Below are positions 1 to 64,000 of a stretch of DNA of 64,000 bases, in pieces. The notes under the pieces are model-generated. The model was not told where the DNA came from. It did not search any database and saw nothing but the letters and a program-made list of their open reading frames with translations. Numbering within the stretch: position 1 is the first letter of the stretch; every line of letters starts with the position of its first letter. The translations under genes and the position numbers were made by a program. Source of the stretch: Gemmatimonadales bacterium (lineage in GTDB: Bacteria; Gemmatimonadota; Gemmatimonadetes; Gemmatimonadales; GWC2-71-9); the NCBI GenBank assembly GCA_050733075.1, contig JBOHSD010000009.1, positions 1,189-65,188 on the forward strand. Reading direction: 5' to 3'.

Positions 1-270
1 CACCGCCGTCGCGATGGTGCCGTGTCCCGAGATCATTACGACCTGGGCCTTGGGATCCAGGTTTCGCAGGCGGGACAGGGTCTCGAGCCCATCAAGCCCG
101 GCCATTTTGACGTCCAGAAAGACCAGGTGGGGCCGAAACTCGGAGTAAACGGTAATCGCCTCGCCGCCGGACGCAGTCACCCGGACTGTGAGGTCTTCGT
201 ATTCCAGCACCTGCTTCAGAGCCTGCCGGATGCCCGCCTCGTCGTCCACGATCAGAATTCGATGGCTCAT
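1..270 (-). CDS. response regulator, receiver domain (N-terminal 90 aa; rest of gene lies beyond window start)
   Basis: Not in the ORF track because there is no stop in the window. Reverse translation from ATG 270-268 gives MSHRILIVDDEAGIRQALKQVLEYEDLTVRVTASGGEAITVYSEFRPHLVFLDVKMAGLDGLETLSRLRNLDPKAQVVMISGHGTIATAV. This is a CheY-like receiver; ISGHGT is typical of NtrC-type regulators. ATGA overlap with the upstream ORF stop. Confidence 0.8.
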   Translation of the reverse strand, partial: MSHRILIVDDEAGIRQALKQVLEYEDLTVRVTASGGEAITVYSEFRPHLVFLDVKMAGLDGLETLSRLRNLDPKAQVVMISGHGTIATAV

Positions 271-914
271 GGTCGAGGTACTCCCAGCAGGACCGCTCCG
301 GAGGGACGTATGCGGATCTCCCGGATGCCTGGTGGAATCCGGACCGGTACGGTGCGCCTGGTCGAATCACCAAACGCCTTGGCAACCAGCTTCGGCACCG
401 CGTCGCCGGGAATGGGAATCTCCCGTATCGAGAAGGAGCGCACCGCCCACTCCGCCCGGCCCGGCCCGACCACCTCCAGTGGACCGGCGGCCTGGACCGG
501 CTCCCTCGAGCGTAGCGCGAGAGCCAGGGGGCCGATTAGCTCGCGCGGGAGCCGTGCGGTGGCGAGCCTGGCGTTGACCGCGATGGATCCGTCTCCGAGC
601 TCGACCTGGAGCGAATCGAGCTGGCGCCTGAAATCAGGATCTAGCCCTGCCCCGATCAGCGAGGCCACTTCGGCCGGCGTCAGCACCACGGAATCGGCCC
701 TCCATCCGTTGAGCGAGTCGATCTTCGATTGGGCCGACATCAAGGCCCGGGTGCCTGGCCTGCCGGCACTGGTTGGCCCGTCGGTTCGGCCCGAGTCATG
801 GAACATCCGGTCGAGCTCCGCCGCCAGCCGGTCGCGGTACAACCACCCGATCGCGAGCACCACTACCAGACCCAGCACGCCCAGGAGCTTGAAGGGTGCG
901 GACAGGCAGCCCAT
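267..914 (-). CDS. hypothetical membrane-anchored protein
   Basis: 215-aa ORF with an N-terminal hydrophobic helix (LLGVLGLVVVLAIGWLY) and high GC3. Chained by ATGA overlaps to the genes on both sides. No family recognised. Confidence 0.6.
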   Translation of the reverse strand: MGCLSAPFKLLGVLGLVVVLAIGWLYRDRLAAELDRMFHDSGRTDGPTSAGRPGTRALMSAQSKIDSLNGWRADSVVLTPAEVASLIGAGLDPDFRRQLDSLQVELGDGSIAVNARLATARLPRELIGPLALALRSREPVQAAGPLEVVGPGRAEWAVRSFSIREIPIPGDAVPKLVAKAFGDSTRRTVPVRIPPGIREIRIRPSGAVLLGVPRP

Positions 915-1468
915 CAGTGCCCGAGGTCGAGCGTGAGGCGGGATTCGTAGCGCGGTCCGCTGGTGGTGAGCACGCTTTCGTAGAGCACCAGCTCCTGGGC
1001 CAGGAACGGCACCCGCTCGAAAGCCTCGGCATGGTCGTCGAGCCCTCCCGAGGGGAGTCGCTGACCTTCGCGCACCCGGCCCAGCGTCACGTGAGGCTGG
1101 AACGGCGCGCCTTCCGGTGGAAACCCGATCGCCTCACAGCCCCGCTCGATCCGGTCCTGGAGCAGCTCCAACGCGGGCGGGCCCTCGATTCCCACCCAAA
1201 GGATACGGGGGCGATTCCTGCTCGGAAACGCGCCCAGCTCACCGAGCCGGAGACCCAGGGCACCCGCGCCGTTGGCCGCATAGCGCAGCGCCTCGATGAT
1301 GACATCGAGCCGCTCGGCGGCCACTTCGCCGAAAAACTTGAGAGACATGTGGAGACCCTCGTCGTGCACCCAGCGGACCGGCCAGGCACCCTCACGCAAC
1401 TTGCCCAGCAGCCCGAGGATCTGCTCCCGCGCGGGGTCGGGAACGGGTACCGCGGCAAAGAGCCGCAT
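914..1468 (-). CDS. thpR: RNA 2',3'-cyclic phosphodiesterase (2H phosphoesterase, LigT/ThpR family)
   Basis: Start taken at MRLFAAVPVP (ATG 1468-1466). Two HxS/T motifs (HMSL, HVTL) at the spacing typical of 2H enzymes. ATGA overlaps at both ends. Confidence 0.85.
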   Translation of the reverse strand: MRLFAAVPVPDPAREQILGLLGKLREGAWPVRWVHDEGLHMSLKFFGEVAAERLDVIIEALRYAANGAGALGLRLGELGAFPSRNRPRILWVGIEGPPALELLQDRIERGCEAIGFPPEGAPFQPHVTLGRVREGQRLPSGGLDDHAEAFERVPFLAQELVLYESVLTTSGPRYESRLTLDLGH

Positions 1469-2277
1469 CAATGCGGGGCCCGCGACGCCATCGCGAGCAG
1501 CCCGCCCCGCCGGTACCCGGCGGGATCCAGCTCCACACCGCTGAAACCCAGCTCCGCGAAAACGGCCTCCACCGCCTGCCATTGGCTCCGCAGGCGATTC
1601 ATCTGATCGGGAGCGACCTCGAGCCGGGCCGTTCCGCCATGATGGCGCACCCGGAGATCGCCGGTGACACCGAGACCGCGGAGATATCCCTCCCCCTGCT
1701 CCACCTGCCGCAGGCGTTCGGGGGTGATCTCCAGCCCATACAATACCCGGCTGGAGAGGCAAGGCGCCGCCGGGGTGTTCCAGATGGCCAGGCCCAGCTC
1801 TCGCGCCGCGTGGCGGATCGCCGGTTTGCTCCAGCCCAGCTCGGCCAGCGGCGAGCGCACCTCCAGCTCGTTGGCCGCGCGCATTCCCGGCCGGTGCTCT
1901 CTTAGGTCATCGGCGTTGGTGCCGTCTATGAGCGTATCGAACCCGAGCTCCCGCACCACGCCGCGCAACCTGGCCCATAGCTCGGCTTTGCAGAAGTAGC
2001 AGCGATCAGTGGAGTTGCTCAGATACCTGGGATCCTCGAGCTCGTGAGTCTCGACCTCGAGAATAGGTATGTCGAATCGGGCGGCGAGGTCCAGCGCCTG
2101 TCGGGCCTGGGCCTCCGGCAACGAGGCGCTCCGGCCGATCACTGCGAGAAACCGCTCGGGGCCGAGCGCCTGGCGGGCGACAACGGCCAGCAGCCCCGAG
2201 TCTACCCCACCCGAATAACCCAGGACCACCCGGCCCATGGCCGACAGGTGAGCGCGCAGGGTATCGAGCTGTGCCAT
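1468..2277 (-). CDS. PP-loop ATP-utilising enzyme, LarE-like (TIGR00268-type)
   Basis: Start at MAQLDTLRAHL (ATG 2277-2275). PP-loop LGYSGGVDSGLL; later CYFCK and the family-typical C-terminus. The upstream ORF extension to 2577 runs through repeat DNA and is rejected. Confidence 0.8.
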   Translation of the reverse strand: MAQLDTLRAHLSAMGRVVLGYSGGVDSGLLAVVARQALGPERFLAVIGRSASLPEAQARQALDLAARFDIPILEVETHELEDPRYLSNSTDRCYFCKAELWARLRGVVRELGFDTLIDGTNADDLREHRPGMRAANELEVRSPLAELGWSKPAIRHAARELGLAIWNTPAAPCLSSRVLYGLEITPERLRQVEQGEGYLRGLGVTGDLRVRHHGGTARLEVAPDQMNRLRSQWQAVEAVFAELGFSGVELDPAGYRRGGLLAMASRAPH

Positions 2278-2317
2278 GGCAGTAACGTAATTGAGCAACG
2301 GCGTGAGCGGGAAGAGA

Positions 2318-2413
2318 AACCGGCTGGTGTGCTGTTGACTCCTGCTCTTTCTGGCGTGCTCGATGGAAGGGGAACTCAACTCGCCTACCGAGCGATCCGT
2401 TCCCATCGGTGTT
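2318..2413 (+). repeat. repeat module A, copy 1 (about 96 nt)
   Basis: AACCGGCTGGTGTGCTGTTGACTCCTGCTCTTTCTGGCGTGCTCGATGGAAGGGGAACTCAACTCGCCTACCGAGCGATCCGTTCCCATCGGTGTT. Direct repeat of 2820-2914. Its 3' part is homologous to 49932-49966. Confidence 0.85.
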
Positions 2414-2430
2414 CCAGCTAGACCGGCATG

Positions 2431-2532
2431 GCACTGGTGCTCGCAGCGGCGGGGTCGGGCCTGGCATCGAGGCTCGGCGACTTGCGATGCTGCGGGACCA
2501 CCCCGGAGGTCGGCCCCACCCGCCGCAGCGGC
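2431..2532 (+). repeat. repeat module B, copy 1 (about 102 nt)
   Basis: GCACTGGTGCTCGCAGCGGCGGGGTCGGGCCTGGCATCGAGGCTCGGCGACTTGCGATGCTGCGGGACCACCCCGGAGGTCGGCCCCACCCGCCGCAGCGGC. Direct repeat of 2700-2802. The head GGGACTGGTGCTCGCAGC also occurs at 54169-54186. Confidence 0.85.
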
Positions 2533-2546
2533 CGGGTTCGCCGCCG

Positions 2547-2692
2547 CACAAAAGAACGCAGTGCTTGGCGAGACCACCGGCTCGCTGCTTCCCCTCCCCC
2601 ACTGAGATCCTGGGAGTACTCAAGCTTAGTTATCAAAGCGGGGTGGGGCGCTGCGGGCAGCATGTCCCACCGAAACACTGCGTTCTTTTGTG
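2547..2692. repeat. 146-nt hairpin element bounded by a perfect 17-bp inverted repeat
   Basis: CACAAAAGAACGCAGTG (2547-2563) pairs with CACTGCGTTCTTTTGTG (2676-2692). Internal CCCCTCCCCC / GGGGTGGGG pairing extends the stem. Confidence 0.8.
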
Positions 2693-2699
2693 TGGAGGT

Positions 2700-2802
2700 G
2701 GGACTGGTGCTCGCAGCAGCGGGGTGGGGCCTGGCATGGAGGCTCGGCAGCTTGCGATGCTGCGGGACAAACCAGGAGGTCGGCCACCACCGCCGCAGCG
2801 GC
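2700..2802 (+). repeat. repeat module B, copy 2
   Basis: Direct copy of 2431-2532 with scattered substitutions. Confidence 0.85.
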
Positions 2803-2819
2803 TGAGCTCGCTGGCTCGG

Positions 2820-2914
2820 AACCGGCTGGTATGCTATTAACTCCTGCTATTCTGGCGTGCTCAATGGAAGGGGAGCTCAACTCCTCTACGGAGCGATCCG
2901 TTCCCATCGGTGTT
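2820..2914 (+). repeat. repeat module A, copy 2
   Basis: Direct copy of 2318-2413. Ends 50 nt before the arfB ATG. Confidence 0.85.
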
Positions 2915-2963
2915 CATCTGTGGCTCCCTTCTCTCCAGCGAGAGAAACTGCATAGCTTTACGA

Positions 2964-3401
2964 ATGGCCGATGACAACGTCGTTGAGTTCACCCCCGCGC
3001 TCCGCATCCCCATCGGCGAGCTCGAGTACCGCGCCTCGCGCTCCGGGGGGCCGGGGGGCCAGCATGTGAACACCTCGTCCACCCGGATCGAGGTCTGGTG
3101 GAACGTGGCCGGCTCTCCCACGCTCAGCCCGGCACAACGCGCCCAGCTGCTGGAACGGCTGGGGCCCCGGCTCGATTCCAGCGGGCAGCTCCGGCTGGTG
3201 TCCAGCAGGTCGCGCAGCCAACTGCGCAATCGCGAGGACGTGACCGAGCGCTTGCGGTCGGTCGTTGCGGCGGCCTTGACTGTTCGGAAGAAAAGAAAGC
3301 CCACCCGGCCCAGTCGGGCGGCCAAGGCGGCCCGGCTGGAAGCCAAGCGGCGGCGTGCCGCGCTCAAGCGAGAACGGCGCGACCCAACCTCGTACGAGTA
3401 G
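2964..3401 (+). CDS. arfB: alternative ribosome-rescue factor ArfB (peptidyl-tRNA hydrolase, GGQ protein)
   Basis: Start at MADDNVVEF (ATG 2964). SGGPGGQHVNTSSTRIE GGQ motif and a basic C-terminal tail (RKKRKPTRPSRAAKAARLEAKRRRAALKRERR). Confidence 0.9.
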   Translation: MADDNVVEFTPALRIPIGELEYRASRSGGPGGQHVNTSSTRIEVWWNVAGSPTLSPAQRAQLLERLGPRLDSSGQLRLVSSRSRSQLRNREDVTERLRSVVAAALTVRKKRKPTRPSRAAKAARLEAKRRRAALKRERRDPTSYE

Positions 3402-3414
3402 CAGCAGACTGGGG

Positions 3415-3438
3415 GCCGGGCGCTACGATGTGCCCGGC
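3415..3438 (+). terminator. GC hairpin downstream of arfB (terminator-like, no U tract)
   Basis: GCCGGGC (3415-3421) pairs with GCCCGGC (3432-3438), 10-nt loop, 14 nt after the arfB stop. Confidence 0.4.
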
Positions 3439-3557
3439 ATCACAGCCATATAGCCTCGAGGCAAACAGCATACGCAACCGCCTCCGGAGATCGTGCGGCG
3501 GTAACAGCTCGAGATAAAACAAGAAGCGGGTGAACCTGGTAGGCAGAAAGCGACGTG

Positions 3558-4964
3558 ATGCCTGATCTAGAGACGACTAGCGGAAGCGAGGCCCCGGGAT
3601 CGCGCGCTCGCGGGAGCGCGCCGAAGCCCACACTCAGCACCCTGGACGGGGTAGTCCTCATCGTAGGCCTGGTCCTCGGTGCGGGAATCTTTCGGGCTCC
3701 TCAATTTGTCGCGGGCGGCAGCTCGACCGGCCAGATGTTCCTGGCCCTCTGGGCGCTGGGCGGCTTCATCTCATTTGTCGGAGCTCTCTGCTACGCCGAG
3801 CTTGCGTCGGCGTACCCGAGCGCCGGCGGCGAGTATCACTTCTTGAAGCGGGCGTTCGGCGTCAGGGCCGGCTTTCTCTGCGCCTGGTCGCGTTTGGCGG
3901 TCATCCAGACCGGCTCGATTGCCATCCTGGCGTTCGTGGTGGGCGACTACGCGGTGGCCATCAGCGGAGGTGATGGTCTTCCGTCGTGGAGCTCTGCCGC
4001 GGTGGCCGCGGCCGTCGTAATCATTCTCACGGCACTGAACCTGACAGGACTTCGGCAAGGATGCAGGACCCAGTACGCTCTCACCTCACTCGAGGTACTC
4101 GCACTGGTCGCCGTCATCACGGTGGGGCTCGCGGCGGCTGTTCCGGCGGCTCCTCCTACCACCCCGCCACTAGCGGCAGACACTGCGCCTGCGTCAGGCA
4201 TCGCTCTCGCCTTCGTCTTCGTGCTCCTCACCTTTGGCGGGTGGAGCGAGGCCGCTTACCTCTCAGCCGAGTTCCGCGACCGCCGGCGGGGAGTTCTTCG
4301 CACCCTGGGCTGGGGCCTGGGCATTATCACACTGCTGTACCTGCTTGCCAACGCTGCCTACCTGCGCCGCCTCGGACTCGATGGAATAGCGGCCTCGACT
4401 GCGGTCGCGGCCGACGTCATGCGGGCATCGGTCGGTGGCTGGGGTGCGCTGGCTGTCAGCCTGGGTGTCATGGTCGCGGCGCTCTCCTCGGCCAACGCGA
4501 CGATGATCACCGGCGCCCGTAGCAACTACGCAGTGGGGCGAGATGTGTCGCTCTTCCGGTTCCTGGGTACCTGGAACGAGCGCCAGGCCACTCCCCGGGC
4601 GGCGTTCCTGCTTCAGGGAACCATTGCGCTCTGGCTGGTCGGCTTCGGCTCCCTGGCACGCAGTGGCTTCGAGGCCATGGTGGCCTACACGGCGCCAGTA
4701 TTCTGGCTCATTCTGTTGGCGACCGGCGTCTCGGTTTTGGTCCTCCGGCGTCGCGAGCCGTCTGTGGCACGGCCCTTCCGGGTGCCATTCTATCCGGTGA
4801 CACCCCTGCTGTTCTGCGCCTTTGCAGGTTACATGCTTCACGCGAGCGTTGCCTACGCCGGCCGAGGGGCGTTGCTCGGCCTCGCCGTCATGCTCCTGGG
4901 AATACCGATTCTTACCTTTGCTCGTACCCGAGCCGCGGCCAGCGCCCCGGCTTTGACCTCTTGA
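3558..4964 (+). CDS. APC-family amino acid permease
   Basis: 468-aa polytopic ORF (about 12 hydrophobic segments). The N-terminus LIVGLVLGAGIFRAPQ is typical of APC transporters. GTG 3555 and ATG 3558 are both possible starts. Confidence 0.85.
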   Translation: MPDLETTSGSEAPGSRARGSAPKPTLSTLDGVVLIVGLVLGAGIFRAPQFVAGGSSTGQMFLALWALGGFISFVGALCYAELASAYPSAGGEYHFLKRAFGVRAGFLCAWSRLAVIQTGSIAILAFVVGDYAVAISGGDGLPSWSSAAVAAAVVIILTALNLTGLRQGCRTQYALTSLEVLALVAVITVGLAAAVPAAPPTTPPLAADTAPASGIALAFVFVLLTFGGWSEAAYLSAEFRDRRRGVLRTLGWGLGIITLLYLLANAAYLRRLGLDGIAASTAVAADVMRASVGGWGALAVSLGVMVAALSSANATMITGARSNYAVGRDVSLFRFLGTWNERQATPRAAFLLQGTIALWLVGFGSLARSGFEAMVAYTAPVFWLILLATGVSVLVLRRREPSVARPFRVPFYPVTPLLFCAFAGYMLHASVAYAGRGALLGLAVMLLGIPILTFARTRAAASAPALTS

Positions 4965-4981
4965 GCCTTTGAGGGAATCTC

Positions 4982-5929
4982 ATGAATGCCAACGTACAGC
5001 AAACCAGCCTTCAGGCATTCGCGCGCCGAGCTTCCCTCGCATACCTGCTCGGGATGGCCTGGCCGGCTTACGTCACCAGCCAGCAGGACACTTCACCGAC
5101 CCGCACTCCCGACGTCCACTTCGTGCCGACCGATCCCAAGGCGGTGGGCATCATGCTCAGCGCAGCCAAGGTTGGGAGCAAGGATGTGGTCTACGATCTC
5201 GGTTGTGGCGATGGGCGCTTCGTCATCACCGCGGTGAAGCGTCACGGCGCCCGCGGGGTCTGCGTCGACATCGATCCGGTTCGGATTGCCGAGAGCCGCC
5301 AGAACGCCGATACGGCCGGCGTTGCCCGGCGGATCACCTTCCACGAGGGCGATCTCTTCGAGATGGATCTGAGCGACGCCACCGTGGTCACTCTTTACCT
5401 CCTCCCTGCCCTCAATGAGCGGCTCCGGCCCAAGCTCTTCCGAGAGCTGCGTCCAGGAGCGCGGGTGGTCTCGAACGCGTTCGACATGGGCGACTGGGAG
5501 GCGGACAGCATGCTACGCATGAACCCGACCTCGAGCTTTCCCGCGTTCGGTTATCTGTGGGTAATGCCGGCCGACGTGGCGGGTGTCTGGAACGTGACCG
5601 TGACCGGAGCCGGAGGAACTGGAGCTCGAGGTGAACGCCAGTACGAGGTCCGGATGGATCAGCGTTACCAGCAGGTGAAGGCGGCCGGCACCGCCGGGGG
5701 ACGACGGGTTGCGGTAACGGATGCGATGCTCAAGGGAGACCGGCTCGGCTTTGCCATACAGGACTCGGGCCGGGACCAGACGTTGCGGTTTGCCGGCCGG
5801 GTGACCGGGGACCGTGCGGCCGGCACGGTGACCGGAGCCGGAGAGAAGAATGCTCGCTGGACCGCAGTTCGAGCCGAGCGGGGCCCCCGGCCGGAGCTGG
5901 AGCCGGAGGGGGCTGACGAGAAGGATTGA
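4982..5929 (+). CDS. class I SAM-dependent methyltransferase with N-terminal signal/anchor and extra C-terminal domain
   Basis: VVYDLGCGDGRF motif I, CVDIDP motif II. GAGGGA Shine-Dalgarno 6 nt upstream of the ATG. Confidence 0.8.
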   Translation: MNANVQQTSLQAFARRASLAYLLGMAWPAYVTSQQDTSPTRTPDVHFVPTDPKAVGIMLSAAKVGSKDVVYDLGCGDGRFVITAVKRHGARGVCVDIDPVRIAESRQNADTAGVARRITFHEGDLFEMDLSDATVVTLYLLPALNERLRPKLFRELRPGARVVSNAFDMGDWEADSMLRMNPTSSFPAFGYLWVMPADVAGVWNVTVTGAGGTGARGERQYEVRMDQRYQQVKAAGTAGGRRVAVTDAMLKGDRLGFAIQDSGRDQTLRFAGRVTGDRAAGTVTGAGEKNARWTAVRAERGPRPELEPEGADEKD

Positions 5930-5944
5930 TTTCCAGGACTATAA

Positions 5945-6050
5945 CGCGATTGAAATCGCTGCTCGGCAAGGCGTGGCTGCGATAAATTTTCGCTTTAGCC
6001 GCCGGTCTACGTCCGCGATTGAAATCGCTGCTCGGCACGGCGTGGCTGCG
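5945..6050 (+). repeat. two 37-nt direct repeats separated by a 32-nt unique spacer (CRISPR-like geometry, orphan)
   Basis: CGCGATTGAAATCGCTGCTCGGCA[A/C]GGCGTGGCTGCG at 5945-5981 and 6014-6050 (1 mismatch). Each copy contains the dyad GCGAT-TGAA-ATCGC. Spacer is 5982-6013. Confidence 0.7.
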
Positions 6051-6135
6051 CCACGCGGTAAAGGCCGAGCTTCTGCGCCTTCACGAGTGTGCGAAGAAGA
6101 GCGCCCGCGAGCGGCGATTTGGTGCCGGGGCCAAC

Positions 6136-6372
6136 CTGATTCTGGAAGCGGGCGCGTTGCACGGCCCGGGCCCGCTCGACCCGGCTCCGGATGATGGCGC
6201 TGGATTCGCCGTATTGCTCGCCGACCAGATCGCCATAGGCCACCGCCGGGACCTCGAGGTGGATGTCTATGCGGTCCAGCAGGGGCCCGGAAATTCGGGA
6301 GCGGTAGCGCTCGATGGCCAGCGAGCCGCAGTTGCAGGCATGTAGCGGACTACTGAAGTAGCCGCACGGACA
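6136..6372 (-). pseudogene. internal fragment of comM (237 bp), duplicate of 10213-10449
   Basis: 236/237 nt identical to the comM segment encoding CPCGYF..RFQNQ. The reading frame is not comM-like on either side of the fragment. Confidence 0.9.
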
Positions 6373-6452
6373 TCCTCGCGTTGCCTTTCTGTCATGTTCG
6401 GTTACGTGCACCAAAACCACTGCCTCGTTCCTATCCGCAAGTCCCTGCAACG

Positions 6453-6796
6453 ATGGGAGATCACCTGCGGAAGCGGCGGCTTGACCTTGGACTCCTCCAG
6501 CGTGAGGTCGCCGAGCGGATCGGCGTGGACGAGACGACGGTCACGAATTGGGAGCTGAAGCGAACCACCCCGACCCTGCGGTTCGTACCGGAATTATTGG
6601 GTTCCTTGGCTACGCGCCCTCCCCAACTAGTGCGTAGGTGCCGGATCGGCTCCGGACCTGCCGGAGACTCCGCGGCCTCTCCCAGAATCGCCTTGCCTGC
6701 CTTTTTCAGGTCGATGAGAGCACGCTCGCCCGCTGGGAGCGGGGAACCCGGCGGCCATCACCCGCCGATCTCACGATCCTTCAACCTACCCTCTAG
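6453..6796 (+). pseudogene. XRE-family double-HTH regulator, disrupted (1 frameshift plus 1 in-frame TAG)
   Basis: HTH 1 is MGDHLRKRRLDLGLLQREVAERIGVDETTVTNWELKRTTPTLRFVP. The expected continuation GIIGFLGYAPSPTSA lies in the next frame from about 6590. TAG falls at 6635-6637. The same frame then encodes HTH 2, RLRGLSQNRLACLFQVDESTLARWERGTRRPS, ending at TAG 6794-6796. Confidence 0.7.
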
Positions 6797-6905
6797 ACAT
6801 CCGAGGGTTAAGAGATAAACAGGCAGCAGTAGTTCACTTTCAGGGTTAAGCCGAGGCCGCAGCGTGGCTTCCTGGCGATCGCTGGCCATACAAGGAACAT
6901 TCTAG

Positions 6906-9605
6906 TTGTCCCTACCCAGCACTCTGGTGACCGCACTCAACTCGCCCTTGGCCGACGCCCTCACTGACCGCTACCGCATCGACCGGGAGCTCGGCCACGG
7001 CGGCATGGCGACGGTTTATCTCGCCGAAGACCTGAAGCACCACCGACGGGTGGCGGTGAAAGTGCTCCGGGCGGAGCTCGCTGCGGCGCTCGGGCCGGAG
7101 CGCTTCCTCCGCGAGATCGAGCTGGCCGCGGGTCTCACCCACCCGCACATCCTGTCGGTCCACGACTCGGGCGAGGCCGCGGGGCTCCTCTACTATGTGA
7201 TGCCCTACGTGGAGGGCGAGTCACTGCGCGACCGGCTCACCCGGGAACACCAGCTCCCGCTGGAGGATGGCCTCCAGGTCGCTCGCGAAATAGCTGACGC
7301 CCTGGCCTATGCGCATGGTCACGGCATCGTCCACCGCGATATCAAACCTGAGAACATCCTCTTCGAGGCGGGCCACGCGGTTTTGAGTGACTTCGGAATC
7401 GCGCGGGCTATCAGCGCGGCAGGGGGCGAGACCCTCACCCAGACAGGCATGGCCGTGGGTACGCCAGCCTATATGAGCCCGGAGCAGGCAGGGGGGGAGC
7501 AGGACTTGGACGGCCGGTCGGACCTCTACAGCCTAGGGTGTGTACTCTACGAAATGCTGGCCGGACACCCCCCGTTTCTCGGCCGCTCGGCTCAGGAGGT
7601 GCTTGCCCGTCACGCGCTGGACCCGGTGCCGCCGCTCCGGAGCGTGCGCCCGACAGTGCCGCCAGCCGTGGAGCAGGCCGTGACCAAGGCCATGGCCAAG
7701 ATCCCTGCCGACCGGTTCGCCACGGCTGCCCAGTTCAATCAGGCGCTGGCCCGATCCATCGTGCCCACCGGGCTCCCGGCCGTACCGGATGTCGGCGCAC
7801 CACCTGGGCCCAGTCCCGTGGTGGCCCGCGCGCGGAGGCGAGTGGCGATGCTGGGCGCAGCAGGGCTGGTCCTGCTCCTGCTAGCCGGCTTGCTGGCGCG
7901 CGGACCGCTGCGAGGGAGGCACCCTTCGAGCATCGAGCCCAAGATGCTGGCCGTGCTGCCGTTCGATAATCTGGGGCGGCTGGAAGACGAGTACTTCGCC
8001 GACGGGCTCGCCGAGGAGATCACTGGCCGGCTGGCAAGCGTCGCGGGGCTGGGGGTGATCTCCCGCACCAGCGCCATGCAGTACAAGAAGACCACGAAGT
8101 CGCTCAGGCAGGTCGGGCGGGAGCTGGGGGCGGGTTACGTGCTCGAGGGGAGCGTGCGTTGGGAGAAGGCCCCCGACGGCTCGAGTCGGGTGCGGATCAC
8201 GCCCCAGCTGATCCGGGTCTCCGACGACCGCCACCTGTGGGCAGGGCGGTACGACGAGACGCTCGATGAGGTCTTTCAGGTTCAGTCGCGGGTCGCGGAG
8301 CAGGTGGCAGCGGCCTTGGATGTCACGCTCAACGAGCCGGAACGCGCTGCTCTCGCGGCCAGACCGACGACGAGCCTGCGCGCCTACGACTTCTATCTCC
8401 TCGGCAACACCTACCTGAGCCAGGTGGACGTGCCCGAGGAGCTTCGCAGGGCGGAGCAGATGTACGCCAGGGCCGTAGAGCTGGATCCCAGCTTCGCCCT
8501 GGCGTTGGCCAAGCTGGCCCGCGCCCACATCTGGCAGTTCCACCTTTCCGATCGGACCGAGGCGCGGCTCGCTAAGGCACAGATGGCCGCCGATTCCGCC
8601 CTCCACCTCCAACCCGACTTGCCGGAGGCACATCTCGCCCTTGGCTTCATCTACTACTGGGGCCGGCTCGACTATGGGCGGGCGCTGGAGGAGTTCCGGG
8701 CCGCGCAGGCGCGGGATCCCAACAACAGCGACCTGGCCTGGGCGCGGGGGCTCGTGGAGCGGCGCCTAGGTGAGTGGGAGCAGGCCATCGCGGACCTGCG
8801 ACGCGCCGTGGAGTTGGACCCGAGGTCGATGGTCAAGACCCTGGACCTCTACGAGGTCTACCTCCGGCAACGGAACTACGTCGAGGCCGACCGTTATGTG
8901 GACCGGGCCATAGCGCTGGCCCCAGACCTGGCGTCGCCGTACCTGTACAAGGCGATACTCATCGTGGCTCGTGATGGCGACCTGCCAGCGGCACGGCGCA
9001 CGATCCAGGAGGGCATTCGGCAGGGTGGGGTGGAGAAGTTCGCCTTCTGGCTTCCCCAGTTCGAGATCGGCGCCGCCTTGTGGGCCGGCCTGGACAGCGT
9101 GGCGCAGACGGCCCTCGAACGACTGTCCCTCGACGCGTTCGGCACCGACTCGGCAAAATATTTTCTCGCGAAGGGGAGGGCACTCCGCTACCGGGGAGAT
9201 ACGCGAAGGAGCAGGATCTACTTCGACTCCACGGCGACCGTACTGGAGCGGAGAAGCGAGGCTCTGCCTGAGGATCCGGCTCTCCACGCCGCTCTCGGGG
9301 TCGCCTATGCTGGCCTTGGCCACCGCGAGAGTGCCGTGCGGGAGGGGAAGCGCGCCGTCGAGCTCCGACCGGTCGCTGAGGATACTTGGTACGGGGTGGA
9401 TATGCTCCGTAACCTCGCGGTGATCTACGCCACGCTCGGAGAGGCGCACGCAGCGGTTGAGCAACTCCGGATTCTCCTCGCGATCCCATCGTGGATCTCC
9501 GTCGCGTGGCTCCGGTCCGATCCGACGTGGGATCCGCTCCGGAATCACCCGGGCTTCCAGAGCCTCCTGACAGGCGTCCGAGAGCATCGAGAGAGCCGAC
9601 GCTAG
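6906..9605 (+). CDS. Ser/Thr protein kinase with TM helix, periplasmic-type module and C-terminal TPR domain
   Basis: Hanks motifs GHGGMATVY, VAVK, HRDIKPENIL, DFGIA, GTPAYMSPEQ. TM helix VAMLGAAGLVLLLLAGLLA. TPR-like repeats in the last 400 aa or so. TTG 6906 or GTG 6927 as start. Confidence 0.9.
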   Translation: MSLPSTLVTALNSPLADALTDRYRIDRELGHGGMATVYLAEDLKHHRRVAVKVLRAELAAALGPERFLREIELAAGLTHPHILSVHDSGEAAGLLYYVMPYVEGESLRDRLTREHQLPLEDGLQVAREIADALAYAHGHGIVHRDIKPENILFEAGHAVLSDFGIARAISAAGGETLTQTGMAVGTPAYMSPEQAGGEQDLDGRSDLYSLGCVLYEMLAGHPPFLGRSAQEVLARHALDPVPPLRSVRPTVPPAVEQAVTKAMAKIPADRFATAAQFNQALARSIVPTGLPAVPDVGAPPGPSPVVARARRRVAMLGAAGLVLLLLAGLLARGPLRGRHPSSIEPKMLAVLPFDNLGRLEDEYFADGLAEEITGRLASVAGLGVISRTSAMQYKKTTKSLRQVGRELGAGYVLEGSVRWEKAPDGSSRVRITPQLIRVSDDRHLWAGRYDETLDEVFQVQSRVAEQVAAALDVTLNEPERAALAARPTTSLRAYDFYLLGNTYLSQVDVPEELRRAEQMYARAVELDPSFALALAKLARAHIWQFHLSDRTEARLAKAQMAADSALHLQPDLPEAHLALGFIYYWGRLDYGRALEEFRAAQARDPNNSDLAWARGLVERRLGEWEQAIADLRRAVELDPRSMVKTLDLYEVYLRQRNYVEADRYVDRAIALAPDLASPYLYKAILIVARDGDLPAARRTIQEGIRQGGVEKFAFWLPQFEIGAALWAGLDSVAQTALERLSLDAFGTDSAKYFLAKGRALRYRGDTRRSRIYFDSTATVLERRSEALPEDPALHAALGVAYAGLGHRESAVREGKRAVELRPVAEDTWYGVDMLRNLAVIYATLGEAHAAVEQLRILLAIPSWISVAWLRSDPTWDPLRNHPGFQSLLTGVREHRESRR

Positions 9606-9963
9606 CTGCAGTGACCGAGATGTTCGAGCGGCTGCGGGCCGAAACTCAGAAACGGCCGGACGCTCGAGCGCGGCGGCACCCGGCAGTCCACCACGCGCCC
9701 GATCCCAAGGGCGTTCTCCTGCGATTGGTGGCATTCATGCTGCTCGCGTCACTTGACCCTCAGGGATTTGGAGTTGGGCAGTGATCTGCCAGGGCTCTGG
9801 GTAGCGACGTGCTCAGATCTGGGAACTTGGAGCGGAGACGATCCACGATCCTGTGTATCGCCTGGTGAACTTTGGACCGCCTCAGCGATCAGGGCCTCCC
9901 AAGAGCCGAGTTCGCCTTTCCAGGGATGGGTTTCCTGAAGAACGGTTGCGGTTGATGGGTTCC

Positions 9964-11502
9964 TCATGCAAATTCCCGTTTCCGATCCAGGCTCCGATAC
10001 TGAATCGCCTCAGTAACGTGGACCGTCGAGAGCTCGGCCGCTCCCGCCAGATCTGCGATGGTGCGCGCGATCTTGAGGACCCGATGATAGGCCCGGGCGG
10101 AGAGGCCCAGGCGCGAGACCGCCTGCCGGAGCACCGCCTCCACCGGCTCGGTGAGCCGGCAGTGCCGCCTGAGGTCGCGGGCGTTCATGTGGGCGTTGGC
10201 ATACACCCCGCGCTGATTCTGGAAGCGGGCGCGTTGCACGGCCCGGGCCCGCTCGACCCGGCTCCGGATGATGGCGCTGGATTCGCCGTATTGCTCGCCG
10301 ACCAGATCGCCATAGGCCACCGCCGGGACCTCGAGGTGGATGTCTATGCGGTCCAGCAGGGGCCCGGAAATTCGGGAGCGGTAGCGCTCGATGGCCAGCG
10401 AGCCGCAGTTGCAGGCATGTAGCGGACTACCGAAGTAGCCGCACGGACAGGGATTCATGGCTGCCGCCAGCATGAACCGCGCAGGGTAGGTCAGGCTCAT
10501 TGCCGCCCGGCTCAGCGTGACGACGCCATCCTCCAGGGGTTGACGCAATACCTCCAGCACGTTCCTTCGAAACTCGGGCAGCTCGTCGAGGAACAGCACT
10601 CCGCCGTGGGCCAGGCTCACTTCGCCGGGCCGGGGAGACGAACCTCCGCCGATCAGCCCGGCATCGCTGATGGTGTGATGCGGAGCCCGGAAGGGACGCT
10701 GGGTGAGCAGCGATTGGCCCGACGGAAGGATGCCGGCCACGCTGTGGATCTTGGTGGTTTCGAGCGCCTCCTCGAGGCTCATGGAAGGAAGGATGGTGGG
10801 AAGGCGCCGGGCCAGCATGGTCTTTCCGGCCCCCGGCGCCCCGATGAGCAGGATGTTATGGCCTCCGGCCGCGGCCACCTCCAGCGCGCGCTTGGCAGCG
10901 GCCTGGCTCCGTACATCGGCGAAATCGGTCTCGTCGCACCCCCGGTGGGCCATCAGGGCCGCCACATCGATGCGGGTGGGAGAGATGGGCGGATTGCTGG
11001 ACAGATGGGCGCAGGCCTGAAGCAGCGTGCGCGCTCCGCACACGTCCATGCCTTCGACCACTGACGCCTCCGGGAGATTGGCCTGGGGAAGCAGCACGCC
11101 CCGGTAGCCGGCAGTTCTTGCGGCGAGCGCCATGGACAGAGCGCCGCGTACCGGGCGCAAGTCGCCCTCCAGGCCGACCTCGCCGATTACCAGCTGATCC
11201 TGAAGCCGGTCTTCGGGGAGCTGGCCGCTGGCCACCAGGATGCCGAGCGCGATGGGCAGATCGAACGCGGAGCCGTCTTTCCGGATGTCTGCCGGAGCCA
11301 GGTTGACGGTGATTCTCCGCAGCGGAAAGGAGAACCCCGCGTTGGAAAGCGCGGCACTCACCCGCTCACGGCCTTCCTTCACCGCGCCTTGCGGCAGGCC
11401 GACCGTGGAGAACGACGGGAGGCCGTTGGTGATGTCTACCTCGACGTCTACCGGGTACGCGTCGATCCCGAGGACGGCGGCGGAGCGGATTCGGGCGAGC
11501 AT
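9964..11502 (-). CDS. comM: ComM/YifB Mg-chelatase-like AAA+ protein
   Basis: N-terminal Lon-like domain, Walker A LLIGAPGAGKTM, Walker B VLFLDELPEF, CPCGY zinc motif, C-terminal LSARAYHRVLKIARTIADL. Confidence 0.9.
   Translation of the reverse strand: MLARIRSAAVLGIDAYPVDVEVDITNGLPSFSTVGLPQGAVKEGRERVSAALSNAGFSFPLRRITVNLAPADIRKDGSAFDLPIALGILVASGQLPEDRLQDQLVIGEVGLEGDLRPVRGALSMALAARTAGYRGVLLPQANLPEASVVEGMDVCGARTLLQACAHLSSNPPISPTRIDVAALMAHRGCDETDFADVRSQAAAKRALEVAAAGGHNILLIGAPGAGKTMLARRLPTILPSMSLEEALETTKIHSVAGILPSGQSLLTQRPFRAPHHTISDAGLIGGGSSPRPGEVSLAHGGVLFLDELPEFRRNVLEVLRQPLEDGVVTLSRAAMSLTYPARFMLAAAMNPCPCGYFGSPLHACNCGSLAIERYRSRISGPLLDRIDIHLEVPAVAYGDLVGEQYGESSAIIRSRVERARAVQRARFQNQRGVYANAHMNARDLRRHCRLTEPVEAVLRQAVSRLGLSARAYHRVLKIARTIADLAGAAELSTVHVTEAIQYRSLDRKREFA
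10213..10449 (-). repeat. 237-bp segment of comM duplicated at 6136-6372
   Basis: Direct repeat in the same orientation. The single mismatch is C (10431) versus T (6354). Repeat starts are 4077 bp apart. Confidence 0.9.
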
Positions 11503-11690
11503 GGATGGATACCGGGTCGTGGCTTCCCAACCTTATCCGGGCCCGCCGGCGCCCCGGGTACCCGGCCACCGCAGGAGTGGACCGAATCCTGCAGCGAGTT
11601 CAGTCCCGGTACCGGTCACCCGGTGCCGGTCGTGGCGGAGATGCCCCCAGCCCACCGCCGCTTCGAAGGTGTTCAGCTCCGGAGTTGACC

Positions 11691-12146
11691 ATGGGTAGGC
11701 TGGTTTACGGTGTCTTCCTTTTATCTGGATTGTGCGCCTGCGCGGCCCCGCGCGCCGCGGGCGCGCCGCTCGCGCCGATGGGGCGTTCCTGGGCCGTCCC
11801 CACTCTGGGACTCTACCAGGAGTGGTGGGACAAGACCGTCGCCTGCTCGGGGCGGCAGGGCAACATGACCGACGTGAGCTTTTATGCGGTGGATGCGCCC
11901 TCCGGTGCCATCGAGCTCGCCGGCGAGATGGCGCACGCCTGGTGGGTTCGGGAAGGCAACCGCATCTATCTCCCCGCCAACGCCCTGAGCGAAGAGTGGC
12001 TGGTGCGGCACGAGATGCTGCACGCGCTCCTCCAGCGAGGCAGCCATCCTCCCGAAGTGTTCGTCCAGGCCTGTCACGTGGCTTCCGCGGCCGTGTGGCG
12101 GGACTCTACCCTGATCCTGGATCCGGGGAACCCCAGGGGCCACTGA
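11691..12146 (+). CDS. putative lipoprotein with HExxH motif
   Basis: Start at MGRLVYGVFLLSGLCAC (lipobox LSGLC). Has VRHEMLHAL. No family recognised. Confidence 0.55.
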   Translation: MGRLVYGVFLLSGLCACAAPRAAGAPLAPMGRSWAVPTLGLYQEWWDKTVACSGRQGNMTDVSFYAVDAPSGAIELAGEMAHAWWVREGNRIYLPANALSEEWLVRHEMLHALLQRGSHPPEVFVQACHVASAAVWRDSTLILDPGNPRGH

Positions 12147-12288
12147 TCCGGCGTTCCCCGCATGCGCCTGGGGGCTGGGCGGCCCTCATTTTGCTGACCT
12201 GTTCCAGGGTCCAGCAACCAGCGCCGCATACCCCTTCCCAGGGGGATGCATCCGGCAGACCTTCTCGCATTTCGCAGGAGCTAAAGCC

Positions 12289-13854
12289 ATGACGGGACCT
12301 TCTGCAAAAGCACGCTGGGGCGGCCTGATCGCCGTTCTCGTGCTGGTGACCATCAGTGGAGCCTGGCTGCTCCGCCAGAAGGCGGCACCGGACGGGAGCG
12401 TCTACCAGCAGGCGCGGTTGTTCGAGAACGTCGTCGCGTCCATTCACACCCACTATATCGATTCCCTGGGCGAGGGTGACCTCTACCAGACGGCGTCCAA
12501 TGCCCTGGTCGCCTCCCTGCGCGACCCCTATGCCGAGCTCCTCACACGGGAGACCTACCGCCAGTACCAGCGGCAGATGTCCGGCACCGTGGTTGACGTC
12601 GGCTGGAGCGAATCGCCCAGGCGCGATGCGCGGAAGGCGTTCGGACCCGGCGACGAGATCATCAGCATCGATGGCAAGAGCACCCGCGGCTGGTCGGCGC
12701 AGCGAGTGGAGGAAGCGCTCACCGGCGGGTCCGGCCCCGTAGTCACGGTCGTGGTTCGGCCCCGCGGCTCCACCACTCCGATCGTGCGGCGCCTGACCCG
12801 AACCGTGGTCCATGTTCCCGCCGCCTCGGACGGCGTTCTACTCGGCGGCGGCATCGGATACGTCGAGCTCCGGCGGATCAGCGATGGCGCGGCCACCGAG
12901 CTCCGCCGCGCCGTGGATCGGCTCGTGTCCGAGGGCATGACTTCGCTGGTGCTGGATCTCAGGGGCGATCCCGGCGGGCTCATCAACGAGGGAGTGCGCA
13001 TCGCGAGCCTGTTCCTCACGCCGGGAGATACCGTCGCGTTCTCCCGGGGTCGCTCGCAAAACCACTCCAAGACATATCTGGCAGGTGCCTCCGGAGGGTG
13101 GAAGGGGCTCCGGCTGGCGCTGCTGGTGAATCACGGGACCGCCAGCTCTGCGGAACTGATTGCCGGGGCCCTCCAGGACCACGACCGCGCCGTGATTCTC
13201 GGGACCCCCAGCTTTGGAAAGGGATTCCTCCAGACCACCTATCCTCTGGGTGAGGAGGTGGCCATCAAGCTGACCACGGCACGCTGGTACACTCCCAGCG
13301 GGCGCACGGTGCAGCGGCCCCGGCCCGACAGTGAGGGCGCCCAGGGAAACCGCACCCCGGCGCAGCTTCCGCAGGTCTATCGCTCGGCTTCAGGCCGCCC
13401 GATTCCGGACGCCAGCGGAATCCTGCCGGACCTTACCGTTCGCGGGGTTCCCCGCTCGGACGCGGAGCGCGCCCTGATGGGAGCCCTGGGCGAGGACCTC
13501 GGGATCTTCCGCTCGGTCTTGTCGGAGTACGCGGTACACCTGAAAAATACCAACCCGCCGACGCTGGCATCATTCCGGGTTACCCGGGAAATGCGGGACG
13601 GCGTGTTCGAGCGGCTTCAGCTCAGTGGGGTCCAGCTCCCCCGCCACACCTTCGATATTGCCACCGGCTACGTGGACGAGCAACTGGGCTATGAGATCAC
13701 CCGGGCGGTTTTCGGACCGGTTGCCGAAGCCAGGCGGCGGGCCATGTCGGACCGCCAGATGCAGGTGGCGGTGCGCCTGCTTCGGGGCGCGCGAAGCCAG
13801 GAGCAGGCGCTCGCTCTGGCAATGGCGGAGCGTGCTAGAGGGAGGTTCAGGTAG
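12289..13854 (+). CDS. S41 family C-terminal processing peptidase
   Basis: AGGAG Shine-Dalgarno. N-terminal anchor, PDZ-like GDEIISIDGKS, LDLRGDPGG, catalytic GTASSAELIAG (Ser) and GTPSFGKG (Lys). Confidence 0.85.
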   Translation: MTGPSAKARWGGLIAVLVLVTISGAWLLRQKAAPDGSVYQQARLFENVVASIHTHYIDSLGEGDLYQTASNALVASLRDPYAELLTRETYRQYQRQMSGTVVDVGWSESPRRDARKAFGPGDEIISIDGKSTRGWSAQRVEEALTGGSGPVVTVVVRPRGSTTPIVRRLTRTVVHVPAASDGVLLGGGIGYVELRRISDGAATELRRAVDRLVSEGMTSLVLDLRGDPGGLINEGVRIASLFLTPGDTVAFSRGRSQNHSKTYLAGASGGWKGLRLALLVNHGTASSAELIAGALQDHDRAVILGTPSFGKGFLQTTYPLGEEVAIKLTTARWYTPSGRTVQRPRPDSEGAQGNRTPAQLPQVYRSASGRPIPDASGILPDLTVRGVPRSDAERALMGALGEDLGIFRSVLSEYAVHLKNTNPPTLASFRVTREMRDGVFERLQLSGVQLPRHTFDIATGYVDEQLGYEITRAVFGPVAEARRRAMSDRQMQVAVRLLRGARSQEQALALAMAERARGRFR

Positions 13855-13857
13855 CCG

Positions 13858-16800
13858 CTACTGCTGTAGCTGCACCGTCACCACGGTCTTCTTCCCTGGC
13901 TCACTCTCGACCTCGACCCGCCCGCCCCAGCTTTCGACCAGACGCCGCACGATCGCCAATCCCAGACCCGACCCACTCGTAGTAGTGGAGAAGCGCGGCT
14001 CGAAGACGCGAGGCAGCAGGTCCGGCGAAATGCCGGCGCCATCGTCCTCCACCCGAATCAAGCCGGGTCCTACCGTCACCTGCACCAGCGTCGCCGACGC
14101 ATTCCTGGCGTTCTCGAGCAGATTCACCACGACTTCCTTGACCTCGTCCACCCGGGCGGCACCGAACGCCTGCGGGTCTGCCGCGATCCGCACCTCACAT
14201 CCCTCCTCGGCCAGACGATAGAGCTGTACGACCTCGCCTACCGCCGCTGCCAGATCGATACGGTCGAGCGGCTGGTGCTTGTCGGCCGGGGCGGCGAACC
14301 GGCTGAAGGCGCGGGCAATGGTGTCGAGCCGGTCGATCTCGCCCAGTATGCGCTCCGCGGTCTCCTCCAGGGTGCGGTCGAACTCTCCCTGCTGATCTCG
14401 ATAGACCCGCCGGAGGTGTTGCATGCCGAGCCGCATGGGCGTGAGCGGATTCTTGATCTCGTGAGCTACCTGGCGCGCCATCTCACCCCACGCCAGCACC
14501 CTCTCCGCCCGGGACACATCGGTCACGTCGTTCAGGGCCATCACCACGCCACGCACGTCCGGTCCCAGCGAGGCCAGCTGCAACGTGAGGCGGCGCCCGC
14601 CCACTTCCAGCTCGGCCGCCCCATCCACTGCCGGGTCTTCGAGGAACCTGCGAACCGTGCCGGTCAGCGGCGCCCATTCGGGTGAGAGCCGGTCGAGGAA
14701 TGGCTCGCCTTCGTGGAGCGGGATGCCCAGGAGGTCGACCGCCTGGCCGTTGGCGATGAGCACTCTGCCCTGCGGATCGATACCCACCACGCCGGTAGCG
14801 ACGGTGGCGAGCACGGCGGCCGTGCGGCGCCGGGCCTCCTCCAGCGCGCTTTGACTCGAGCGGATATCCGCAGCCATGCGCTCGAAGGCGCCGAATACGG
14901 GCTCGAACTCGAGCGGCGGCCGCCCCGAGTGCGCCGGCATGGGCTTACCCTTGCCCAGTGCCAGAGCCGAGCGGCGCAGCTCCGCGACCGGGCGGGACAG
15001 GGTCCGCGCCGCGATCCGTGCCCCCGCTGCGGCGGCGGCTACACCAGCCAGCGTCGCGAGCAGGAGGACCAGCGCGAGGTCGAGCTGTCGCACGCCGAGA
15101 GACAAGTCGTCGGCCAGCTGTGGCGTGGCGAGAACAGCCATCTGCGAGGGCGGGCCCGGCTGGACCACTCGATAGCCCACCCGCTCGGCGAACTGGGGGA
15201 TGGAGCCTTCCCGGGTAATCTCGAACTGCCCCTCCAGCGCCAGGGCCTGGAACGCGCGGGGATCCATTAGCTGCCCGACCACTCCCAGGTCCTCCAGCAC
15301 TGCGGTGCTGGTGCCCGCCAGCACGCCACCCCGATAGAGCGCCAGATCCGCATCGATCCGCCGGCTCAGCTCCACAAGGCGCTCCGGCGTGGGGCTCCCG
15401 CCCCCGGGAATACCGCCCGCGCTGAGCACCGCGTCCCGCAGCGTGCGAGTGATGACCAGGTCGCGGCTTCGCTCCGCCTCGTCGGCCAGCCGGGTGAAGC
15501 TCCACCCGGCGAAGGCCACCGCCGGCAGGATGAAGAACGCACCCAACGTCACCGCCAGACGTACTCGAAACGACCGGGCCAGACTCCGCCAGCGGGGGAG
15601 CCGCGGCCGGGCTCCGGCCACCAGCTCGGCCATGAACCAGAGAAGGCCGAGCACGGCGGCATCGAACAGCACTACCAGCACTCCGCGCACCAGGAGCGGC
15701 AGCGGGCCCCGCAGATCTACGGCGGCGTAGATGACCCGCGTTCCCTCTGGGAGTGAGAGCGGATATTCGCGGCGCAGCCCCCACCCTTCGCGCCGCCAGC
15801 CGGGCCGCTCGATGGGAGTTGCCGCATCGAAGATCGGCGGAGAGAGCGCCAGGGTGTAGAGCGGGGCGCTGCGCCGCGCGGGGTCGAGCAGACGGCCGAC
15901 CCGTCCGGGCAGAATCAGCTCCGAACGGGGGCCCACGGAAGTGGTCATCAGCTCGTCAGGTCCGAGGCGAACGATGAGCACGTAGTGCACGCCCGGGGTT
16001 CGATTGAGTTGGACGACGCGAACCCTGTCGGCCGGAGGCAGGTTGCTGACGATGGTGGACATGAGCGATTGCGGCAGATCGAGCGAGTCGAGCGTCAGGT
16101 CCACTCGCGGCGCGCCGGTCGCAGACCAGAGCCCGAGATGGGCGGGATACCCCTGCTCGCCCAGGGAGGAGCCGTGCCACAGGGCGTACATTTCGGATGC
16201 AGTCGAGGGCGGCGGGGAACCCCTGATCTGCTCGCCAAAACGCTCCAGTAACGGCAAGGCCAGCGGATCGGGCTCATCGCCCAGGCGTGCCACGTCCCGC
16301 TGAGCCACCTGGAGCTTCCCCACCAGCTCCGCGCCCCAGGTGACCAGTGCGGCCGAGCTTCCCGCCACGAGAGCGATTCCGGCGATGGCGGCCCAGCGGC
16401 GGGCGGGAAGCGCCACCAGCAGCAGCGCCGGGGTCCAGAGGAAAGTGTACCAGTTCGGCCAGCCACCCATCGGACTCCAGATGAGAACACCGATCATCGC
16501 GGCGGCAAAGGCAATACCGACGCCGGCCCCGATCCGCCAGCGGCTGTGGCTCTCGGGCCCGCTTCCCCGGAAGAGCGCGGCGGCGATTACAATGAGCGCG
16601 GAGACCGAGACCAGCAGCGCGACCTGCCAGATCAGCCAGAGGCCGATGGACACCCCACGGGCCGGCGGCGTGATCCCCCGCCCCAGGTTGCTGATCAGGT
16701 AGGGTGCCACCAGCAACAGGGCTCCGCCCAGCACGACGCCGTACCAGCGGCGGGGGAGCCGCCGACGCCACAACCAGACTCCGCCAATCGTGAGCAGCGT

Positions 16801-17850
16801 ACCCAGGAGCGCCAGGACCCCCGCGGAAACCGAAAACGGGCCGAGGAGCGGACGGAAAAACGTGGCCGGCGAAAAGAGCGGCTGAAGGCCGAGGGCGGCA
16901 CCGACCGGAGCCCTCAGCGCGAGCCAGAGCAGCAGGGGCAACAGGAGGAGGCGCTCGGCGGGCTGCGTGGCAAGGCCGAGTCCAAAAGCCAGACTCAGAA
17001 GGGCAAACCAGGTGACCGCCTGTTTCCCTCGCTGGAGAGCCAGCTCCTTGGCGACACCTTGCTCCGGCGGAACCGGTTGCACGCTGAACAACACCCGGTG
17101 CCCCGCGCTGGTCGGCTTCTCGTAGTCGAAGATGTCGGGGCTGTCCGGAGCGACGCCGGGCGGGTAGACGGCAAGAGCGACTTCGGTGCGGGTCCGGAAC
17201 ATCTCGGCCAGGCTTCGGCCGCGGTCCGGGACTGAAGGGTGGGCCCAGATCAAAACCGTGGCGACGGCGGTTCTGCGGTCCGCCGAGTGGCGCCGCGCCT
17301 CGAGCACGACGTAATATCCACTGGAACGCGAGGCAATCGAGTCGCCCTCGATCCGGGGAGGCAGCCGGTGTCGCCCGGCCCAGGCCCAGGGATCGGCCCG
17401 CGCGTCGAACACCACTACGCTCATCTCGGGCCCGCTCGAAGGGACCAGGCGGCCCAGCACGTTCAACGCTGCCGCACGGTCATCGGCGGGACTCGCCACG
17501 GCTGCATCGGCTAACCGCTCGGCCCGGTGAAGGACCGAGTGGAGATCTCCGGCAAGACGCTCTGACGCGGCGGTCACCCGCTTCTCGCGCTCGTCGGGCC
17601 AGTTCGTCTCAATGGCCTTGAGTTGGCGCTGGGCCAGGGTCATGCTCAAGGCGAGTCCGAGGAGCATGGCCGCGAGTCCCCGGCGACGCCACCCCACCAG
17701 GGGCCACAGGACGGCAGCGGCGGCCGGGACACACGCCCAGGCGACCCACACCCATAGGGGTGAGGGCTGCCGAAGCCACTCGGCAGCGGCGCCCAGAGCC
17801 GCCACGACGACTGCGAGCCACAACCACCGGCGATGACTCAAAACCAGCAC
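13858..17850 (-). CDS. large multi-TM sensor histidine kinase (HAMP-PAS-HisKA-HATPase C-terminus)
   Basis: H-box VAHEIKNPLTPM, N-box NLLENARNA, G1 EDDGAGI, G2 SGSGLGLAIV. More than 10 hydrophobic helices and two large extracytoplasmic regions. Start is uncertain: GTG 17850 or TTG 17841. The track ORF extends to 17955. Confidence 0.85.
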   Translation of the reverse strand: MLVLSHRRWLWLAVVVAALGAAAEWLRQPSPLWVWVAWACVPAAAAVLWPLVGWRRRGLAAMLLGLALSMTLAQRQLKAIETNWPDEREKRVTAASERLAGDLHSVLHRAERLADAAVASPADDRAAALNVLGRLVPSSGPEMSVVVFDARADPWAWAGRHRLPPRIEGDSIASRSSGYYVVLEARRHSADRRTAVATVLIWAHPSVPDRGRSLAEMFRTRTEVALAVYPPGVAPDSPDIFDYEKPTSAGHRVLFSVQPVPPEQGVAKELALQRGKQAVTWFALLSLAFGLGLATQPAERLLLLPLLLWLALRAPVGAALGLQPLFSPATFFRPLLGPFSVSAGVLALLGTLLTIGGVWLWRRRLPRRWYGVVLGGALLLVAPYLISNLGRGITPPARGVSIGLWLIWQVALLVSVSALIVIAAALFRGSGPESHSRWRIGAGVGIAFAAAMIGVLIWSPMGGWPNWYTFLWTPALLLVALPARRWAAIAGIALVAGSSAALVTWGAELVGKLQVAQRDVARLGDEPDPLALPLLERFGEQIRGSPPPSTASEMYALWHGSSLGEQGYPAHLGLWSATGAPRVDLTLDSLDLPQSLMSTIVSNLPPADRVRVVQLNRTPGVHYVLIVRLGPDELMTTSVGPRSELILPGRVGRLLDPARRSAPLYTLALSPPIFDAATPIERPGWRREGWGLRREYPLSLPEGTRVIYAAVDLRGPLPLLVRGVLVVLFDAAVLGLLWFMAELVAGARPRLPRWRSLARSFRVRLAVTLGAFFILPAVAFAGWSFTRLADEAERSRDLVITRTLRDAVLSAGGIPGGGSPTPERLVELSRRIDADLALYRGGVLAGTSTAVLEDLGVVGQLMDPRAFQALALEGQFEITREGSIPQFAERVGYRVVQPGPPSQMAVLATPQLADDLSLGVRQLDLALVLLLATLAGVAAAAAGARIAARTLSRPVAELRRSALALGKGKPMPAHSGRPPLEFEPVFGAFERMAADIRSSQSALEEARRRTAAVLATVATGVVGIDPQGRVLIANGQAVDLLGIPLHEGEPFLDRLSPEWAPLTGTVRRFLEDPAVDGAAELEVGGRRLTLQLASLGPDVRGVVMALNDVTDVSRAERVLAWGEMARQVAHEIKNPLTPMRLGMQHLRRVYRDQQGEFDRTLEETAERILGEIDRLDTIARAFSRFAAPADKHQPLDRIDLAAAVGEVVQLYRLAEEGCEVRIAADPQAFGAARVDEVKEVVVNLLENARNASATLVQVTVGPGLIRVEDDGAGISPDLLPRVFEPRFSTTTSGSGLGLAIVRRLVESWGGRVEVESEPGKKTVVTVQLQQ

Positions 17851-17868
17851 CCCTGGCGTCTGAAGGAA

Positions 17869-18549
17869 ATGACACCCGTGTCCGTAGGCGAGCGTCTCCA
17901 GGAACGGGCCACGCTCATCGTGCCGGTTGGCACTACCGAGCAGCACGGGCCCCACCTGCCGCTCGGCTGCGATGCCATCATTGTGGAACGTTTAGCCGAC
18001 GATCTCTCGGCGGCTTTCGGCGTCCCGCGGGCCCCGACGGTCGAGTATGGAGTCCACGCGGCCACCCGGCCGTTCCCGGGAGGCGCGGCGCTGCGAAGAC
18101 GAACGCTTCACCGGGTCATGAACGAACTTATCGAGTCCTGGGAGGCCGGTGCAGGCGTCCGCGAGTTCCTTATTCTAACCGCACAGTCCAGTGAAGCTCA
18201 TCTGGAAGCGGTCAGCACGATCCGGACCGACGACGCGACGGTGCAGGTGGTGGACATCTTCAGCCTGGACTTCGGTTCCCTCCTGGAGCGGCCCGCCCCC
18301 ATCCAGGGAGGCGAGCTGGATACATCGCTCCTCCTCTACCTGGCACCCGAGCTGGTGCGGATGGACCTAGCCCAGGACTTTGCCCTGACGCCGGACATGC
18401 TGACTCGCTACCGTCCCGGCCATACCCGTCATCTTCCTGCCGGCTCTCCCGGCTCGGTAGGATTTCCCAGCCTCGCATCCGCCCAGAAAGGCGAGCGCCT
18501 GTATACATTTATGCTCGAACGGGTCGGCCGGTGTCTGATCCGGTCCTGA
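17869..18549 (+). CDS. creatininase-family amidohydrolase
   Basis: LIVPVGTTEQHGPHLPLGCD signature. ATG 17869 is preferred. ATG 17833 would overlap the divergent kinase start. Confidence 0.75.
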   Translation: MTPVSVGERLQERATLIVPVGTTEQHGPHLPLGCDAIIVERLADDLSAAFGVPRAPTVEYGVHAATRPFPGGAALRRRTLHRVMNELIESWEAGAGVREFLILTAQSSEAHLEAVSTIRTDDATVQVVDIFSLDFGSLLERPAPIQGGELDTSLLLYLAPELVRMDLAQDFALTPDMLTRYRPGHTRHLPAGSPGSVGFPSLASAQKGERLYTFMLERVGRCLIRS

Positions 18550-18566
18550 GGTCAATAGGAGTCGCC

Positions 18567-19214
18567 ATGCGCATCGCCGCGGTTCTCCTCCTGTTGCTGC
18601 CGGGTCAGACCTGGGCCCAGGAGGGCCTGGAAACGAAGCTGGTGATTCAGCAGGGCGGACGGGAAACCGGCCGGGAGGAGTTTACCCTGCGGCAGGGGCG
18701 CGGCAGAGGCGCGCCAGGCACTACGCTGATCGCGGTGGCCCGTTATCCGGCAACCAATCCCATACTGAAGCTCTCGGCCACGCTCGAGCGAACTCAGGAG
18801 TCGGCCCTCGCCAAGTTTCAACTGGACGTCGAGGGGCCCAACGGGACAACGGTCATACTCGCTGCGGGCTCGGGGGCGAGATTGATCGTGCGTACCGTGG
18901 CCAAGGGCTCCGAGGCCGGTCGCGAGCTTCCCGGTGGTCCGGACGTGGTACTGCTCGATGAGGGGGTGTTCTCCTTATATACCGCCGTTGCCGATCTGGC
19001 TACGGCCGGAGGCAGGTCGCTGACCGCGGTATTCCCCCGGACCAGCCGGCGAGCGTCGTTCGTGGCTCGGCTGGAGAGCGGTGGCGGAGGCGGAGGCAAG
19101 CGCGTGACCTTGAGCGGTGGCATCGAAGGCAGATTGGTGACGGACGCCAAGGGCCGCTTGCAACGGCTGGAGCTGACCGACTCCGGCATCGTGGTCACTC
19201 GCGCCCCGGATTGA
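18567..19214 (+). CDS. secreted hypothetical protein
   Basis: AGGAG 6 nt upstream of ATG 18567. Signal peptide MRIAAVLLLLLPGQTWAQE. High GC3. Confidence 0.6.
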   Translation: MRIAAVLLLLLPGQTWAQEGLETKLVIQQGGRETGREEFTLRQGRGRGAPGTTLIAVARYPATNPILKLSATLERTQESALAKFQLDVEGPNGTTVILAAGSGARLIVRTVAKGSEAGRELPGGPDVVLLDEGVFSLYTAVADLATAGGRSLTAVFPRTSRRASFVARLESGGGGGGKRVTLSGGIEGRLVTDAKGRLQRLELTDSGIVVTRAPD

Positions 19215-19351
19215 TCGCGGACTCGGCAACCCATACCCGTTTTCTAACTCGTTAACTGGTCGTAAAAGCAACGTGCCTTGTCGCAAGCTGAAACCTCTGC
19301 GGCGAGGCCCGCGTATTGGGCGCGGTCACGACTCATGACAAAGGTCCTTCA

Positions 19352-20881
19352 ATGACTCGCTGGTCTGGTCTGCTGGCACTGGTCTGCCTGCATCCAACCC
19401 CAGGGCTCCTGGCGCAGGACTCGACACAGGTCGCCCTCGCTCGGCCGACAGTGAGCCTCTCGCTGGCGGAGGCCTTGGACCAGGCGCGGGCCCACAGCCC
19501 CGCGTACCGGCAGGCGCTGAACGACGCCTCACCGGCCAGGTGGGGAGTTCGCAACGCGTACGGCAGCCTGCTTCCCTCCCTCACCGCCTCGACCGACATT
19601 GGCTACATCGGATCGGGGGAGTCCAACTTCGGTGGCGGCTTTACCCGGCCGACGTCGGCGTTCGTCACGTCCGGCTATAGTCTGGGCATTCAGTGGCAGC
19701 TCAGCGGCCGCACCCTGCACGCTCCGGGGCAGCAGAAGGCGCTCCAGCGCGCAACCGACGAAGATATCAGCGCCGCCGGGATTACCCTGACCGCAGAGAT
19801 CTCCACCCAGTACCTGACCGCGCTCCAGGCGGCCGCGCAGGTAGACGTGGCCCGGCAGCAGGTCCGTCGCAACGAGGATTTCCTCACGCTGGCCAGGGCC
19901 CGCTACCGGGTGGGACAGGCCACCTTGCTGGACGTGCGTCAGGCCGAGGTCGGCAAAGGCACCTCGGATGTTGCGCTCTTGCGTGCGGTGCAGGCGGAGA
20001 ACGAAGCCAAGCTCGATCTGCTGCGGCGCATGGGAATCGAGCCACCGGTACCGATAGATCAGGTGGGTTTGACCGACTCGTTTCCGGTGACACCACCGGC
20101 ATTCCACCTCGACAGCCTGCTGGCCCTCGCGGGACTGCACAACCCGATGCTCCGTTCTCTCCGGGCCAGGGAGCACGCGGCGGATCTGGACGTCCGGGCC
20201 GCCAAGACCGACTTCCTGCCATCGCTCTCATTCCAGGCGGGGTGGAGCGGGTTCACCCAGCAATTCACCAACGAGAGCCTCCTGCTGGGAGAGACGTTGG
20301 CCGGGGCCCAGGTCCAGGCCGCCGAGTGTGAGTACCACAACGCCGTACGTTCGTCCCTCTCACTGGGCGGGGAGGTCGGCAATTGCTTTGCTGCGGCGGG
20401 ACTGATCGACGGTGGTGGCGCCCTCCTGGATCCGGTAACCCAGCAGATCCGGAGTCAGAACGACGTCTTCCCCTTCAGCTATACCGGGCAACCGTTCCGG
20501 GCCAACTTTACCGTGTCGCTGCCGATCTTCACCGGGTTCGGCCGCTCACTGCGGCTCTCCCAGGCGCGTGCCCTCCAGGACGATGCCGACGAAGAGGTCC
20601 GCGCCCGCCGGCTGCTGGTGCGCAGCGACGTGCACGCCCGCTATCTGGGGCTGCAAACCGCTTTTCAGGCCATCGGAGTTCAGGCCGCCAGCCGGGATGC
20701 GGCCCATGACCAGCTCCGCCTGGCGCAAGACCGCTACCGGCTGGGCGCCGGAACCGCCCTCGAGGTCTCGGATGCCCAGAACGCAGTCCAGCGAGCCGAG
20801 AGCGACTACATCACCGCCGTGTATGATTACCACAAAGCCATCGCCGCACTCGAAGCCGCGGTCGGTCGCCCACTTCGTTAG
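19352..20881 (+). CDS. TolC-family outer membrane efflux protein
   Basis: Signal peptide, then the duplicated TolC-type repeat architecture (LSLAEALDQARAHSPAYRQA..., second repeat LDSLLALAGLHNPMLRS...). First gene of the efflux operon. Confidence 0.85.
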   Translation: MTRWSGLLALVCLHPTPGLLAQDSTQVALARPTVSLSLAEALDQARAHSPAYRQALNDASPARWGVRNAYGSLLPSLTASTDIGYIGSGESNFGGGFTRPTSAFVTSGYSLGIQWQLSGRTLHAPGQQKALQRATDEDISAAGITLTAEISTQYLTALQAAAQVDVARQQVRRNEDFLTLARARYRVGQATLLDVRQAEVGKGTSDVALLRAVQAENEAKLDLLRRMGIEPPVPIDQVGLTDSFPVTPPAFHLDSLLALAGLHNPMLRSLRAREHAADLDVRAAKTDFLPSLSFQAGWSGFTQQFTNESLLLGETLAGAQVQAAECEYHNAVRSSLSLGGEVGNCFAAAGLIDGGGALLDPVTQQIRSQNDVFPFSYTGQPFRANFTVSLPIFTGFGRSLRLSQARALQDDADEEVRARRLLVRSDVHARYLGLQTAFQAIGVQAASRDAAHDQLRLAQDRYRLGAGTALEVSDAQNAVQRAESDYITAVYDYHKAIAALEAAVGRPLR

Positions 20882-20893
20882 CGAGGAGCGGAC

Positions 20894-22177
20894 ATGTCGC
20901 GTGGGATGAAGGTCGGCCTGGCCATAACGGTCGTGACGCTCGTCGCCGGCGGAGTGGTGGCATTCCGCATCAACCAGAAGAAGAATGCCGGGACCGAGGT
21001 ACGGCTGGAGCAGGTGGGGCGGCGGAACCTCGTCAGCGCCGTCACGGCCAGCGGCAAGATCGAGGCGAAGACTTCGGTGGACATCAGTGCCGACATCACC
21101 GGCCGGATCATCGATATCGCCGTGATCGAAGGCGATCTGGTGAAGCGGGGCCAGTTTCTCCTGCAAATCGATCCCGCTCAATATCAGGCCGCGGTGGCGC
21201 GAGCCGAAGGGGTGGTGGCCTCCACTCAGGCGCTCCTGCTCCAGACCATGGCCACCCGGGAGCAGGCCCAGCGAGCCTGGAACCGCGCGCGACAGCTCAC
21301 CCAGCTGGGCGAGAACCTGATCGCGCCCGAGACCGCGGAGCAGGCCCAAACCGCGCTCCAGGTGGCGGAAGCGAATTACCAGTCCACTCGGGCCCAACTG
21401 GAGCAGTCCCGCGCCAGCCTCCAGGAGGCCAAAGACAACCTTGGCAAGACCCGCTTGACCGCTCCCATAGCAGGTCGGGTGGTGCGCCTCGCGGTGGAGG
21501 AGGGCGAGGTCGCCGTGCCGGGCACCTTCTCCCGGGAGACCGGGCTGCTCATGACGGTAGCGGACCTCTCGGTGATCATGGCCAAGGTGCAGGTGGACGA
21601 GACCGACGTGGTTCGGCTCCAGCCGAGAGATTCGGTCGAGGTCAACATCGACGCTTACCCCGACACCACCTTCTCGGGCCAGGTCACCAAGATCAGCCAC
21701 AGTGCCAAGCTGACCCCGACTCAGACCGCGTCCGGATCTACCGACCGGGCGGTCGACTTCGACGTCGAGATCACCCTCACGGCGCCGCCGGCCGACCTCC
21801 GGCCCGACCTGAGCTGTACCGCGCGGATCGTGACCGACACACGTGACGACGTGCTCAGCATCCCGATCATCGCGCTGACCATACGCGACCATGAGAGAAT
21901 TCCCATCGAATCCGCCGGCAACCTGCCGGCCGACACCCTCCGGGCGCGTTTCGAGGAGAAGGAAGCGGAAGGAGTATTCGTCGTGCGGGACGGCCTGGCG
22001 ACCTTCCGTCCGGTCAAGATCGGTGTCGCCGGGGACGAATACTTCGAGGTGATCGATGGGTTGCGCGAAGGCGAGACCATCGTGGCCGGCACCTATCAGG
22101 CGATTCGTGATCTGAAGGATGGCGCCAGGGTCCGCCAGGCCGATACCACCAGGGTGCGAGGAGCCAAGGCGTCCTGA
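20894..22177 (+). CDS. HlyD/MacA-type periplasmic adaptor subunit
   Basis: N-terminal anchor, lipoyl/barrel motifs (GKIEAKTSVDISADITGRIIDI, LTAPIAGRVV), long coiled-coil hairpin. Confidence 0.85.
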   Translation: MSRGMKVGLAITVVTLVAGGVVAFRINQKKNAGTEVRLEQVGRRNLVSAVTASGKIEAKTSVDISADITGRIIDIAVIEGDLVKRGQFLLQIDPAQYQAAVARAEGVVASTQALLLQTMATREQAQRAWNRARQLTQLGENLIAPETAEQAQTALQVAEANYQSTRAQLEQSRASLQEAKDNLGKTRLTAPIAGRVVRLAVEEGEVAVPGTFSRETGLLMTVADLSVIMAKVQVDETDVVRLQPRDSVEVNIDAYPDTTFSGQVTKISHSAKLTPTQTASGSTDRAVDFDVEITLTAPPADLRPDLSCTARIVTDTRDDVLSIPIIALTIRDHERIPIESAGNLPADTLRARFEEKEAEGVFVVRDGLATFRPVKIGVAGDEYFEVIDGLREGETIVAGTYQAIRDLKDGARVRQADTTRVRGAKAS

Positions 22178-23418
22178 TGCGGCTGCTCGAATCGGTCAGG
22201 ATGGCCCTCCGGACCATTCGAGCCCAGAAGTTGAAGAGCTTCTTCTCCCTCCTCGGTGTGCTCATCGGGGTGACCTTCCTGATCGCCGTGGTGTCGATCG
22301 TTCAGGGAATGAACCGGTACATGGTCGACCGGTTTGCCAACACCCTGATCGGAGCCAACACCTCCCAGTTGCGGCAAAGACCCAGCATCACCACCGGCAA
22401 TATTCCGGATGACGTCTGGCTGGCCTGGCGCCGCCGGCCCCGGATCAGCTACGACGACGCCGACCACGTCCGGCAGCGGGTTCGCGAGCCAGCCACTTTT
22501 GCCAAGTTCTGTGAGGACCGGGCAACGGTGCACTACGGCGGTAAGGTGGCGCGCGACATCAATCTGATCGGGACGGAGGAGACCTACTTCGACATCAAGA
22601 ACTACGAGATCGCCGCCGGCCGAGCCTTCAGCGCCCAGGAGGTCCGCACCGCTCAGCCGGTGCTGGTCATCGGGCACGAGCTTGCGGATAAGCTCCTCGA
22701 GGGCGTCGACCCGCTCAACAAGAAGCTCGTGATCGGCGGGCTTCCCTACCGGGTGATCGGGGTAGTTGCCAAACAGGGCACTCTTTTCGGAATCTCGCTC
22801 GACAAATTCGCCATCATGCCGTTCAGCGCCCAGGGCCGCCGGCTGATCTGCCCCATCAACATCCTCGACGCCCTGATCGTACAAACCGGCGATCCCACTC
22901 GGATGCAGGTGGCCATGAATCAGGCCGAGGCCGCCATGCGCAGCCGCCGCCAGCTCAAGCCCGGTGAGGAGAGTAATTTCGCGTTCCAGACGGCGGAGGG
23001 CGCGCTGGAGAGCTGGCAGAAGATCTCGCGGGTACTCTTCATCGCGCTGCCGGGGCTGGTGGCGATCTCGCTCGTGGTCGGCGGCATAGTGATCATGAAT
23101 ATCATGCTGATGGCGGTGAGCGAGCGCACCCGCGAGATCGGGATCCGCAAGGCGCTCGGCGCCCGGCGGCGGGACATCCTGTCACAATTCGTGGTAGAGT
23201 CCGCGACGCTGTCCGCCGCCGGCGCCGTACTCGGGATCGGCCTGGGCGTCATCCTGGCGTGGGCAGTAAATGCCGCGACCCCGCTTCCCGCCGCCGTGGC
23301 TCCATGGTCGATCGGGCTCAGTGTGCTGCTCGGTGTCAGCGTAGGGATTGCAGCAGGCGTGTATCCGGCGAGCCGCGCCTCCCGGCTCGACCCCATCGTG
23401 GCGCTGAGGGCCGAGTGA
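22177..23418 (+). CDS. MacB/LolC-type ABC transporter permease (FtsX domain), paralog P1 (type A)
   Basis: TM1, about 200-aa periplasmic domain, three C-terminal TMs. IMLMAVSERTREIGIRKALGARRRDI motif. 1-nt overlap with the HlyD stop. No NBD. Confidence 0.85.
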   Translation: MRLLESVRMALRTIRAQKLKSFFSLLGVLIGVTFLIAVVSIVQGMNRYMVDRFANTLIGANTSQLRQRPSITTGNIPDDVWLAWRRRPRISYDDADHVRQRVREPATFAKFCEDRATVHYGGKVARDINLIGTEETYFDIKNYEIAAGRAFSAQEVRTAQPVLVIGHELADKLLEGVDPLNKKLVIGGLPYRVIGVVAKQGTLFGISLDKFAIMPFSAQGRRLICPINILDALIVQTGDPTRMQVAMNQAEAAMRSRRQLKPGEESNFAFQTAEGALESWQKISRVLFIALPGLVAISLVVGGIVIMNIMLMAVSERTREIGIRKALGARRRDILSQFVVESATLSAAGAVLGIGLGVILAWAVNAATPLPAAVAPWSIGLSVLLGVSVGIAAGVYPASRASRLDPIVALRAE

Positions 23419-23450
23419 GGGGGGCCCGCGCCGGAAGCGTCCTCTCCCGC

Positions 23451-24677
23451 ATGCTGGAGGGAGCTGCCATCGCCCTCGACTCCATCAGGGCCAATAAAGT
23501 ACGCGCCGCACTCACCATTCTGGGCGTCGCCATCGGGGTAACGGTCGTCATCGCCATGGCCTCCGCCATCACCGGCATCAATCAGAGCGTTACCGGCATC
23601 CTCGAGTCTGCCGGTCCCAAGACCTTCTTCGTTCAACGCTACTTCTCCGGTGGCCTCGAGGTGTCCGACGGCTCCGATGAGATGTCGCCCTGGCGCCGGA
23701 TGCCCTGGCTCACGGTCGAGGAGGCGGAGCTCATTCGCCGGCTTCCGCTGGTGCGGGACGTGAACATCGGCGAGTACACCAGCGGTCCGGTGAGCTTCGA
23801 GGGTGTGGAGCTCAAGAGCGTGGCCATGGCCGGTATGAGCCCGAGCTGGAACCTGGTGAACGGCGGCGATATCCTTGCCGGGCGCAACTTCACACCCATG
23901 GAGTATGCCGCCGCCGCCAGCGTAGTCGTCATCAACGACAAGCTGGCGGAGTCGCTGTTCCCCGGCCGGGACGCGGTGGGAAAGAGGATCAAGATCTTCG
24001 GGCAGCCCTTTCAGGTGGTGGGGCTGCACGCCGAGGCCGCCTCGCTGTTCAGCAACGCCGACGAGCCGCGGCTGGCCCTCCCCCACAGCGCTTTTACCAA
24101 GGTCGCGGAGTGGTGGAAGGGGTGGCTGGAGATCGCGGTGCTGCCGGCCGAGACGGCCACGGTCCAGGATGCCCAGGACCAGGTGACCACGGCGCTCCGC
24201 ACCCATCGGGGGCTCCGGCCGGGGCAGCCGGACAACTTCGCCATCGTCACCCAGGACCGCGTGCTCGCCACCTTCAACAACATCACGGCTGCCTTCTTCG
24301 TGGTCATGATCGCGCTGTCGAGCGTGGGGCTCATGGTCGGGGGCGTCGGGGTGGTGGCGATCATGATGATCTCGGTTACCGAGCGCACCCGCGAGATCGG
24401 CGTCCGCAAGGCGCTGGGCGCCACTCGGCGCGAGATCATGTTTCAGTTCCTGGTCGAGGCGGCCACGTTAACGCTGGTAGGCTGCATGGCCGGCATGGCG
24501 CTGGGAGCGATCATCGCCTGGGCGGTGCGGTCCTTCACCCCCATTCCGGCCACGATACCGCTGCTCTCGGTGGTGGCCGCGGTGGTGGTCTCCAGCCTCA
24601 CCGGCGTGCTGTTCGGCCTCTACCCCGCCAGCAAGGCGTCACGCCTGGACCCGGTCGAGGCGCTGCGGTACGAGTAA
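23451..24677 (+). CDS. MacB/LolC-type ABC transporter permease, paralog P2 (type B)
   Basis: MLEGAAIALDSIRANKVRAAL..., MMISVTERTREIGVRKALGATRREI. GTG 23415 (GTGA overlap) is an alternative start. Confidence 0.85.
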   Translation: MLEGAAIALDSIRANKVRAALTILGVAIGVTVVIAMASAITGINQSVTGILESAGPKTFFVQRYFSGGLEVSDGSDEMSPWRRMPWLTVEEAELIRRLPLVRDVNIGEYTSGPVSFEGVELKSVAMAGMSPSWNLVNGGDILAGRNFTPMEYAAAASVVVINDKLAESLFPGRDAVGKRIKIFGQPFQVVGLHAEAASLFSNADEPRLALPHSAFTKVAEWWKGWLEIAVLPAETATVQDAQDQVTTALRTHRGLRPGQPDNFAIVTQDRVLATFNNITAAFFVVMIALSSVGLMVGGVGVVAIMMISVTERTREIGVRKALGATRREIMFQFLVEAATLTLVGCMAGMALGAIIAWAVRSFTPIPATIPLLSVVAAVVVSSLTGVLFGLYPASKASRLDPVEALRYE

Positions 24678-24680
24678 ATA

Positions 24681-24832
24681 GTGAACGGTAAACGGTGAAC
24701 GGTGAAGGGTGAAGGGTGAAGGGTGAAAGGTGAACTGGCCCATCCCGCCCAGCTTGTTCACCGTTCACCCTTCACCGTTTACCGTTCACCGTTCACCGTT
24801 TACCGTTTACCGTTTACCGTTTACCGTTCACG
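24681..24832. repeat. hairpin whose arms are tandem heptamer arrays (8 x GTGAACG-type / 11 x GTTCACC-type)
   Basis: Left arm 24681-24736, spacer 24737-24755, right arm 24756-24832. Starts 4 nt after the P2 stop and ends 15 nt before the P3 ATG. Confidence 0.9.
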
Positions 24833-24847
24833 CTTTTAGTATTACAA

Positions 24848-26092
24848 ATGCCCCTCACAGAAGCCCTGCGCCTCGCCATCCTGGCCATCTGGTCCAGCAA
24901 GCTGCGCTCGTTCTTCACCCTCCTCGGAATCATCGTGAGCGTCGCGTTCCTGGTTATGGTCGTCGCCATAATCCAGGGAATGAACGCGTACGTACGCGAG
25001 AACATCACCGGAGCGCTGATCGGGACCAACGCGTTTCAGGTCCGCCGGAGCCCGATCAGCGTAGGCCTGATGGACGACGAGGAGGTGCGGGCCATCAGCA
25101 AGCGGCCTCTCATCACGCTGCGGGACGCCGAGGTGGTTCGCCGCGCGGTGCCCGACGCGGAGGCGGTTGCTCTTCAGTCCGGCTGGCCCACTCCCGTCAG
25201 CCAGGTGTCCCACCGTAACCGGGTGGTGGAAAATACGGTCACCTTCGGTGTCACGCCTCCCTATCAGGTGGTGCAGGACTACCGGTTTGCGGCCGGCACC
25301 CCGCTCACCGAGCCCGACGTCAGCGGCCGGCGGAACGTGGTGGTGCTGGGGTACGATGTGGCGGAGCGGCTCTTCGACGATCATGCCGCGGCCGTGGGCC
25401 GCAAGGTCCGCGTGGCCGGCCGTGAGCTGCGGGTAAAGGGCGTGATCGCGAAAAAGGGGCGGGTGCTGGGCCAGTCGTTCGACACCTTCGTGCTCCTGCC
25501 GTTCACCACCTTCGAGTCGATGTATGGCCGGCGGAAAACCACCGTGGTATCGGTCAAGATGCCGACCGCGGCGGCCATCGACCCGGCCATGGCGCGGGCC
25601 GAAGAGGCGATGCGGCTGGCCCACCGGCTGAGGCCGGGGGAGCCGAACGATTTCACGGTGGACAAGGCGACGGCGCTGGTGGCCTTCTGGCGGAATCTGA
25701 CCCAGGTGCTGTTTACCGCCATTCCGGCGGTGGTCTGCATCGGGATCGTGGTAGGGGGCATCGTGATCATGAACATCATGCTGATGACGGTCAACGAGAG
25801 GGTGCACGAGATCGGCATCCGCAAAGCGGTAGGGGCGACCCGCGGCGATATCCGGCGCCAGTTCCTGGTGGAGGCGGTGACGCTGGCCTCGGCCGGAGGA
25901 GTGCTCGGGGTACTGCTGGGCTGGGGCGCAGCCACGCTGGTGGCCGGCGCGACGCCGCTGCCCGCCCGGGTCACACTGTGGTCGGTCGGCGCGGCGCTGG
26001 CCCTGGGAGCCGGTGCCGGCGTGATCTTCGGGGTCTACCCGGCGGCGAGGGCTGCGCGGCTGGATCCGATCACGGCCTTGCGAGCCGAGTAG
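24848..26092 (+). CDS. MacB/LolC-type ABC transporter permease, paralog P3 (type A)
   Basis: Closest to P1 (SKLRSFFTLLGIIVSVAFLVMVVAIIQGMN versus QKLKSFFSLLGVLIGVTFLIAVVSIVQGMN). IMLMTVNERVHEIGIRKAVGATRGDI. Confidence 0.85.
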   Translation: MPLTEALRLAILAIWSSKLRSFFTLLGIIVSVAFLVMVVAIIQGMNAYVRENITGALIGTNAFQVRRSPISVGLMDDEEVRAISKRPLITLRDAEVVRRAVPDAEAVALQSGWPTPVSQVSHRNRVVENTVTFGVTPPYQVVQDYRFAAGTPLTEPDVSGRRNVVVLGYDVAERLFDDHAAAVGRKVRVAGRELRVKGVIAKKGRVLGQSFDTFVLLPFTTFESMYGRRKTTVVSVKMPTAAAIDPAMARAEEAMRLAHRLRPGEPNDFTVDKATALVAFWRNLTQVLFTAIPAVVCIGIVVGGIVIMNIMLMTVNERVHEIGIRKAVGATRGDIRRQFLVEAVTLASAGGVLGVLLGWGAATLVAGATPLPARVTLWSVGAALALGAGAGVIFGVYPAARAARLDPITALRAE

Positions 26093-26100
26093 GACCGCGA

Positions 26101-27345
26101 GTGCGCTTCCGGATTCCCAACCTGGGGGAGGGCATCGCCATCGCGCTGGGCGCGGTGCGGACCAACAAGCTGCGCTCGGTGCTCACCATACTGGGCGTCG
26201 TCATCGGCGTCGCAACCGTGATGACGGTCGCCTCCATGGTGCAGGGCATCCGGTCCCAGATCTTCAACGCCATCGAGGTGGCCGGGCCCCAGGTCTTCTA
26301 CATACTCCGCTTCTTCACCCATACGCCGCTCGACCCGGACCGGCTCCCCTACGAGCTCCGCATCCGGCCTATACTAAGCCCGAGCGATGCCGATGCGGTT
26401 CGCGGCGTGCCCCAGATCGCCTACGCGCAGCTCTGGCTTCAAATCTTCGCCCGGCTGGAGAAATCGGGGGTGAGGACCCAGACCATGATTCTCTACGGCG
26501 GCGACCACCGCTTCATGGAAATCCTGGGCGGGACCCTGCTCCGGGGGCGGCTCTTCACTCGGGCCGAGCTCACCGGCGAGAGCGTCATCATCCTGGAGGA
26601 GCAGGCGGCCGACCGGCTCTTCGGCCAGCTGGAGCCGATCGGGCAGCTGGTGCGAGCCAATGGGCAGCCGCTCCGGGTAATCGGGATATACCAGAAGCCC
26701 ACCAACATCTTCGAGCCGCCGGGCCAACAGAACGCGGGGGCGGTACCGTTCCGCACGGCCCGGGAGAGGTTTCGCTACAACGAGAGCTATGACCTGTTCG
26801 TGGCGGTAAAGGCCCGGCCCGGGGTACCGATTTCTCTCGCCAAGGACGCAGTGACTTCCGCTCTCCGAAGAGCTCGCAACCTGCGCCCTGGAATGCCGAA
26901 CACGTTCGCTCTCGTCACCCAGGATCAAATCCTCGACGTGGTGGGGAATCTCACGGGATACTTCTTTCTGGCCATGGTGGCGCTGTCGAGCGTGGCACTC
27001 ATGGTCGGGGGGATCGGTGTCATGGCCATCATGATGGTATCGGTCACCGACCGAACCCGGGAGATCGGCATCCGCAAGGCTATCGGCGCCACCCGGGGTG
27101 AGATTCTCTGGCAGTTCCTCGTCGAGGCCGCGACTCTCACCCTCCTCGGCGGACTGATCGGAATCGTGGTTGGACTCGCGGCCGGGGAGATTCTCAAGTA
27201 CGTGATGGGGGTGGACGCCGCCGTCCCTCTTTGGAGCGCGGGGCTGGCCTGCGCCGTCAGCATCGCGATCGGACTGGTGTTCGGTCTGTATCCGGCCAAC
27301 CGCGCCGCGGGGATGGATCCGGTCGAGGCGCTACGACATGAGTGA
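26101..27345 (+). CDS. MacB/LolC-type ABC transporter permease, paralog P4 (type B)
   Basis: GTG 26101 start (VRFRIPNLGEGIAIALGAVRTNKLRS). Closest to P2. Ends ..DPVEALRHE followed by TGA TAA TAA. Confidence 0.8.
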   Translation: MRFRIPNLGEGIAIALGAVRTNKLRSVLTILGVVIGVATVMTVASMVQGIRSQIFNAIEVAGPQVFYILRFFTHTPLDPDRLPYELRIRPILSPSDADAVRGVPQIAYAQLWLQIFARLEKSGVRTQTMILYGGDHRFMEILGGTLLRGRLFTRAELTGESVIILEEQAADRLFGQLEPIGQLVRANGQPLRVIGIYQKPTNIFEPPGQQNAGAVPFRTARERFRYNESYDLFVAVKARPGVPISLAKDAVTSALRRARNLRPGMPNTFALVTQDQILDVVGNLTGYFFLAMVALSSVALMVGGIGVMAIMMVSVTDRTREIGIRKAIGATRGEILWQFLVEAATLTLLGGLIGIVVGLAAGEILKYVMGVDAAVPLWSAGLACAVSIAIGLVFGLYPANRAAGMDPVEALRHE

Positions 27346-27354
27346 TAATAAGAC

Positions 27355-27471
27355 GGTAAACGGTGAACGGTGAACGGTGAACAGTGAACGGGGTAGTGTG
27401 GTAGGACCCGTTTACCGTTCACCGTTTACCGTTTACCGTTTACCCTCACTTTTCACCGTTCACAGTTCACG
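27355..27471. repeat. hairpin of tandem heptamer arrays (5 x GGTGAAC-type / about 9 x GTTTACC-type)
   Basis: Left arm 27355-27389, spacer 27390-27409, right arm 27410-27471. Ends GTTCACGCTTT like the 24681-24832 copy, 14 nt before the next ATG. Confidence 0.9.
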
Positions 27472-27485
27472 CTTTATTTCGCGGC

Positions 27486-28202
27486 ATGCCCGTAGACATC
27501 CTTGCCATCGCCGCGCACCGCGACGACGTGGAGCTGACCTGTGCCGGTACCCTTCTCAAGGCGGCCGATGCCGGATACCGGACCGGCATCCTCGATCTCA
27601 CCGCCGGGGAGACCGGCACCCGGGGGAGTGCCGATCTCCGCGCCGAAGAGGCCGAGCGGGCGGCGAAGATTCTGGGGGTGAGCGAGCGGAGGAACGCCGG
27701 ACTGCCCGATGCCCATCTTCACAACTCAGATGAGGCCAGGCGGGCTATAGTGGCTCAGATTCGTCACTTCCTGCCTCGGGTCGTCATCCTTCCTTTCCCC
27801 GTGGGCCGCCACCCCGACCACCGGGTGGCTTCCGAGCTGGGGCGGGATGCCTGCTATCTGGCCGGACTCGCGCGCTACGATGCTGCCGGCGCTCCCCACC
27901 GTCCTCACAAGCTGCTCTACGCGCTCTCCTACCGGGAAGACCCCATCAAGCCCACGTTCGTCGTGGACATCGGCAAGCAGTTCGATCGAAAGCTCGCTGC
28001 AATCCGCTGCTACGCGAGCCAGTTTGACGGGGTCGAGGCAGCGGGTGAAATCTTTCCTGCGGGGCGGGATCTGTATTCGCTGGTCGAGACTCAGAACGCC
28101 CACTATGGCTCCCTGATCCGAGCCCCCTACGGCGAGCCGTTCTTTACTCACGAGACGATGGAGGTCGAGGATGTGATGAAACTGGGTGTTCAGAGTATGT
28201 AG
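27486..28202 (+). CDS. PIG-L family deacetylase, BshB1-like
   Basis: ILAIAAHRDDVELTCAGT, TRGSADLRAEEAERAAKILGV, HPDHRV motifs, as in LmbE/BshB1 enzymes. Confidence 0.75.
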   Translation: MPVDILAIAAHRDDVELTCAGTLLKAADAGYRTGILDLTAGETGTRGSADLRAEEAERAAKILGVSERRNAGLPDAHLHNSDEARRAIVAQIRHFLPRVVILPFPVGRHPDHRVASELGRDACYLAGLARYDAAGAPHRPHKLLYALSYREDPIKPTFVVDIGKQFDRKLAAIRCYASQFDGVEAAGEIFPAGRDLYSLVETQNAHYGSLIRAPYGEPFFTHETMEVEDVMKLGVQSM

Positions 28203-28244
28203 ACCACGCTGTCATCCCAAGCGTTCGCCGCTATCTTCCCATCT

Positions 28245-29501
28245 ATGCGTCCGCCCGTCTACCTCGACTATGCCGCCACCACTCCGGTCCGTCCGGAGGT
28301 GCTGGAGGCCATGCTGCCGTACCTGACCGCCCAGACCTTTGGGAACCCCTCCAGCGCCCACCGCTTCGGCCGGGCCGCGCGGGCGGGTGTCGAACAGGCA
28401 CGGCGGCAGGTGGCGGAGGCGGTCGGGGCCGAGCCCAACCAGGTGATCTTCACCTCCGGCGGGACCGAAGCCGACAACCTGGGCATCGTAGGCGCGTCGC
28501 TCGCCGCCCGGGAACGAGGCGCGGCCATGTGCGCGGCCGTCTCGGCGATCGAGCACAAGGCAGTGCTCGCGGCCGCTCACGCGGTATGCCATCTCGGTGG
28601 CCGCGAGGTGCTGCTGCCGGTGGACTCCGGAGGCCAGCTCGATCTCGACGCCCTCGACCGCGCGCTCGGGGAGAGCCCGGCCGTCGTCTCGGTGATGTGG
28701 GTCAACAACGAGGTGGGAGTAGTGCAATCGGTATCCGAAATCGCCGGGCGCTGCCGGGATGCCGGAGTGATCTTTCACACCGACGCGGTGCAGGCCCTGG
28801 GCAAAGTGCCGGTGTCAATGACCGAGCTGCCCTGCACTCTGCTCACCATCTCCGGCCACAAGATCGGGGCGCCCAAGGGCATCGGGGCCTTGATCGTGCG
28901 CGACCGCAAGGCAGTCGAGGCCATCATCCATGGCGGCGGCCAGCAGTTCGGCATCCGGCCCGGAACCGAGAACGTGGCCGGCGCCGTGGCGTTGGGCCGC
29001 GCCGCCCAGCTCGCCGCTGCGGAACAGGCCTCACTGGCGGAGCGCCTTTGCGCCCTGCGCAACGAGCTGGCCGCCAGCCTGAAGGCCTCGGTCGCAGATC
29101 TGGTGGTCAACGCCGAGGATAGTCCACGCGCGCCCCATCTTTTGAGCGTCGCGGTCACCGGCGCCGACAGCGAGGCGCTGCTGATGCACCTCGATCTCGC
29201 CGGCGTCGCCGCGTCGAGCGGTTCGGCCTGCTCCAGCGGGGCGGTGGAGCCCTCTCACGTCCTCATCGCTATGGGAGTCCCCCGCGACCTGGCCCTCGGC
29301 GCCGTTCGCTTCAGCTTCGGGCGAGAGAGCACGAGGGAGGACGTCGAGCGCGCCGCTGAGGTGATGCCGGCCGTAGTCTCCAAAGTACGGAAGCTGGCGG
29401 GGGTGCTCGGACGGGCGGACGGGCGGACGGGCGGTTGGGCGGACGGCGGACGAGGTCAGACCATCAAGGCACCGCAGGGTACCGCCGAGGGCAGCGGATG
29501 A
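28245..29501 (+). CDS. cysteine desulfurase (NifS/YrvO-like, class V aminotransferase)
   Basis: PLP-lysine ISGHKIGAPKG, active-site SSGSACSSG. The last 35 codons or so run through an octamer repeat. ATGA overlap with mnmA. Confidence 0.85.
   Translation: MRPPVYLDYAATTPVRPEVLEAMLPYLTAQTFGNPSSAHRFGRAARAGVEQARRQVAEAVGAEPNQVIFTSGGTEADNLGIVGASLAARERGAAMCAAVSAIEHKAVLAAAHAVCHLGGREVLLPVDSGGQLDLDALDRALGESPAVVSVMWVNNEVGVVQSVSEIAGRCRDAGVIFHTDAVQALGKVPVSMTELPCTLLTISGHKIGAPKGIGALIVRDRKAVEAIIHGGGQQFGIRPGTENVAGAVALGRAAQLAAAEQASLAERLCALRNELAASLKASVADLVVNAEDSPRAPHLLSVAVTGADSEALLMHLDLAGVAASSGSACSSGAVEPSHVLIAMGVPRDLALGAVRFSFGRESTREDVERAAEVMPAVVSKVRKLAGVLGRADGRTGGWADGGRGQTIKAPQGTAEGSG
29409..29454 (+). repeat. 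tandem 8-mer array GGACGGGC x3 plus 3 degenerate units, inside the desulfurase 3' tail
   Basis: GGACGGGC GGACGGGC GGACGGGC GGTTGGGC GGACGGC GGACGAG. Translated as GRADGRTGGWADGGR. Confidence 0.85.
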
Positions 29502-30556
29502 GCGCCCGCGTCCTGGTAGCCATGTCCGGCGGAGTGGACAGCTCCGTCGCGGCGGCGCGCCTGGTCGAGCAGGGCTACCAGGTGGTCGGCGCCACCATGA
29601 AGCTCTTCTGCTACGGCGACGAGGTGCCCGACCGGCCCTGCTGCTCGCTGGATTCGATCAACGATGCCCGGGACGTGGCCCACGCCATCGGCATTCCGCA
29701 CTACGTCCTCAACCTCGAGGACCGCTTCAACCTGCACGTCATCCAGAACTTCGTGAGTGAGTACAGCCGGGGCCGGACGCCCATTCCGTGCGTGCGTTGC
29801 AACTCGTTCACCAAGTTCCGGGATCTGCTGGCTCATGCCGACGCGCTCGATTGCGACTACATCGCCACCGGCCACTACGCGATCGCCCGCGACGGGGGGC
29901 TCTACCGCGGCCGCGATCCGGGCAAGGATCAGAGCTACTTCCTGTGGGGCATCGACCGGAGCGTGGTCGCGCGGATGCTGACGCCGGTGGGCGAGATGTC
30001 CAAGCCCGAGACCCGGGCATTTGCCCGACGCCTGGGGCTCACTACCGCGGAGAAGGAAGAGTCGGTGGAGATCTGCTTCGTCCCCAACGACGACTACGTC
30101 TCGGTGCTGGAGCGGCATCTCCCGGCCGACGCTCCAGCGCTGGTGCCAGGCCCGCTGGTGACGACCAGCGGTGAGGTGATCGGTGAGCACCGCGGGTATG
30201 GCCGGTATACCATCGGTCAGCGCAAGGGACTGCCCGGCGGGCTCGAGGCGGCTCGGTACGTGATAGCAATTCACCCCGAGAACCGCGAGGTGGTGATCGG
30301 GAGCGCCGAGGAGCTGGCCGGGCACCGCGTGCGGCTGGACGAGCTCAACTGGCTGGCCGACCCGCTCCAGCCGGGAGAAGGCTGTGAGGTCCAGATCCGC
30401 TATCGGGCCCGCGGCGTGCCCGCTACCGTGCTGGAGGGCACCGAAGATTCCCTGGTGCTGGCGCTGTCAACTCCGGTCCGAGCCATAACTCCGGGCCAAT
30501 CCGGCGTTCTTTATGGTGCCGGCGGCCGAGTGCTGGGCGGCGGCGTGATCGGCTGA
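29498..30556 (+). CDS. mnmA: tRNA 2-thiouridine(34) synthase MnmA
   Basis: MSARVLVAMSGGVDSSVAA PP-loop, CVRCN, conserved catalytic Cys context. Confidence 0.9.
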   Translation: MSARVLVAMSGGVDSSVAAARLVEQGYQVVGATMKLFCYGDEVPDRPCCSLDSINDARDVAHAIGIPHYVLNLEDRFNLHVIQNFVSEYSRGRTPIPCVRCNSFTKFRDLLAHADALDCDYIATGHYAIARDGGLYRGRDPGKDQSYFLWGIDRSVVARMLTPVGEMSKPETRAFARRLGLTTAEKEESVEICFVPNDDYVSVLERHLPADAPALVPGPLVTTSGEVIGEHRGYGRYTIGQRKGLPGGLEAARYVIAIHPENREVVIGSAEELAGHRVRLDELNWLADPLQPGEGCEVQIRYRARGVPATVLEGTEDSLVLALSTPVRAITPGQSGVLYGAGGRVLGGGVIG

Positions 30557-30560
30557 GCGC

Positions 30561-30971
30561 GTGGGCTCGCTATTACTTCACTGGTTCCTGAACGCCGCGG
30601 CTCTGTGGGCCGCCGCGGCCGTCGTGCCCGGGCTGGAGTTCGATGGTGGCCCGGGGCGTCTGCTGCTGGTGGCCGCCGTCTTCGGTATCGTGAACAGCAC
30701 CCTGCGGCCGCTGCTCACCGTCCTCACCTGCCCGCTGATCGTGCTCACCCTTGGGCTCTTTACCCTCGTCATCAATGCACTGATGCTGCTCGTGACCGGA
30801 TGGCTCTCGGAGAGCTGGAACCTGGGCTTCACGGTGACGGGTTTCTGGGCGGCGTTCTGGGGAGGTCTGGTGGTAGGCCTGGTGAGTATGATCCTGTCTC
30901 TGCTGCTTCCGGGGAAGGCCACTCGGCCCTACGCACCTGGAGATGATGTTCCCGGCCGCTACCGGGAGTAG
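30561..30971 (+). CDS. 4-TM membrane protein of the phage-holin-4_2/YvlD family
   Basis: LNAAALWAAAAVVPG..., four hydrophobic helices. GTG start. Confidence 0.65.
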   Translation: MGSLLLHWFLNAAALWAAAAVVPGLEFDGGPGRLLLVAAVFGIVNSTLRPLLTVLTCPLIVLTLGLFTLVINALMLLVTGWLSESWNLGFTVTGFWAAFWGGLVVGLVSMILSLLLPGKATRPYAPGDDVPGRYRE

Positions 30972-30974
30972 ACC

Positions 30975-32081
30975 TCAGTGGGGGAGCCCCGCAGATTCCG
31001 CGAACTTCTTCATCAACTCCTCCTGCTCCGGGGTCAGCTTGTCGGGCACCGTCACTTGCACCCCCACCAGCTGATCCCCACGGCGGCCATTCTTCTCGAT
31101 ACCCTGACCCTTGATCCGGAACTTGCGCCCGGACTGAGTTCCCGGCGGGATCCGGAGCAAGACCTTCTTGCCGTCGAGAGTGCGCACCCGAATCCGGCTG
31201 CCGAGTACGGCCTGAGCGAGGTTGATCGGCACCTCGGCGACGATGTCCAGGCCTTCGCGCCTGAAGAAGCGGTCGGGCTGAACCTGGAAGGTGATGATCA
31301 GGTCGCCGGCCGGACCACCGGGACGGGTCGGCTGCCCCTGGCCTCGTAGCAGGATTCTGGAGCCGGTCTCGGTCGCCGGCGGCACCGTTATTACGACCCG
31401 GCGCTCGGTACGCATCTCACCCGCGCCGCGACAGGTGGGGCACCTCTCCGATGGGATCTTCCCCCGCCCGCGGCACTGGGGGCAGGGGCGGCTCACCGCA
31501 AAGCTGCCCTGGCCGAAGGAGATGGTGCCCTGCCCTCCGCATTCCGGACAGGTCGACAGCGTAGCGCCGGGAGCCCCGCCGCTCCCCTTGCAGGTGGGGC
31601 AGGTTTCGGTAACCGGCAGAGTCACCGGAATCTTACCTCCCAGCATCGCCACCCTGAACGGCACCTCGACCACGGCCTCGAGCGTCTCGGCGGCTCCGGC
31701 ATCCTCCCTCCGCCCGCGGCCGAAGATGGAGGAGAAGATGTCGCCCAGGCCACCGAGATCGCCGAACTCGAAGCCCTGCGCGCCCAAATCATCGCCGCCA
31801 AAGCCACCCGCCGCCCGTCCTGCTCCGGCACCCGCCGGGCGGCGGGTAGCGCCATCGAAGGCGCCGAAGCGGCGCATTTGATCGTATTGCTTCCGCTTTT
31901 CCGGATCGGAAAGCGTGCCGTGAGCCTCCGAAACTTCCTTGAAGCGCTCAGCCGCACTGACGTTATTAGGGTTGGCATCGGGATGGTACTGCTTGGCCAA
32001 CTTCCGGTAGGCCTTCTTGATCTCGTCCTGGCTGGCCGAGTCCGGAACGCCGAGGACCTGGTAAAAGTCCTTGGCAGCCAC
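30975..32081 (-). CDS. dnaJ: molecular chaperone DnaJ
   Basis: J domain with YHPDANP. Four zinc motifs CPTCKGSG, CPECGGQG, CPQCRGRG, CPTCRGAG. Confidence 0.9.
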   Translation of the reverse strand: MAAKDFYQVLGVPDSASQDEIKKAYRKLAKQYHPDANPNNVSAAERFKEVSEAHGTLSDPEKRKQYDQMRRFGAFDGATRRPAGAGAGRAAGGFGGDDLGAQGFEFGDLGGLGDIFSSIFGRGRREDAGAAETLEAVVEVPFRVAMLGGKIPVTLPVTETCPTCKGSGGAPGATLSTCPECGGQGTISFGQGSFAVSRPCPQCRGRGKIPSERCPTCRGAGEMRTERRVVITVPPATETGSRILLRGQGQPTRPGGPAGDLIITFQVQPDRFFRREGLDIVAEVPINLAQAVLGSRIRVRTLDGKKVLLRIPPGTQSGRKFRIKGQGIEKNGRRGDQLVGVQVTVPDKLTPEQEELMKKFAESAGLPH

Positions 32082-32082
32082 C

Positions 32083-32718
32083 TTAGCGTTGGCCCTGGTC
32101 GGAGTAGACCTGTACCCGGGCGGGCCGGACTAGTACTCCCTTGAATCTGTAACCGGGCTGGAAGGTGGCACTCACCGTATGCTCCAGCGACGGATCGGGT
32201 GCCGGCACGGTCGAAACTGCCTCGTGCTGGCTGGGATCGAACGGGGCGCCGACCGGATCGATTCGCTCCACTCCGGCCTCTTCCAGTGTCTTGGACAGCT
32301 TCCGATCCACGGCACTCAAGCCTTCACGCAGAACGGGCAGCGGCGTTGCCGGGTCGCTGGCCACCAGCCGATCCATGTCGTCGAGCACGTCGAGGAGCTT
32401 GGCAACGAAGCTCGCCTGAGCCCGGTCGGTAAGGTCGGCTCGCTCGCGGGCGATCCGCTTGCGATAGTTGTCGAATTCGGCCGCGAGCCGGAGATGACGG
32501 TCCTTCAGCTCGGCCACTTCGCTCTCGAGCCGGGCATCCTGGCCCCCCCGAAAGGAGGGCTGGGTATCTTCGGCCCTGGACGATGGCTCGGCGCTCATAT
32601 CGGTGGAAGCAAGGTCGGCACCATCGGCACTCTGGCCGGCAGGTCTGTCGTTAGAAGGCGTTTCGGTTTCGGTATGGCTTCTGAGGTCGGTTTTCTCGGT
32701 CACTTGAAAAACTCTCAC
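32083..32718 (-). CDS. grpE: nucleotide exchange factor GrpE
   Basis: LRLAAEFDNYRKRIARE, later GYRFKGVLVRPARV. Exact start uncertain. Confidence 0.85.
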   Translation of the reverse strand: MRVFQVTEKTDLRSHTETETPSNDRPAGQSADGADLASTDMSAEPSSRAEDTQPSFRGGQDARLESEVAELKDRHLRLAAEFDNYRKRIARERADLTDRAQASFVAKLLDVLDDMDRLVASDPATPLPVLREGLSAVDRKLSKTLEEAGVERIDPVGAPFDPSQHEAVSTVPAPDPSLEHTVSATFQPGYRFKGVLVRPARVQVYSDQGQR

Positions 32719-32727
32719 TCTATAGGA

Positions 32728-33993
32728 CTAAGGAAAGATAATAGTCTGAGATGTCGGGTGTTCAGCCGCCAAGACCCGCCAGAGCAGGAACAACGCAGCT
32801 TGTGCCGCCCGCGCCCGAATCTCGTGCCGGCTCCCGGGAAACCTGCTGCGCCGGGCTCCGACCCATTCTTCCAGCGCGCACCCGAGCCAAACGGTTCCCA
32901 CCGGCTTCTCCGGGCTGCCGCCGGCCGGTCCGGCGATCCCGGTGACGGATACCGCGGCATCCACCCCGAACCGGCGGAGGGCCCCCTGCGCCATGGCGAG
33001 CGCGACCGGCTCGCTCACCGCGCCGTGTGCCGCGAGGAGCGCCGGGGATACATCCAGCAGCTCGATCTTGAGCGCGTCGTCGTAAGCGATCACCCCGCCG
33101 ACGAACACCGCGGAGCTTCCCGGGATCTCGGTGAGGCGGGCCCCCAGCAGCCCCCCGGTGCATGATTCCGCCACCGCCAGACGCATTCCGCGCGACCGCG
33201 CCTCGTCGAGAACGAGCGCCGCGAGGTCGCACTCACCCTCCCCATAGATGCTGTCACCGGCGCCTTGGCGCAGCAACTCCGCCGCTGCCTTCAGCCGCCG
33301 GTCAGCCTCTTCCGGCGCAAAGCCCCACGCGCTGAGGCGAAGATCGACCCCCTCGTTACCGGGAAGATAGGCGAGGGTGAGCGGAGCGATCTCGCGATCG
33401 ATGTCGCCGATCCGCTCGGCTAATGCGGACTCCGGAACGCCGGTGGTGCGAACCAGCAGCGAGCGTATTACCGAGCGGGCTCCCCGGACGAGCCGGGGAA
33501 TGACCTCGTGCTCCAACAAACGGCGCATCTCCAGCGGCACGCCCGGCAGCATGATGGCGAGGCCGGGCGCTCCTTCCAGCCACAGGCCTGGCGCGGTGCC
33601 CCAGCGGTTGCGCAGCACGGTGGCCCCCCGAGGTACCTCGGCCTGGCTACGGTTGGTGGCGGAGGGCGTTCGCTCTATCCGGGCGAATCGCTCCAGGAGG
33701 TCGGCCCAGACGCTTTCATCGAACTCGATCGGAGCGTCAAACAGGTCCGCCACCGCCCGCTTGGTGATGTCGTCACGCGTAGGGCCCAGACCACCGGTGG
33801 TGAGCACGGCACCGGTCCGCTGGAGAGCCTCGGCTACGACAACCTGAATCTCCTCCCACCGGTCGGCAACCGAGGTCCGGCGCGTCACCCGGACTCCGTG
33901 AGCCGACAGCTCGCGCGCGAGCTCCGCCCCGTTGCTGTCCAGGGTCAAGCCGAGCAGCAACTCGGTGCCGATGGTGACGAGCTCGATATCCAT
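32728..33993 (-). CDS. cinA: CinA family protein (MoCF-binding domain plus PncC nicotinamide-nucleotide amidase domain)
   Basis: Start at MDIELVTIGTELLLG (ATG 33993-33991). TTGGLGPTRDDIT; C-terminal AVAESCTGGLLG. Confidence 0.85.
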   Translation of the reverse strand: MDIELVTIGTELLLGLTLDSNGAELARELSAHGVRVTRRTSVADRWEEIQVVVAEALQRTGAVLTTGGLGPTRDDITKRAVADLFDAPIEFDESVWADLLERFARIERTPSATNRSQAEVPRGATVLRNRWGTAPGLWLEGAPGLAIMLPGVPLEMRRLLEHEVIPRLVRGARSVIRSLLVRTTGVPESALAERIGDIDREIAPLTLAYLPGNEGVDLRLSAWGFAPEEADRRLKAAAELLRQGAGDSIYGEGECDLAALVLDEARSRGMRLAVAESCTGGLLGARLTEIPGSSAVFVGGVIAYDDALKIELLDVSPALLAAHGAVSEPVALAMAQGALRRFGVDAAVSVTGIAGPAGGSPEKPVGTVWLGCALEEWVGARRSRFPGSRHEIRARAAQAALFLLWRVLAAEHPTSQTIIFP

Positions 33994-34028
33994 GGGAGCT
34001 GGGAGCTGGGAGCTAGGAGCTAGGAGCT
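33994..34028. repeat. tandem heptamer array GGGAGCT x3 plus AGGAGCT x2
   Basis: Fills the pgsA-stop/cinA-start junction exactly. It begins at the nucleotide next to the cinA ATG and overlaps the last pgsA codons and the TAG (34020-34022). Confidence 0.85.
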
Positions 34029-34664
34029 CCCCGCTCGGTCCATGAACAACCGACGATTCCGGTAGATGTAAAGCGCGAAGGAGTAAACCGTAAGGAGAGC
34101 CGCAACGGCCAGCGTGATGGCCACGAAGCCGCCGTGAAACTCGTTCCAGAACTGGGCGTAGCGGTTGTGCTCCCATCCCAGCGGCTTGCGTGCGTCGCGA
34201 AAGGCGAACCACAGGATGACGGCGCCGACGAAGATGTTCTGGATGGTGGTCTTGAGCTTCCCCGCCCCGGCCGCGGGGATCACCACCCCCCGGCGGCTGG
34301 CCCACCAGCGGAAGCCGGTCATGGCCAGCTCGCGGCCGATGAGCAACAGACACACCCAGAGCGGAATGCTCCCCCAGATCGGGATATCGTAGAGGTCGTG
34401 GCGCTGCCGGGAGATCCAGTAGATCGGGATGAGCATGGCGAACAGGAGCAGCTTGTCGGCAATGGGGTCGAGCATCTTGCCGATATCAGTGACCTCATTC
34501 CGGGTCCGGGCGAGGTGGCCGTCGTAGACGTCGCTTATCGCGGCGGCGATGAAGATCACGAACGCGATGAGCTTGGGCCAGTAGCCCTCGATGAACGGCA
34601 GCAATGCGATGACCGGTGTGAAGCAGATGCGGACCAGGGTGATGATATTGGGCAGAGTCCACAT
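34020..34664 (-). CDS. pgsA: CDP-diacylglycerol--glycerol-3-phosphate 3-phosphatidyltransferase (CDP-alcohol phosphatidyltransferase)
   Basis: DVYDGHLARTRNEVTDIGKMLDPIADK matches D-x2-DG-x2-AR-x8-G-x3-D-x3-D. Confidence 0.85.
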   Translation of the reverse strand: MWTLPNIITLVRICFTPVIALLPFIEGYWPKLIAFVIFIAAAISDVYDGHLARTRNEVTDIGKMLDPIADKLLLFAMLIPIYWISRQRHDLYDIPIWGSIPLWVCLLLIGRELAMTGFRWWASRRGVVIPAAGAGKLKTTIQNIFVGAVILWFAFRDARKPLGWEHNRYAQFWNEFHGGFVAITLAVAALLTVYSFALYIYRNRRLFMDRAGSS

Positions 34665-34673
34665 GGCGAACGG

Positions 34674-35348
34674 CTACCCCAACATCTTGACGACGTTCTT
34701 GCTGATGGCCTTCAGGGTATCGAATACGCCCTCGCCGGTCAGGGCGACGGCCTCGAAGTAGGGAGCCCGCTCGATCCACTGGCCGTCTTCCTGGCTGACC
34801 AGAAACTCCGAGTCGTGGTAGGGGTCGCGGGCGACCCGCTGCCTGGACGGCTCGGTGACCGGCCAGCCGGGATTGAGCGCGGCCTGCAGCTCCGGGATGG
34901 GAGCGGCGTTGGGCAGATCGCGCTTGTTGTACTGGATGGCGAATGGGATCTTGGTTACGTCGTAACCGTGCTGGGTCATGTTCTCGTAGAGGTTCTGCAT
35001 GGCCTCGATGTTCGCGTCCATCCGCTCGATCTGACTGTCGGCCACGAAGACCACGCCGTCCACCCCCTTGAGGATCAGCTTTCGGGAGGCATTATAGTAG
35101 ACCTGCCCGGGCACGGTGTAGAGGTGGAACTTCACCTTGAAGCCGCGGATGGTGCCCAGGTCGACCGGAAGAAAATCGAAGAACAGGGTGCGCTCGGTCT
35201 CGGTTGCCAGGGAGATCATCTTCCCGCGGGCGGCGGGCGCCACTTTGTTGTAGACGTGCTCGAGGTTGGTGGTCTTCCCGCCCAGGCCGGGCCCGTAGTA
35301 CACCAGCTTGCAGTTGATCTCGCGGGAGGCGTAGTTGATCATCGACAT
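34674..35348 (-). CDS. mglA: MglA-type Ras-like small GTPase (with internal insertion)
   Basis: [19 protein letters not shown]-loop, LYTVPGQ switch II, YNKRD G4. About 29 extra residues lie between ALNP and PYFEAVA. Confidence 0.85.
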
Positions 35349-35360
35349 GGCTGGCTTCCC

Positions 35361-35852
35361 TCAGGCCCCGAAGAGTTTGTCGATTTCGTCCTCCGTCTCG
35401 CCCAGGAACTCGGACTCGACTCCCGGCGCATTGGTCCCGTCGCGGTTGAACATTTCCGTGAACACCTGATTCAACTGGACCACTGCCGCCTTCACCCGCA
35501 GCTTTACCAGCCCCAGCGTCGTCCGGTTGTCGAACAGCACCACCAGAATGACGCGCCGCGCGATATCCGCGAGGTACATCGACTCCCGTTCGCCCTGGTG
35601 AAAGAGCGCTCCGAACTCCGACTCGCCCAGCATGCGCGCGAGCTGATCGTTGGCGCTGAAGTCCGCAGCCGTCAGGGAGGCGAACGCGGTGGGATCGAAC
35701 GCCGGGGCCTCCCCGACGGTTGCCACCAGCTGGCCCGTGCGGTCGACGATCAGGGCCGTCCGGGAGTTGGACTCACCGAGAAAACCGCTCAGAATAGCCT
35801 GAATCCGGCGAGAATCGTCCTCCCCGAACGACCAGCTCGACGCACCGCTCAT
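35361..35852 (-). CDS. mglB: Roadblock/LC7 protein, MglB-like GAP
   Basis: Start at MSGASSWSF (ATG 35852-35850). LIVDRTGQLVATVG ... VILVVLFD pattern. Immediately upstream of mglA. Confidence 0.75.
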   Translation of the reverse strand: MSGASSWSFGEDDSRRIQAILSGFLGESNSRTALIVDRTGQLVATVGEAPAFDPTAFASLTAADFSANDQLARMLGESEFGALFHQGERESMYLADIARRVILVVLFDNRTTLGLVKLRVKAAVVQLNQVFTEMFNRDGTNAPGVESEFLGETEDEIDKLFGA

Positions 35853-35862
35853 GAGCCCGGCC

Positions 35863-36132
35863 TCATACGAGAGTGGCCTCCATTCGGCGCACGATCGCTT
35901 CGGCGCGCCGGCGCAGCATGGGCTGCCGCTCCCAGGCGAGATAGTCCCGCAGCAGCCGGACCGTCTCCACCCCATCCTGCCCCGCCAGGAAGCCCAGGGC
36001 CGCGAGTCGCCGGAGCGGCCGGGGACTGAAGAGATCACGCCGGTGATAGGTGAGGCGCCGCTGTGCCAGGAGCCAGCCGGCAGTGGCACCCATGGCAATC
36101 CCGCCGGCGAAGATCCATGCGCGAGAGCGCAT
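35863..36132 (-). CDS. small hypothetical membrane protein
   Basis: 89-aa ORF with one helix (IFAGGIAMGATAGWLLA). ATGA overlap with the recR stop. High GC3. Confidence 0.45.
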   Translation of the reverse strand: MRSRAWIFAGGIAMGATAGWLLAQRRLTYHRRDLFSPRPLRRLAALGFLAGQDGVETVRLLRDYLAWERQPMLRRRAEAIVRRMEATLV

Positions 36133-36722
36133 CAGCTCACCTCCTGCCGAGCGTCGAGTGCATGAGCCAGGGTTACCCCATCGACGTACTCGAGATCTCC
36201 GCCCATGGGGAGGCCGCGGGCCAGCCGCGTCACCCGCACGTCCACGCCGGCCAGCAACTGCTGAATGTAGGTGGCGGTGACCTCTCCCTCCATCGAGGGA
36301 TTGGTCGCCAGGATGACCTCCCGGACGCCTCCCTCTCGGACCCGCTGAATCAGACGGTCGAGCCGCAGCTCCTCGGGGCCCACGCCGTCCAGGGGCGAGA
36401 GCCGGCCTCCGAGCACGTGATAGCGCCCCCGAAAATCGGTGAAGCGGTCCACCACCCCGACCGTCGAGGGCTCCTCCACCACGCAGAGGAGCCCATGGTC
36501 CCGCCGGGGATCGCGGCAGATACTACAGGGCTGCTCCTCCGTGAGATTGCCGCACTCCTCACAGGGCCGCACCCGCTCGCTGACCGACGCGAGAACCGAG
36601 GCGAGCCGCTGGACCTGTTCGGGAGATTGTTGGAGCAAGTGAAACGTGAGCCGCTGGGCCGTCTTCCGGCCGATTCCCGGCAGCCTGGCGAGTTCGGTGA
36701 TCAGCTCCTCGATCGCGCTCAC
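36132..36722 (-). CDS. recR: recombination protein RecR
   Basis: LPGIGRKTAQRL HhH, zinc finger CEECGNLTEEQPCSIC, Toprim domain. Confidence 0.9.
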   Translation of the reverse strand: MSAIEELITELARLPGIGRKTAQRLTFHLLQQSPEQVQRLASVLASVSERVRPCEECGNLTEEQPCSICRDPRRDHGLLCVVEEPSTVGVVDRFTDFRGRYHVLGGRLSPLDGVGPEELRLDRLIQRVREGGVREVILATNPSMEGEVTATYIQQLLAGVDVRVTRLARGLPMGGDLEYVDGVTLAHALDARQEVS

Positions 36723-36725
36723 CGG

Positions 36726-37055
36726 TCAGAAAGGCGATGCGAAGGGCAGCGGGGGCACCTTTCGCATCTCCGCCTGGAGCATCTCCGCCGCCCGGCGCTG
36801 CGCCTCGGCCACCGCGGTAAGCACCAGGTCGCTCAGGAACTCCGCATCGTGGTCCTGAAAGACCGCCGGATCGATCCACACGCCGCGCACCGTACCCCGG
36901 CCATCGGCCATGACCTTCACCATCCCGCCTCCGGCTGAGGTCTCGATGGTGCGGGTTGCCAGCTCCGTCTGCAACTGCTGAAGCCGGCCCTGAACCTGCT
37001 GGCCGAGCTGGAAAAGCTGCTGGAGATCTGCCATGCTATCGGGTAGTCCTGCCAT
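36726..37055 (-). CDS. ybaB: YbaB/EbfC nucleoid-associated protein
   Basis: 109 aa, GGGMVKVMADGRGTVRGVWIDP. Conserved dnaX-ybaB-recR order. Confidence 0.85.
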   Translation of the reverse strand: MAGLPDSMADLQQLFQLGQQVQGRLQQLQTELATRTIETSAGGGMVKVMADGRGTVRGVWIDPAVFQDHDAEFLSDLVLTAVAEAQRRAAEMLQAEMRKVPPLPFASPF

Positions 37056-37056
37056 T

Positions 37057-37127
37057 GGTCGAGAAAGTAGGAGGTGGGTGAGGACATCGCAACGGTTTAA
37101 GAGTCTTGACCTCTCGACTCTCGACTC
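37057..37127. repeat. imperfect hairpin with heptamer right arm (CTCTCGA x2.5)
   Basis: GGTCGAGAAAGTAGGAGGTGGGTGAGG ... CTCTCGACTCTCGACTC. Occupies the whole dnaX-stop/ybaB-start gap and overlaps the dnaX TGA (37126-37128). Confidence 0.6.
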
Positions 37128-38790
37128 AATCCACTATCTCTAAATCTAACGCATCCGCGGCCGTGTCGAGAGCCGGGTCCCGGGAGCGGAACTCTCGCAA
37201 GCGCTCGGCCTTGAGGCTCGATTCGGAGAGCCGGCGAGGCCTCGTGCCGGGGTCGGTACGGCTAACCGCGGCTGCGGTCACGCGCAGGCGTACCGGCTGC
37301 CCCAGGCTCCGGCTCAGAACCTCCTCGACCTTGGCGGCTTCCTGGTGCAACCGGTCGGCAAAGAGCTGGTTGGGCTCGGCCATGGCCACCGTCAGCCAGG
37401 GCAGCTCCAGGGCGGCGGGCTCGCTTGCGGCGAGGGCCTCCCCCAGGAACCGGCTGTGGGCTCTCATGGCGGCAACCACGGCGGGCCAGGTCGCTCGAAC
37501 CGCCTCGAGGGACGGTGAGGCAGCGGGGCCGGGGGGCAGCGGGGCAGTGTGGTTGGGGGGCGGCGGAGCAGCGGCTTCTTGCCGGGCCTGATTCCGTGCC
37601 TCGCTATCCCTCTGCCCCTCTGCCCCCCTGCCCCCCTGCCCCGTTGCCCCGCTTTCCCGCTTACCCGCTTTCAGCACCTCCCGCAGATCGACGATACGGT
37701 CCAGCATTGCCCAGCGCAGGAGCAGGGTCTCGACCACCAGGCGGGGATTGACGCTCCGCCTGATTCCAAGCTCGTTGTCCGCCAACAGCCGAAGCATCCG
37801 AAGCACGTCGCCGGGCTCCAACCGCCCCTGGTAACTCTCCAGGGTAACCCGCAGGGCCTCGGTCATGCCCTCGGGCCGGGCCCCCATCTGGAGCATCAGC
37901 AGCCCCCGCAGCGTGTCGGCCGCGCCGGCCATGAACTCGGCCAGGTCCACTCCGGCATCCATCAGCCGGTCCACCAGCGGGAAAACGGCGGCCGGCCGCC
38001 GCTCGGCCACCAGCTGGAGCACCTCGGCAAACAGCTCATCGTCCACCAGCCCGAGCACCTCCCGTACCCGGCCGGCCGTGATCGCGCCCTCGCCGAAGCT
38101 GAGGCACTGGTCCAGAACCGAGAGCGCGTCTCGCATGCCGCCATCAGCGTGGCGGGCGATGAGCGTGAGGGCGTCGTCGTCGGCTGCGATCCCTTCGGCC
38201 TGGAGAACCTGGCGAAGGCGGTCGCGGATGGCCGTAGGGCCTATGCGGCGGAAGTCGAAGCGCTGGAGGCGCGACATGACCGGGGCCGCCGCGGCCGCAA
38301 TCTTGTGGGGCTCGGTGGTGGCAAACACGAAGACCACCCCCGGCGGCGGCTCCTCCAGAATCTTGAGCAACGCGTTCCAGGCCTCGCGGGTCAGCATGTG
38401 GGCTTCGTCCACGATGTAGATCTTGTGATGCCCCTCTTGCGACGCCGCATACATGGCCCGCTCGCGCAGGTCCCGCGCGTCGTCTACCCCGCGGTTGCTG
38501 GCGGCATCGATCTCGACCACGTCCAGATTGGCCGACCCGTTCCAGATCCGCATGCAGTTCTCGCACTCGCCGCAGGGGTCTCCCGAAGACTCGCGGCGGG
38601 GACAGTTGAGGGCCATGGCGAGAATACGGGCGGCGGTGGTCTTGCCGACACCGCGGGGGCCGGTGAGGAGGTAACCGTGCCCGACCCGTTCCCTGGCGAC
38701 CGCACCGCGCAGGACGGCCGCGACGTGATCCTGGACCAGGAGATCGGCGAATCGCTTGGGACGGTATCGGCGGGCGAGGGCGAGGGTCAT
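37126..38790 (-). CDS. dnaX: DNA polymerase III subunit gamma/tau
   Basis: GPRGVGKTT Walker A, zinc module CGECENC, DEAHML. The low-complexity linker contains repeat-derived sequence. Confidence 0.9.
   Translation of the reverse strand: MTLALARRYRPKRFADLLVQDHVAAVLRGAVARERVGHGYLLTGPRGVGKTTAARILAMALNCPRRESSGDPCGECENCMRIWNGSANLDVVEIDAASNRGVDDARDLRERAMYAASQEGHHKIYIVDEAHMLTREAWNALLKILEEPPPGVVFVFATTEPHKIAAAAAPVMSRLQRFDFRRIGPTAIRDRLRQVLQAEGIAADDDALTLIARHADGGMRDALSVLDQCLSFGEGAITAGRVREVLGLVDDELFAEVLQLVAERRPAAVFPLVDRLMDAGVDLAEFMAGAADTLRGLLMLQMGARPEGMTEALRVTLESYQGRLEPGDVLRMLRLLADNELGIRRSVNPRLVVETLLLRWAMLDRIVDLREVLKAGKRESGATGQGGRGAEGQRDSEARNQARQEAAAPPPPNHTAPLPPGPAASPSLEAVRATWPAVVAAMRAHSRFLGEALAASEPAALELPWLTVAMAEPNQLFADRLHQEAAKVEEVLSRSLGQPVRLRVTAAAVSRTDPGTRPRRLSESSLKAERLREFRSRDPALDTAADALDLEIVD
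37514..37669. repeat. inverted G-rich/C-rich short-period repeat arrays inside dnaX coding sequence
   Basis: Left arm is GGTGAGGCAGCGGGGCCGGGGGGCAGCGGGGCAG... Right arm is eight 8-mers: CCCTCTGC x2, CCCCCTGC x2, CCCGTTGC, CCCGCTTT, CCCGCTTA, CCCGCTTT. Translated as KAGKRESGATGQGGRGAEGQRD...PPPPNHTAPLPPGPAASP. Confidence 0.8.
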
Positions 38791-38802
38791 GGAAAGCTCA
38801 CC

Positions 38803-38913
38803 AAAAAAAGTGCCTCAGGCACCCCGAAGCGACACCGGGCATCGCTTAGCGCTGCTACCGGCGAGGTCCTGACGCGGTTCACGCGCCGGCGCCCTTCGGA
38901 CCTGAGGCAAGTC
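38803..38913 (-). ncRNA. ffs: signal recognition particle RNA (small bacterial 4.5S type)
   Basis: The minus strand reads GCCUCAGGUCCGAAGG...GUCAGGACCUCGCCGGUAGCAGCGCUAAG...CUUCGGGGUGCCUGAGGC followed by U7. GUCAGG..AGCAGC matches the domain IV core of E. coli 4.5S (GUCAGGUCCGGAAGGAAGCAGC). The terminal helix GCCUCAGG/CCUGAGGC closes it. It lies directly upstream of dnaX, a conserved synteny. Confidence 0.7.
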
Positions 38914-38954
38914 AAATATAACCCGGCGCTCCCCGGTAGGGAACCGCTCGGGCA

Positions 38955-39473
38955 TCAGTGTTGAGGTGCCAGATTGGAGCTGTACATGTCCAGAACCAGC
39001 TTCCAGTCGCCATCCGGCTGCTTCTTCAGAATCGCGAGGAATTTTCCCTCGTCGGCCACTCCCGGGACGTTCCTCGCCTTCGGAACCGCCCTGAACCGGT
39101 AACGACCCTGGTTGTAAGCCAGATCGCCGCGGCCCTCGATGGTGTCGGACACGAGCTCGAAGCGGACGGTGTAGGCCTGGAGGAAACCACCCCAGAATCC
39201 GCGGATGGCGTCCCTGCCCTTCTGCGGGGGAAGGTTGGGTGCCAGCAGTGTGGCATCTCCGGTATACACCGCGGCGATCCCGTCGACGTTGCCGGCATTG
39301 GCCGAAGCCGCGAAAGCGGAATCGGCGCCCCGGATCCGCGCCTTGTCACCCTCGGAGATCGTCCTCGCCGGCGGGCCGCCTTCGGCAGCACCGCCGCCGT
39401 CTCCGGGACGGCAGGCGACGGACGCCGCACACCCTGCCAGCAGCAGCGCTGCAAAACGGGGAAACTCGATCAC
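38955..39473 (-). CDS. SnoaL-like/DUF4440 (NTF2-fold) lipoprotein
   Basis: GTG 39473 preceded by GGAGG. LLAGCAAS lipobox. ADSAFAASANAGNVDGIAAVYTGDATLLAPN is typical of YybH/DUF4440 proteins. Confidence 0.65.
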   Translation of the reverse strand: MIEFPRFAALLLAGCAASVACRPGDGGGAAEGGPPARTISEGDKARIRGADSAFAASANAGNVDGIAAVYTGDATLLAPNLPPQKGRDAIRGFWGGFLQAYTVRFELVSDTIEGRGDLAYNQGRYRFRAVPKARNVPGVADEGKFLAILKKQPDGDWKLVLDMYSSNLAPQH

Positions 39474-39498
39474 TGTCCCTCCTCTGGGGGAATGATGG

Positions 39499-40434
39499 TC
39501 AGCAGAGAATCGCCCGCTGTCGCTCCTGCATCTTGCGGAGCTCCCAGGTCTCCGCCACCACCGCCCCGAGCAGGAAGACGATGGCGGTGTAGTAGACCCA
39601 CAGGATGAACAGCACGGCAGCGCCGAGCGTCGCGTCACCGCCCAGCGCGCTGAAGGAGGCGAAGTTCGCCAGGTAGAGGGCATAAAGCCGTTTGGCCACT
39701 TCAAACAGCACGGCCGTGAAAATGGACGCGAGCAGCACGGTACTCCACGGCAGCCGGCGCACCGAGGCATAGCGGTAGGTGATGAAAAAGAGCGACACCG
39801 AGAATGCAAAGGCGAGGAGCTCGGTCAGTACCCGGCCCGCGGTAGACACGAAGAAGGTGAGCTCGGGTATGCTGGCGGTTCCCCGAGCCTGAAGCACCGC
39901 CAGGCCGGTGGTCAGCATGGTGTTCATGAGAAACAGAATGACGGTGCCGATTACCATGACCGCGTCGCGCAGCTTGGCTTGAAGGTACAGTGCCAGGAAC
40001 CACCGGTGGCGCGAAGGCCGCAGCGAGACGTCGTAGATGTCGTTGAGGGAGGTCCTGATCCCCGCAAACAGCCGAGTACTGAACCAGAGGAACGCGGGTG
40101 TCGCATACAGCGACAGCTGACCCCGCTTCTGGGTGATACCGGTGAGCAGCTTCTCGATGACTTCGAAGGGATCCCCATCCGGCCGGGTCGTGTGGGGCGG
40201 GAGAAAGCGGTGGAACAGCAGCACGGTATCGATGGCGGGCCCCTCGGTGAACGCCTGTACCAGATGGGTCAACCCGATCAGCACCAGCAGGATGAAAGGC
40301 ACCGCGGCGAGCAGCGCGTCGAAGGTCAGGGCGCTCGCGAGAAAAGGAATGTTGTTTTCATCGGCCGCCTGCAGGGTGCGTGCGAGGAAGCCGGCGGGCG
40401 AACGGTACCACCCGCCGGGTCGGGAGCTATTCAG
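39499..40434 (-). CDS. YihY/BrkB family membrane protein
   Basis: The family N-terminus (FLARTLQAADENNIPFLASALTFDALLAAVPF) is encoded in frame upstream of the first ATG/GTG/TTG (40302). The only start-like codon is CTG 40434-40432, which overlaps the upstream TGA. Confidence 0.7.
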   Translation of the reverse strand: MNSSRPGGWYRSPAGFLARTLQAADENNIPFLASALTFDALLAAVPFILLVLIGLTHLVQAFTEGPAIDTVLLFHRFLPPHTTRPDGDPFEVIEKLLTGITQKRGQLSLYATPAFLWFSTRLFAGIRTSLNDIYDVSLRPSRHRWFLALYLQAKLRDAVMVIGTVILFLMNTMLTTGLAVLQARGTASIPELTFFVSTAGRVLTELLAFAFSVSLFFITYRYASVRRLPWSTVLLASIFTAVLFEVAKRLYALYLANFASFSALGGDATLGAAVLFILWVYYTAIVFLLGAVVAETWELRKMQERQRAILC

Positions 40435-40829
40435 GCGAGCGGTTCCTCGAGGTCGGCGGGAGACCGCCTGCGCGCGCGGGCATCCGCCAGGCGGCGCTCC
40501 AGCTCTTCCCGGGGCGAGGCCCCCGGGCTCCGGCCGTAAAAGGCGCGACCTTCATTTTCTTCGTCGACATCCTCCTCGTCCTCCATCAGGCCTTCCAGGG
40601 AGTCCTTGGCGCCGCCGAGCTGCTGGGTGAGCTCGTCGAGCTTCTCCTCAGTCATGGCCCGAAGCTTCCAGAGCTTGCGCTGGAGATTCCGGCGGGTCTC
40701 CTCCCCGCTGCTGGGCGCATACATCAGGGCCAGCCCCGCGCCCAGTAGCGTGCCCCAGAAGAGCCACTTGGCGGACGAGTCGCCGGCCCGCTCAACGTAC
40801 ACCACCTCACTGCGCTGCTTGCGACGCAT
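40431..40829 (-). CDS. YtxH domain-containing protein
   Basis: One N-terminal helix (WLFWGTLLGAGLALMYAPSSGEETR), then a charged coiled region. Confidence 0.65.
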   Translation of the reverse strand: MRRKQRSEVVYVERAGDSSAKWLFWGTLLGAGLALMYAPSSGEETRRNLQRKLWKLRAMTEEKLDELTQQLGGAKDSLEGLMEDEEDVDEENEGRAFYGRSPGASPREELERRLADARARRRSPADLEEPLA

Positions 40830-40838
40830 GCGATCCCC

Positions 40839-42254
40839 CTATTCCCCCGCATCGGGGTCGTCGGCCGCCGCAACCAGCACCGGCTTGAGCGCTGCATGGT
40901 GCTGTATCGGGGCCTGGATGAACCGATTGACCTGCTCCTGAGTTCCATTCACGTTCAACTGCTCGAACAAGAATGCAAAGGTCTTTTCCAGATCGGCCGC
41001 GATGGCGGCCCGGACATCCTCCGGCAGTGACCACAGGTCCTGCTTGAAGGGGCCGATCGCCTTCTTGCGAGCCTTGTAGTAGAACTGCTCGCCGGTGTCG
41101 CCGCTCTTCCGCTCCCCTGCCGCATTTTCATCGAGCCAGGTGCGGATGCGCTCCCTGAGATCGGCCGGAAGGCGGGGATGATCGAAGACGATGTTCTGGA
41201 AGTTGGTGGCAAGGTGGATCTCGGCGGTCTCGATCCGGGGAAAGTTGCCGAACGCATTGGACGGGAGAGTGCTCGCACCATGCTGGACCGCCCCAGCCAG
41301 GCCGTACTCGTCACGGGCGGCCTGGGACAGGGCCGCCAGCGCCTTGAGGTCCAGCTTGACCTCGGCCATGGTGCCGTCGGGGAGGACCACGCCGCCGTGC
41401 GATGTGCCGGTCTGTACTGAGATCTTGCTGATTCCCGGGTACTCGCCCAGCGCGGCCAGGCTGCTACTGTAGCCCTGCATGAAGGCGTGAAGCTCCTCCA
41501 CGGTACTGTTCTTCATTCCGACTTCGCCGATCTCAGCCCCCACCGACACGGTCACGCCATCCGGCTCGTGCTCCCGGATGAAGGCCGTGATCTCGGCGGC
41601 ATGCTCGTAGTTGAGGCGCTGCTGCTCCCCGAGCGAAGGCTGGGACAGATCCACCAGTGTCGAGGTATCCACGTCGATGTTGTAGAACCCGGCACCGATC
41701 TCTTCGGCGATCAGCTTCTTTACCTCGCCCACCTCGCCGGCTCGATCGGCCTGGAACTTCTTCTGGTTCACCTGGCAGTGGTCGCCCTGGATGAAGAGCG
41801 GCAGAGTGTACCCCTCGCGCAGAGCGGCCGCGATCATTACCGAGACGTACTCCGCCGGCCGCTGCTCGGTATAGGCGATCTCGGACCGGGCGATCTCGAG
41901 GATGATGGCACCGGCCTTACCAGCCCGCGCAGCCCGGAAAATTGCCCGAGCCGTGTCGTACGCGAGCATCCGAACGTTGATGGCCGGTACGGTAAAGCCG
42001 CCACATTCACCCCGGCCCCGTGCCATATATAGATCGTTGATCGAGGCCGGGCGCGCGCCGGTCACCTGCCCCAACTCCCAGAGAAGCCACCGGGCCGCCT
42101 CCCGTTGGCCACCGGTTCCGAATACTGCCTGCCACGCCAACCGGTCCGTAGCGGCGGACCGAAGCCTGGACTGGTCGCGCACTTCAACGCCGCCCGGCAC
42201 CCGAAGCACGCCCCCGCCGTAAAGATCGATCGCCCGCTGTGTTGCATCAGCCAT
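40839..42254 (-). CDS. fba: class II fructose-bisphosphate aldolase (long form)
   Basis: FTVPAINV, LFIQGDHCQV, QTGTSHGG, AVQHGASTLP are metal/substrate motifs of class II aldolases. Confidence 0.8.
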   Translation of the reverse strand: MADATQRAIDLYGGGVLRVPGGVEVRDQSRLRSAATDRLAWQAVFGTGGQREAARWLLWELGQVTGARPASINDLYMARGRGECGGFTVPAINVRMLAYDTARAIFRAARAGKAGAIILEIARSEIAYTEQRPAEYVSVMIAAALREGYTLPLFIQGDHCQVNQKKFQADRAGEVGEVKKLIAEEIGAGFYNIDVDTSTLVDLSQPSLGEQQRLNYEHAAEITAFIREHEPDGVTVSVGAEIGEVGMKNSTVEELHAFMQGYSSSLAALGEYPGISKISVQTGTSHGGVVLPDGTMAEVKLDLKALAALSQAARDEYGLAGAVQHGASTLPSNAFGNFPRIETAEIHLATNFQNIVFDHPRLPADLRERIRTWLDENAAGERKSGDTGEQFYYKARKKAIGPFKQDLWSLPEDVRAAIAADLEKTFAFLFEQLNVNGTQEQVNRFIQAPIQHHAALKPVLVAAADDPDAGE

Positions 42255-42344
42255 GCAGGTCTATCCTCTTGGAAGCAGCGCCTATAGCATGTCTGCCAAA
42301 GGTAGGCCGAGAAGCGGGGAGCGTCAAACGGACCCTGGTCAGCC

Positions 42345-43748
42345 TCACACCTCGTCAGCTGCAGCCGGAAGCGCCTTCTCCGCTTCGTATCCCGGCCGAC
42401 CCATGGCAGCATAGGTCAGACGCTTGCCAAGCTCCACACCGGGTTGATCGAATGGGTCGATACCGTACCAGGCCCCCGCGTATCCGGTGGCGATCTGAAA
42501 GAACATGATCGCCTCGCCCAGCGTAGCCGCCTTCAGGTCAGGCAGGGTGAGGGTGCAGCTCATTCGCCCCATCTGCGCCAGAGCCGCGGAGGTTGCCTCG
42601 TACTCGGCCCTCAGAAGTTGGCCCAGAGTATGACCCGGCAGGTATTCGAGCTCGGGGGGCAGAGCTTCCTCTGAGCCCGAGGCAGTGCCGGACCGTCCCG
42701 GGATCGGCACGTCGACGCCGAGATCGTCCACCGTGATAAAGGTGATGACCTTGTCGAAGGGTCCCTCCATGAACAGCTGCACCTGGCTGTGCTGGTCCGT
42801 CGCACCGACGGCGCCCACCGGAGTCGGTCCCACGTGAACCGTCCGCCCCTGACGGTCCACCCGCTTCCCCAGACTCTCAGCCCAGAGCTGGCGATACCAT
42901 TCGGCGAACTCGCGCAGGCGGTCGGTGTACGGCATCAAGACGTGTACCCGGGTGTCGAGGTCCAGGCCGGCCGCCCAATGAAGTGCGCTGTACAGTGCCG
43001 GGGGGTTGTCCAGCAGGTCGCCGGATTCGGCGCGCTGCAACGCGATCCGGGCACCGGCCAGGAGGGCCTCGATGTCGATCCCGACCAGGGCAGCAGGCAG
43101 GAGTCCAACCGGAGACAGCACGCTGAAGCGGCCCCCTACCTCCGGCGGTACGTCGAGAGTGGCGATGCGCTCCTGTCGGGCCAGCTCGCGGAGCGCCCCC
43201 CGCGCGGGATCGGTGGTGAACACGAGGTGCCGGGATGCCGCCGGACCCAGCGCTTCATCCAGCCAGCCACGTACCACCAGGTACTGGGCCATCGTTTCTG
43301 CCGTCCCACCCGACTTGCTGATGACGTTGACCAGTACCCGCCGCGGGTCGATTCGCTCGAGCGCCGCCGAGACGGAGGTGGGATCGACGTTCTCGAGAAT
43401 GGTGAGCCGGGGGAAGAAGTCCCTTCCCTCGTCGTCCCACTCGTTCCACGCGGGGCGACGAAGCGCGTTCAGCAGCGCCTTGGTTCCCAGGGCCGACCCG
43501 CCGATGCCGAGCACCAGCACGTGATCGTAGGCCTGCCCCAGTCCTTCGGCAAAGGTCCTGATCTGCCGCATGGTGGGCTCCTGCTCCACCAGCTGGTAGA
43601 ACCCATATTCGCCTGCGCTCCGGCGCTCGCTCACCTCTTTGTGGACAGCCCCGAAGCGTTCGGATAAGTCGGCCAGCCTGGCGCGGGGCAGGCCGTGCTC
43701 TCCGTCGAGCCCGTCCTTCAGCATGTGCCCGTATCGCAGCGTGATCAC
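42345..43748 (-). CDS. pgi: glucose-6-phosphate isomerase
   Basis: GTG 43748 start (GTGA overlap with the upstream stop). VLVLGIGGSALG, ISKSGGTAET SIS-domain motifs. Confidence 0.85.
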   Translation of the reverse strand: MITLRYGHMLKDGLDGEHGLPRARLADLSERFGAVHKEVSERRSAGEYGFYQLVEQEPTMRQIRTFAEGLGQAYDHVLVLGIGGSALGTKALLNALRRPAWNEWDDEGRDFFPRLTILENVDPTSVSAALERIDPRRVLVNVISKSGGTAETMAQYLVVRGWLDEALGPAASRHLVFTTDPARGALRELARQERIATLDVPPEVGGRFSVLSPVGLLPAALVGIDIEALLAGARIALQRAESGDLLDNPPALYSALHWAAGLDLDTRVHVLMPYTDRLREFAEWYRQLWAESLGKRVDRQGRTVHVGPTPVGAVGATDQHSQVQLFMEGPFDKVITFITVDDLGVDVPIPGRSGTASGSEEALPPELEYLPGHTLGQLLRAEYEATSAALAQMGRMSCTLTLPDLKAATLGEAIMFFQIATGYAGAWYGIDPFDQPGVELGKRLTYAAMGRPGYEAEKALPAAADEV

Positions 43749-44521
43749 GCCACCTCCACCTTCAGGCCGTCGTAGGCGGGGAGCACCCCCGGAGGGAGCC
43801 GCGCCTCCAGGTCCGAATGCCCGGTCTCGTGCGTCAAATGCGTCAGATAGGTGCGGCGTGCGCCCAGAGCCCGGGCAGTGTCGATGGCCTCGGAGATGCT
43901 CAAGTGAGTGGGGTGGGGACGCCACCAGAGGGCATTCAGCACCAGCACATCCAAGTCCCGCAGGTGTGCGCGATTGACTTCCGGAATGGCTTTCACGTCG
44001 GTGATGTACGCCAGGCCGCCGACCCGGTAACCAAACACCCGGAGGTGGCCGTGCTCGAAGGCCAGGGGGAGGAGCTCGACGCCAGCGACGGTGATCGGCT
44101 TACGCGGCTGAGTGGCATGCAGGGCCAGCCGCGGCTTGGACGTGCCCTCGTACGGGTGAACCGCCTCATCGAAGATGTAGTTGAAGGACGCTCGCAGACG
44201 ATCCAGTGTCTCGGCCGGTCCGTATATGGGCAGCGCCTGACGTTGGCGCACCGAGAAGATGCGCAAATCGTCGATGCCGTTGATGTGGTCGGCATGCTCG
44301 TGGGTGTAGACCACGGCGTCGATCCGCGAGAACCCCCCGGCGATCAGCTGGAGTCTGAGCTCAGGCGGAGTGTCTATGAGAATGGTGGCGTTGCCCGATT
44401 CGAGTACGGCGCCCGATCTGGTGCGCTTGTCACGCGGGTCGGTCGAGCGACAGACCGCGCAATCACAGCCGATTTGAGGCACGCCGAACGACGTGCCCGT
44501 CCCCAGAAACGTGAGCCGCAT
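43745..44521 (-). CDS. MBL-fold metallo-hydrolase (PhnP/GPP-like)
   Basis: MRLTFLGTGTSFGVPQIGCDCAVC, VYTHEHADHINGIDD. Confidence 0.8.
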   Translation of the reverse strand: MRLTFLGTGTSFGVPQIGCDCAVCRSTDPRDKRTRSGAVLESGNATILIDTPPELRLQLIAGGFSRIDAVVYTHEHADHINGIDDLRIFSVRQRQALPIYGPAETLDRLRASFNYIFDEAVHPYEGTSKPRLALHATQPRKPITVAGVELLPLAFEHGHLRVFGYRVGGLAYITDVKAIPEVNRAHLRDLDVLVLNALWWRPHPTHLSISEAIDTARALGARRTYLTHLTHETGHSDLEARLPPGVLPAYDGLKVEVA

Positions 44522-44524
44522 CCC

Positions 44525-45985
44525 CTAAACTGCTTCGACCTTGAGGAGGTTGGTAGTACCGGGCATGTCGAACGGGACCCCGGCCGTGACCACGAGGCGC
44601 TCGCCGGGCTGGGCGAGCTGGCGCTCGAGGATCTGCTGCCGGGCGGCAGCCAGCATGGTGTCGTAGTTGGTCGAGTGTTCCGTGAGGGCGGGTGTCACAC
44701 CCCAGACCAGGGCCAGCTGCCGAAAGGTCTCCGGCTCCGGCGTGCAGGCGAACACCGGCACAGTGGGGCGGCAGGTGGCCACCTTGCGGGCGGTGAAGCC
44801 GCTGCTGGTGAAGCACACGATCAGGGGAGCCGAGAGCATCTCCGCCGCGGCGCAGACCGCCACTGCGATTGCGTCCTCGGTCCGGATGGGCCCGCTCGGC
44901 GGCGAACGGTGCGTCAGAACACCGTCACCCGAGGAGCGCCGCCCGAGCGCGACGTCGATGGTGGCTCCGCGGGCCTGGCGCTGGCTCTCCATCTCCCGCG
45001 CGATCCGGTCCATCGCTTGAACCGCCTCGAGCGGGTACTCGCCTACCGCGGTTTCGGCTGATAACATGACCGCGTCGGTTCCGTCCAGAATCGCGTTCGC
45101 CACGTCGGAGGCTTCGGCCCGGGTGGGCCTGGGAGCGTGAATCATGGATTCCAGCATCTGGGTTGCCGTGATGACCGGCTTGCCGTGCAGACTGGATTCC
45201 CTGATGATCTGCTTCTGGATCAGGGGTACTTCCTCGAAGGGCAGCTCCACCCCGAGGTCGCCCCGAGCCACCATGATGGCGTCGGATGCGTCCAGGATGC
45301 CGCACAGGTTCTTGAGTGCGGTGTCCTTTTCGATCTTGGCCACCAGCTTGACGCTGCGAGGCACCATGGTGCGCAGCTGCTCGATGTCTTCCGGCCGGCG
45401 CACGAACGACAGCGCGATGTAGTCCACACCGAGCGCGACCGCCTGCTTGACGTCCTCGATGTCCTTCTCGGTGAGCGCCGGCGCGCTTACCTCCAGGCCC
45501 GGCAGATTCATCCCCTTGTAGGACCTGAGCTCCCCGCCGTAGTGAACCACCGCCTCGACCCGCTCCTCCACTACCCCGCGCACCTCGAGAGAGAGCAGGC
45601 CGTCATCAAGGAGGATCCGTGCCCCCACCCGCACGTCCTTGGCCAGATCCTCGTAAGTGGTCGGAATCTCGCCTGCCCTTGCCACGCTCTCGGGCGCGAA
45701 CACCACCCGCCGTCCCGGCTCGAGCCTGGTAGGCTCGGACAGGTTTCCGATGCGAATGCGGGGCCCCTGCAGATCGAGCAGGACCGCCGCCGCTTCGCGC
45801 CGGGCCCCCAGGACCCCGCGCAGTTGGTGGATCCAGCGGGAGCGGATCTCGGAACTTCCATGTGAGGCGTTGATGCGAACCACGTCCACCCCGGCATCGA
45901 GTAACGCGGTCATCTGCGCCGGCTTTTCCCAGGCAGGCCCCAGGGTGGCCACGATCTTGGTTCGGCGGATAGACGTCAGCGGCAT
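44525..45985 (-). CDS. pyk: pyruvate kinase
   Basis: KIVATLGPA, RINASHG, MVARGDLGVELP, ATQMLESM. Confidence 0.9.
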   Translation of the reverse strand: MPLTSIRRTKIVATLGPAWEKPAQMTALLDAGVDVVRINASHGSSEIRSRWIHQLRGVLGARREAAAVLLDLQGPRIRIGNLSEPTRLEPGRRVVFAPESVARAGEIPTTYEDLAKDVRVGARILLDDGLLSLEVRGVVEERVEAVVHYGGELRSYKGMNLPGLEVSAPALTEKDIEDVKQAVALGVDYIALSFVRRPEDIEQLRTMVPRSVKLVAKIEKDTALKNLCGILDASDAIMVARGDLGVELPFEEVPLIQKQIIRESSLHGKPVITATQMLESMIHAPRPTRAEASDVANAILDGTDAVMLSAETAVGEYPLEAVQAMDRIAREMESQRQARGATIDVALGRRSSGDGVLTHRSPPSGPIRTEDAIAVAVCAAAEMLSAPLIVCFTSSGFTARKVATCRPTVPVFACTPEPETFRQLALVWGVTPALTEHSTNYDTMLAAARQQILERQLAQPGERLVVTAGVPFDMPGTTNLLKVEAV

Positions 45986-46069
45986 GGCAGGAGTCTAATG
46001 GGAGAGCGTCACCACTGCATCACCGTATTCCCGCCTCTGGCCAGTCGAAACCGGCACCCCCGAAGCCGC

Positions 46070-46085
46070 TTTCCACATGTGGAAA
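46070..46085. promoter_or_regulatory. perfect 16-bp palindrome TTTCCACATGTGGAAA, candidate operator upstream of pyk
   Basis: 85-100 nt upstream of the pyk ATG, at the edge of an AT-rich stretch. A second palindrome, GAAGTGACTTC, lies at 46149-46159. Confidence 0.4.
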
Positions 46086-46331
46086 AGCCATGGAAGTGAA
46101 TATCTTATTTGCGTGCAAAACCTCATAAAACGCTTCACTACTGATGCGGAAGTGACTTCATATTAGCGTTGCAACTACTACTGTGATAAGCTCTTGCAGG
46201 CGCGGTCCCAAGTCGCCTATCCCCAATGCGACAGTGTCGCTTGTAGTCCTGTATTTATGCAGACAGTCGAATTATGAACATCATCGACATGCAATTTCAG
46301 GTATAGGCCCGGTCTACCCCCGCCACCGGCG

Positions 46332-46403
46332 AAAAAAAGCCCGATTAGAGCGGGGAGCTGGCACCAAACGGGCTGTGAGAGCCGCGAGCCGAAGAGCCCG
46401 TTG
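46332..46403 (-). terminator. two overlapping hairpins, the distal one followed by U7 (minus strand)
   Basis: AACGGGCT (46367-46374) can pair with AGCCCGTT (46394-46401) or, via CGGGCT, with AGCCCG (46338-46343). The latter is followed on the minus strand by seven U (46338-46332). Confidence 0.55.
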
Positions 46404-46411
46404 ACCGGCGA

Positions 46412-46521
46412 GGTGGAGAGAACGGTTTAGGTGGAGAGAACGGTCTAGGTGGCTAGAGAACGGTTTAGGTGAAGAGAACGGTTTAGGTGGAGAGAACAGT
46501 CGAGGTGGGGAGAACAGTGGC
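46412..46521. repeat. six tandem copies of an 18-nt unit (GGTGGAGAGAACGGTTTA)
   Basis: Units at 46412-46429, 46430-46447, 46448-46467 (20 nt), 46468-46485, 46486-46503 and 46504-46521, degenerating toward the last. Confidence 0.9.
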
Positions 46522-46547
46522 GCCGGGCAGACCACCCGAAGAACCGG

Positions 46548-47393
46548 TTAACGTGAAAAGATCAGCTCGGCCCTGCCGCCCTGGTACCGCGGTCCCACGA
46601 ACCGGATGGGGGAGGCCTTCAACATCTTGGCCAGGTCGTCCTTCCCCTCCACACTCAAGAAGCCAACCAGAGGTCTGCTCCAGTCCGGTCGGAGGACCGC
46701 ACGGACCTTCCATAAGGCACCGGAGATCCCCTTGACCTGCCACGACTCCTCAAACGCTTGTTCGACCCCGGTGCTATCGCCGGCAGGGCGGCCACTCCAG
46801 ACCAGGCGGGTCCTGCCGAGCTTGGCCTCATGCACCTCACGACCCCCATCGCCACCGCTCGACACGGCCGACCCTGCTTCACGGACTCTGAGCCGGGCAG
46901 CCTGGGCTGCGCGAACGATTCGTCCGCTGCTGGACCAGAGCTCCAGTATGAGGTCCCGCCGCGCTCCGCTTCCCTGCTCTGCGGCGGCGAGGCTCCAGAC
47001 GCCGACCATCTGGGGGCGGCGCGCATTCTTCTCGGCCACGGTACGCCCTCCCACGCTCACGGTATCCGCGTAGAAGATGCATAGGGCCGAAGGTATCCAG
47101 GAAGCGAACTCGGGCTGATTCGTGACGACAGTTCTGAGGGCTGGGTCGAGAGATTCGTCTTGATCAGCGGGGACAGGGTGATACCCCGCACGTAGCTCCT
47201 GGTCGGCGGAGCCCGGCTCGATGAGAAACCGGACACACTGGTGCGAATGGATGCCCTTGAGGGCCCAGGACGGCCCTGGCCTATGGTCCGAAGCGGCCTG
47301 AGCCTGGAGGGTGGACACCCCACAGGTAAGGGCCAGGCTCAAGGTAAGGCGGGCACCGGCGCTGACCCGCGGACCCGCAGAGCTCGAGAGCAC
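46548..47393 (-). CDS. secreted hypothetical protein
   Basis: 281-aa ORF with signal-like LTLSLALTCGVSTLQAQA and high GC3. No family recognised. Confidence 0.6.
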   Translation of the reverse strand: MLSSSAGPRVSAGARLTLSLALTCGVSTLQAQAASDHRPGPSWALKGIHSHQCVRFLIEPGSADQELRAGYHPVPADQDESLDPALRTVVTNQPEFASWIPSALCIFYADTVSVGGRTVAEKNARRPQMVGVWSLAAAEQGSGARRDLILELWSSSGRIVRAAQAARLRVREAGSAVSSGGDGGREVHEAKLGRTRLVWSGRPAGDSTGVEQAFEESWQVKGISGALWKVRAVLRPDWSRPLVGFLSVEGKDDLAKMLKASPIRFVGPRYQGGRAELIFSR

Positions 47394-47399
47394 CGATAG

Positions 47400-47981
47400 T
47401 CAGCTTCCGCGGGTGCTGCGAACCGCTGCCTGGAGCTCGGAATAAGCCTGAGGATCGAGCGCATTGAACTTGAGATTGCGGTATTTGACCCGGCCGTCGG
47501 GGCCGATGACGTAGACGGTGCGCCGGTTGATGCCACCCGAGTCCTTGCTGCCGTACTGCTTCGAGATTCGCTGCTCGGGATCGCTCAGCAGCCGAAAGGG
47601 CAGTCCCAGGCTGGCCGCGAAGCGACTATGGGTGGTCACCGAATCGGTGCTGATGCCGACGAGTGTGACGTCGGGCCCGAACAGGCTGTCGTACTGTTCG
47701 GCAAAGGTACGCATCTGAGCGGTACACCCCTTGGTGAAGTCCCGGGGATAGAACGCCACTACTACGGTTCTGCCTCGGTCGCTTGCCAGTTGATAGGGGG
47801 CCTCTATCGGGCCTATGCCGTCGCGGTTGGCCCAAGGCAACGAGAAATCGGGAGCCCGGCGGCCTACCTCCGGGCCGCTCACGAGCACAGCGGTGACCCG
47901 GTCGGTTTGCCCTTGGGCGACAAGGGGAACGCTGGCGAGGGCAAATGCTGCAAATGCCAGACTTAGAGTGACGAGACGCAT
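47400..47981 (-). CDS. peroxiredoxin (AhpC/TSA, Bcp-like) with signal peptide
   Basis: VVVAFYPRDFTKGCTAQ peroxidatic Cys context. Signal peptide MRLVTLSLAFAAFALASVPLVAQ. Confidence 0.85.
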   Translation of the reverse strand: MRLVTLSLAFAAFALASVPLVAQGQTDRVTAVLVSGPEVGRRAPDFSLPWANRDGIGPIEAPYQLASDRGRTVVVAFYPRDFTKGCTAQMRTFAEQYDSLFGPDVTLVGISTDSVTTHSRFAASLGLPFRLLSDPEQRISKQYGSKDSGGINRRTVYVIGPDGRVKYRNLKFNALDPQAYSELQAAVRSTRGS

Positions 47982-48010
47982 GACGTATATGGTCCTGTTG
48001 GTGATGTGAG

Positions 48011-48508
48011 TCAGTTTCGGGTAACCTGGCTAAGCACCTTCTCGAACTCCTGCCTGCCGCCGGTTCCCGTATAGGCGACTTTCCCCGACCGGTCAACGAC
48101 TACCACATAAGAGGTGGCAGGCACCTGATAGGCCCGCACGCTGGTTCCCTCTTCGTCGTAGAGGGTACGAAACCCGGGCTGATGGGTCTCGACATATTTC
48201 CGGACCCGGTCGCGGGACTGATTGACCGTAACGTTGATCCCAATGAACTCGACCTCGGCGCCATAGGCTGCCTGGGCCGCCCGGACCCTGGGCAGAAGCT
48301 CCTCGCAAACTTCACACCACGTGGCCCAGAACTCGAGAAAGACCGGCTTCTTGCCGATGTATTGACCGAGATCGACGGATTTGCCGTCCAGGTCGGGCAC
48401 AGCAACTACCGGGGCCGGCACCCCTACCGCAATGCCCGACTCCTGGGCGCCGAGAGGCGCGAAGAGCCCCAGATTGATCAGTAAAACCGCGGCTGCAAGC
48501 TTTCTCAT
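48011..48508 (-). CDS. TlpA-family thiol:disulfide oxidoreductase
   Basis: Start at MRKLAAAVLL (ATG 48508-48506). FLEFWATWCEVCEE thioredoxin motif. Confidence 0.85.
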   Translation of the reverse strand: MRKLAAAVLLINLGLFAPLGAQESGIAVGVPAPVVAVPDLDGKSVDLGQYIGKKPVFLEFWATWCEVCEELLPRVRAAQAAYGAEVEFIGINVTVNQSRDRVRKYVETHQPGFRTLYDEEGTSVRAYQVPATSYVVVVDRSGKVAYTGTGGRQEFEKVLSQVTRN

Positions 48509-48509
48509 C

Positions 48510-49745
48510 TCAACTCCTCTCCACGGGCTCGACCGCACCGTAGCGCGAGGCCACGTAATCCTCGAGAATGCCGAGGAACTCAGCGACGATGCCGTCGCCC
48601 CGCAGCGTGACCAGGAGGCGGCCGTCCACGTAGACCGGCGCCTTCGGTTCCTCGAACGTGCCCGGCAGCGAGATGCCGATGTCGGCGTGCTTCGACTCAC
48701 CGGGACCATTAACCACGCAGCCCATGACCGCAACCTTCAGGTCCTCGACTCCGGGACGCTCGCTCCGCCAGGCCGGCATCTTCTCCCGAAGATAGTCCTG
48801 AATCTCCTGCGCCATCTGCTGAAAGAAGGTGCTCGTCGTGCGACCACAACCGGGGCAGCTGGTGACCTGAGGGGTGAAGCTGCGGAGTCCAAGAGACTGA
48901 AGCACCTGTTGGGCCACCCGGACCTCCTCGGTGCGGTCTCCTCCGGGCGCCGGAGTGAGAGAGATCCGGATGGTGTCGCCGATTCCTTCCTGCAACAGGA
49001 TGCTCAGACCCGCGGTGCTGGCGATGATACCCTTACTTCCCAGCCCCGCTTCCGTGAGCCCGAGGTGGAGCGGATAATCGCACCGGGCCGCGAGCATGCG
49101 GTAGACTTCCACCAGATCCTGAACTCCGGAAACCTTGGCGCTCAGCACGATCTGGCTGTGCTCCATGCCGGCGGCCTCGGCCAGGGCAGCCGATTGCAGT
49201 GCGCTTTCGACCATGGCTTCCATGACTACCTCGCGCGCATCGCGCGGGGTGCGACGGGTAGCGTTGGCATCCATCATCCCGGTCAGCAGGCTCTGGTCGA
49301 GCGACCCCCAGTTGACCCCGATGCGGACGGGCTTGCCGTTCGCGAGCGCCACCTCGATGATGGCCCGGAAATTCTCGTCATGGCGCTTCCCGCCGACGTT
49401 GCCGGGATTGATCCGATACTTGGCGAGAGCCCGGGCGCAATCGCGATACCTGGTGAGGAGCAGATGACCGTTGTAGTGGAAGTCGCCGATGATGGGAACG
49501 GACACCCCGGCTCGATCGAGACCCTCGACAATGGCCGGCACCGCGGCGGCCGAGGCCTCGTTGTTGACCGTGATCCGGACCAGCTCGCTGCCGGCTCTCG
49601 CCAGATCGGCCGCCTGCTGCACCGTGGCGGACACGTCGGCCGTGTCGGTGTTGGTCATCGACTGAATGACTATCGGATGACCGAACCCGACCTGAACGCC
49701 ACCGATGTCGGCGGTAACGGTCTGGCGGCGAGTTAGGGGCGGCAT
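48510..49745 (-). CDS. ispG: 4-hydroxy-3-methylbut-2-en-1-yl diphosphate synthase
   Basis: [37 protein letters not shown] motifs. Confidence 0.9.
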
Positions 49746-49781
49746 GAGAGGGAATATAAGTATGGGCAGGCAAAAGCATTA

Positions 49782-49966
49782 GCCACGGATGGGACAGATG
49801 GGAACGGATCGCTCCGGGCCGGTATGAGCTTTCCTTCCCGGCGTACTTGCCCGCTCGGAAGCGTCACAGGTGGAGTGACGTTGAACATCACCTGTAGACA
49901 AGGAAGTTGGAAACTGAACGCAGGGTGCACACGGAGCAATCCGTTCCCATCCGTGTCATCTGCGGC
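49782..49966. mobile_element. MITE-like element: 35-bp imperfect terminal inverted repeats around a core of about 115 bp
   Basis: GCCACGGATGGGACAGATGGGAACGGATCGCTCCG (49782-49816) matches the reverse complement of CGGAGCAATCCGTTCCCATCCGTGTCATCTGCGGC (49932-49966) at 29/35 positions. The termini are homologous to the 3' ends of module A at 2380-2413 and 2885-2914. Confidence 0.6.
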
Positions 49967-49990
49967 CTACCGTTGCTGTTAGATTCGTGC

Positions 49991-50998
49991 ATGCCCGCCG
50001 AGCCCCGGTCCACGCCGTCGCGCGCCACCATCTCCGCGGTCGCGACCTACGTACCGGAGCGGGTTCTCACCAACGCCGATCTCGCCCAGCGGCTGGATAC
50101 ATCTGACGAGTGGATCGTTACCCGGACCGGCATCCGCGAGCGCCGGATCGGTGGTCCGGGCGAGACCACCTCCACCATGGGCAGCGAGGCGGTGGGCCGG
50201 CTGATGGCGCGGCGCGGCCTCGGCCCCGATGACATCGATGCCGTCATCGTCGCCACGGTAACTCCGGATATGCTCTTCCCCGCCACCGCCTGCCTGATTC
50301 AGGATCGACTCGGGCTGCGCCGGGCCTGGGGCTTCGATCTGTCGGCGGCCTGCTCCGGCTTCCTCTACGCCATGACCACAGGGGCCCAGCTCGTTGCGAG
50401 CGGAGCTCACGAGCGGGTGGTGATCGTGGGAGCGGATCTCATGAGCTCCATCACCGATCCGCTCGACCGGACCACGGCCGTGCTCTTCGGCGACGGAGCC
50501 GGAGCGGCACTGCTGGAACGGGCGGAGCCCGGCTACGGGATAATGGACTTTTATCATCGGGTGGATGGCAGCGGCCGGAACGATCTGCTGATGCCCGCGG
50601 GCGGCAGTCTCCTGCCGGCGAGCCTGGCCACCGTCACCGCCCGGCAGCACTTCCTGAGGCAGAATGGCAGGGCGGTCTTCAAGTTTGCCGTCACGCAGAT
50701 GGTGGAAAGCGTTCGAATCGTGCTGGCGAGGAACGGACTGACCGCTGCCGACGTGGCTCTGCTGGTACCGCACCAGGCCAACCAGCGGATCCTGGACGCG
50801 GTTGGCGAACGCCTGGGCCTGCCGCAGGAGCGCGTGGCATCAGTGCTGGCTGGCTACGGCAACACGACCGGCGCGACGCTCCCCTTGGCGCTGGATGCGG
50901 CGCTGTCAGCGGGCAAGATCGAGCGGGGGGACCTGGTGGTGTTCACTGCGGTTGGCGCCGGGCTTACGGTGGGGGCGACGTTGGTCCGGTGGGGGTAG
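49991..50998 (+). CDS. fabH: 3-oxoacyl-ACP synthase III
   Basis: Start at MPAEPRS (ATG 49991). TSDEWIVTRTGIRERR, active-site SAACSGF, HQANQRI, GNTTGATLP. Confidence 0.9.
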   Translation: MPAEPRSTPSRATISAVATYVPERVLTNADLAQRLDTSDEWIVTRTGIRERRIGGPGETTSTMGSEAVGRLMARRGLGPDDIDAVIVATVTPDMLFPATACLIQDRLGLRRAWGFDLSAACSGFLYAMTTGAQLVASGAHERVVIVGADLMSSITDPLDRTTAVLFGDGAGAALLERAEPGYGIMDFYHRVDGSGRNDLLMPAGGSLLPASLATVTARQHFLRQNGRAVFKFAVTQMVESVRIVLARNGLTAADVALLVPHQANQRILDAVGERLGLPQERVASVLAGYGNTTGATLPLALDAALSAGKIERGDLVVFTAVGAGLTVGATLVRWG

Positions 50999-51015
50999 CA
51001 GCCCGTCTTTCCCCC

Positions 51016-51930
51016 TCACGCCCGCGAAAACTCGGCCGCCGTAATCGGCGCCAGATCAGCTTCACTGAGGGTGAGGCTCGCCGCCCCCGCGCTGTCCAGG
51101 GCGTGCTCGACCGTCCGTGCGCTGGGAATCACGATGACCGCTGGCGACTGGGCCAGGACCCAGGCTAGCGCCAGGGCGTGAGCCGTCACACCCAGGCGGG
51201 CGGCCATAGGCTGGAGTACGGGGTGAGCCGGTAGCTTGTGGTTGAGCCGCCCTCCCCCGGTCGGGCTGTATGCCAGGAAGCCGATCCCCCGCTCGGCGCA
51301 ATACGCCACCACACCGTCGCCCAGCGCCTCGCGAAAGAACAGATTGAGGCGATTCTGCACGCTGGTCACCTGGACGATCGTCTCGGCCTGGCGAATCTGG
51401 GCCAGTGATACGTTGGAGAGGCCGATCCAGCGGATCTTGCCCTGTTGCTGAAGATCGGCGAGTGCCCCGACACTTTCGGCAAAGGGGACCTGCGGATCGG
51501 GGGCGTGAAGCTGGTAAAGGTCTATCTGTTCCACTCGAAGTGCCTTCAGCGAGCTTTCGCAGGCGGCTCGCAGGTGCTCCGGGCTCCCGTTCGTCTCCCA
51601 GCGCCCCGACGGTCTCGTTACCCCACCCTTGGTAGCCACGATGACCCGCTCCCGGTCCTCCCGGAGCCCGTTGAGAGCTCGGGCGACGAGTCGCTCGTTG
51701 TGGCCTATGTCGGTCTGGTCGAGGCAATAGACGTCTGCGGTGTCGATGAGGGTAACACCGGCATCCAGGACGGCACGGATGACCCTGACTCCCTGCTCCT
51801 CGGATGGGCGATCCTGGATGGAAAGGTGCATGCCGCCGTATCCCACCGCCGTCACGGGCGGTGCACCCGGACCCAGGCTCCGGCGGGGAATAAGCCTTTT
51901 TATCGACTTCTCGGAAGCGATCGGGCTCAC
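51016..51930 (-). CDS. aldo/keto reductase
   Basis: GVTLIDTADVY, VIVATKGG, LYQLHAPD, IPSARTVEH. GTGA overlap with the upstream small ORF. Confidence 0.85.
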   Translation of the reverse strand: MSPIASEKSIKRLIPRRSLGPGAPPVTAVGYGGMHLSIQDRPSEEQGVRVIRAVLDAGVTLIDTADVYCLDQTDIGHNERLVARALNGLREDRERVIVATKGGVTRPSGRWETNGSPEHLRAACESSLKALRVEQIDLYQLHAPDPQVPFAESVGALADLQQQGKIRWIGLSNVSLAQIRQAETIVQVTSVQNRLNLFFREALGDGVVAYCAERGIGFLAYSPTGGGRLNHKLPAHPVLQPMAARLGVTAHALALAWVLAQSPAVIVIPSARTVEHALDSAGAASLTLSEADLAPITAAEFSRA

Positions 51931-52205
51931 GCCAGCCCCAGCTGTCGGGTGAGACGGTGCCAGTCTGCCAGCGAGATGATCCCCTCATCCTTGAGGGGGG
52001 TAAGCGTGGCCAGGATATCAGCCCGACTTCCATCGATGCGCCGCTCGCGCAGCTCGCCGATCATTCGCGCGAACCGGTGCTCGTACTCGTCGGCGTCCAG
52101 CTTGCCGTCTTTACGTTGAGTGCTGAGCTTCCTGAGCTCCTCCGCCACCCGTGCGGGGGTGATAGGCTTGAGCGCGCCACCCTGCTGGTCAGCCGACATG
52201 TCCAA
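51927..52205 (-). CDS. small hypothetical protein
   Basis: 92-aa charged ORF, coupled by a GTGA overlap to the reductase. GC3-rich. Confidence 0.5.
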   Translation of the reverse strand: MDMSADQQGGALKPITPARVAEELRKLSTQRKDGKLDADEYEHRFARMIGELRERRIDGSRADILATLTPLKDEGIISLADWHRLTRQLGLA

Positions 52206-52288
52206 CCTCCCACGAAGCCATAGGTGATGGGGTACGCCTCTCCCGCCAGTGTAAGGATAGCGCGAAGGGAGAGGATCGTCAGGTGCAG

Positions 52289-52316
52289 GCGGTACGGCGG
52301 TACGGCGGTACCGCCC
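52289..52316. repeat. tandem 8-mer array GGCGGTAC x3 ending in the palindrome GGCGGTACCGCC
   Basis: Lies 2 nt downstream of the DUF1206 gene stop (52318-52320, minus strand). Confidence 0.8.
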
Positions 52317-52317
52317 C

Positions 52318-53145
52318 CTAAAGGGCCCGATAGCGCATGAGCAGGACGAAGTAGAAGCCGTAGAAGATCAGCCCCGCCGAGGCGACGGTCAGAGGCCACC
52401 GGCCCTCGGCCAGATTGCCGAGGAAGGCAAGCGCCTCGTCCCACCCTTCGGCCTCGGAAGGATCGTAGCGAACTGCCACCTGGATCAGAGAATAGCCTAC
52501 CAGCAGCGAGAGAACGCCCAGCGTCACATAGCCGATTCTTCCGGTGACGATGGTCACGATGCGCTCCAGCTTGGACAGATCCGGGTGCAGGATGTGGCGA
52601 AAGCCGGCGGTGATGCCGAGCCGGAGCTGTAACAGGCCGGCAGTCATGACGATCGCCCCCACCAGCCCGACGGACCAGCGGCCCACATGCGGCGTGAGGA
52701 TGGCGGCGGCGAGATCGTCCAGGCTCATGCCGCCGGTGAGCTTCCTCCCGAGCAGCAGGTTCACCGTGGCCTGGGCGAGGAGCGCGTACCCGATACCGGT
52801 CACGAAAAAGGCCACCCGCTCAGCCAGACCCTGGAAGCTGGTACCCTTCCGCTCGGGGTCCATGATAGCCTCCACAAACATCCATAACGCATAAGCGGCC
52901 AGCCCGGCGGCCAGCACGGCGAGAATGATCTGGCCGAACGGCTCGTTCCGGAGCACCTTGATAGCACCCTCCGGCCCGGTGACGTCTCCACCCCGTCCCA
53001 AGGCGTAGCGCAGGGCAAGAGCGCCGATCAGAATGGTGACGATGCCCTTGATGGCAAAGCCAAACCGCGCGAAGCGGTCTATCACCGGCGCCACCCCACC
53101 CGCCCGCCGCTGGAGCTCCGATCCGGTCACGGCGGGTCCCGCCAT
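52318..53145 (-). CDS. DUF1206 domain-containing membrane protein
   Basis: Start at MAGPAVTG (ATG 53145-53143). Repeated pattern FGFAIKGIVTILIGALAL / VAFFVTGIGYALLA / IGYVTLGVLSLLVG. Confidence 0.7.
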   Translation of the reverse strand: MAGPAVTGSELQRRAGGVAPVIDRFARFGFAIKGIVTILIGALALRYALGRGGDVTGPEGAIKVLRNEPFGQIILAVLAAGLAAYALWMFVEAIMDPERKGTSFQGLAERVAFFVTGIGYALLAQATVNLLLGRKLTGGMSLDDLAAAILTPHVGRWSVGLVGAIVMTAGLLQLRLGITAGFRHILHPDLSKLERIVTIVTGRIGYVTLGVLSLLVGYSLIQVAVRYDPSEAEGWDEALAFLGNLAEGRWPLTVASAGLIFYGFYFVLLMRYRAL

Positions 53146-53287
53146 CCTGCCATGGTTCGCTCCTCGAGGACTTGGCGCCGCATCATGAATGGTGCGCGAA
53201 CGGGACGCAAGCGTTACCCTGAATGGATACGTAGGGGAACAGGATCGGACGCCCAACCACCAGCCGTGAGCGCACGAGGAGGAGGAC

Positions 53288-54145
53288 ATGAGTAACACCA
53301 TCGGGCAAGAACAGCGCAGCTATATCAATGTTGGCCAGGAAAACTCCACACCTATCGACCTCTATTACGAGGACCACGGATCGGGCAGCCCGGTGGTCCT
53401 GATTCACGGGTGGCCGCTGAGCGGGCGTGCCTGGGAGAAACAGGTGGCGGCACTGTTGTCTGCTGGGCGCCGGGTCATCACTTACGATCGCCGGGGGTTC
53501 GGGAAGTCCAGCCAGCCGGCTACGGGCTATGAGTACGACACCTTCGCCGAGGACCTGCACAAGCTGGTGACGACGCTCGACCTGCGTGACTTCACGTTGG
53601 TCGGCTTCTCCATGGGCGGCGGGGAGGTGGCCCGATACATCGGCACCTATGGAACCGAACGCGTCAGCAAGGCGGTATTCATGGCCGCGGTGCCCCCGTT
53701 CCTTCTCAAGGCCCCGGATAACCCGAACGGGGTGGACATCAGCGTATTCGACGGAATCAAGAAAGGCATCGTCGCCGACCGCCCCGCCTTCCTGACCCAG
53801 TTCCTCGCGAACTTTTACAATCTCGACGTGTTGGGTGGCAGGCAGATCAGCGACGAGGTGGTGAGGGACAACTGGAACATCGCGACCGGCGCCTCACCCA
53901 TCGGCACCCTTCAGTGTGTTACCGCCTGGTACACCGACTTCCGCAAGGATCTCACCCGCATCGACGTGCCCACGCTGGTCATCCACGGCGACAGCGACCG
54001 GATTGTTCCGATCGAGGTCAGCGGAAGGCCCACTCACCAGGCGATCAAGGGAAGCCGGCTGTTTGTGGTCAAGGGCGGACCCCACGGGCTGAACTGGACC
54101 CACGCGGAGGAGGTCAACCGCGAGCTGGTGAGCTTCCTGGAGTAG
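53288..54145 (+). CDS. alpha/beta hydrolase, non-haem chloroperoxidase/arylesterase-like
   Basis: VVLIHGWPLS, nucleophile elbow GFSMGG, HGDSDRIVP, GGPHG. Confidence 0.85.
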   Translation: MSNTIGQEQRSYINVGQENSTPIDLYYEDHGSGSPVVLIHGWPLSGRAWEKQVAALLSAGRRVITYDRRGFGKSSQPATGYEYDTFAEDLHKLVTTLDLRDFTLVGFSMGGGEVARYIGTYGTERVSKAVFMAAVPPFLLKAPDNPNGVDISVFDGIKKGIVADRPAFLTQFLANFYNLDVLGGRQISDEVVRDNWNIATGASPIGTLQCVTAWYTDFRKDLTRIDVPTLVIHGDSDRIVPIEVSGRPTHQAIKGSRLFVVKGGPHGLNWTHAEEVNRELVSFLE

Positions 54146-54157
54146 GCGGGACGGCAG

Positions 54158-54195
54158 GCGGCGGACCTGGGACTGGTGCTCGCAGCGTCCGCCGC
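54158..54195. terminator. 9-bp GC stem hairpin between convergent genes; the loop is the head of repeat module B
   Basis: GCGGCGGAC (54158-54166) pairs with GTCCGCCGC (54187-54195). The loop CTGGGACTGGTGCTCGCAGC matches the start of 2700-2802. Confidence 0.5.
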
Positions 54196-56038
54196 TAATT
54201 CCCAGGCGACTGCAGAAGGCGGCCCGGCAGCGCACCGCTGGCGCGCCAGGCCGGCAACAGCACGCCGCACAGGACCAGCCCCACAATCAGCAGTGCATAA
54301 GGTAAGAATCGTGAGGGGTCCCACGGAATAGTGCCGGTCACGACCGTGGGCAAGGTGCCCCACACGGCAACGCCAAGCCAGACGCCTCCCACTACTCCCT
54401 TGGCGGCGACCACGATCGCACGCCAGACTACCCATCTCAGGATCTGATGCCGACGCGCGCCCACGCTCCGGCGGATCCCGATCTCCCCAGTGAGCGACTG
54501 CACCCACAGCCGCATGAATCCCACGATCCCGAGCGAGGCCAGTCCGACCAGAGCCCACCCTTGCAGTTCGAAGCGTCGGCCGAACCACCGGATTGGGGCT
54601 ATTCGATCCTCGAGTAGCGCCCGTTCGGTGTTTACGATATAGCGGCTGGAGCCGCCCAACGCCGCCTCGATGACCTTGGCAAGGGCTCCGCGGTTGGCCC
54701 GGTCCCGAATCAACAGGTCCACCGTTCGGGGTGGGTGCTGCAGAACGCTGACGTAGACCGCGTAGCGAGGCTGAAGGGTGCCGCCAAGGCCCGTCGGGAG
54801 TTGATTATCCACGACGCCAACCACCGTGGAGCCCTCGGGACCATCGTCTCCCGTGTGAATCCGCCGGCCGATCGGCTCCCCGTTCTGAAACTCGCGCGCG
54901 GCCAAACTCCGGCTCACGACGGCGACCCGCGCGGTGCATCCCAGTCGTCGGCTGACGTGATTCCTCGGCCGGCAAGCACCGGCAGACCCGTTAAACGAAA
55001 TGTGTCGGCGCTGACGATCTTGTGGGTTGCCGGTTTGAGCCGAAAGGGAATCTGCAGTCCTCCCTCGCTACAACGGCCACAATCGGTCAGCACCATTGCG
55101 ACGTGGCCCAGACCGCTGAGCGTGCCCGGGCTCGACAGGCTGGCCGAGTGAATGCCGGCCGACGGGAGGCCTTCGAGCAGGCGCTGGAACCGGGCCGAGC
55201 GCTCCTGCGGTGTGGCTGAATCAACCGAGATCGCCGCGACCGTGCCGTCGCTCGCTTCGGGTAAGCTCGGGATCCAGAGCTCCTTCGCTCTACTGGTGAG
55301 GAGCGAGCCGGTGCACAGCACGGTGAAACAAACCGCGATCTGGAATACGACCGGGATCGTCGGAAGGGCGCGTTGCATCTCGGCCTCGCCGATGTGGCGG
55401 GGACGGGCGACCGCCGGGATCACCAGCACGCCGGCAAATACAACCAACAGCAGTATCACCGCGATACTCGTCGCGGTACCGGATCCGGGGACGACATTAC
55501 CAGGCCAGCTCGCCGCCACGAATTGCGACACGTAGAGGCCTATCACACTCCCCACACCCGCTGGAATCGCCGCGATCATGACGACCTCGGCCAGAGCCGC
55601 CGTCATCGAGGTGCGCCGGCTCGCGCCTACCGCGCGTCGAATCACGCGTTCGGCTCGCCGTTCACTTGCCCGAGCAGCCCCCAGCATGAGGACCGTCACC
55701 ATTGCGACGAGGACCGTACCCCACATCGTGTAAAGGAGCAGTGCGCCCAGCGTGAACACCGCCTCCTGCTGCGCGGCGGACGGGCTCGCCACGCCTCTCA
55801 GCCACGGAAGGCCCAGATCACCGCCGGGGATGGGATGGAGGCTCTGCCTGAATCCCAGCCAATCGTCCGGCCGGCCGAACGCATTTGCGAGTGGAACTAT
55901 GGAACAGGTGGCCCCGAGCAACGCCAGGCCCAGCAGAAGTGCCGTCGCGTGATACATCCGGAGTCCCTGGACGGCAGACGTGAGCCCGATACGAAACATC
56001 GACGGAGATCGAGCGCGCCGTCGCTCCAGGGGCCACAT
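54195..56038 (-). pseudogene. ADOP-like duplicated FtsX permease, split into two ORFs by a 1-nt frameshift
   Basis: ORF 1 is 56038-54914 (GGAGG Shine-Dalgarno, two FtsX-type TM bundles begin). ORF 2 is 54917-54195 (LTGEIGIRRSVGARRHQI). The conserved junction ..DAPR|VAVVSRSLAAREF.. is broken at CGCGGGTCGCC. The ORFs overlap as GTGA. Confidence 0.65.
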
Positions 56039-56140
56039 AGGAATCTCCTCCGGTCGGGCAGAACCCGCTTCCTGATGAATTCCATCAGAGAGGAAGCATA
56101 GTAGGGACCGGTACCCTTGAAATCCAGGCGGACGCACCAA

Positions 56141-56168
56141 CGCCCGCCGACCTTTCGGCCTGCGGGCG
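56141..56168 (-). terminator. GC-rich hairpin downstream of nrdJ
   Basis: CGCCCGC (56141-56147) pairs with GCGGGCG (56162-56168), about 45 nt after the nrdJ stop. No U tract. Confidence 0.45.
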
Positions 56169-56212
56169 CTGTCGTGTGCCTTCTGTGTTCAGCTATCTAC
56201 GGATGACCACGA

Positions 56213-58771
56213 TCACCCGCACTCACTGAAGCCGCACACGTGGCACTTCATGCAGCCCTCGGCGAACTCGAGCTGCGAGCCGCAGTCGGGACACGCTCCC
56301 GAGAGAGTCTCCTGCATGCCACCGAACATCATCTGCTCGCCGCGGCTGCCGATGACCGGCTGGCTGACCACCGGAGCGACCTCATCCTGCACGCCGGCGG
56401 CGCGTTGCGGCCCCACTTGCGGGCTGCCGCCGGGGAGGAGCTCCTGCTGGATTCCCTGCTTCTCCTGCATCCAGCGCTCGATGGCGATGCCGACAGCGTC
56501 GGGGACCGAGAGAATCTTGTTGGGGCCGAGGCCGATTACCCGGTCGGAGCTGATCCCCCGTAGCTGCCGATAGATCTCTTTGATGGGAATACCGGAACGC
56601 AGCGCCAGGCTGATCAGCCGGCCCAGCGACTCGACATCTGCCATCAGCGCGCCGCCGGCCTTTCCCAAGGTCATGAAGACCTCGAAAGGCTGGCCTCTAT
56701 CGTCCTCGGTGATGGTGACGTAGAGGGTGCCGAGCGGCGTCTCTACCCGGCGGGTAGTACCGCGCAGGACCTCGGGCCGGGAGCGCTTCTGGCGGCGCTG
56801 CAGGTTCTCCGACTCCAGCTCGTGCACGATGCGCCGCAGCCGCTCGTTCTCCGCGCTCAGTTCGGCGATCTCTCCCCGCAGGTCGGAGAGGGCGGAGAGG
56901 CCGGAGAGATCGGACCCCCGCCGGGATGGTTTCTTTCCGTCTTCTCCGTCCTCTTCGCCCACTTGTTCGCGGATCTTCTTCGCGGTAGATCCGGCCGAGA
57001 GCACCTGCATTTCCCGGCTGCCGTCACGATATACCGTGACGCCCTTGCAGTTCAGCCGGTAGGCGAGGCGGTAGATCTCCTCGACGTACTCCTCGGTAGC
57101 CTCGTGCGCGAAGTTACAGGTCTTGGAGATGGCGCTGTCATTGAACTCCTGGAACGCCGCCTGCATCCGGATGTGCCACTCGGGCTTGATGGCATTGGCG
57201 GTCACGAAGACCCGCTGCCATTTGGCCGGCACTTCCGGGAAGTCGATGTGGCCGCTCTCGGCGATCTTGCGCATCAGTTCCTCGGAGTACCAGCCTTCGG
57301 CCTGGGCGACGGCCACGAAGTCCTCATTCACGTCGGGCATCAGCGCGCCGGCCTGGTTCCGCATGAAGGCGACCGCGAACAACGGCTCGATGCCGGAGCT
57401 GCACCCGGCGATAATCGAGATGGTGCCGGTGGGCGCCACGGTGGTCACGTTGCAGTTGCGCAGCCGCCGCAAGGGGCGGATGCGCTCGCCGGTGGCGCCC
57501 CGAGCCGCGGTCTCATCGGGGCCCCAGATACTGCGTTCCCACTCGGGGAACACTCCGCGCTCCCCCGCGAGACGCTCGGACTCGACCTTGGCCTCCTCAT
57601 CTACGAACTGCTGGATCCGGCGGCCCAGCGCCACCCCCTCCTCCGAGTCGTAGGGCACGCCCAGCTTCACGAAGACGTCGGCCAGTCCCATGACCCCGAG
57701 GCCGATCCGGCGGATCCGCTGAGCGAGGTCGGTGATCTCCGGCAGCGGATACTGGTTGGCGTCAATGACATTCTCGAGGAAGTGAGTCGAGAGGTGTACC
57801 ACCTGGCGGAGACGATCCCAATCGATGCCCACCTCCTTCCCGTCCTGCTTTACGAACGCGCCGAGATTGATCGAGCCCAGGTTGCAGACATCGTACGGCA
57901 GCAGCGGCTGCTCGCCGCAGGGATTGGTGGCCTCGTACTCGCCCAGGTGTGGAACCGGATTGTAATGATTGGCCTTGTCCACGAAGAAGACCCCGGGTTC
58001 ACCGGTCTTCCAGGCTCCATGGAGGATCCGCTCCCAGACGTCGCGGGCGCGAAGCTGCCCGGTGACCTGCCGGGTCTTCGGGTGGATCAGATCGTACAGG
58101 CCGTCGGCCTCCACCGCGGCCATGAACGCGTCGGTGACCGCGACGGAAATGTTGAAGTTGGTGACCTTGCTGGTGTCGTCCTTGCAGGTGATGAACTCCA
58201 TGATGTCCGGATGGTCCACCCGGAGGATGCCCATGTTCGCGCCCCGCCGGGTTCCTCCCTGCTTGACGACATCGGTAGACGCATCGAACAGGGTCATGAA
58301 CGAGACCGGACCCGACGCCACGCCCATGGTGGAGCGCACGATGTCATTCTTGGGACGAAGGCGGGAGAAGCTGAACCCGGTGCCGCCACCGGATTGGTGC
58401 ACTAGTGCCATGGCCCGGAGGGTGTCGTAGATGCCGCTCCTGCCGTTGGAGAGCGCGTCGTCCACCGGGAGCACGAAGCAGGCGGAAAGCTGCCCCAGCG
58501 GGCGCCCGGCGTTCATCAGTGTCGGCGAGTTGGGGACGAAGAGCCGGTTGGCCATGAGAGCGTAGAAATCGCCGGTCACCTTCTCCACTGTGGCGTCGGA
58601 CCCGCCGTAGCGCCGCTCCGCGTCCGCGATGGTGCGAGCCACCCGCAAAAACAGGTCCCGCGGGCTCTCGACCGGCACGCCGGACTCATCCTTGACCAGG
58701 TACCGCTTCTCGAGGACCGTGATGGCGTTGGGCGAAAGCCGAACCGCGTCCCGTGGGGTGGACGATTTCAT
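56213..58771 (-). CDS. nrdJ: adenosylcobalamin-dependent (class II) ribonucleotide reductase
   Basis: Start at [10 protein letters not shown] (ATG 58771-58769). [18 protein letters not shown] active site, [10 protein letters not shown]-terminal zinc ribbon [25 protein letters not shown]. Confidence 0.9.
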
Positions 58772-59015
58772 AGAACTCCCCGCTTGAAAAGTATTGATCT
58801 CAGAGGGTAGAACGTGTGCTCGATACCAGCGACCGACCCTGCACTGTCTCTTCCGACCATCGCGAGGTCCAAGCGAAACGGAAGGCCAAAGTAGGCCAAC
58901 CGCGAAACCGGCACAATACCATGAAAAAAGCCCGGATCTACGAGCGATACCGCTGCCCACATCACAAATATAGCCGGTGTGAGTATGTGGAATAAGTGGA
59001 TTCGTGTGGAAGGAT

Positions 59016-59102
59016 GGGGGCGGTAAGGAGGTAGGTCCCTCGTTCGCTTACGCTCTCTCGGGATGAGGTATCTCTCCGTTACCGCCTTACCGCCTTACCG
59101 CC
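59016..59102. repeat. hairpin with 8-mer repeat arm (TTACCGCC x3)
   Basis: GGGGGCGGTAAGGAGGTAGG (59016-59035) is complementary in type to CCGTTACCGCCTTACCGCCTTACCGCC (59076-59102). The right arm overlaps the last codons and the TAA of the gamma-CA gene. Confidence 0.75.
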
Positions 59103-59593
59103 AATGGATAACGCCCCGCCCGATGGGCCCGCGCCTGTTCCACGTAATGGCTCCAGGTAGCCGCCACCCGGCGTGCCAGAGCGGGATCGACCGGCCGGAC
59201 GATGCGCCCCGGCACACCCATGACCAGCGAGCCGGGTGGTACCTCCATCCCCTCCGGTATCACCGCCCCGGCTGCGACGACGCTGCCAACCCCGATCCGG
59301 ACGCCGTTCAGCAACACGCTGCCCATGGCGATCAGGCACTCGTCTTCGACCGTGCACCCGTGGAGAATGACCCGGTGTCCCACGCCGACCCGGTGCCCTA
59401 CCGAGCAGGGCACGCCTTCGTCCACGTGGACGACCGTGCCATCCTGGATGTTCGATTGCGCGCCGATGGTGATCGGCGCCATATCGGCCCGGAGGACGGC
59501 ACCGTACCAGACGCTCGAATCCTCGCCCAGGGTTACGTCGCCCATCACGGCAGCGGTGGCCGCGATGAAGGCGGTTGGGTGGATCTTTGTCAT
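59087..59593 (-). CDS. gamma-class carbonic anhydrase family protein (left-handed beta-helix)
   Basis: Hexapeptide repeats. VWYGAVLRAD, IGAQSNIQDGTVVH, GHRVILHGC. Confidence 0.85.
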   Translation of the reverse strand: MTKIHPTAFIAATAAVMGDVTLGEDSSVWYGAVLRADMAPITIGAQSNIQDGTVVHVDEGVPCSVGHRVGVGHRVILHGCTVEDECLIAMGSVLLNGVRIGVGSVVAAGAVIPEGMEVPPGSLVMGVPGRIVRPVDPALARRVAATWSHYVEQARAHRAGRYPLAVRR

Positions 59594-59652
59594 CGAATCG
59601 AGCGACGGGTCTGACCGCGACTATCGGGATGCGACTGGCGCATGCAATGCGC

Positions 59653-61698
59653 TTATGGTTCCTGGGCGGGCGGGAAGAGCATCTGGGTCCACGCTTCGAC
59701 CGGCGCGCCGTCCTTGAGGGCCGGGTGCCAGGTAACGGTCCACACGAAGTTCCGGACCTCGCGCTCGTAGGCGGGATCGTTGGAAGGCCTCAGTCGCCTG
59801 ATGTCCACGGTACGTCCTTCGGCCGACACCTTGACCCAGAGCAGAGATGGCCTCGGCTTGGCTTGCGCGTCGGCAGGCACGGACACGAACGGCGGGTTGA
59901 CCGGTTTGGGCCGCTCGTCGAAGCAGGACCCGTTGGCGTTATACCTCGGGCCAGGAGCGCAGGCTGCCGTTACCGGAGGCGGCCCCGCTTCGACCTGGGT
60001 GGGCTCGCCGATCTGAGTGAGGTGGGGAGTGAGCTCCTGGATCTCTCCCGGCCGCACGACGATGGTGTCCGAGTAGAAGTTGAACCGCGGTGCCGAGATG
60101 GCGAGCGCGTGCGGCCCCGGAACCAGCTTGGTCAGAGCCTGAGTGACTGGCTTCTCGTCGATCAGGACCGTGGACCCCCGCGGCAGTCCTACCAGCCGTA
60201 TCCCCCCGCTATCTACCGGACCGGTTACGTCAGAGCCGGTGGATTGGGTCGGCACCGCCACCGGGGGCAGCGCCGAATCCGCCAGGCTGCTCGCCACAGA
60301 GTCGGACGCGGCTGGTGCGCTGGTAACGCCAGCCGCCAGGGTGGTGTCGGCGAGAAGCGGCGGTGGGACGGAAGGAGCGGTGAGGGGGGCAAGCGTGTCT
60401 CGCGGCACAAGGGAGTCCTTCAACTCTTCCCCGGCGGCCGCTCCTGGCGCAAACCCTCGCGCCTGGTAGTAGTAGAGGCCGCCGCCGGCCCCGCCCAGGA
60501 CGGCAAGGAGCACCCATAGCCATGCCCATGACGTGGTACTGGTTCGCATGGCCACCGAACGGTCGGCGACGCGGCGCGGTATCTCGCGCCTCTCGCGCGG
60601 GGTCAGGCGCCGGTTGACCAGTGGAGAATCGAGTGGTGTAGTCGGCTGGCTCACGATGGGAGGCAGCCCGCCACCGCTCCCGGCACCCAATGCCGCCCCG
60701 GCGACCGAGGCGGCGCTACCCGCGAAGGTCGCTACCGACGTGCGCACTGCCCCCTGCGCGGCGATGGGCTGGCCCCGAAACGAGGCAACCAGCTCCTCAC
60801 AGCTCTGGTACCGGTCGAACGGGTCCTTCATGAGCATCCGCTTTATCACCTCGAAGAGCCGCCGCTCGTCGGCCGTCACCAGATTGGGGGTGGGAATCGG
60901 CTCGGTTATGTGCTTGTACCCGATCGAAAAGCTGTCCTCTCCATCGTAGGGCACCGTCCCGGTCAGACATTGGTACGCTACCACGCCGAGGCTGTAGATA
61001 TCGCTACGACCGTCGATCGGCTGGGCCCGCGCCTGCTCTGGGCTCATGTAGTGTGGGGTCCCGATGGACATCCCGGTGCCGGTGAGCTTCTGTCCCGAGG
61101 CCGCCTTGGCGATCCCGAAGTCGGTCAGCACGCTCTGTCCGAACTCGTCGAACATGAAGTTGTCGGGCTTGATATCCCGGTGCACGATCCCCCGCTGTGC
61201 CGCGTATCCCAGGGCGCTCCCGGCCTCCAGCAACAGCCGCCGGATCTCCGGTGGGGTCAGTTTCTTGCGCGTCCCGAGCACGGTGGAGAGCGAGCCGCCG
61301 CGCAGGAACTTCATGACGAAGTAGATCACCCGGCCGGAACGGCCGACCCGATAGATCGAGATGATGTTGGGATGCTCCAGCTGTGCCGCCGTGCGGGCTT
61401 CCCGTTGGAACCGCTCCACGAATTCGGTGTCGAAGGCCAGGGAGAACGGGAGCACCTTGACCGCTACCTCCCGTTCCAGCTGCCGATCCTTGGCCCGGTA
61501 CACCATTGCCATACCGCCCCGGCCCAGCTCCTCGATAATCTCGTACTCGGCCGCGAGGGCCTCGCGCACCAGGTCCAGCTCCTGCAGCGCCCCGGTCGCG
61601 ATGGCGTGGACCGGTGTGGTCGCCATCAGGTCGAGACCGCAGGAGGGGCAGAACTTCGATTTTCCGGTGATTTCGCTTCCACAACGGGAGCAGAACAT
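59653..61698 (-). CDS. Ser/Thr protein kinase with N-terminal zinc ribbon, TM helix, PEGA-like and TonB-C-like C-terminal domains
   Basis: MFCSRCGSEITGKSKFCPSCG. GRGGMAMVY, VAVK, HRDIKPDNFMF, DFGIAK, GTPHYMSPEQ. TM helix WAWLWVLLAVLGGAGGGLYYY. The C-terminus is my domain guess. Confidence 0.85.
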   Translation of the reverse strand: MFCSRCGSEITGKSKFCPSCGLDLMATTPVHAIATGALQELDLVREALAAEYEIIEELGRGGMAMVYRAKDRQLEREVAVKVLPFSLAFDTEFVERFQREARTAAQLEHPNIISIYRVGRSGRVIYFVMKFLRGGSLSTVLGTRKKLTPPEIRRLLLEAGSALGYAAQRGIVHRDIKPDNFMFDEFGQSVLTDFGIAKAASGQKLTGTGMSIGTPHYMSPEQARAQPIDGRSDIYSLGVVAYQCLTGTVPYDGEDSFSIGYKHITEPIPTPNLVTADERRLFEVIKRMLMKDPFDRYQSCEELVASFRGQPIAAQGAVRTSVATFAGSAASVAGAALGAGSGGGLPPIVSQPTTPLDSPLVNRRLTPRERREIPRRVADRSVAMRTSTTSWAWLWVLLAVLGGAGGGLYYYQARGFAPGAAAGEELKDSLVPRDTLAPLTAPSVPPPLLADTTLAAGVTSAPAASDSVASSLADSALPPVAVPTQSTGSDVTGPVDSGGIRLVGLPRGSTVLIDEKPVTQALTKLVPGPHALAISAPRFNFYSDTIVVRPGEIQELTPHLTQIGEPTQVEAGPPPVTAACAPGPRYNANGSCFDERPKPVNPPFVSVPADAQAKPRPSLLWVKVSAEGRTVDIRRLRPSNDPAYEREVRNFVWTVTWHPALKDGAPVEAWTQMLFPPAQEP

Positions 61699-61772
61699 GA
61701 GGGGCAAGCTACGTAAGCGCCCGGGGGAGTCAAGCCGAATACATGGCGTATCGCGAGAGGGGTTGCGATAAG

Positions 61773-61933
61773 CGGGGCGGCGTGTAGGCGGGTAGGTAGG
61801 TAGGCGGGTAAGTGGGTCAAGGCAGCAGAATCTGACCGGGATCTGTCAAACCTGAGGGGGGAACCTGCCCGAATACCCGCCCGCGCGGCTACCCAGTTAC
61901 CCGTTTACCCCCCTGTTACCCCCTGCCCGCCCC
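61773..61933. repeat. imperfect hairpin of G-rich (GGTA/GGGTAAG) and C-rich (TTACCC) short repeats
   Basis: CGGGGCGGCGTGTAGGCGGGTAGGTAGGTAGGCGGGTAAGTGGGT ... ACCCGCCCGCGCGGCTACCCAGTTACCCGTTTACCCCCCTGTTACCCCCTGCCCGCCCC. Sits in the divergent intergenic region. Confidence 0.7.
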
Positions 61934-61973
61934 GATTGGCACGTCCCCTGCAGCGTTTCCGGCCAACCATCCC

Positions 61974-62447
61974 GTGCCATCACCCGGAGAGCTTGTGGTC
62001 CCCTATCACACGATCGCGTTCAGTCAGCAGAAGCTGAGGGCCGCCCTGCGCCGCGCCGAAGGCCAGGACCCGGCGTTCGCGTACGGTTTCGTGGTTCACT
62101 CCCGGCGTCACCACGAGCGACCAGCCCTGGGCCTCATCACCCTGCACGGCGAAAGCCTGGCGTTCAACGAGCGGCTGCTCAAGTCGGTCGACGGGCTCCC
62201 TCTCTGGCTGTTCGGCCATGCCCGCATCACGCTCATGCCCGGGACCACCATCTCCCCGGCCGAAGGAGGCCGGACCAAGCAGGCCGACCGGCCGCTGGCC
62301 TCGATGCTCATGCACATCGCCACCTTCGATACCACCACCGGCGTCACCCAGCATCTGGTGCAGGTCGAGGCCCTGGTCAAGGCCGAGAGCCTGGTCCAGC
62401 CGCTCCTCATTCTCACCCCCTCGCGCCCGGCGGCATGGCCGATGTAG
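61974..62447 (+). CDS. hypothetical protein
   Basis: 157-aa ORF (GTG start) with clear GC3 bias on this strand. No family recognised. Confidence 0.55.
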   Translation: MPSPGELVVPYHTIAFSQQKLRAALRRAEGQDPAFAYGFVVHSRRHHERPALGLITLHGESLAFNERLLKSVDGLPLWLFGHARITLMPGTTISPAEGGRTKQADRPLASMLMHIATFDTTTGVTQHLVQVEALVKAESLVQPLLILTPSRPAAWPM

Positions 62448-62454
62448 GGAAGAA

Positions 62455-62579
62455 GGTGAACGGTAAGCGGTGAGCGGTGAGTGGGAACCCACAAAACAAC
62501 GACCCTCCGATGTCCTTGGACGCCGGAGGGTCTCATATTTCGGAGCGACCCGCTTACCGCTCACCGCTCACCGCTCACC
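62455..62579. repeat. hairpin of heptamer arrays (GGTGAAC GGTAAGC GGTGAGC GGTGAGT / GCTTACC GCTCACC x3) with a nested 9-bp stem
   Basis: Left arm 62455-62482, right arm 62552-62579. Inner hairpin GACCCTCCG (62501-62509) / CGGAGGGTC (62524-62532). The right arm overlaps the stop and last codons of the GWxTD gene. Confidence 0.85.
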
Positions 62580-64000
62580 TTCCTCCTCGTCCTCCACCAC
62601 CTGAAACTCGCGGGTTCGCCGGTCCTTCCGGCCGTCGGCGTCCATCACCGTCAGCGCTAGTACGTAGCTGCCGGGCTTCAGGCGGTCCAGCTTGAGACTG
62701 CGGTGAGTCGAGACCCTGGGCCTGGTAGCCTGTTGCTCGAACTCGAGCCGGATGGCGGCCCCGCCACCCCCGAAGATCTTCCTCAAGAGCCCGCCGCCGG
62801 ATCCCTTCTTGCGCACCTCGAGCTTCACCGTGTAAGGGGTGGGTCGGAGGCCCTCGATCTCGTAGTAAAGCTCCATCTGCTCACTCCGGCGGTAGGTGCG
62901 GAGCGGGTTCAGGAGCACAGTGTCTTCCGACGTACGCGGCCAGATCAGATTGGCATTGCGGGCGCCGAGCACCAGGTCGCTGAGGCCCAGCTCACTCGAG
63001 GCGGTCGGCCCGACCCGCACACTGTCGCGTGGGAGGGTGACCCCGGCATCGTCACCCTGCTGGATGGCCAGACGGTACCGGAGCATGCCCGGTGGTACGG
63101 TCCTGCCCACCCTTCCAACCAGGTGCTCGTGAGCCGGGACCCGCTCCGGGGCCACGAAATGCCTGGTCGTGTCCACTGAAGCCACCACCTGATCGTTGCT
63201 GTCCGTGGCCACGAAGCGCAGCCGGACGGTATAGAGGAACCCCCGGGTGACGGTGACCGGCTCCAGGCTGGAACCCGAGATGGCGTAGGCGATCTGGACC
63301 TGGTGCCCGGCGGAGTCGCTTCCCACTGCAAGCACCTCGGATGTGGCCTTGAGCTCGCTCGCGAAGCGCAGCTCGTAGCTGTCGCTGGTGGTGCCCAGCG
63401 CAATGCTCTCCTGCCCGACCCGCCGCTCCTGGCTCTGGTAGCGCCCGGTGCTGATCCGCCCTACTCCCTGGAGCCGCCGATAGATGGGCGAAAGCTGCTG
63501 CCGGGACAGCATCAGCTGCTCGGCCATGGCATTGTCAGCCGCCCAGTCGGCCTGCTGCAACTTCACGGCATCGCTGAAGCCGAGAACATCGAAAAGGCTC
63601 TCTACCAGCTTGAAATCCTGCACGTCTTCACGGGCTATGAAATGGAAGATGAGATCTCCATCGGTTCTGCTATAGCGCCAGGATTCGTTCGGCTCGAGCC
63701 CCGGGGCGGCGTAGGCCGCCCGGGTGGACGGCTCGCCGTGCCGGATGTAGATCACGCCGCGGTCATCGAAATCCCGGCTGCCGGAGCGATACCGCTCGAC
63801 GATATCGTAGTGCCTGTTGTTGGAGGTCAGCTGAAAGTTTTTGCGGGCGTAGAAGAGCCGCCGGTAGTGCTCCCGCAACCGCTCACCGTCGGTCCTGAGC
63901 TCGATACGATCGCGCTGGCCCCAGAACTTGCGGAGGTGCCCGGCCCGCCGATTCCCCTGCTGCTGATCGAACTCGGCAAGCACGCTGTCCGGCGCTATAG
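62568..64000 (-). CDS. GWxTD domain-containing protein (N-terminus beyond window end)
   Basis: The frame stays open to the window edge. RDFDDRGVIYIRHGEP and ESWRY are GWxTD-domain-like. The C-terminal half is beta-rich. Confidence 0.7.
   Translation of the reverse strand, partial: IAPDSVLAEFDQQQGNRRAGHLRKFWGQRDRIELRTDGERLREHYRRLFYARKNFQLTSNNRHYDIVERYRSGSRDFDDRGVIYIRHGEPSTRAAYAAPGLEPNESWRYSRTDGDLIFHFIAREDVQDFKLVESLFDVLGFSDAVKLQQADWAADNAMAEQLMLSRQQLSPIYRRLQGVGRISTGRYQSQERRVGQESIALGTTSDSYELRFASELKATSEVLAVGSDSAGHQVQIAYAISGSSLEPVTVTRGFLYTVRLRFVATDSNDQVVASVDTTRHFVAPERVPAHEHLVGRVGRTVPPGMLRYRLAIQQGDDAGVTLPRDSVRVGPTASSELGLSDLVLGARNANLIWPRTSEDTVLLNPLRTYRRSEQMELYYEIEGLRPTPYTVKLEVRKKGSGGGLLRKIFGGGGAAIRLEFEQQATRPRVSTHRSLKLDRLKPGSYVLALTVMDADGRKDRRTREFQVVEDEEEGER

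Follow-up and report, generated by a model that had tools for sequence, protein, structure and literature searches.

Rehm et al. (2015, PLoS One; PMC4692102) described tandem repeats of the heptamer GGGAATC in Xanthomonas, where each genome has one dominant unit. These heptamers are 89-93% intergenic and lie on average 28 nt past the upstream ORF; each genome holds 70-75 convergent pairs on opposite strands, with the G-rich arm first and the potential to form a stem-loop (PMC4692102). Their copy number is variable, and the arrays serve as MLVA markers (PMC8002079, PMC6459536). In Beggiatoaceae, TAACTGA repeats form one-armed heptamer arrays located just upstream of start codons (MacGregor 2015, PMC4679880). 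Xanthomonas is the one described case of paired arrays, and work there has centred on G-quadruplex formation. That prokaryotic genomes contain an excess of heptamer repeats has been on record since 2007. The cyanobacterial STRR attributed to Mazel (1990) are said to be one-armed heptamer arrays. The REPs of E. coli reportedly stabilise the upstream mRNA, attenuate transcription, and stall ribosomes when located less than about 15 nt from the stop codon, in work ascribed to Newbury (1987), Espeli (2001), and Liang, Rudd and Deutscher (2015). A literature search retrieved no paper on such repeats in Gemmatimonadetes. The initial annotation of the DNA studied here had considered its repeat hairpins an unrecognised architecture; this view was abandoned, since convergent paired heptamer arrays just past ORFs have been reported in Xanthomonas (PMC4692102).

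The window (the whole stretch of 64,000 nucleotides analysed) holds three solid elements, E1, E2 and E3, and two to three weak or eroded loci. In the archetype, E1 (24681-24832), a 20-nt centre separates 8 heptamers of the GGTGAAC type from 11 heptamers complementary to them. Its left, purine-rich arm (24680-24735) begins 3 nt past the TAA stop (24675-24677) of FtsX/MacB paralog 2 and reads AGTGAAC, GGTAAAC, GGTGAAC, three copies of GGTGAAG, GGTGAAA and GGTGAAC. The centre (24736-24755, TGGCCCATCCCGCCCAGCTT) differs among orthologs. The right, pyrimidine-rich arm (24756-24832) contains 11 heptamers of the GTTCACC, GTTTACC or CTTCACC type, the last being GTTCACG. TRF detected 7.9 copies of a period-7 array at 24681-24735 and 10.9 copies of its complement at 24756-24831. 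Over 62 nt each, the inverted-repeat arms (24674-24735 and 24756-24817) show 89% complementarity, with a gap of 20 nt between them. The RNA fold reached -108.1 kcal/mol (z -12.6), and none of 200 shuffles was equally stable. Thus, the two TRF arrays, the 62-nt arms and the fold bear out the long potential stem initially proposed for this archetype. The element terminates in GTTCACG-CTTTTAGTATT, and the plus-strand T-rich tail (24833-24847, CTTTTAGTATTACAA) is a candidate U tract. This tail includes TAGTAT, 5 nt upstream of the ATG at 24848, and a Shine-Dalgarno sequence is absent; TAGTAT looks like a candidate -10 box for a leaderless gene. A plasmid BLAST with the archetype gave matches confined to the flanking ABC-permease coding sequence.

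E2 (27353-27476) displays the same organisation, with 5.6 copies in one arm versus 9.1 in the other and a fold of -73.8 kcal/mol (z -8.3). The left arm (27353-27392; 5-6 heptamers: CGGTAAA, three copies of CGGTGAA, CAGTGAA) begins 8 nt past the TGA stop (27343-27345) of FtsX paralog 4, and the right arm (27408-27472) comprises about 9 heptamers, again with GTTCACG last. The terminus reads GTTCACG-CTTTATTT, and the plus-strand tail (27473-27485, TTTATTTCGCGGC) lies immediately 5' of the bshB1 ATG at 27486; in orthologs this tail is kept as CTTTAT(T/C) followed by 6-8 nt and the ATG. The FtsX genes located 5' of E1 and E2 are mutually only 40% identical; therefore, E1 and E2 are not duplication relics.

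E3 (62448-62587) has arms of 3.9 versus 4.3 copies and a fold of -94 kcal/mol (z -10.5). Its left arm (62448-62485; GGAAGAA, GGTGAAC, GGTAAGC, GGTGAGC, GGTGAGT) begins 1 nt past the TAG stop of a 150-aa gene (61995-62447), and its right arm (62549-62587; CCGCTTA, three copies of CCGCTCA, CCTTCCTCC) overlaps the stop (62568) of a convergent minus-strand gene. Nested between the arms lies a GC-rich inner hairpin (62500-62530; GACCCTCCG...CGGAGGGTC); because T-rich runs are found on each strand, it resembles an ordinary bidirectional terminator. When the region 3' of the stem was tested for a U-rich tract, E1 gave CUUUUAGUAUU and E2 gave CUUUAUUU, and the tract was absent 3' of the outer stem of E3. 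The claim that these hairpins have no U tract was withdrawn for the two best copies: E1, E2 and their orthologs carry a conserved T-rich tail, a candidate U tract. Conversely, the closeness to stop codons noted at the outset was confirmed by the distances at E1-E3 (3, 8 and 1 nt) and by the family median of 6 nt presented below.

At least eight loci had been listed in the 64 kb, a figure that did not stand because the listing took in coding low-complexity regions and a chance match. The heptamer itself is strongly over-represented: allowing at most 2 mismatches, GGTRAACGGTRAAC occurs 35 times in the window versus 0.72 expected, and GGTRAAC/GGTRAGC loci number three in 64 kb. At 59016-59102 (minus strand), upstream of the class II ribonucleotide reductase gene, (GGCGGTAA)x3 overlaps the stop (59087) of a hexapeptide-transferase gene and pairs with CCTCCTTACCGCC. 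This 8-mer array, also read as (TTACCGCC)x3, is a weak member, with a partner of about 10 bp and a fold z of -1.7. In the divergent spacer 61773-61933, GGTAGGC/GGGTAAG units do face GTTACCC/GTTTACC units; the member is eroded, and its fold barely beats shuffles (z -2.2). The one-armed array assigned to 52289-52316 was recovered as (GGCGGTAC)x3 followed by CGCC at 52286-52315, just past the stop (52318) of a DUF1206 gene, and graded as marginal with a partner of only 4 nt. Four further loci were removed from the family. The GTCGAGA repeats at 37057-37127 are attributable to chance (fold z -0.4). Coding low complexity accounts for 37514-37669, which encodes the Gly/Pro-rich linker of DnaX tau, and for 29405-29454, which encodes the C-terminal tail of an aminotransferase. 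Finally, 33994-34028 is a different, one-armed TGGGAGC array filling a 26-nt spacer. A CRISPR array was rejected for the elements, whose units are 7 nt, contiguous and arranged in inverted blocks, as opposed to direct repeats of 23-50 nt with unique spacers. In Rfam, the elements had no match at the gathering or E-value threshold (the SRP RNA was the sole threshold match), and below threshold they gave only generic matches to miRNA-precursor hairpins.

The elements are real, not due to chance, and widespread among Gemmatimonadales MAGs. In 500 kb of related DNA, 66 arrays of period 7 were counted, versus 15 of period 6, 13 of period 8 and 5 of period 9; shuffles yielded 8, 3, 0 and 0 arrays. 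The same architecture was found in dozens of independent MAGs, where some of the contigs measure 0.9-1.7 Mb and are named in the style of long-read assemblies (CAWIXT010000006.1, JBAOHR010000007.1), and at orthologous sites in independent metagenomes. Moreover, the window, a contig of GCA_975305025.1 and a Logan contig are 100% identical and gap-free over the shared elements. These results make a short-read metagenome assembly artefact, which the initial annotation had asked to be checked, very improbable. Such an artefact is suggested by the start of the Logan contig (SRR27067773_15455) at about 27415, inside E2; in addition, short reads are the basis of the exact unit counts at E1 and E2. 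This contig start indicates that assembly graphs break at these palindromes, which is of practical weight for assemblies.

The purine-rich arm came first in 3/3 pairs of the window and in 16/16 pairs of other Gemmatimonadales MAGs, so that the polarity initially noted holds in 19 of 19 pairs. In some IMG/VR contigs the polarity is often pyrimidine-first, and period 7 recurs in many phyla and in phage-like contigs. With gene calls that are crude and GC3-based outside the window, the arrays lay at a median of 6 nt from the 3' end of a neighbouring gene versus 57 nt from 5' ends. Array-bearing spacers were tandem, convergent and divergent in 43, 15 and 8 cases, approximately the same mix as that of all spacers (346, 93 and 75).

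Orthologous copies were compared in relatives with 89-91% BshB1 identity. Both termini (AGCGTGAAC...GTTCACGCTTTAT) and the CTTTAT tail were retained, and the T-rich tail was present in 6/6 orthologous or paralogous copies. The unit number, by contrast with the termini, is variable: 8/11, 4/4 and 3/4 at site A and 5/9, 4/4 and 4/7 at site B, i.e. 3-8 versus 4-11 units in the two arms. The unequal arms had been ascribed to slippage, and the unit number indeed shifts between orthologs as slippage predicts. At sites A and B the centre was less conserved than the arms, and an alignment of four orthologs from another clade showed arms that are almost invariant around a variable 55-nt centre. An inverted-repeat survey likewise reported conserved arms with a variable centre near terminators (PMC13155455).

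The elements could be a pure mutational by-product, in which replication stalls at an existing terminator hairpin, and slippage and template switching add mirrored heptamers that serve no function. This would agree with the right arm of E1, where the order of unit variants is the mirror of the left arm plus arm-specific local expansions, with the arrays flanking an ordinary terminator in E3, and with the variable unit number among orthologs. The nested layers of different units at two loci (L119 and L072) and a collapsed remnant of an element (L155) point in the same direction. The same explanation does not account for the presence of one unit at unrelated loci of a genome, for the near-constant purine-first polarity, or for the conserved termini and tail that orthologs and paralogous sites have in common, and we regard it as distinctly unlikely. 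Addition at 3' ends of double-strand breaks was also considered as the origin of the convergent arrays; intact central terminators are hard to reconcile with it.

The units, which had been described as locus-specific, are better regarded as genome-specific and common to several loci, as shown by comparison of unit distances: 1.77 within contigs versus 2.68 between contigs, a difference matched by none of 2000 permutations. Per contig, 2-3 sites share termini and units. For example, the GGTRAGA unit occurs both at the orthologous site B and at a second spacer in two relatives (L234 and L235). Other lineages have other units, such as TCCGCAT and CTCTTAC.

This uniformity within genomes could be produced by selfish or neutral mobile palindromes of the REPIN or MITE kind. 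An enzyme acting in trans, e.g. a RAYT/IS200-like Y1 transposase, would place copies of arms plus core at further intergenic positions. Copies would persist where they are harmless, the gap between stop and promoter being the sole unconstrained DNA. In addition to the genome-specific units, this explanation draws on one MAG in which three contigs share the arms and the same core hairpin, and on presence or absence of the element at an orthologous spacer among relatives. One relative (L141) has the right arm only, beside a different upstream gene, so the synteny break falls inside the element. The background-like mix of genomic contexts, the same arrays in IMG/VR viral contigs and the nested layers in L119 and L072 also fit mobility. 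On the other hand, the centres of E1, E2 and E3 are unrelated, orthologous copies with conserved termini persist across about 10% protein divergence, no transposase-like gene adjoins any copy in the window, and the only sign of a target-site duplication is a possible 3-4 nt TGA/GTGA repeat at filled sites, in a comparison of filled and empty sites (L147 and L142 versus L146). Mobility thus appears unlikely as the main explanation.

Alternatively, the arrays might act as a platform for a protein that reads the heptamer, either a binder of single-stranded RNA or DNA (Csp-, S1- or KH-type) or a nucleoid or topoisomerase factor on duplex DNA, with multivalent binding and co-evolution of protein and unit. 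The sharing of one unit by unrelated loci of a genome, its replacement in concert elsewhere at the same orthologous site, the strong preference for period 7 and arms far more conserved than the centre are all compatible with such a protein. In Xanthomonas and Beggiatoaceae, one heptamer per genome is found at more than 150 loci, and RNA-binding proteins have been proposed (PMC4692102, PMC4679880). We nevertheless judge this improbable: no candidate protein was identified, units vary inside one array (G/A, C/G), base pairing of the inverted arms in Gemmatimonadales would hide a single-stranded site, and a structural hairpin equally predicts conserved arms. We would assign a similarly low likelihood to the broader idea that the heptamer is a genome-wide "code" written or maintained by a dedicated trans-acting system, which would be either an enzyme adding or copying repeats at hairpin-stalled 3' ends or a co-evolving heptamer-binding protein. 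Such a system would explain the shared unit, the concerted switching, the lineage-fixed polarity, and the occurrence of period 7 across phyla and phage-like contigs.

The best explanation, to which we give an even chance, is that E1-E3 and the eroded copies are REP-like intergenic palindromes of Gemmatimonadales, acting as terminator, insulator or 3'-protective hairpins, changing in length by slippage and homogenised genome-wide. Their arms are tandem arrays of a genome-specific heptamer, and they resemble the paired arrays of Xanthomonas. In this lineage, the stop codon is followed by (A)AGCGTGAAC-(GGTRAAC)n, then by a G...C centre that is short and variable, and finally by (GTTYACC)m-GTTCACGC and TTTAT. 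Transcription of the upstream gene would take in the element at the gene's 3' end, and the transcript would fold into a hairpin of 40-60 bp starting a few bases past the stop and followed by a short U-rich tail. This hairpin might end or attenuate transcription arriving from either direction and also block 3' exonucleases. It would thereby insulate the upstream unit from the next promoter, which at E1 and E2 is apparently the -10 box of a leaderless gene directly after the right arm. Each arm probably gains and loses units through slipped-strand mispairing, as the orthologs suggest, and an inter-locus process (copy-and-paste spread or gene conversion) may keep the unit uniform in each genome while it drifts between genomes.

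Several observations bear on a role as terminator or insulator. In its favour, the arrays of E3 surround what looks like an ordinary bidirectional terminator. No Shine-Dalgarno sequence precedes the genes 3' of E1 and E2, whose ATG follows TAGTAT or TTTATT at a distance of 5-7 nt, a leaderless pattern seen in 6 of the 44 called genes. Canonical terminators are not enriched in the window (10 versus 8.4 expected, and 7 versus 9.8), and the phylum Gemmatimonadota apparently relies on leaderless genes and makes little use of canonical terminators. At E1 and E2 the right arm could be read as an array of -35 boxes, since TTCACC/TTTACC and the -10-like tail are 16-18 nt apart; this reading was not adopted in general because the units of the other lineages are not -35-like. 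Against a role in termination, the U tail is short (3-4 U), its conservation is limited to this sub-lineage, many Gemmatimonadales copies lack a T-rich flank, and the stems far exceed the length that termination needs. The orientation mix of array-bearing spacers, which matches the background, also argues against such a role. So does the dispensability of the element in other relatives, where the same spacer is no longer than 4-10 nt or is replaced by overlapping genes. Downstream genes in other clades do possess a Shine-Dalgarno sequence and are likely to be co-transcribed. In 14 elements with co-directional flanking genes, the folding energy of sense versus antisense RNA was uninformative (8 versus 6) and thus gave no evidence of selection at the RNA level. 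Altogether, termination or 3' protection is the most plausible function that we infer for these hairpins. If they are the main terminators or insulators of this phylum, they matter for annotating the transcription units of Gemmatimonadota. Moreover, orthologs with fixed termini and variable unit number, and units that change in concert genome-wide, make them a tractable comparative system.

The elements share features with several known systems. Like MITEs, they have inverted terminal sequences and are small, non-coding and multi-copy; unlike MITEs, they show no clear target-site duplication or parent transposon, and their "terminal inverted repeats" are microsatellites of variable length. STRR and the Beggiatoaceae repeats likewise have period 7, a scattered phylogenetic distribution, and one or few units per genome at more than 100 intergenic loci, a number that may also apply here; those arrays are mostly direct, whereas here they are inverted.

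As in intrinsic terminators, the hairpin comes right after the stop, and E1, E2 and their orthologs are flanked by A-rich sequence on the left and T-rich sequence on the right; these flanks were read by eye, an automated widest-MFE-pair test on 12 elements with poor boundaries having been discarded. The outer stems (40-62 bp versus 5-14 bp) and loops (14-64 nt versus 3-8 nt) differ from those of intrinsic terminators, whose dimensions are fitted only by the inner hairpin of E3. The tail has only 3-4 U, and the arms are internally repetitive and of variable length. A consensus terminator scan of the window did not call the elements.

The likeness to REP/BIME and REPINs (Bertels and Rainey 2011, PMC3116915) lies in extragenic hairpin palindromes found after stops, here probably genome-specific and multi-copy, in which the spacer is less conserved than the arms. 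REP arms are single units of 20-40 nt, whereas the arms here are tandem arrays. REPs also carry a GTAG/CGTC tag and depend on an association with RAYT transposases. This tag is missing from the GGTGAAC elements, whose termini are AGCGTGAAC and GTTCACGCT; GTAG is confined to units of other types, for example in the GGTCGTA arrays of L072 and L119. No RAYT (Y1 transposase) gene was found among the called genes of the window.

Finally, the Xanthomonas pairs are also made of at least 2 tandem heptamers (3.9-10.9 copies by TRF at E1-E3), converge with the G-rich arm first and lie nearer to the upstream 3' end. They have been proposed, like the GGGGAYT heptamers of Nostoc, to be G-quadruplex regulatory repeats, an interpretation that the matching architecture and position, together with three GGG runs in E1, might extend to the present elements. 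It is scarcely credible here and is contradicted by the sequence itself: no motif of four G3+ runs with N1-7 spacing was found on either strand of E1-E4 or E6, and the dominant GGTGAAC has only GG. Unlike the Xanthomonas unit, the unit here has no G3 tract, so that G-quadruplex formation is impossible. The arms also reach 8-18 units, with stems of 40-60 bp, and the elements are distinguished by conserved termini with a T-rich tail, by nested layers of units and by their phylum, Gemmatimonadota. Since the Gemmatimonadales elements, without G-quadruplex potential, have the same architecture, polarity and post-stop position as the Xanthomonas pairs, the hairpin, or whatever generates it, appears to be the common denominator of the two.

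The hairpin described as the archetype in the initial annotation (E1, 24681-24832) was recovered by TRF as a period-7 array of 7.9 copies (24681-24735), a 20-nt centre and a complementary array of 10.9 copies (24756-24831). Its two 62-nt arms (24674-24735 and 24756-24817) show 89% complementarity, and RNA folding gave -108.1 kcal/mol against a shuffle mean of -48.5 (z -12.6). Two other elements were equally clear: E2 (27353-27476; 5.6 and 9.1 copies per arm; -73.8 kcal/mol, z -8.3) and E3 (62448-62587; 3.9 and 4.3 copies; -94 kcal/mol, z -10.5). The two-unit probe GGTRAACGGTRAAC, with at most 2 mismatches, matched the window 35 times for 0.72 expected. Outside E1-E3 it matched only at 144, 30175 and 61896, the last lying within 61773-61933.

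The claimed recurrence thus held for E1-E3, while the remaining listed loci were weak, one-armed, coding or due to chance. The segment at 61773-61933 is an eroded relative of E1-E3 (fold z -2.2), the 8-mer array at 59016-59102 has a partner of only about 10 bp (fold z -1.7) and the array at 52286-52315 is one-armed. Folding at 37057-37127 was not above chance (z -0.4), 29405-29454 codes for a protein tail and 37514-37669 codes for the Gly/Pro-rich linker of DnaX. Directly upstream of dnaX, a bacterial small SRP RNA (38809-38908, minus strand; RF00169, 44.6 bits) was the only feature of the window to reach an Rfam threshold. The array at 33994-34028 is one-armed with an unrelated unit; (TGGGAGC)x5 spans the whole 26-nt spacer from the CDP-alcohol phosphatidyltransferase stop to the cinA start (minus strand) and has the palindrome GGAGCTCC at its end. 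No Shine-Dalgarno could be recognised ahead of cinA. Nearby (34674-35852, minus strand), a small Ras/Arf-like GTPase gene adjoins a Roadblock/LC7 gene as an MglA/MglB-type pair, followed by a second gene of Roadblock/LC7 size. A tandem array of an 18-nt unit (AGGTGGAGAGAACGGTTT x5.7, 46411-46515) sits in the long spacer separating two minus-strand genes, one of 163 aa (stop 46548) and that of pyruvate kinase (start 45985); the unit includes GAACGGT, the core sequence of the heptamer family.

The elements are very unlikely to be an assembly artefact. The window, a GCA_975305025.1 contig and a Logan contig (SRR27067773) agreed without mismatches or gaps over the shared elements, and matching architecture was present in 0.9-1.7 Mb contigs of other MAGs. 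Logan contig SRR27067773_15455 starts at about 27415, within the right arm of E2; therefore assemblers do break at these palindromes. By coordinate arithmetic, NCBI contig CDHZYM010000054.1 would end near window position 10326, which suggests that the window stems from a third record of that genome.

Genes were positioned from gene calls on public contigs identical to the window. E1 separates co-directional FtsX/MacB permease genes (upstream stop 24677, next ATG 24848), and E2 follows the fourth FtsX gene (stop 27345) and precedes bshB1 (ATG 27486). The genes on either side of E3 converge, and the E3 right arm overlaps the stop of the minus-strand one. Each left arm starts 1-8 nt past a stop codon, and the initial annotation was right about the closeness to stops. 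On both strands, the entering, purine-rich arm has stop codons in every reading frame within 25 nt, and the exiting arm has none, which may bear on the role of the elements. At E1 and E2, the right arm terminates in GTTCACG and runs into a T-rich tail (CTTTTAGTATT and CTTTATTT, respectively), so the statement that there is no U tract was wrong for these two copies. E3 harbours what looks like a nested bidirectional terminator, a GC-rich hairpin of the ordinary type with runs rich in T on either strand. In E1, unit variants follow mirrored orders in the two arms, one with a GGTAAAC and the other with a GGTGAAG expansion, as expected from an ancestral palindrome whose arms slipped independently.

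In syntenic relatives (BshB1 89-91% identical), elements occupied both corresponding spacers. Between FtsX2 and FtsX3 (site A), left/right unit counts were 8/11 in the window, 4/4 in L231 and 3/4 in L232; between FtsX4 and bshB1 (site B), they were 5/9, 4/4 (L230) and 4/7 (L231). The termini AGCGTGAAC...GTTCACGC were common to all the relatives' copies, the left termini of the window having diverged. The tail CTTTAT(T/C) was kept in every copy, and the centres differed. In an 89% relative (L234, L235), GGTRAGA units were found at site B and at a second spacer. A more distant clade carried RTGCGGA units in three spacers of one contig; its four orthologs had almost invariant arms around a variable 55-nt centre. 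L155 retained a one-unit remnant only, and in many relatives the FtsX-bshB1 spacer was 4-10 nt or the genes overlapped. The empty site of L146 is a 4-nt ATGA stop/start overlap, whereas the filled sites of L147 and L142 show TGA at the left junction, GTGA at the right and a downstream start changed from ATG to GTG, with a new GGGGAGG Shine-Dalgarno in L147. TGA/GTGA may represent a 3-4 nt duplication at the point of insertion or origin.

Units had been described as locus-specific. Mean unit distance was however 1.77 within contigs and 2.68 between them, which none of 2000 permutations matched. The FtsX genes ahead of the two elements E1 and E2 share only 40% identity, so the likeness of their units is not a gene-duplication relic. 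Moreover, three contigs of one MAG carried the same arms, and their core hairpin was identical or nearly so. The unit is therefore genome-specific. Judged from these sequences, some process acting between loci, be it spread or conversion, must be at work.

A second spacer repeat family of the lineage is a palindrome around GTCATCCCGAGCG / CGCTCGGGATGAC-like sequence (window, about 28205-28244; L003, 3507-3706; L190; L231, 5718-5753; L232, 4839-5000; L234, 5718-5824). In L003 a heptamer element encloses it in its "loop".

BshB1 homologs at 87-89% identity were labelled Gemmatimonadales. A three-unit GGTRAAC scan with one genome per species found at least 119 loci; among the matches listed, about one third were Gemmatimonadales/Gemmatimonadetes MAGs and the remainder were spread across many phyla. 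Inverted pairs from Gemmatimonadales among these matches were purine-first in 16/16 cases (19/19 with the window), and in other phyla arrays were mostly one-armed, with pairs split 7 to 4. We also analysed 500 kb selected by protein rather than by repeat (the window and 80 metagenome bshB1 loci). This sample held 66 period-7 arrays, against 15, 13 and 5 of periods 6, 8 and 9 (8, 3, 0 and 0 in shuffles), and purine-first pairs prevailed with three exceptions. With crude gene calls, arrays were separated from a neighbouring gene's 3' end by a median of 6 nt and from a 5' end by 57 nt, and the proportions of tandem, convergent and divergent spacers among them matched background. L119 (284-421) and L072 (5652-5779) showed onion-like nesting, with outer GGTCGTA arms, inner GTGAAAG arms and a central hairpin. 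GGTRAAC arrays also occurred in 27 IMG/VR viral contigs, some with one array per 0.6-1 kb; L207 (IMGVR_UViG_3300039309_000135) held 18 heptamer arrays in 11 kb. L207, L203, L223 and L205/L210/L213 combined several unit types per contig (GGAAAAC, CTGGGAA, GGTAAAC and others), and their pairs were often pyrimidine-first, opposite to Gemmatimonadales. Thus, the polarity initially considered intrinsic stands as a property of lineage or family and not as a universal physical constraint.

We infer a terminator, insulator or 3'-protection role for these hairpins, a mechanism that is only moderately supported. It is favoured by the direct post-stop position, the conservation of the T-rich tail within this sub-lineage, the canonical-type terminator nested in E3 and the window's lack of any excess of canonical terminators (10 for 8.4 and 7 for 9.8 expected). 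Conserved arms with variable centres also count for it, a pattern likewise described in a survey of inverted repeats close to terminators (PMC13155455). Finally, the genes that follow E1 and E2 lack a Shine-Dalgarno and have TAGTAT or TTTATT 5-7 nt before ATG; with such leaderless-type starts, the hairpin would set one transcription unit apart from the next promoter. Against this role, the stems far exceed the needed length, the short tail is not a general feature, other lineages do without the element at the orthologous site, and folding energy showed no sense-antisense bias (8 vs 6). Liang, Rudd and Deutscher reportedly found in 2015 that E. coli REPs stall ribosomes when the hairpin starts within 15 nt of the stop codon; the post-stop hairpins described here have this geometry, which may bear on their role.

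TAnnnT 5-7 nt before ATG without a Shine-Dalgarno was found in 6 of the 44 called genes, for a roughly estimated chance expectation of 1.5 (starts 24848, 28245, 45985(-), 49745(-), 49991 and 61698(-)). The bshB1 start (27486) has the near-match TTTATT, and metagenome bshB1 orthologs have TATNTT 6-8 nt before ATG. This pattern suggests that leaderless mRNAs are frequent in this Gemmatimonadales genome.

Altogether, the heptamer hairpin is a real, recurrent, lineage-wide element, and its chief interest is the apparent concerted choice of heptamer across the genome. A search of Rfam with the elements matched no family, and our literature search yielded no publication describing such repeats in Gemmatimonadetes. 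The elements resemble REP/REPIN sequences in that they are extragenic palindromes specific to a genome and conserved in their arms, but neither a GTAG nor a CGTC tag is present, and the called genes of the window include no RAYT, the transposase to which REPs are tied. The closest precedent is the paired arrays of Xanthomonas, where each genome has about 185 GGGAATC heptamer arrays, mostly intergenic, at a mean of 28 nt past the upstream ORF, two being convergent on opposite strands in 70-75 cases (Rehm et al. 2015, PMC4692102). Their copy number is variable and serves as an MLVA marker (PMC8002079, PMC6459536). Rehm et al. (PMC4692102) treated these repeats chiefly as G-quadruplex-forming sequences, a structure that the window elements are unable to form. 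Architecture, position and polarity are nevertheless common to both. The Gemmatimonadales hairpin is a variant of a repeat type already known, though not yet explained.
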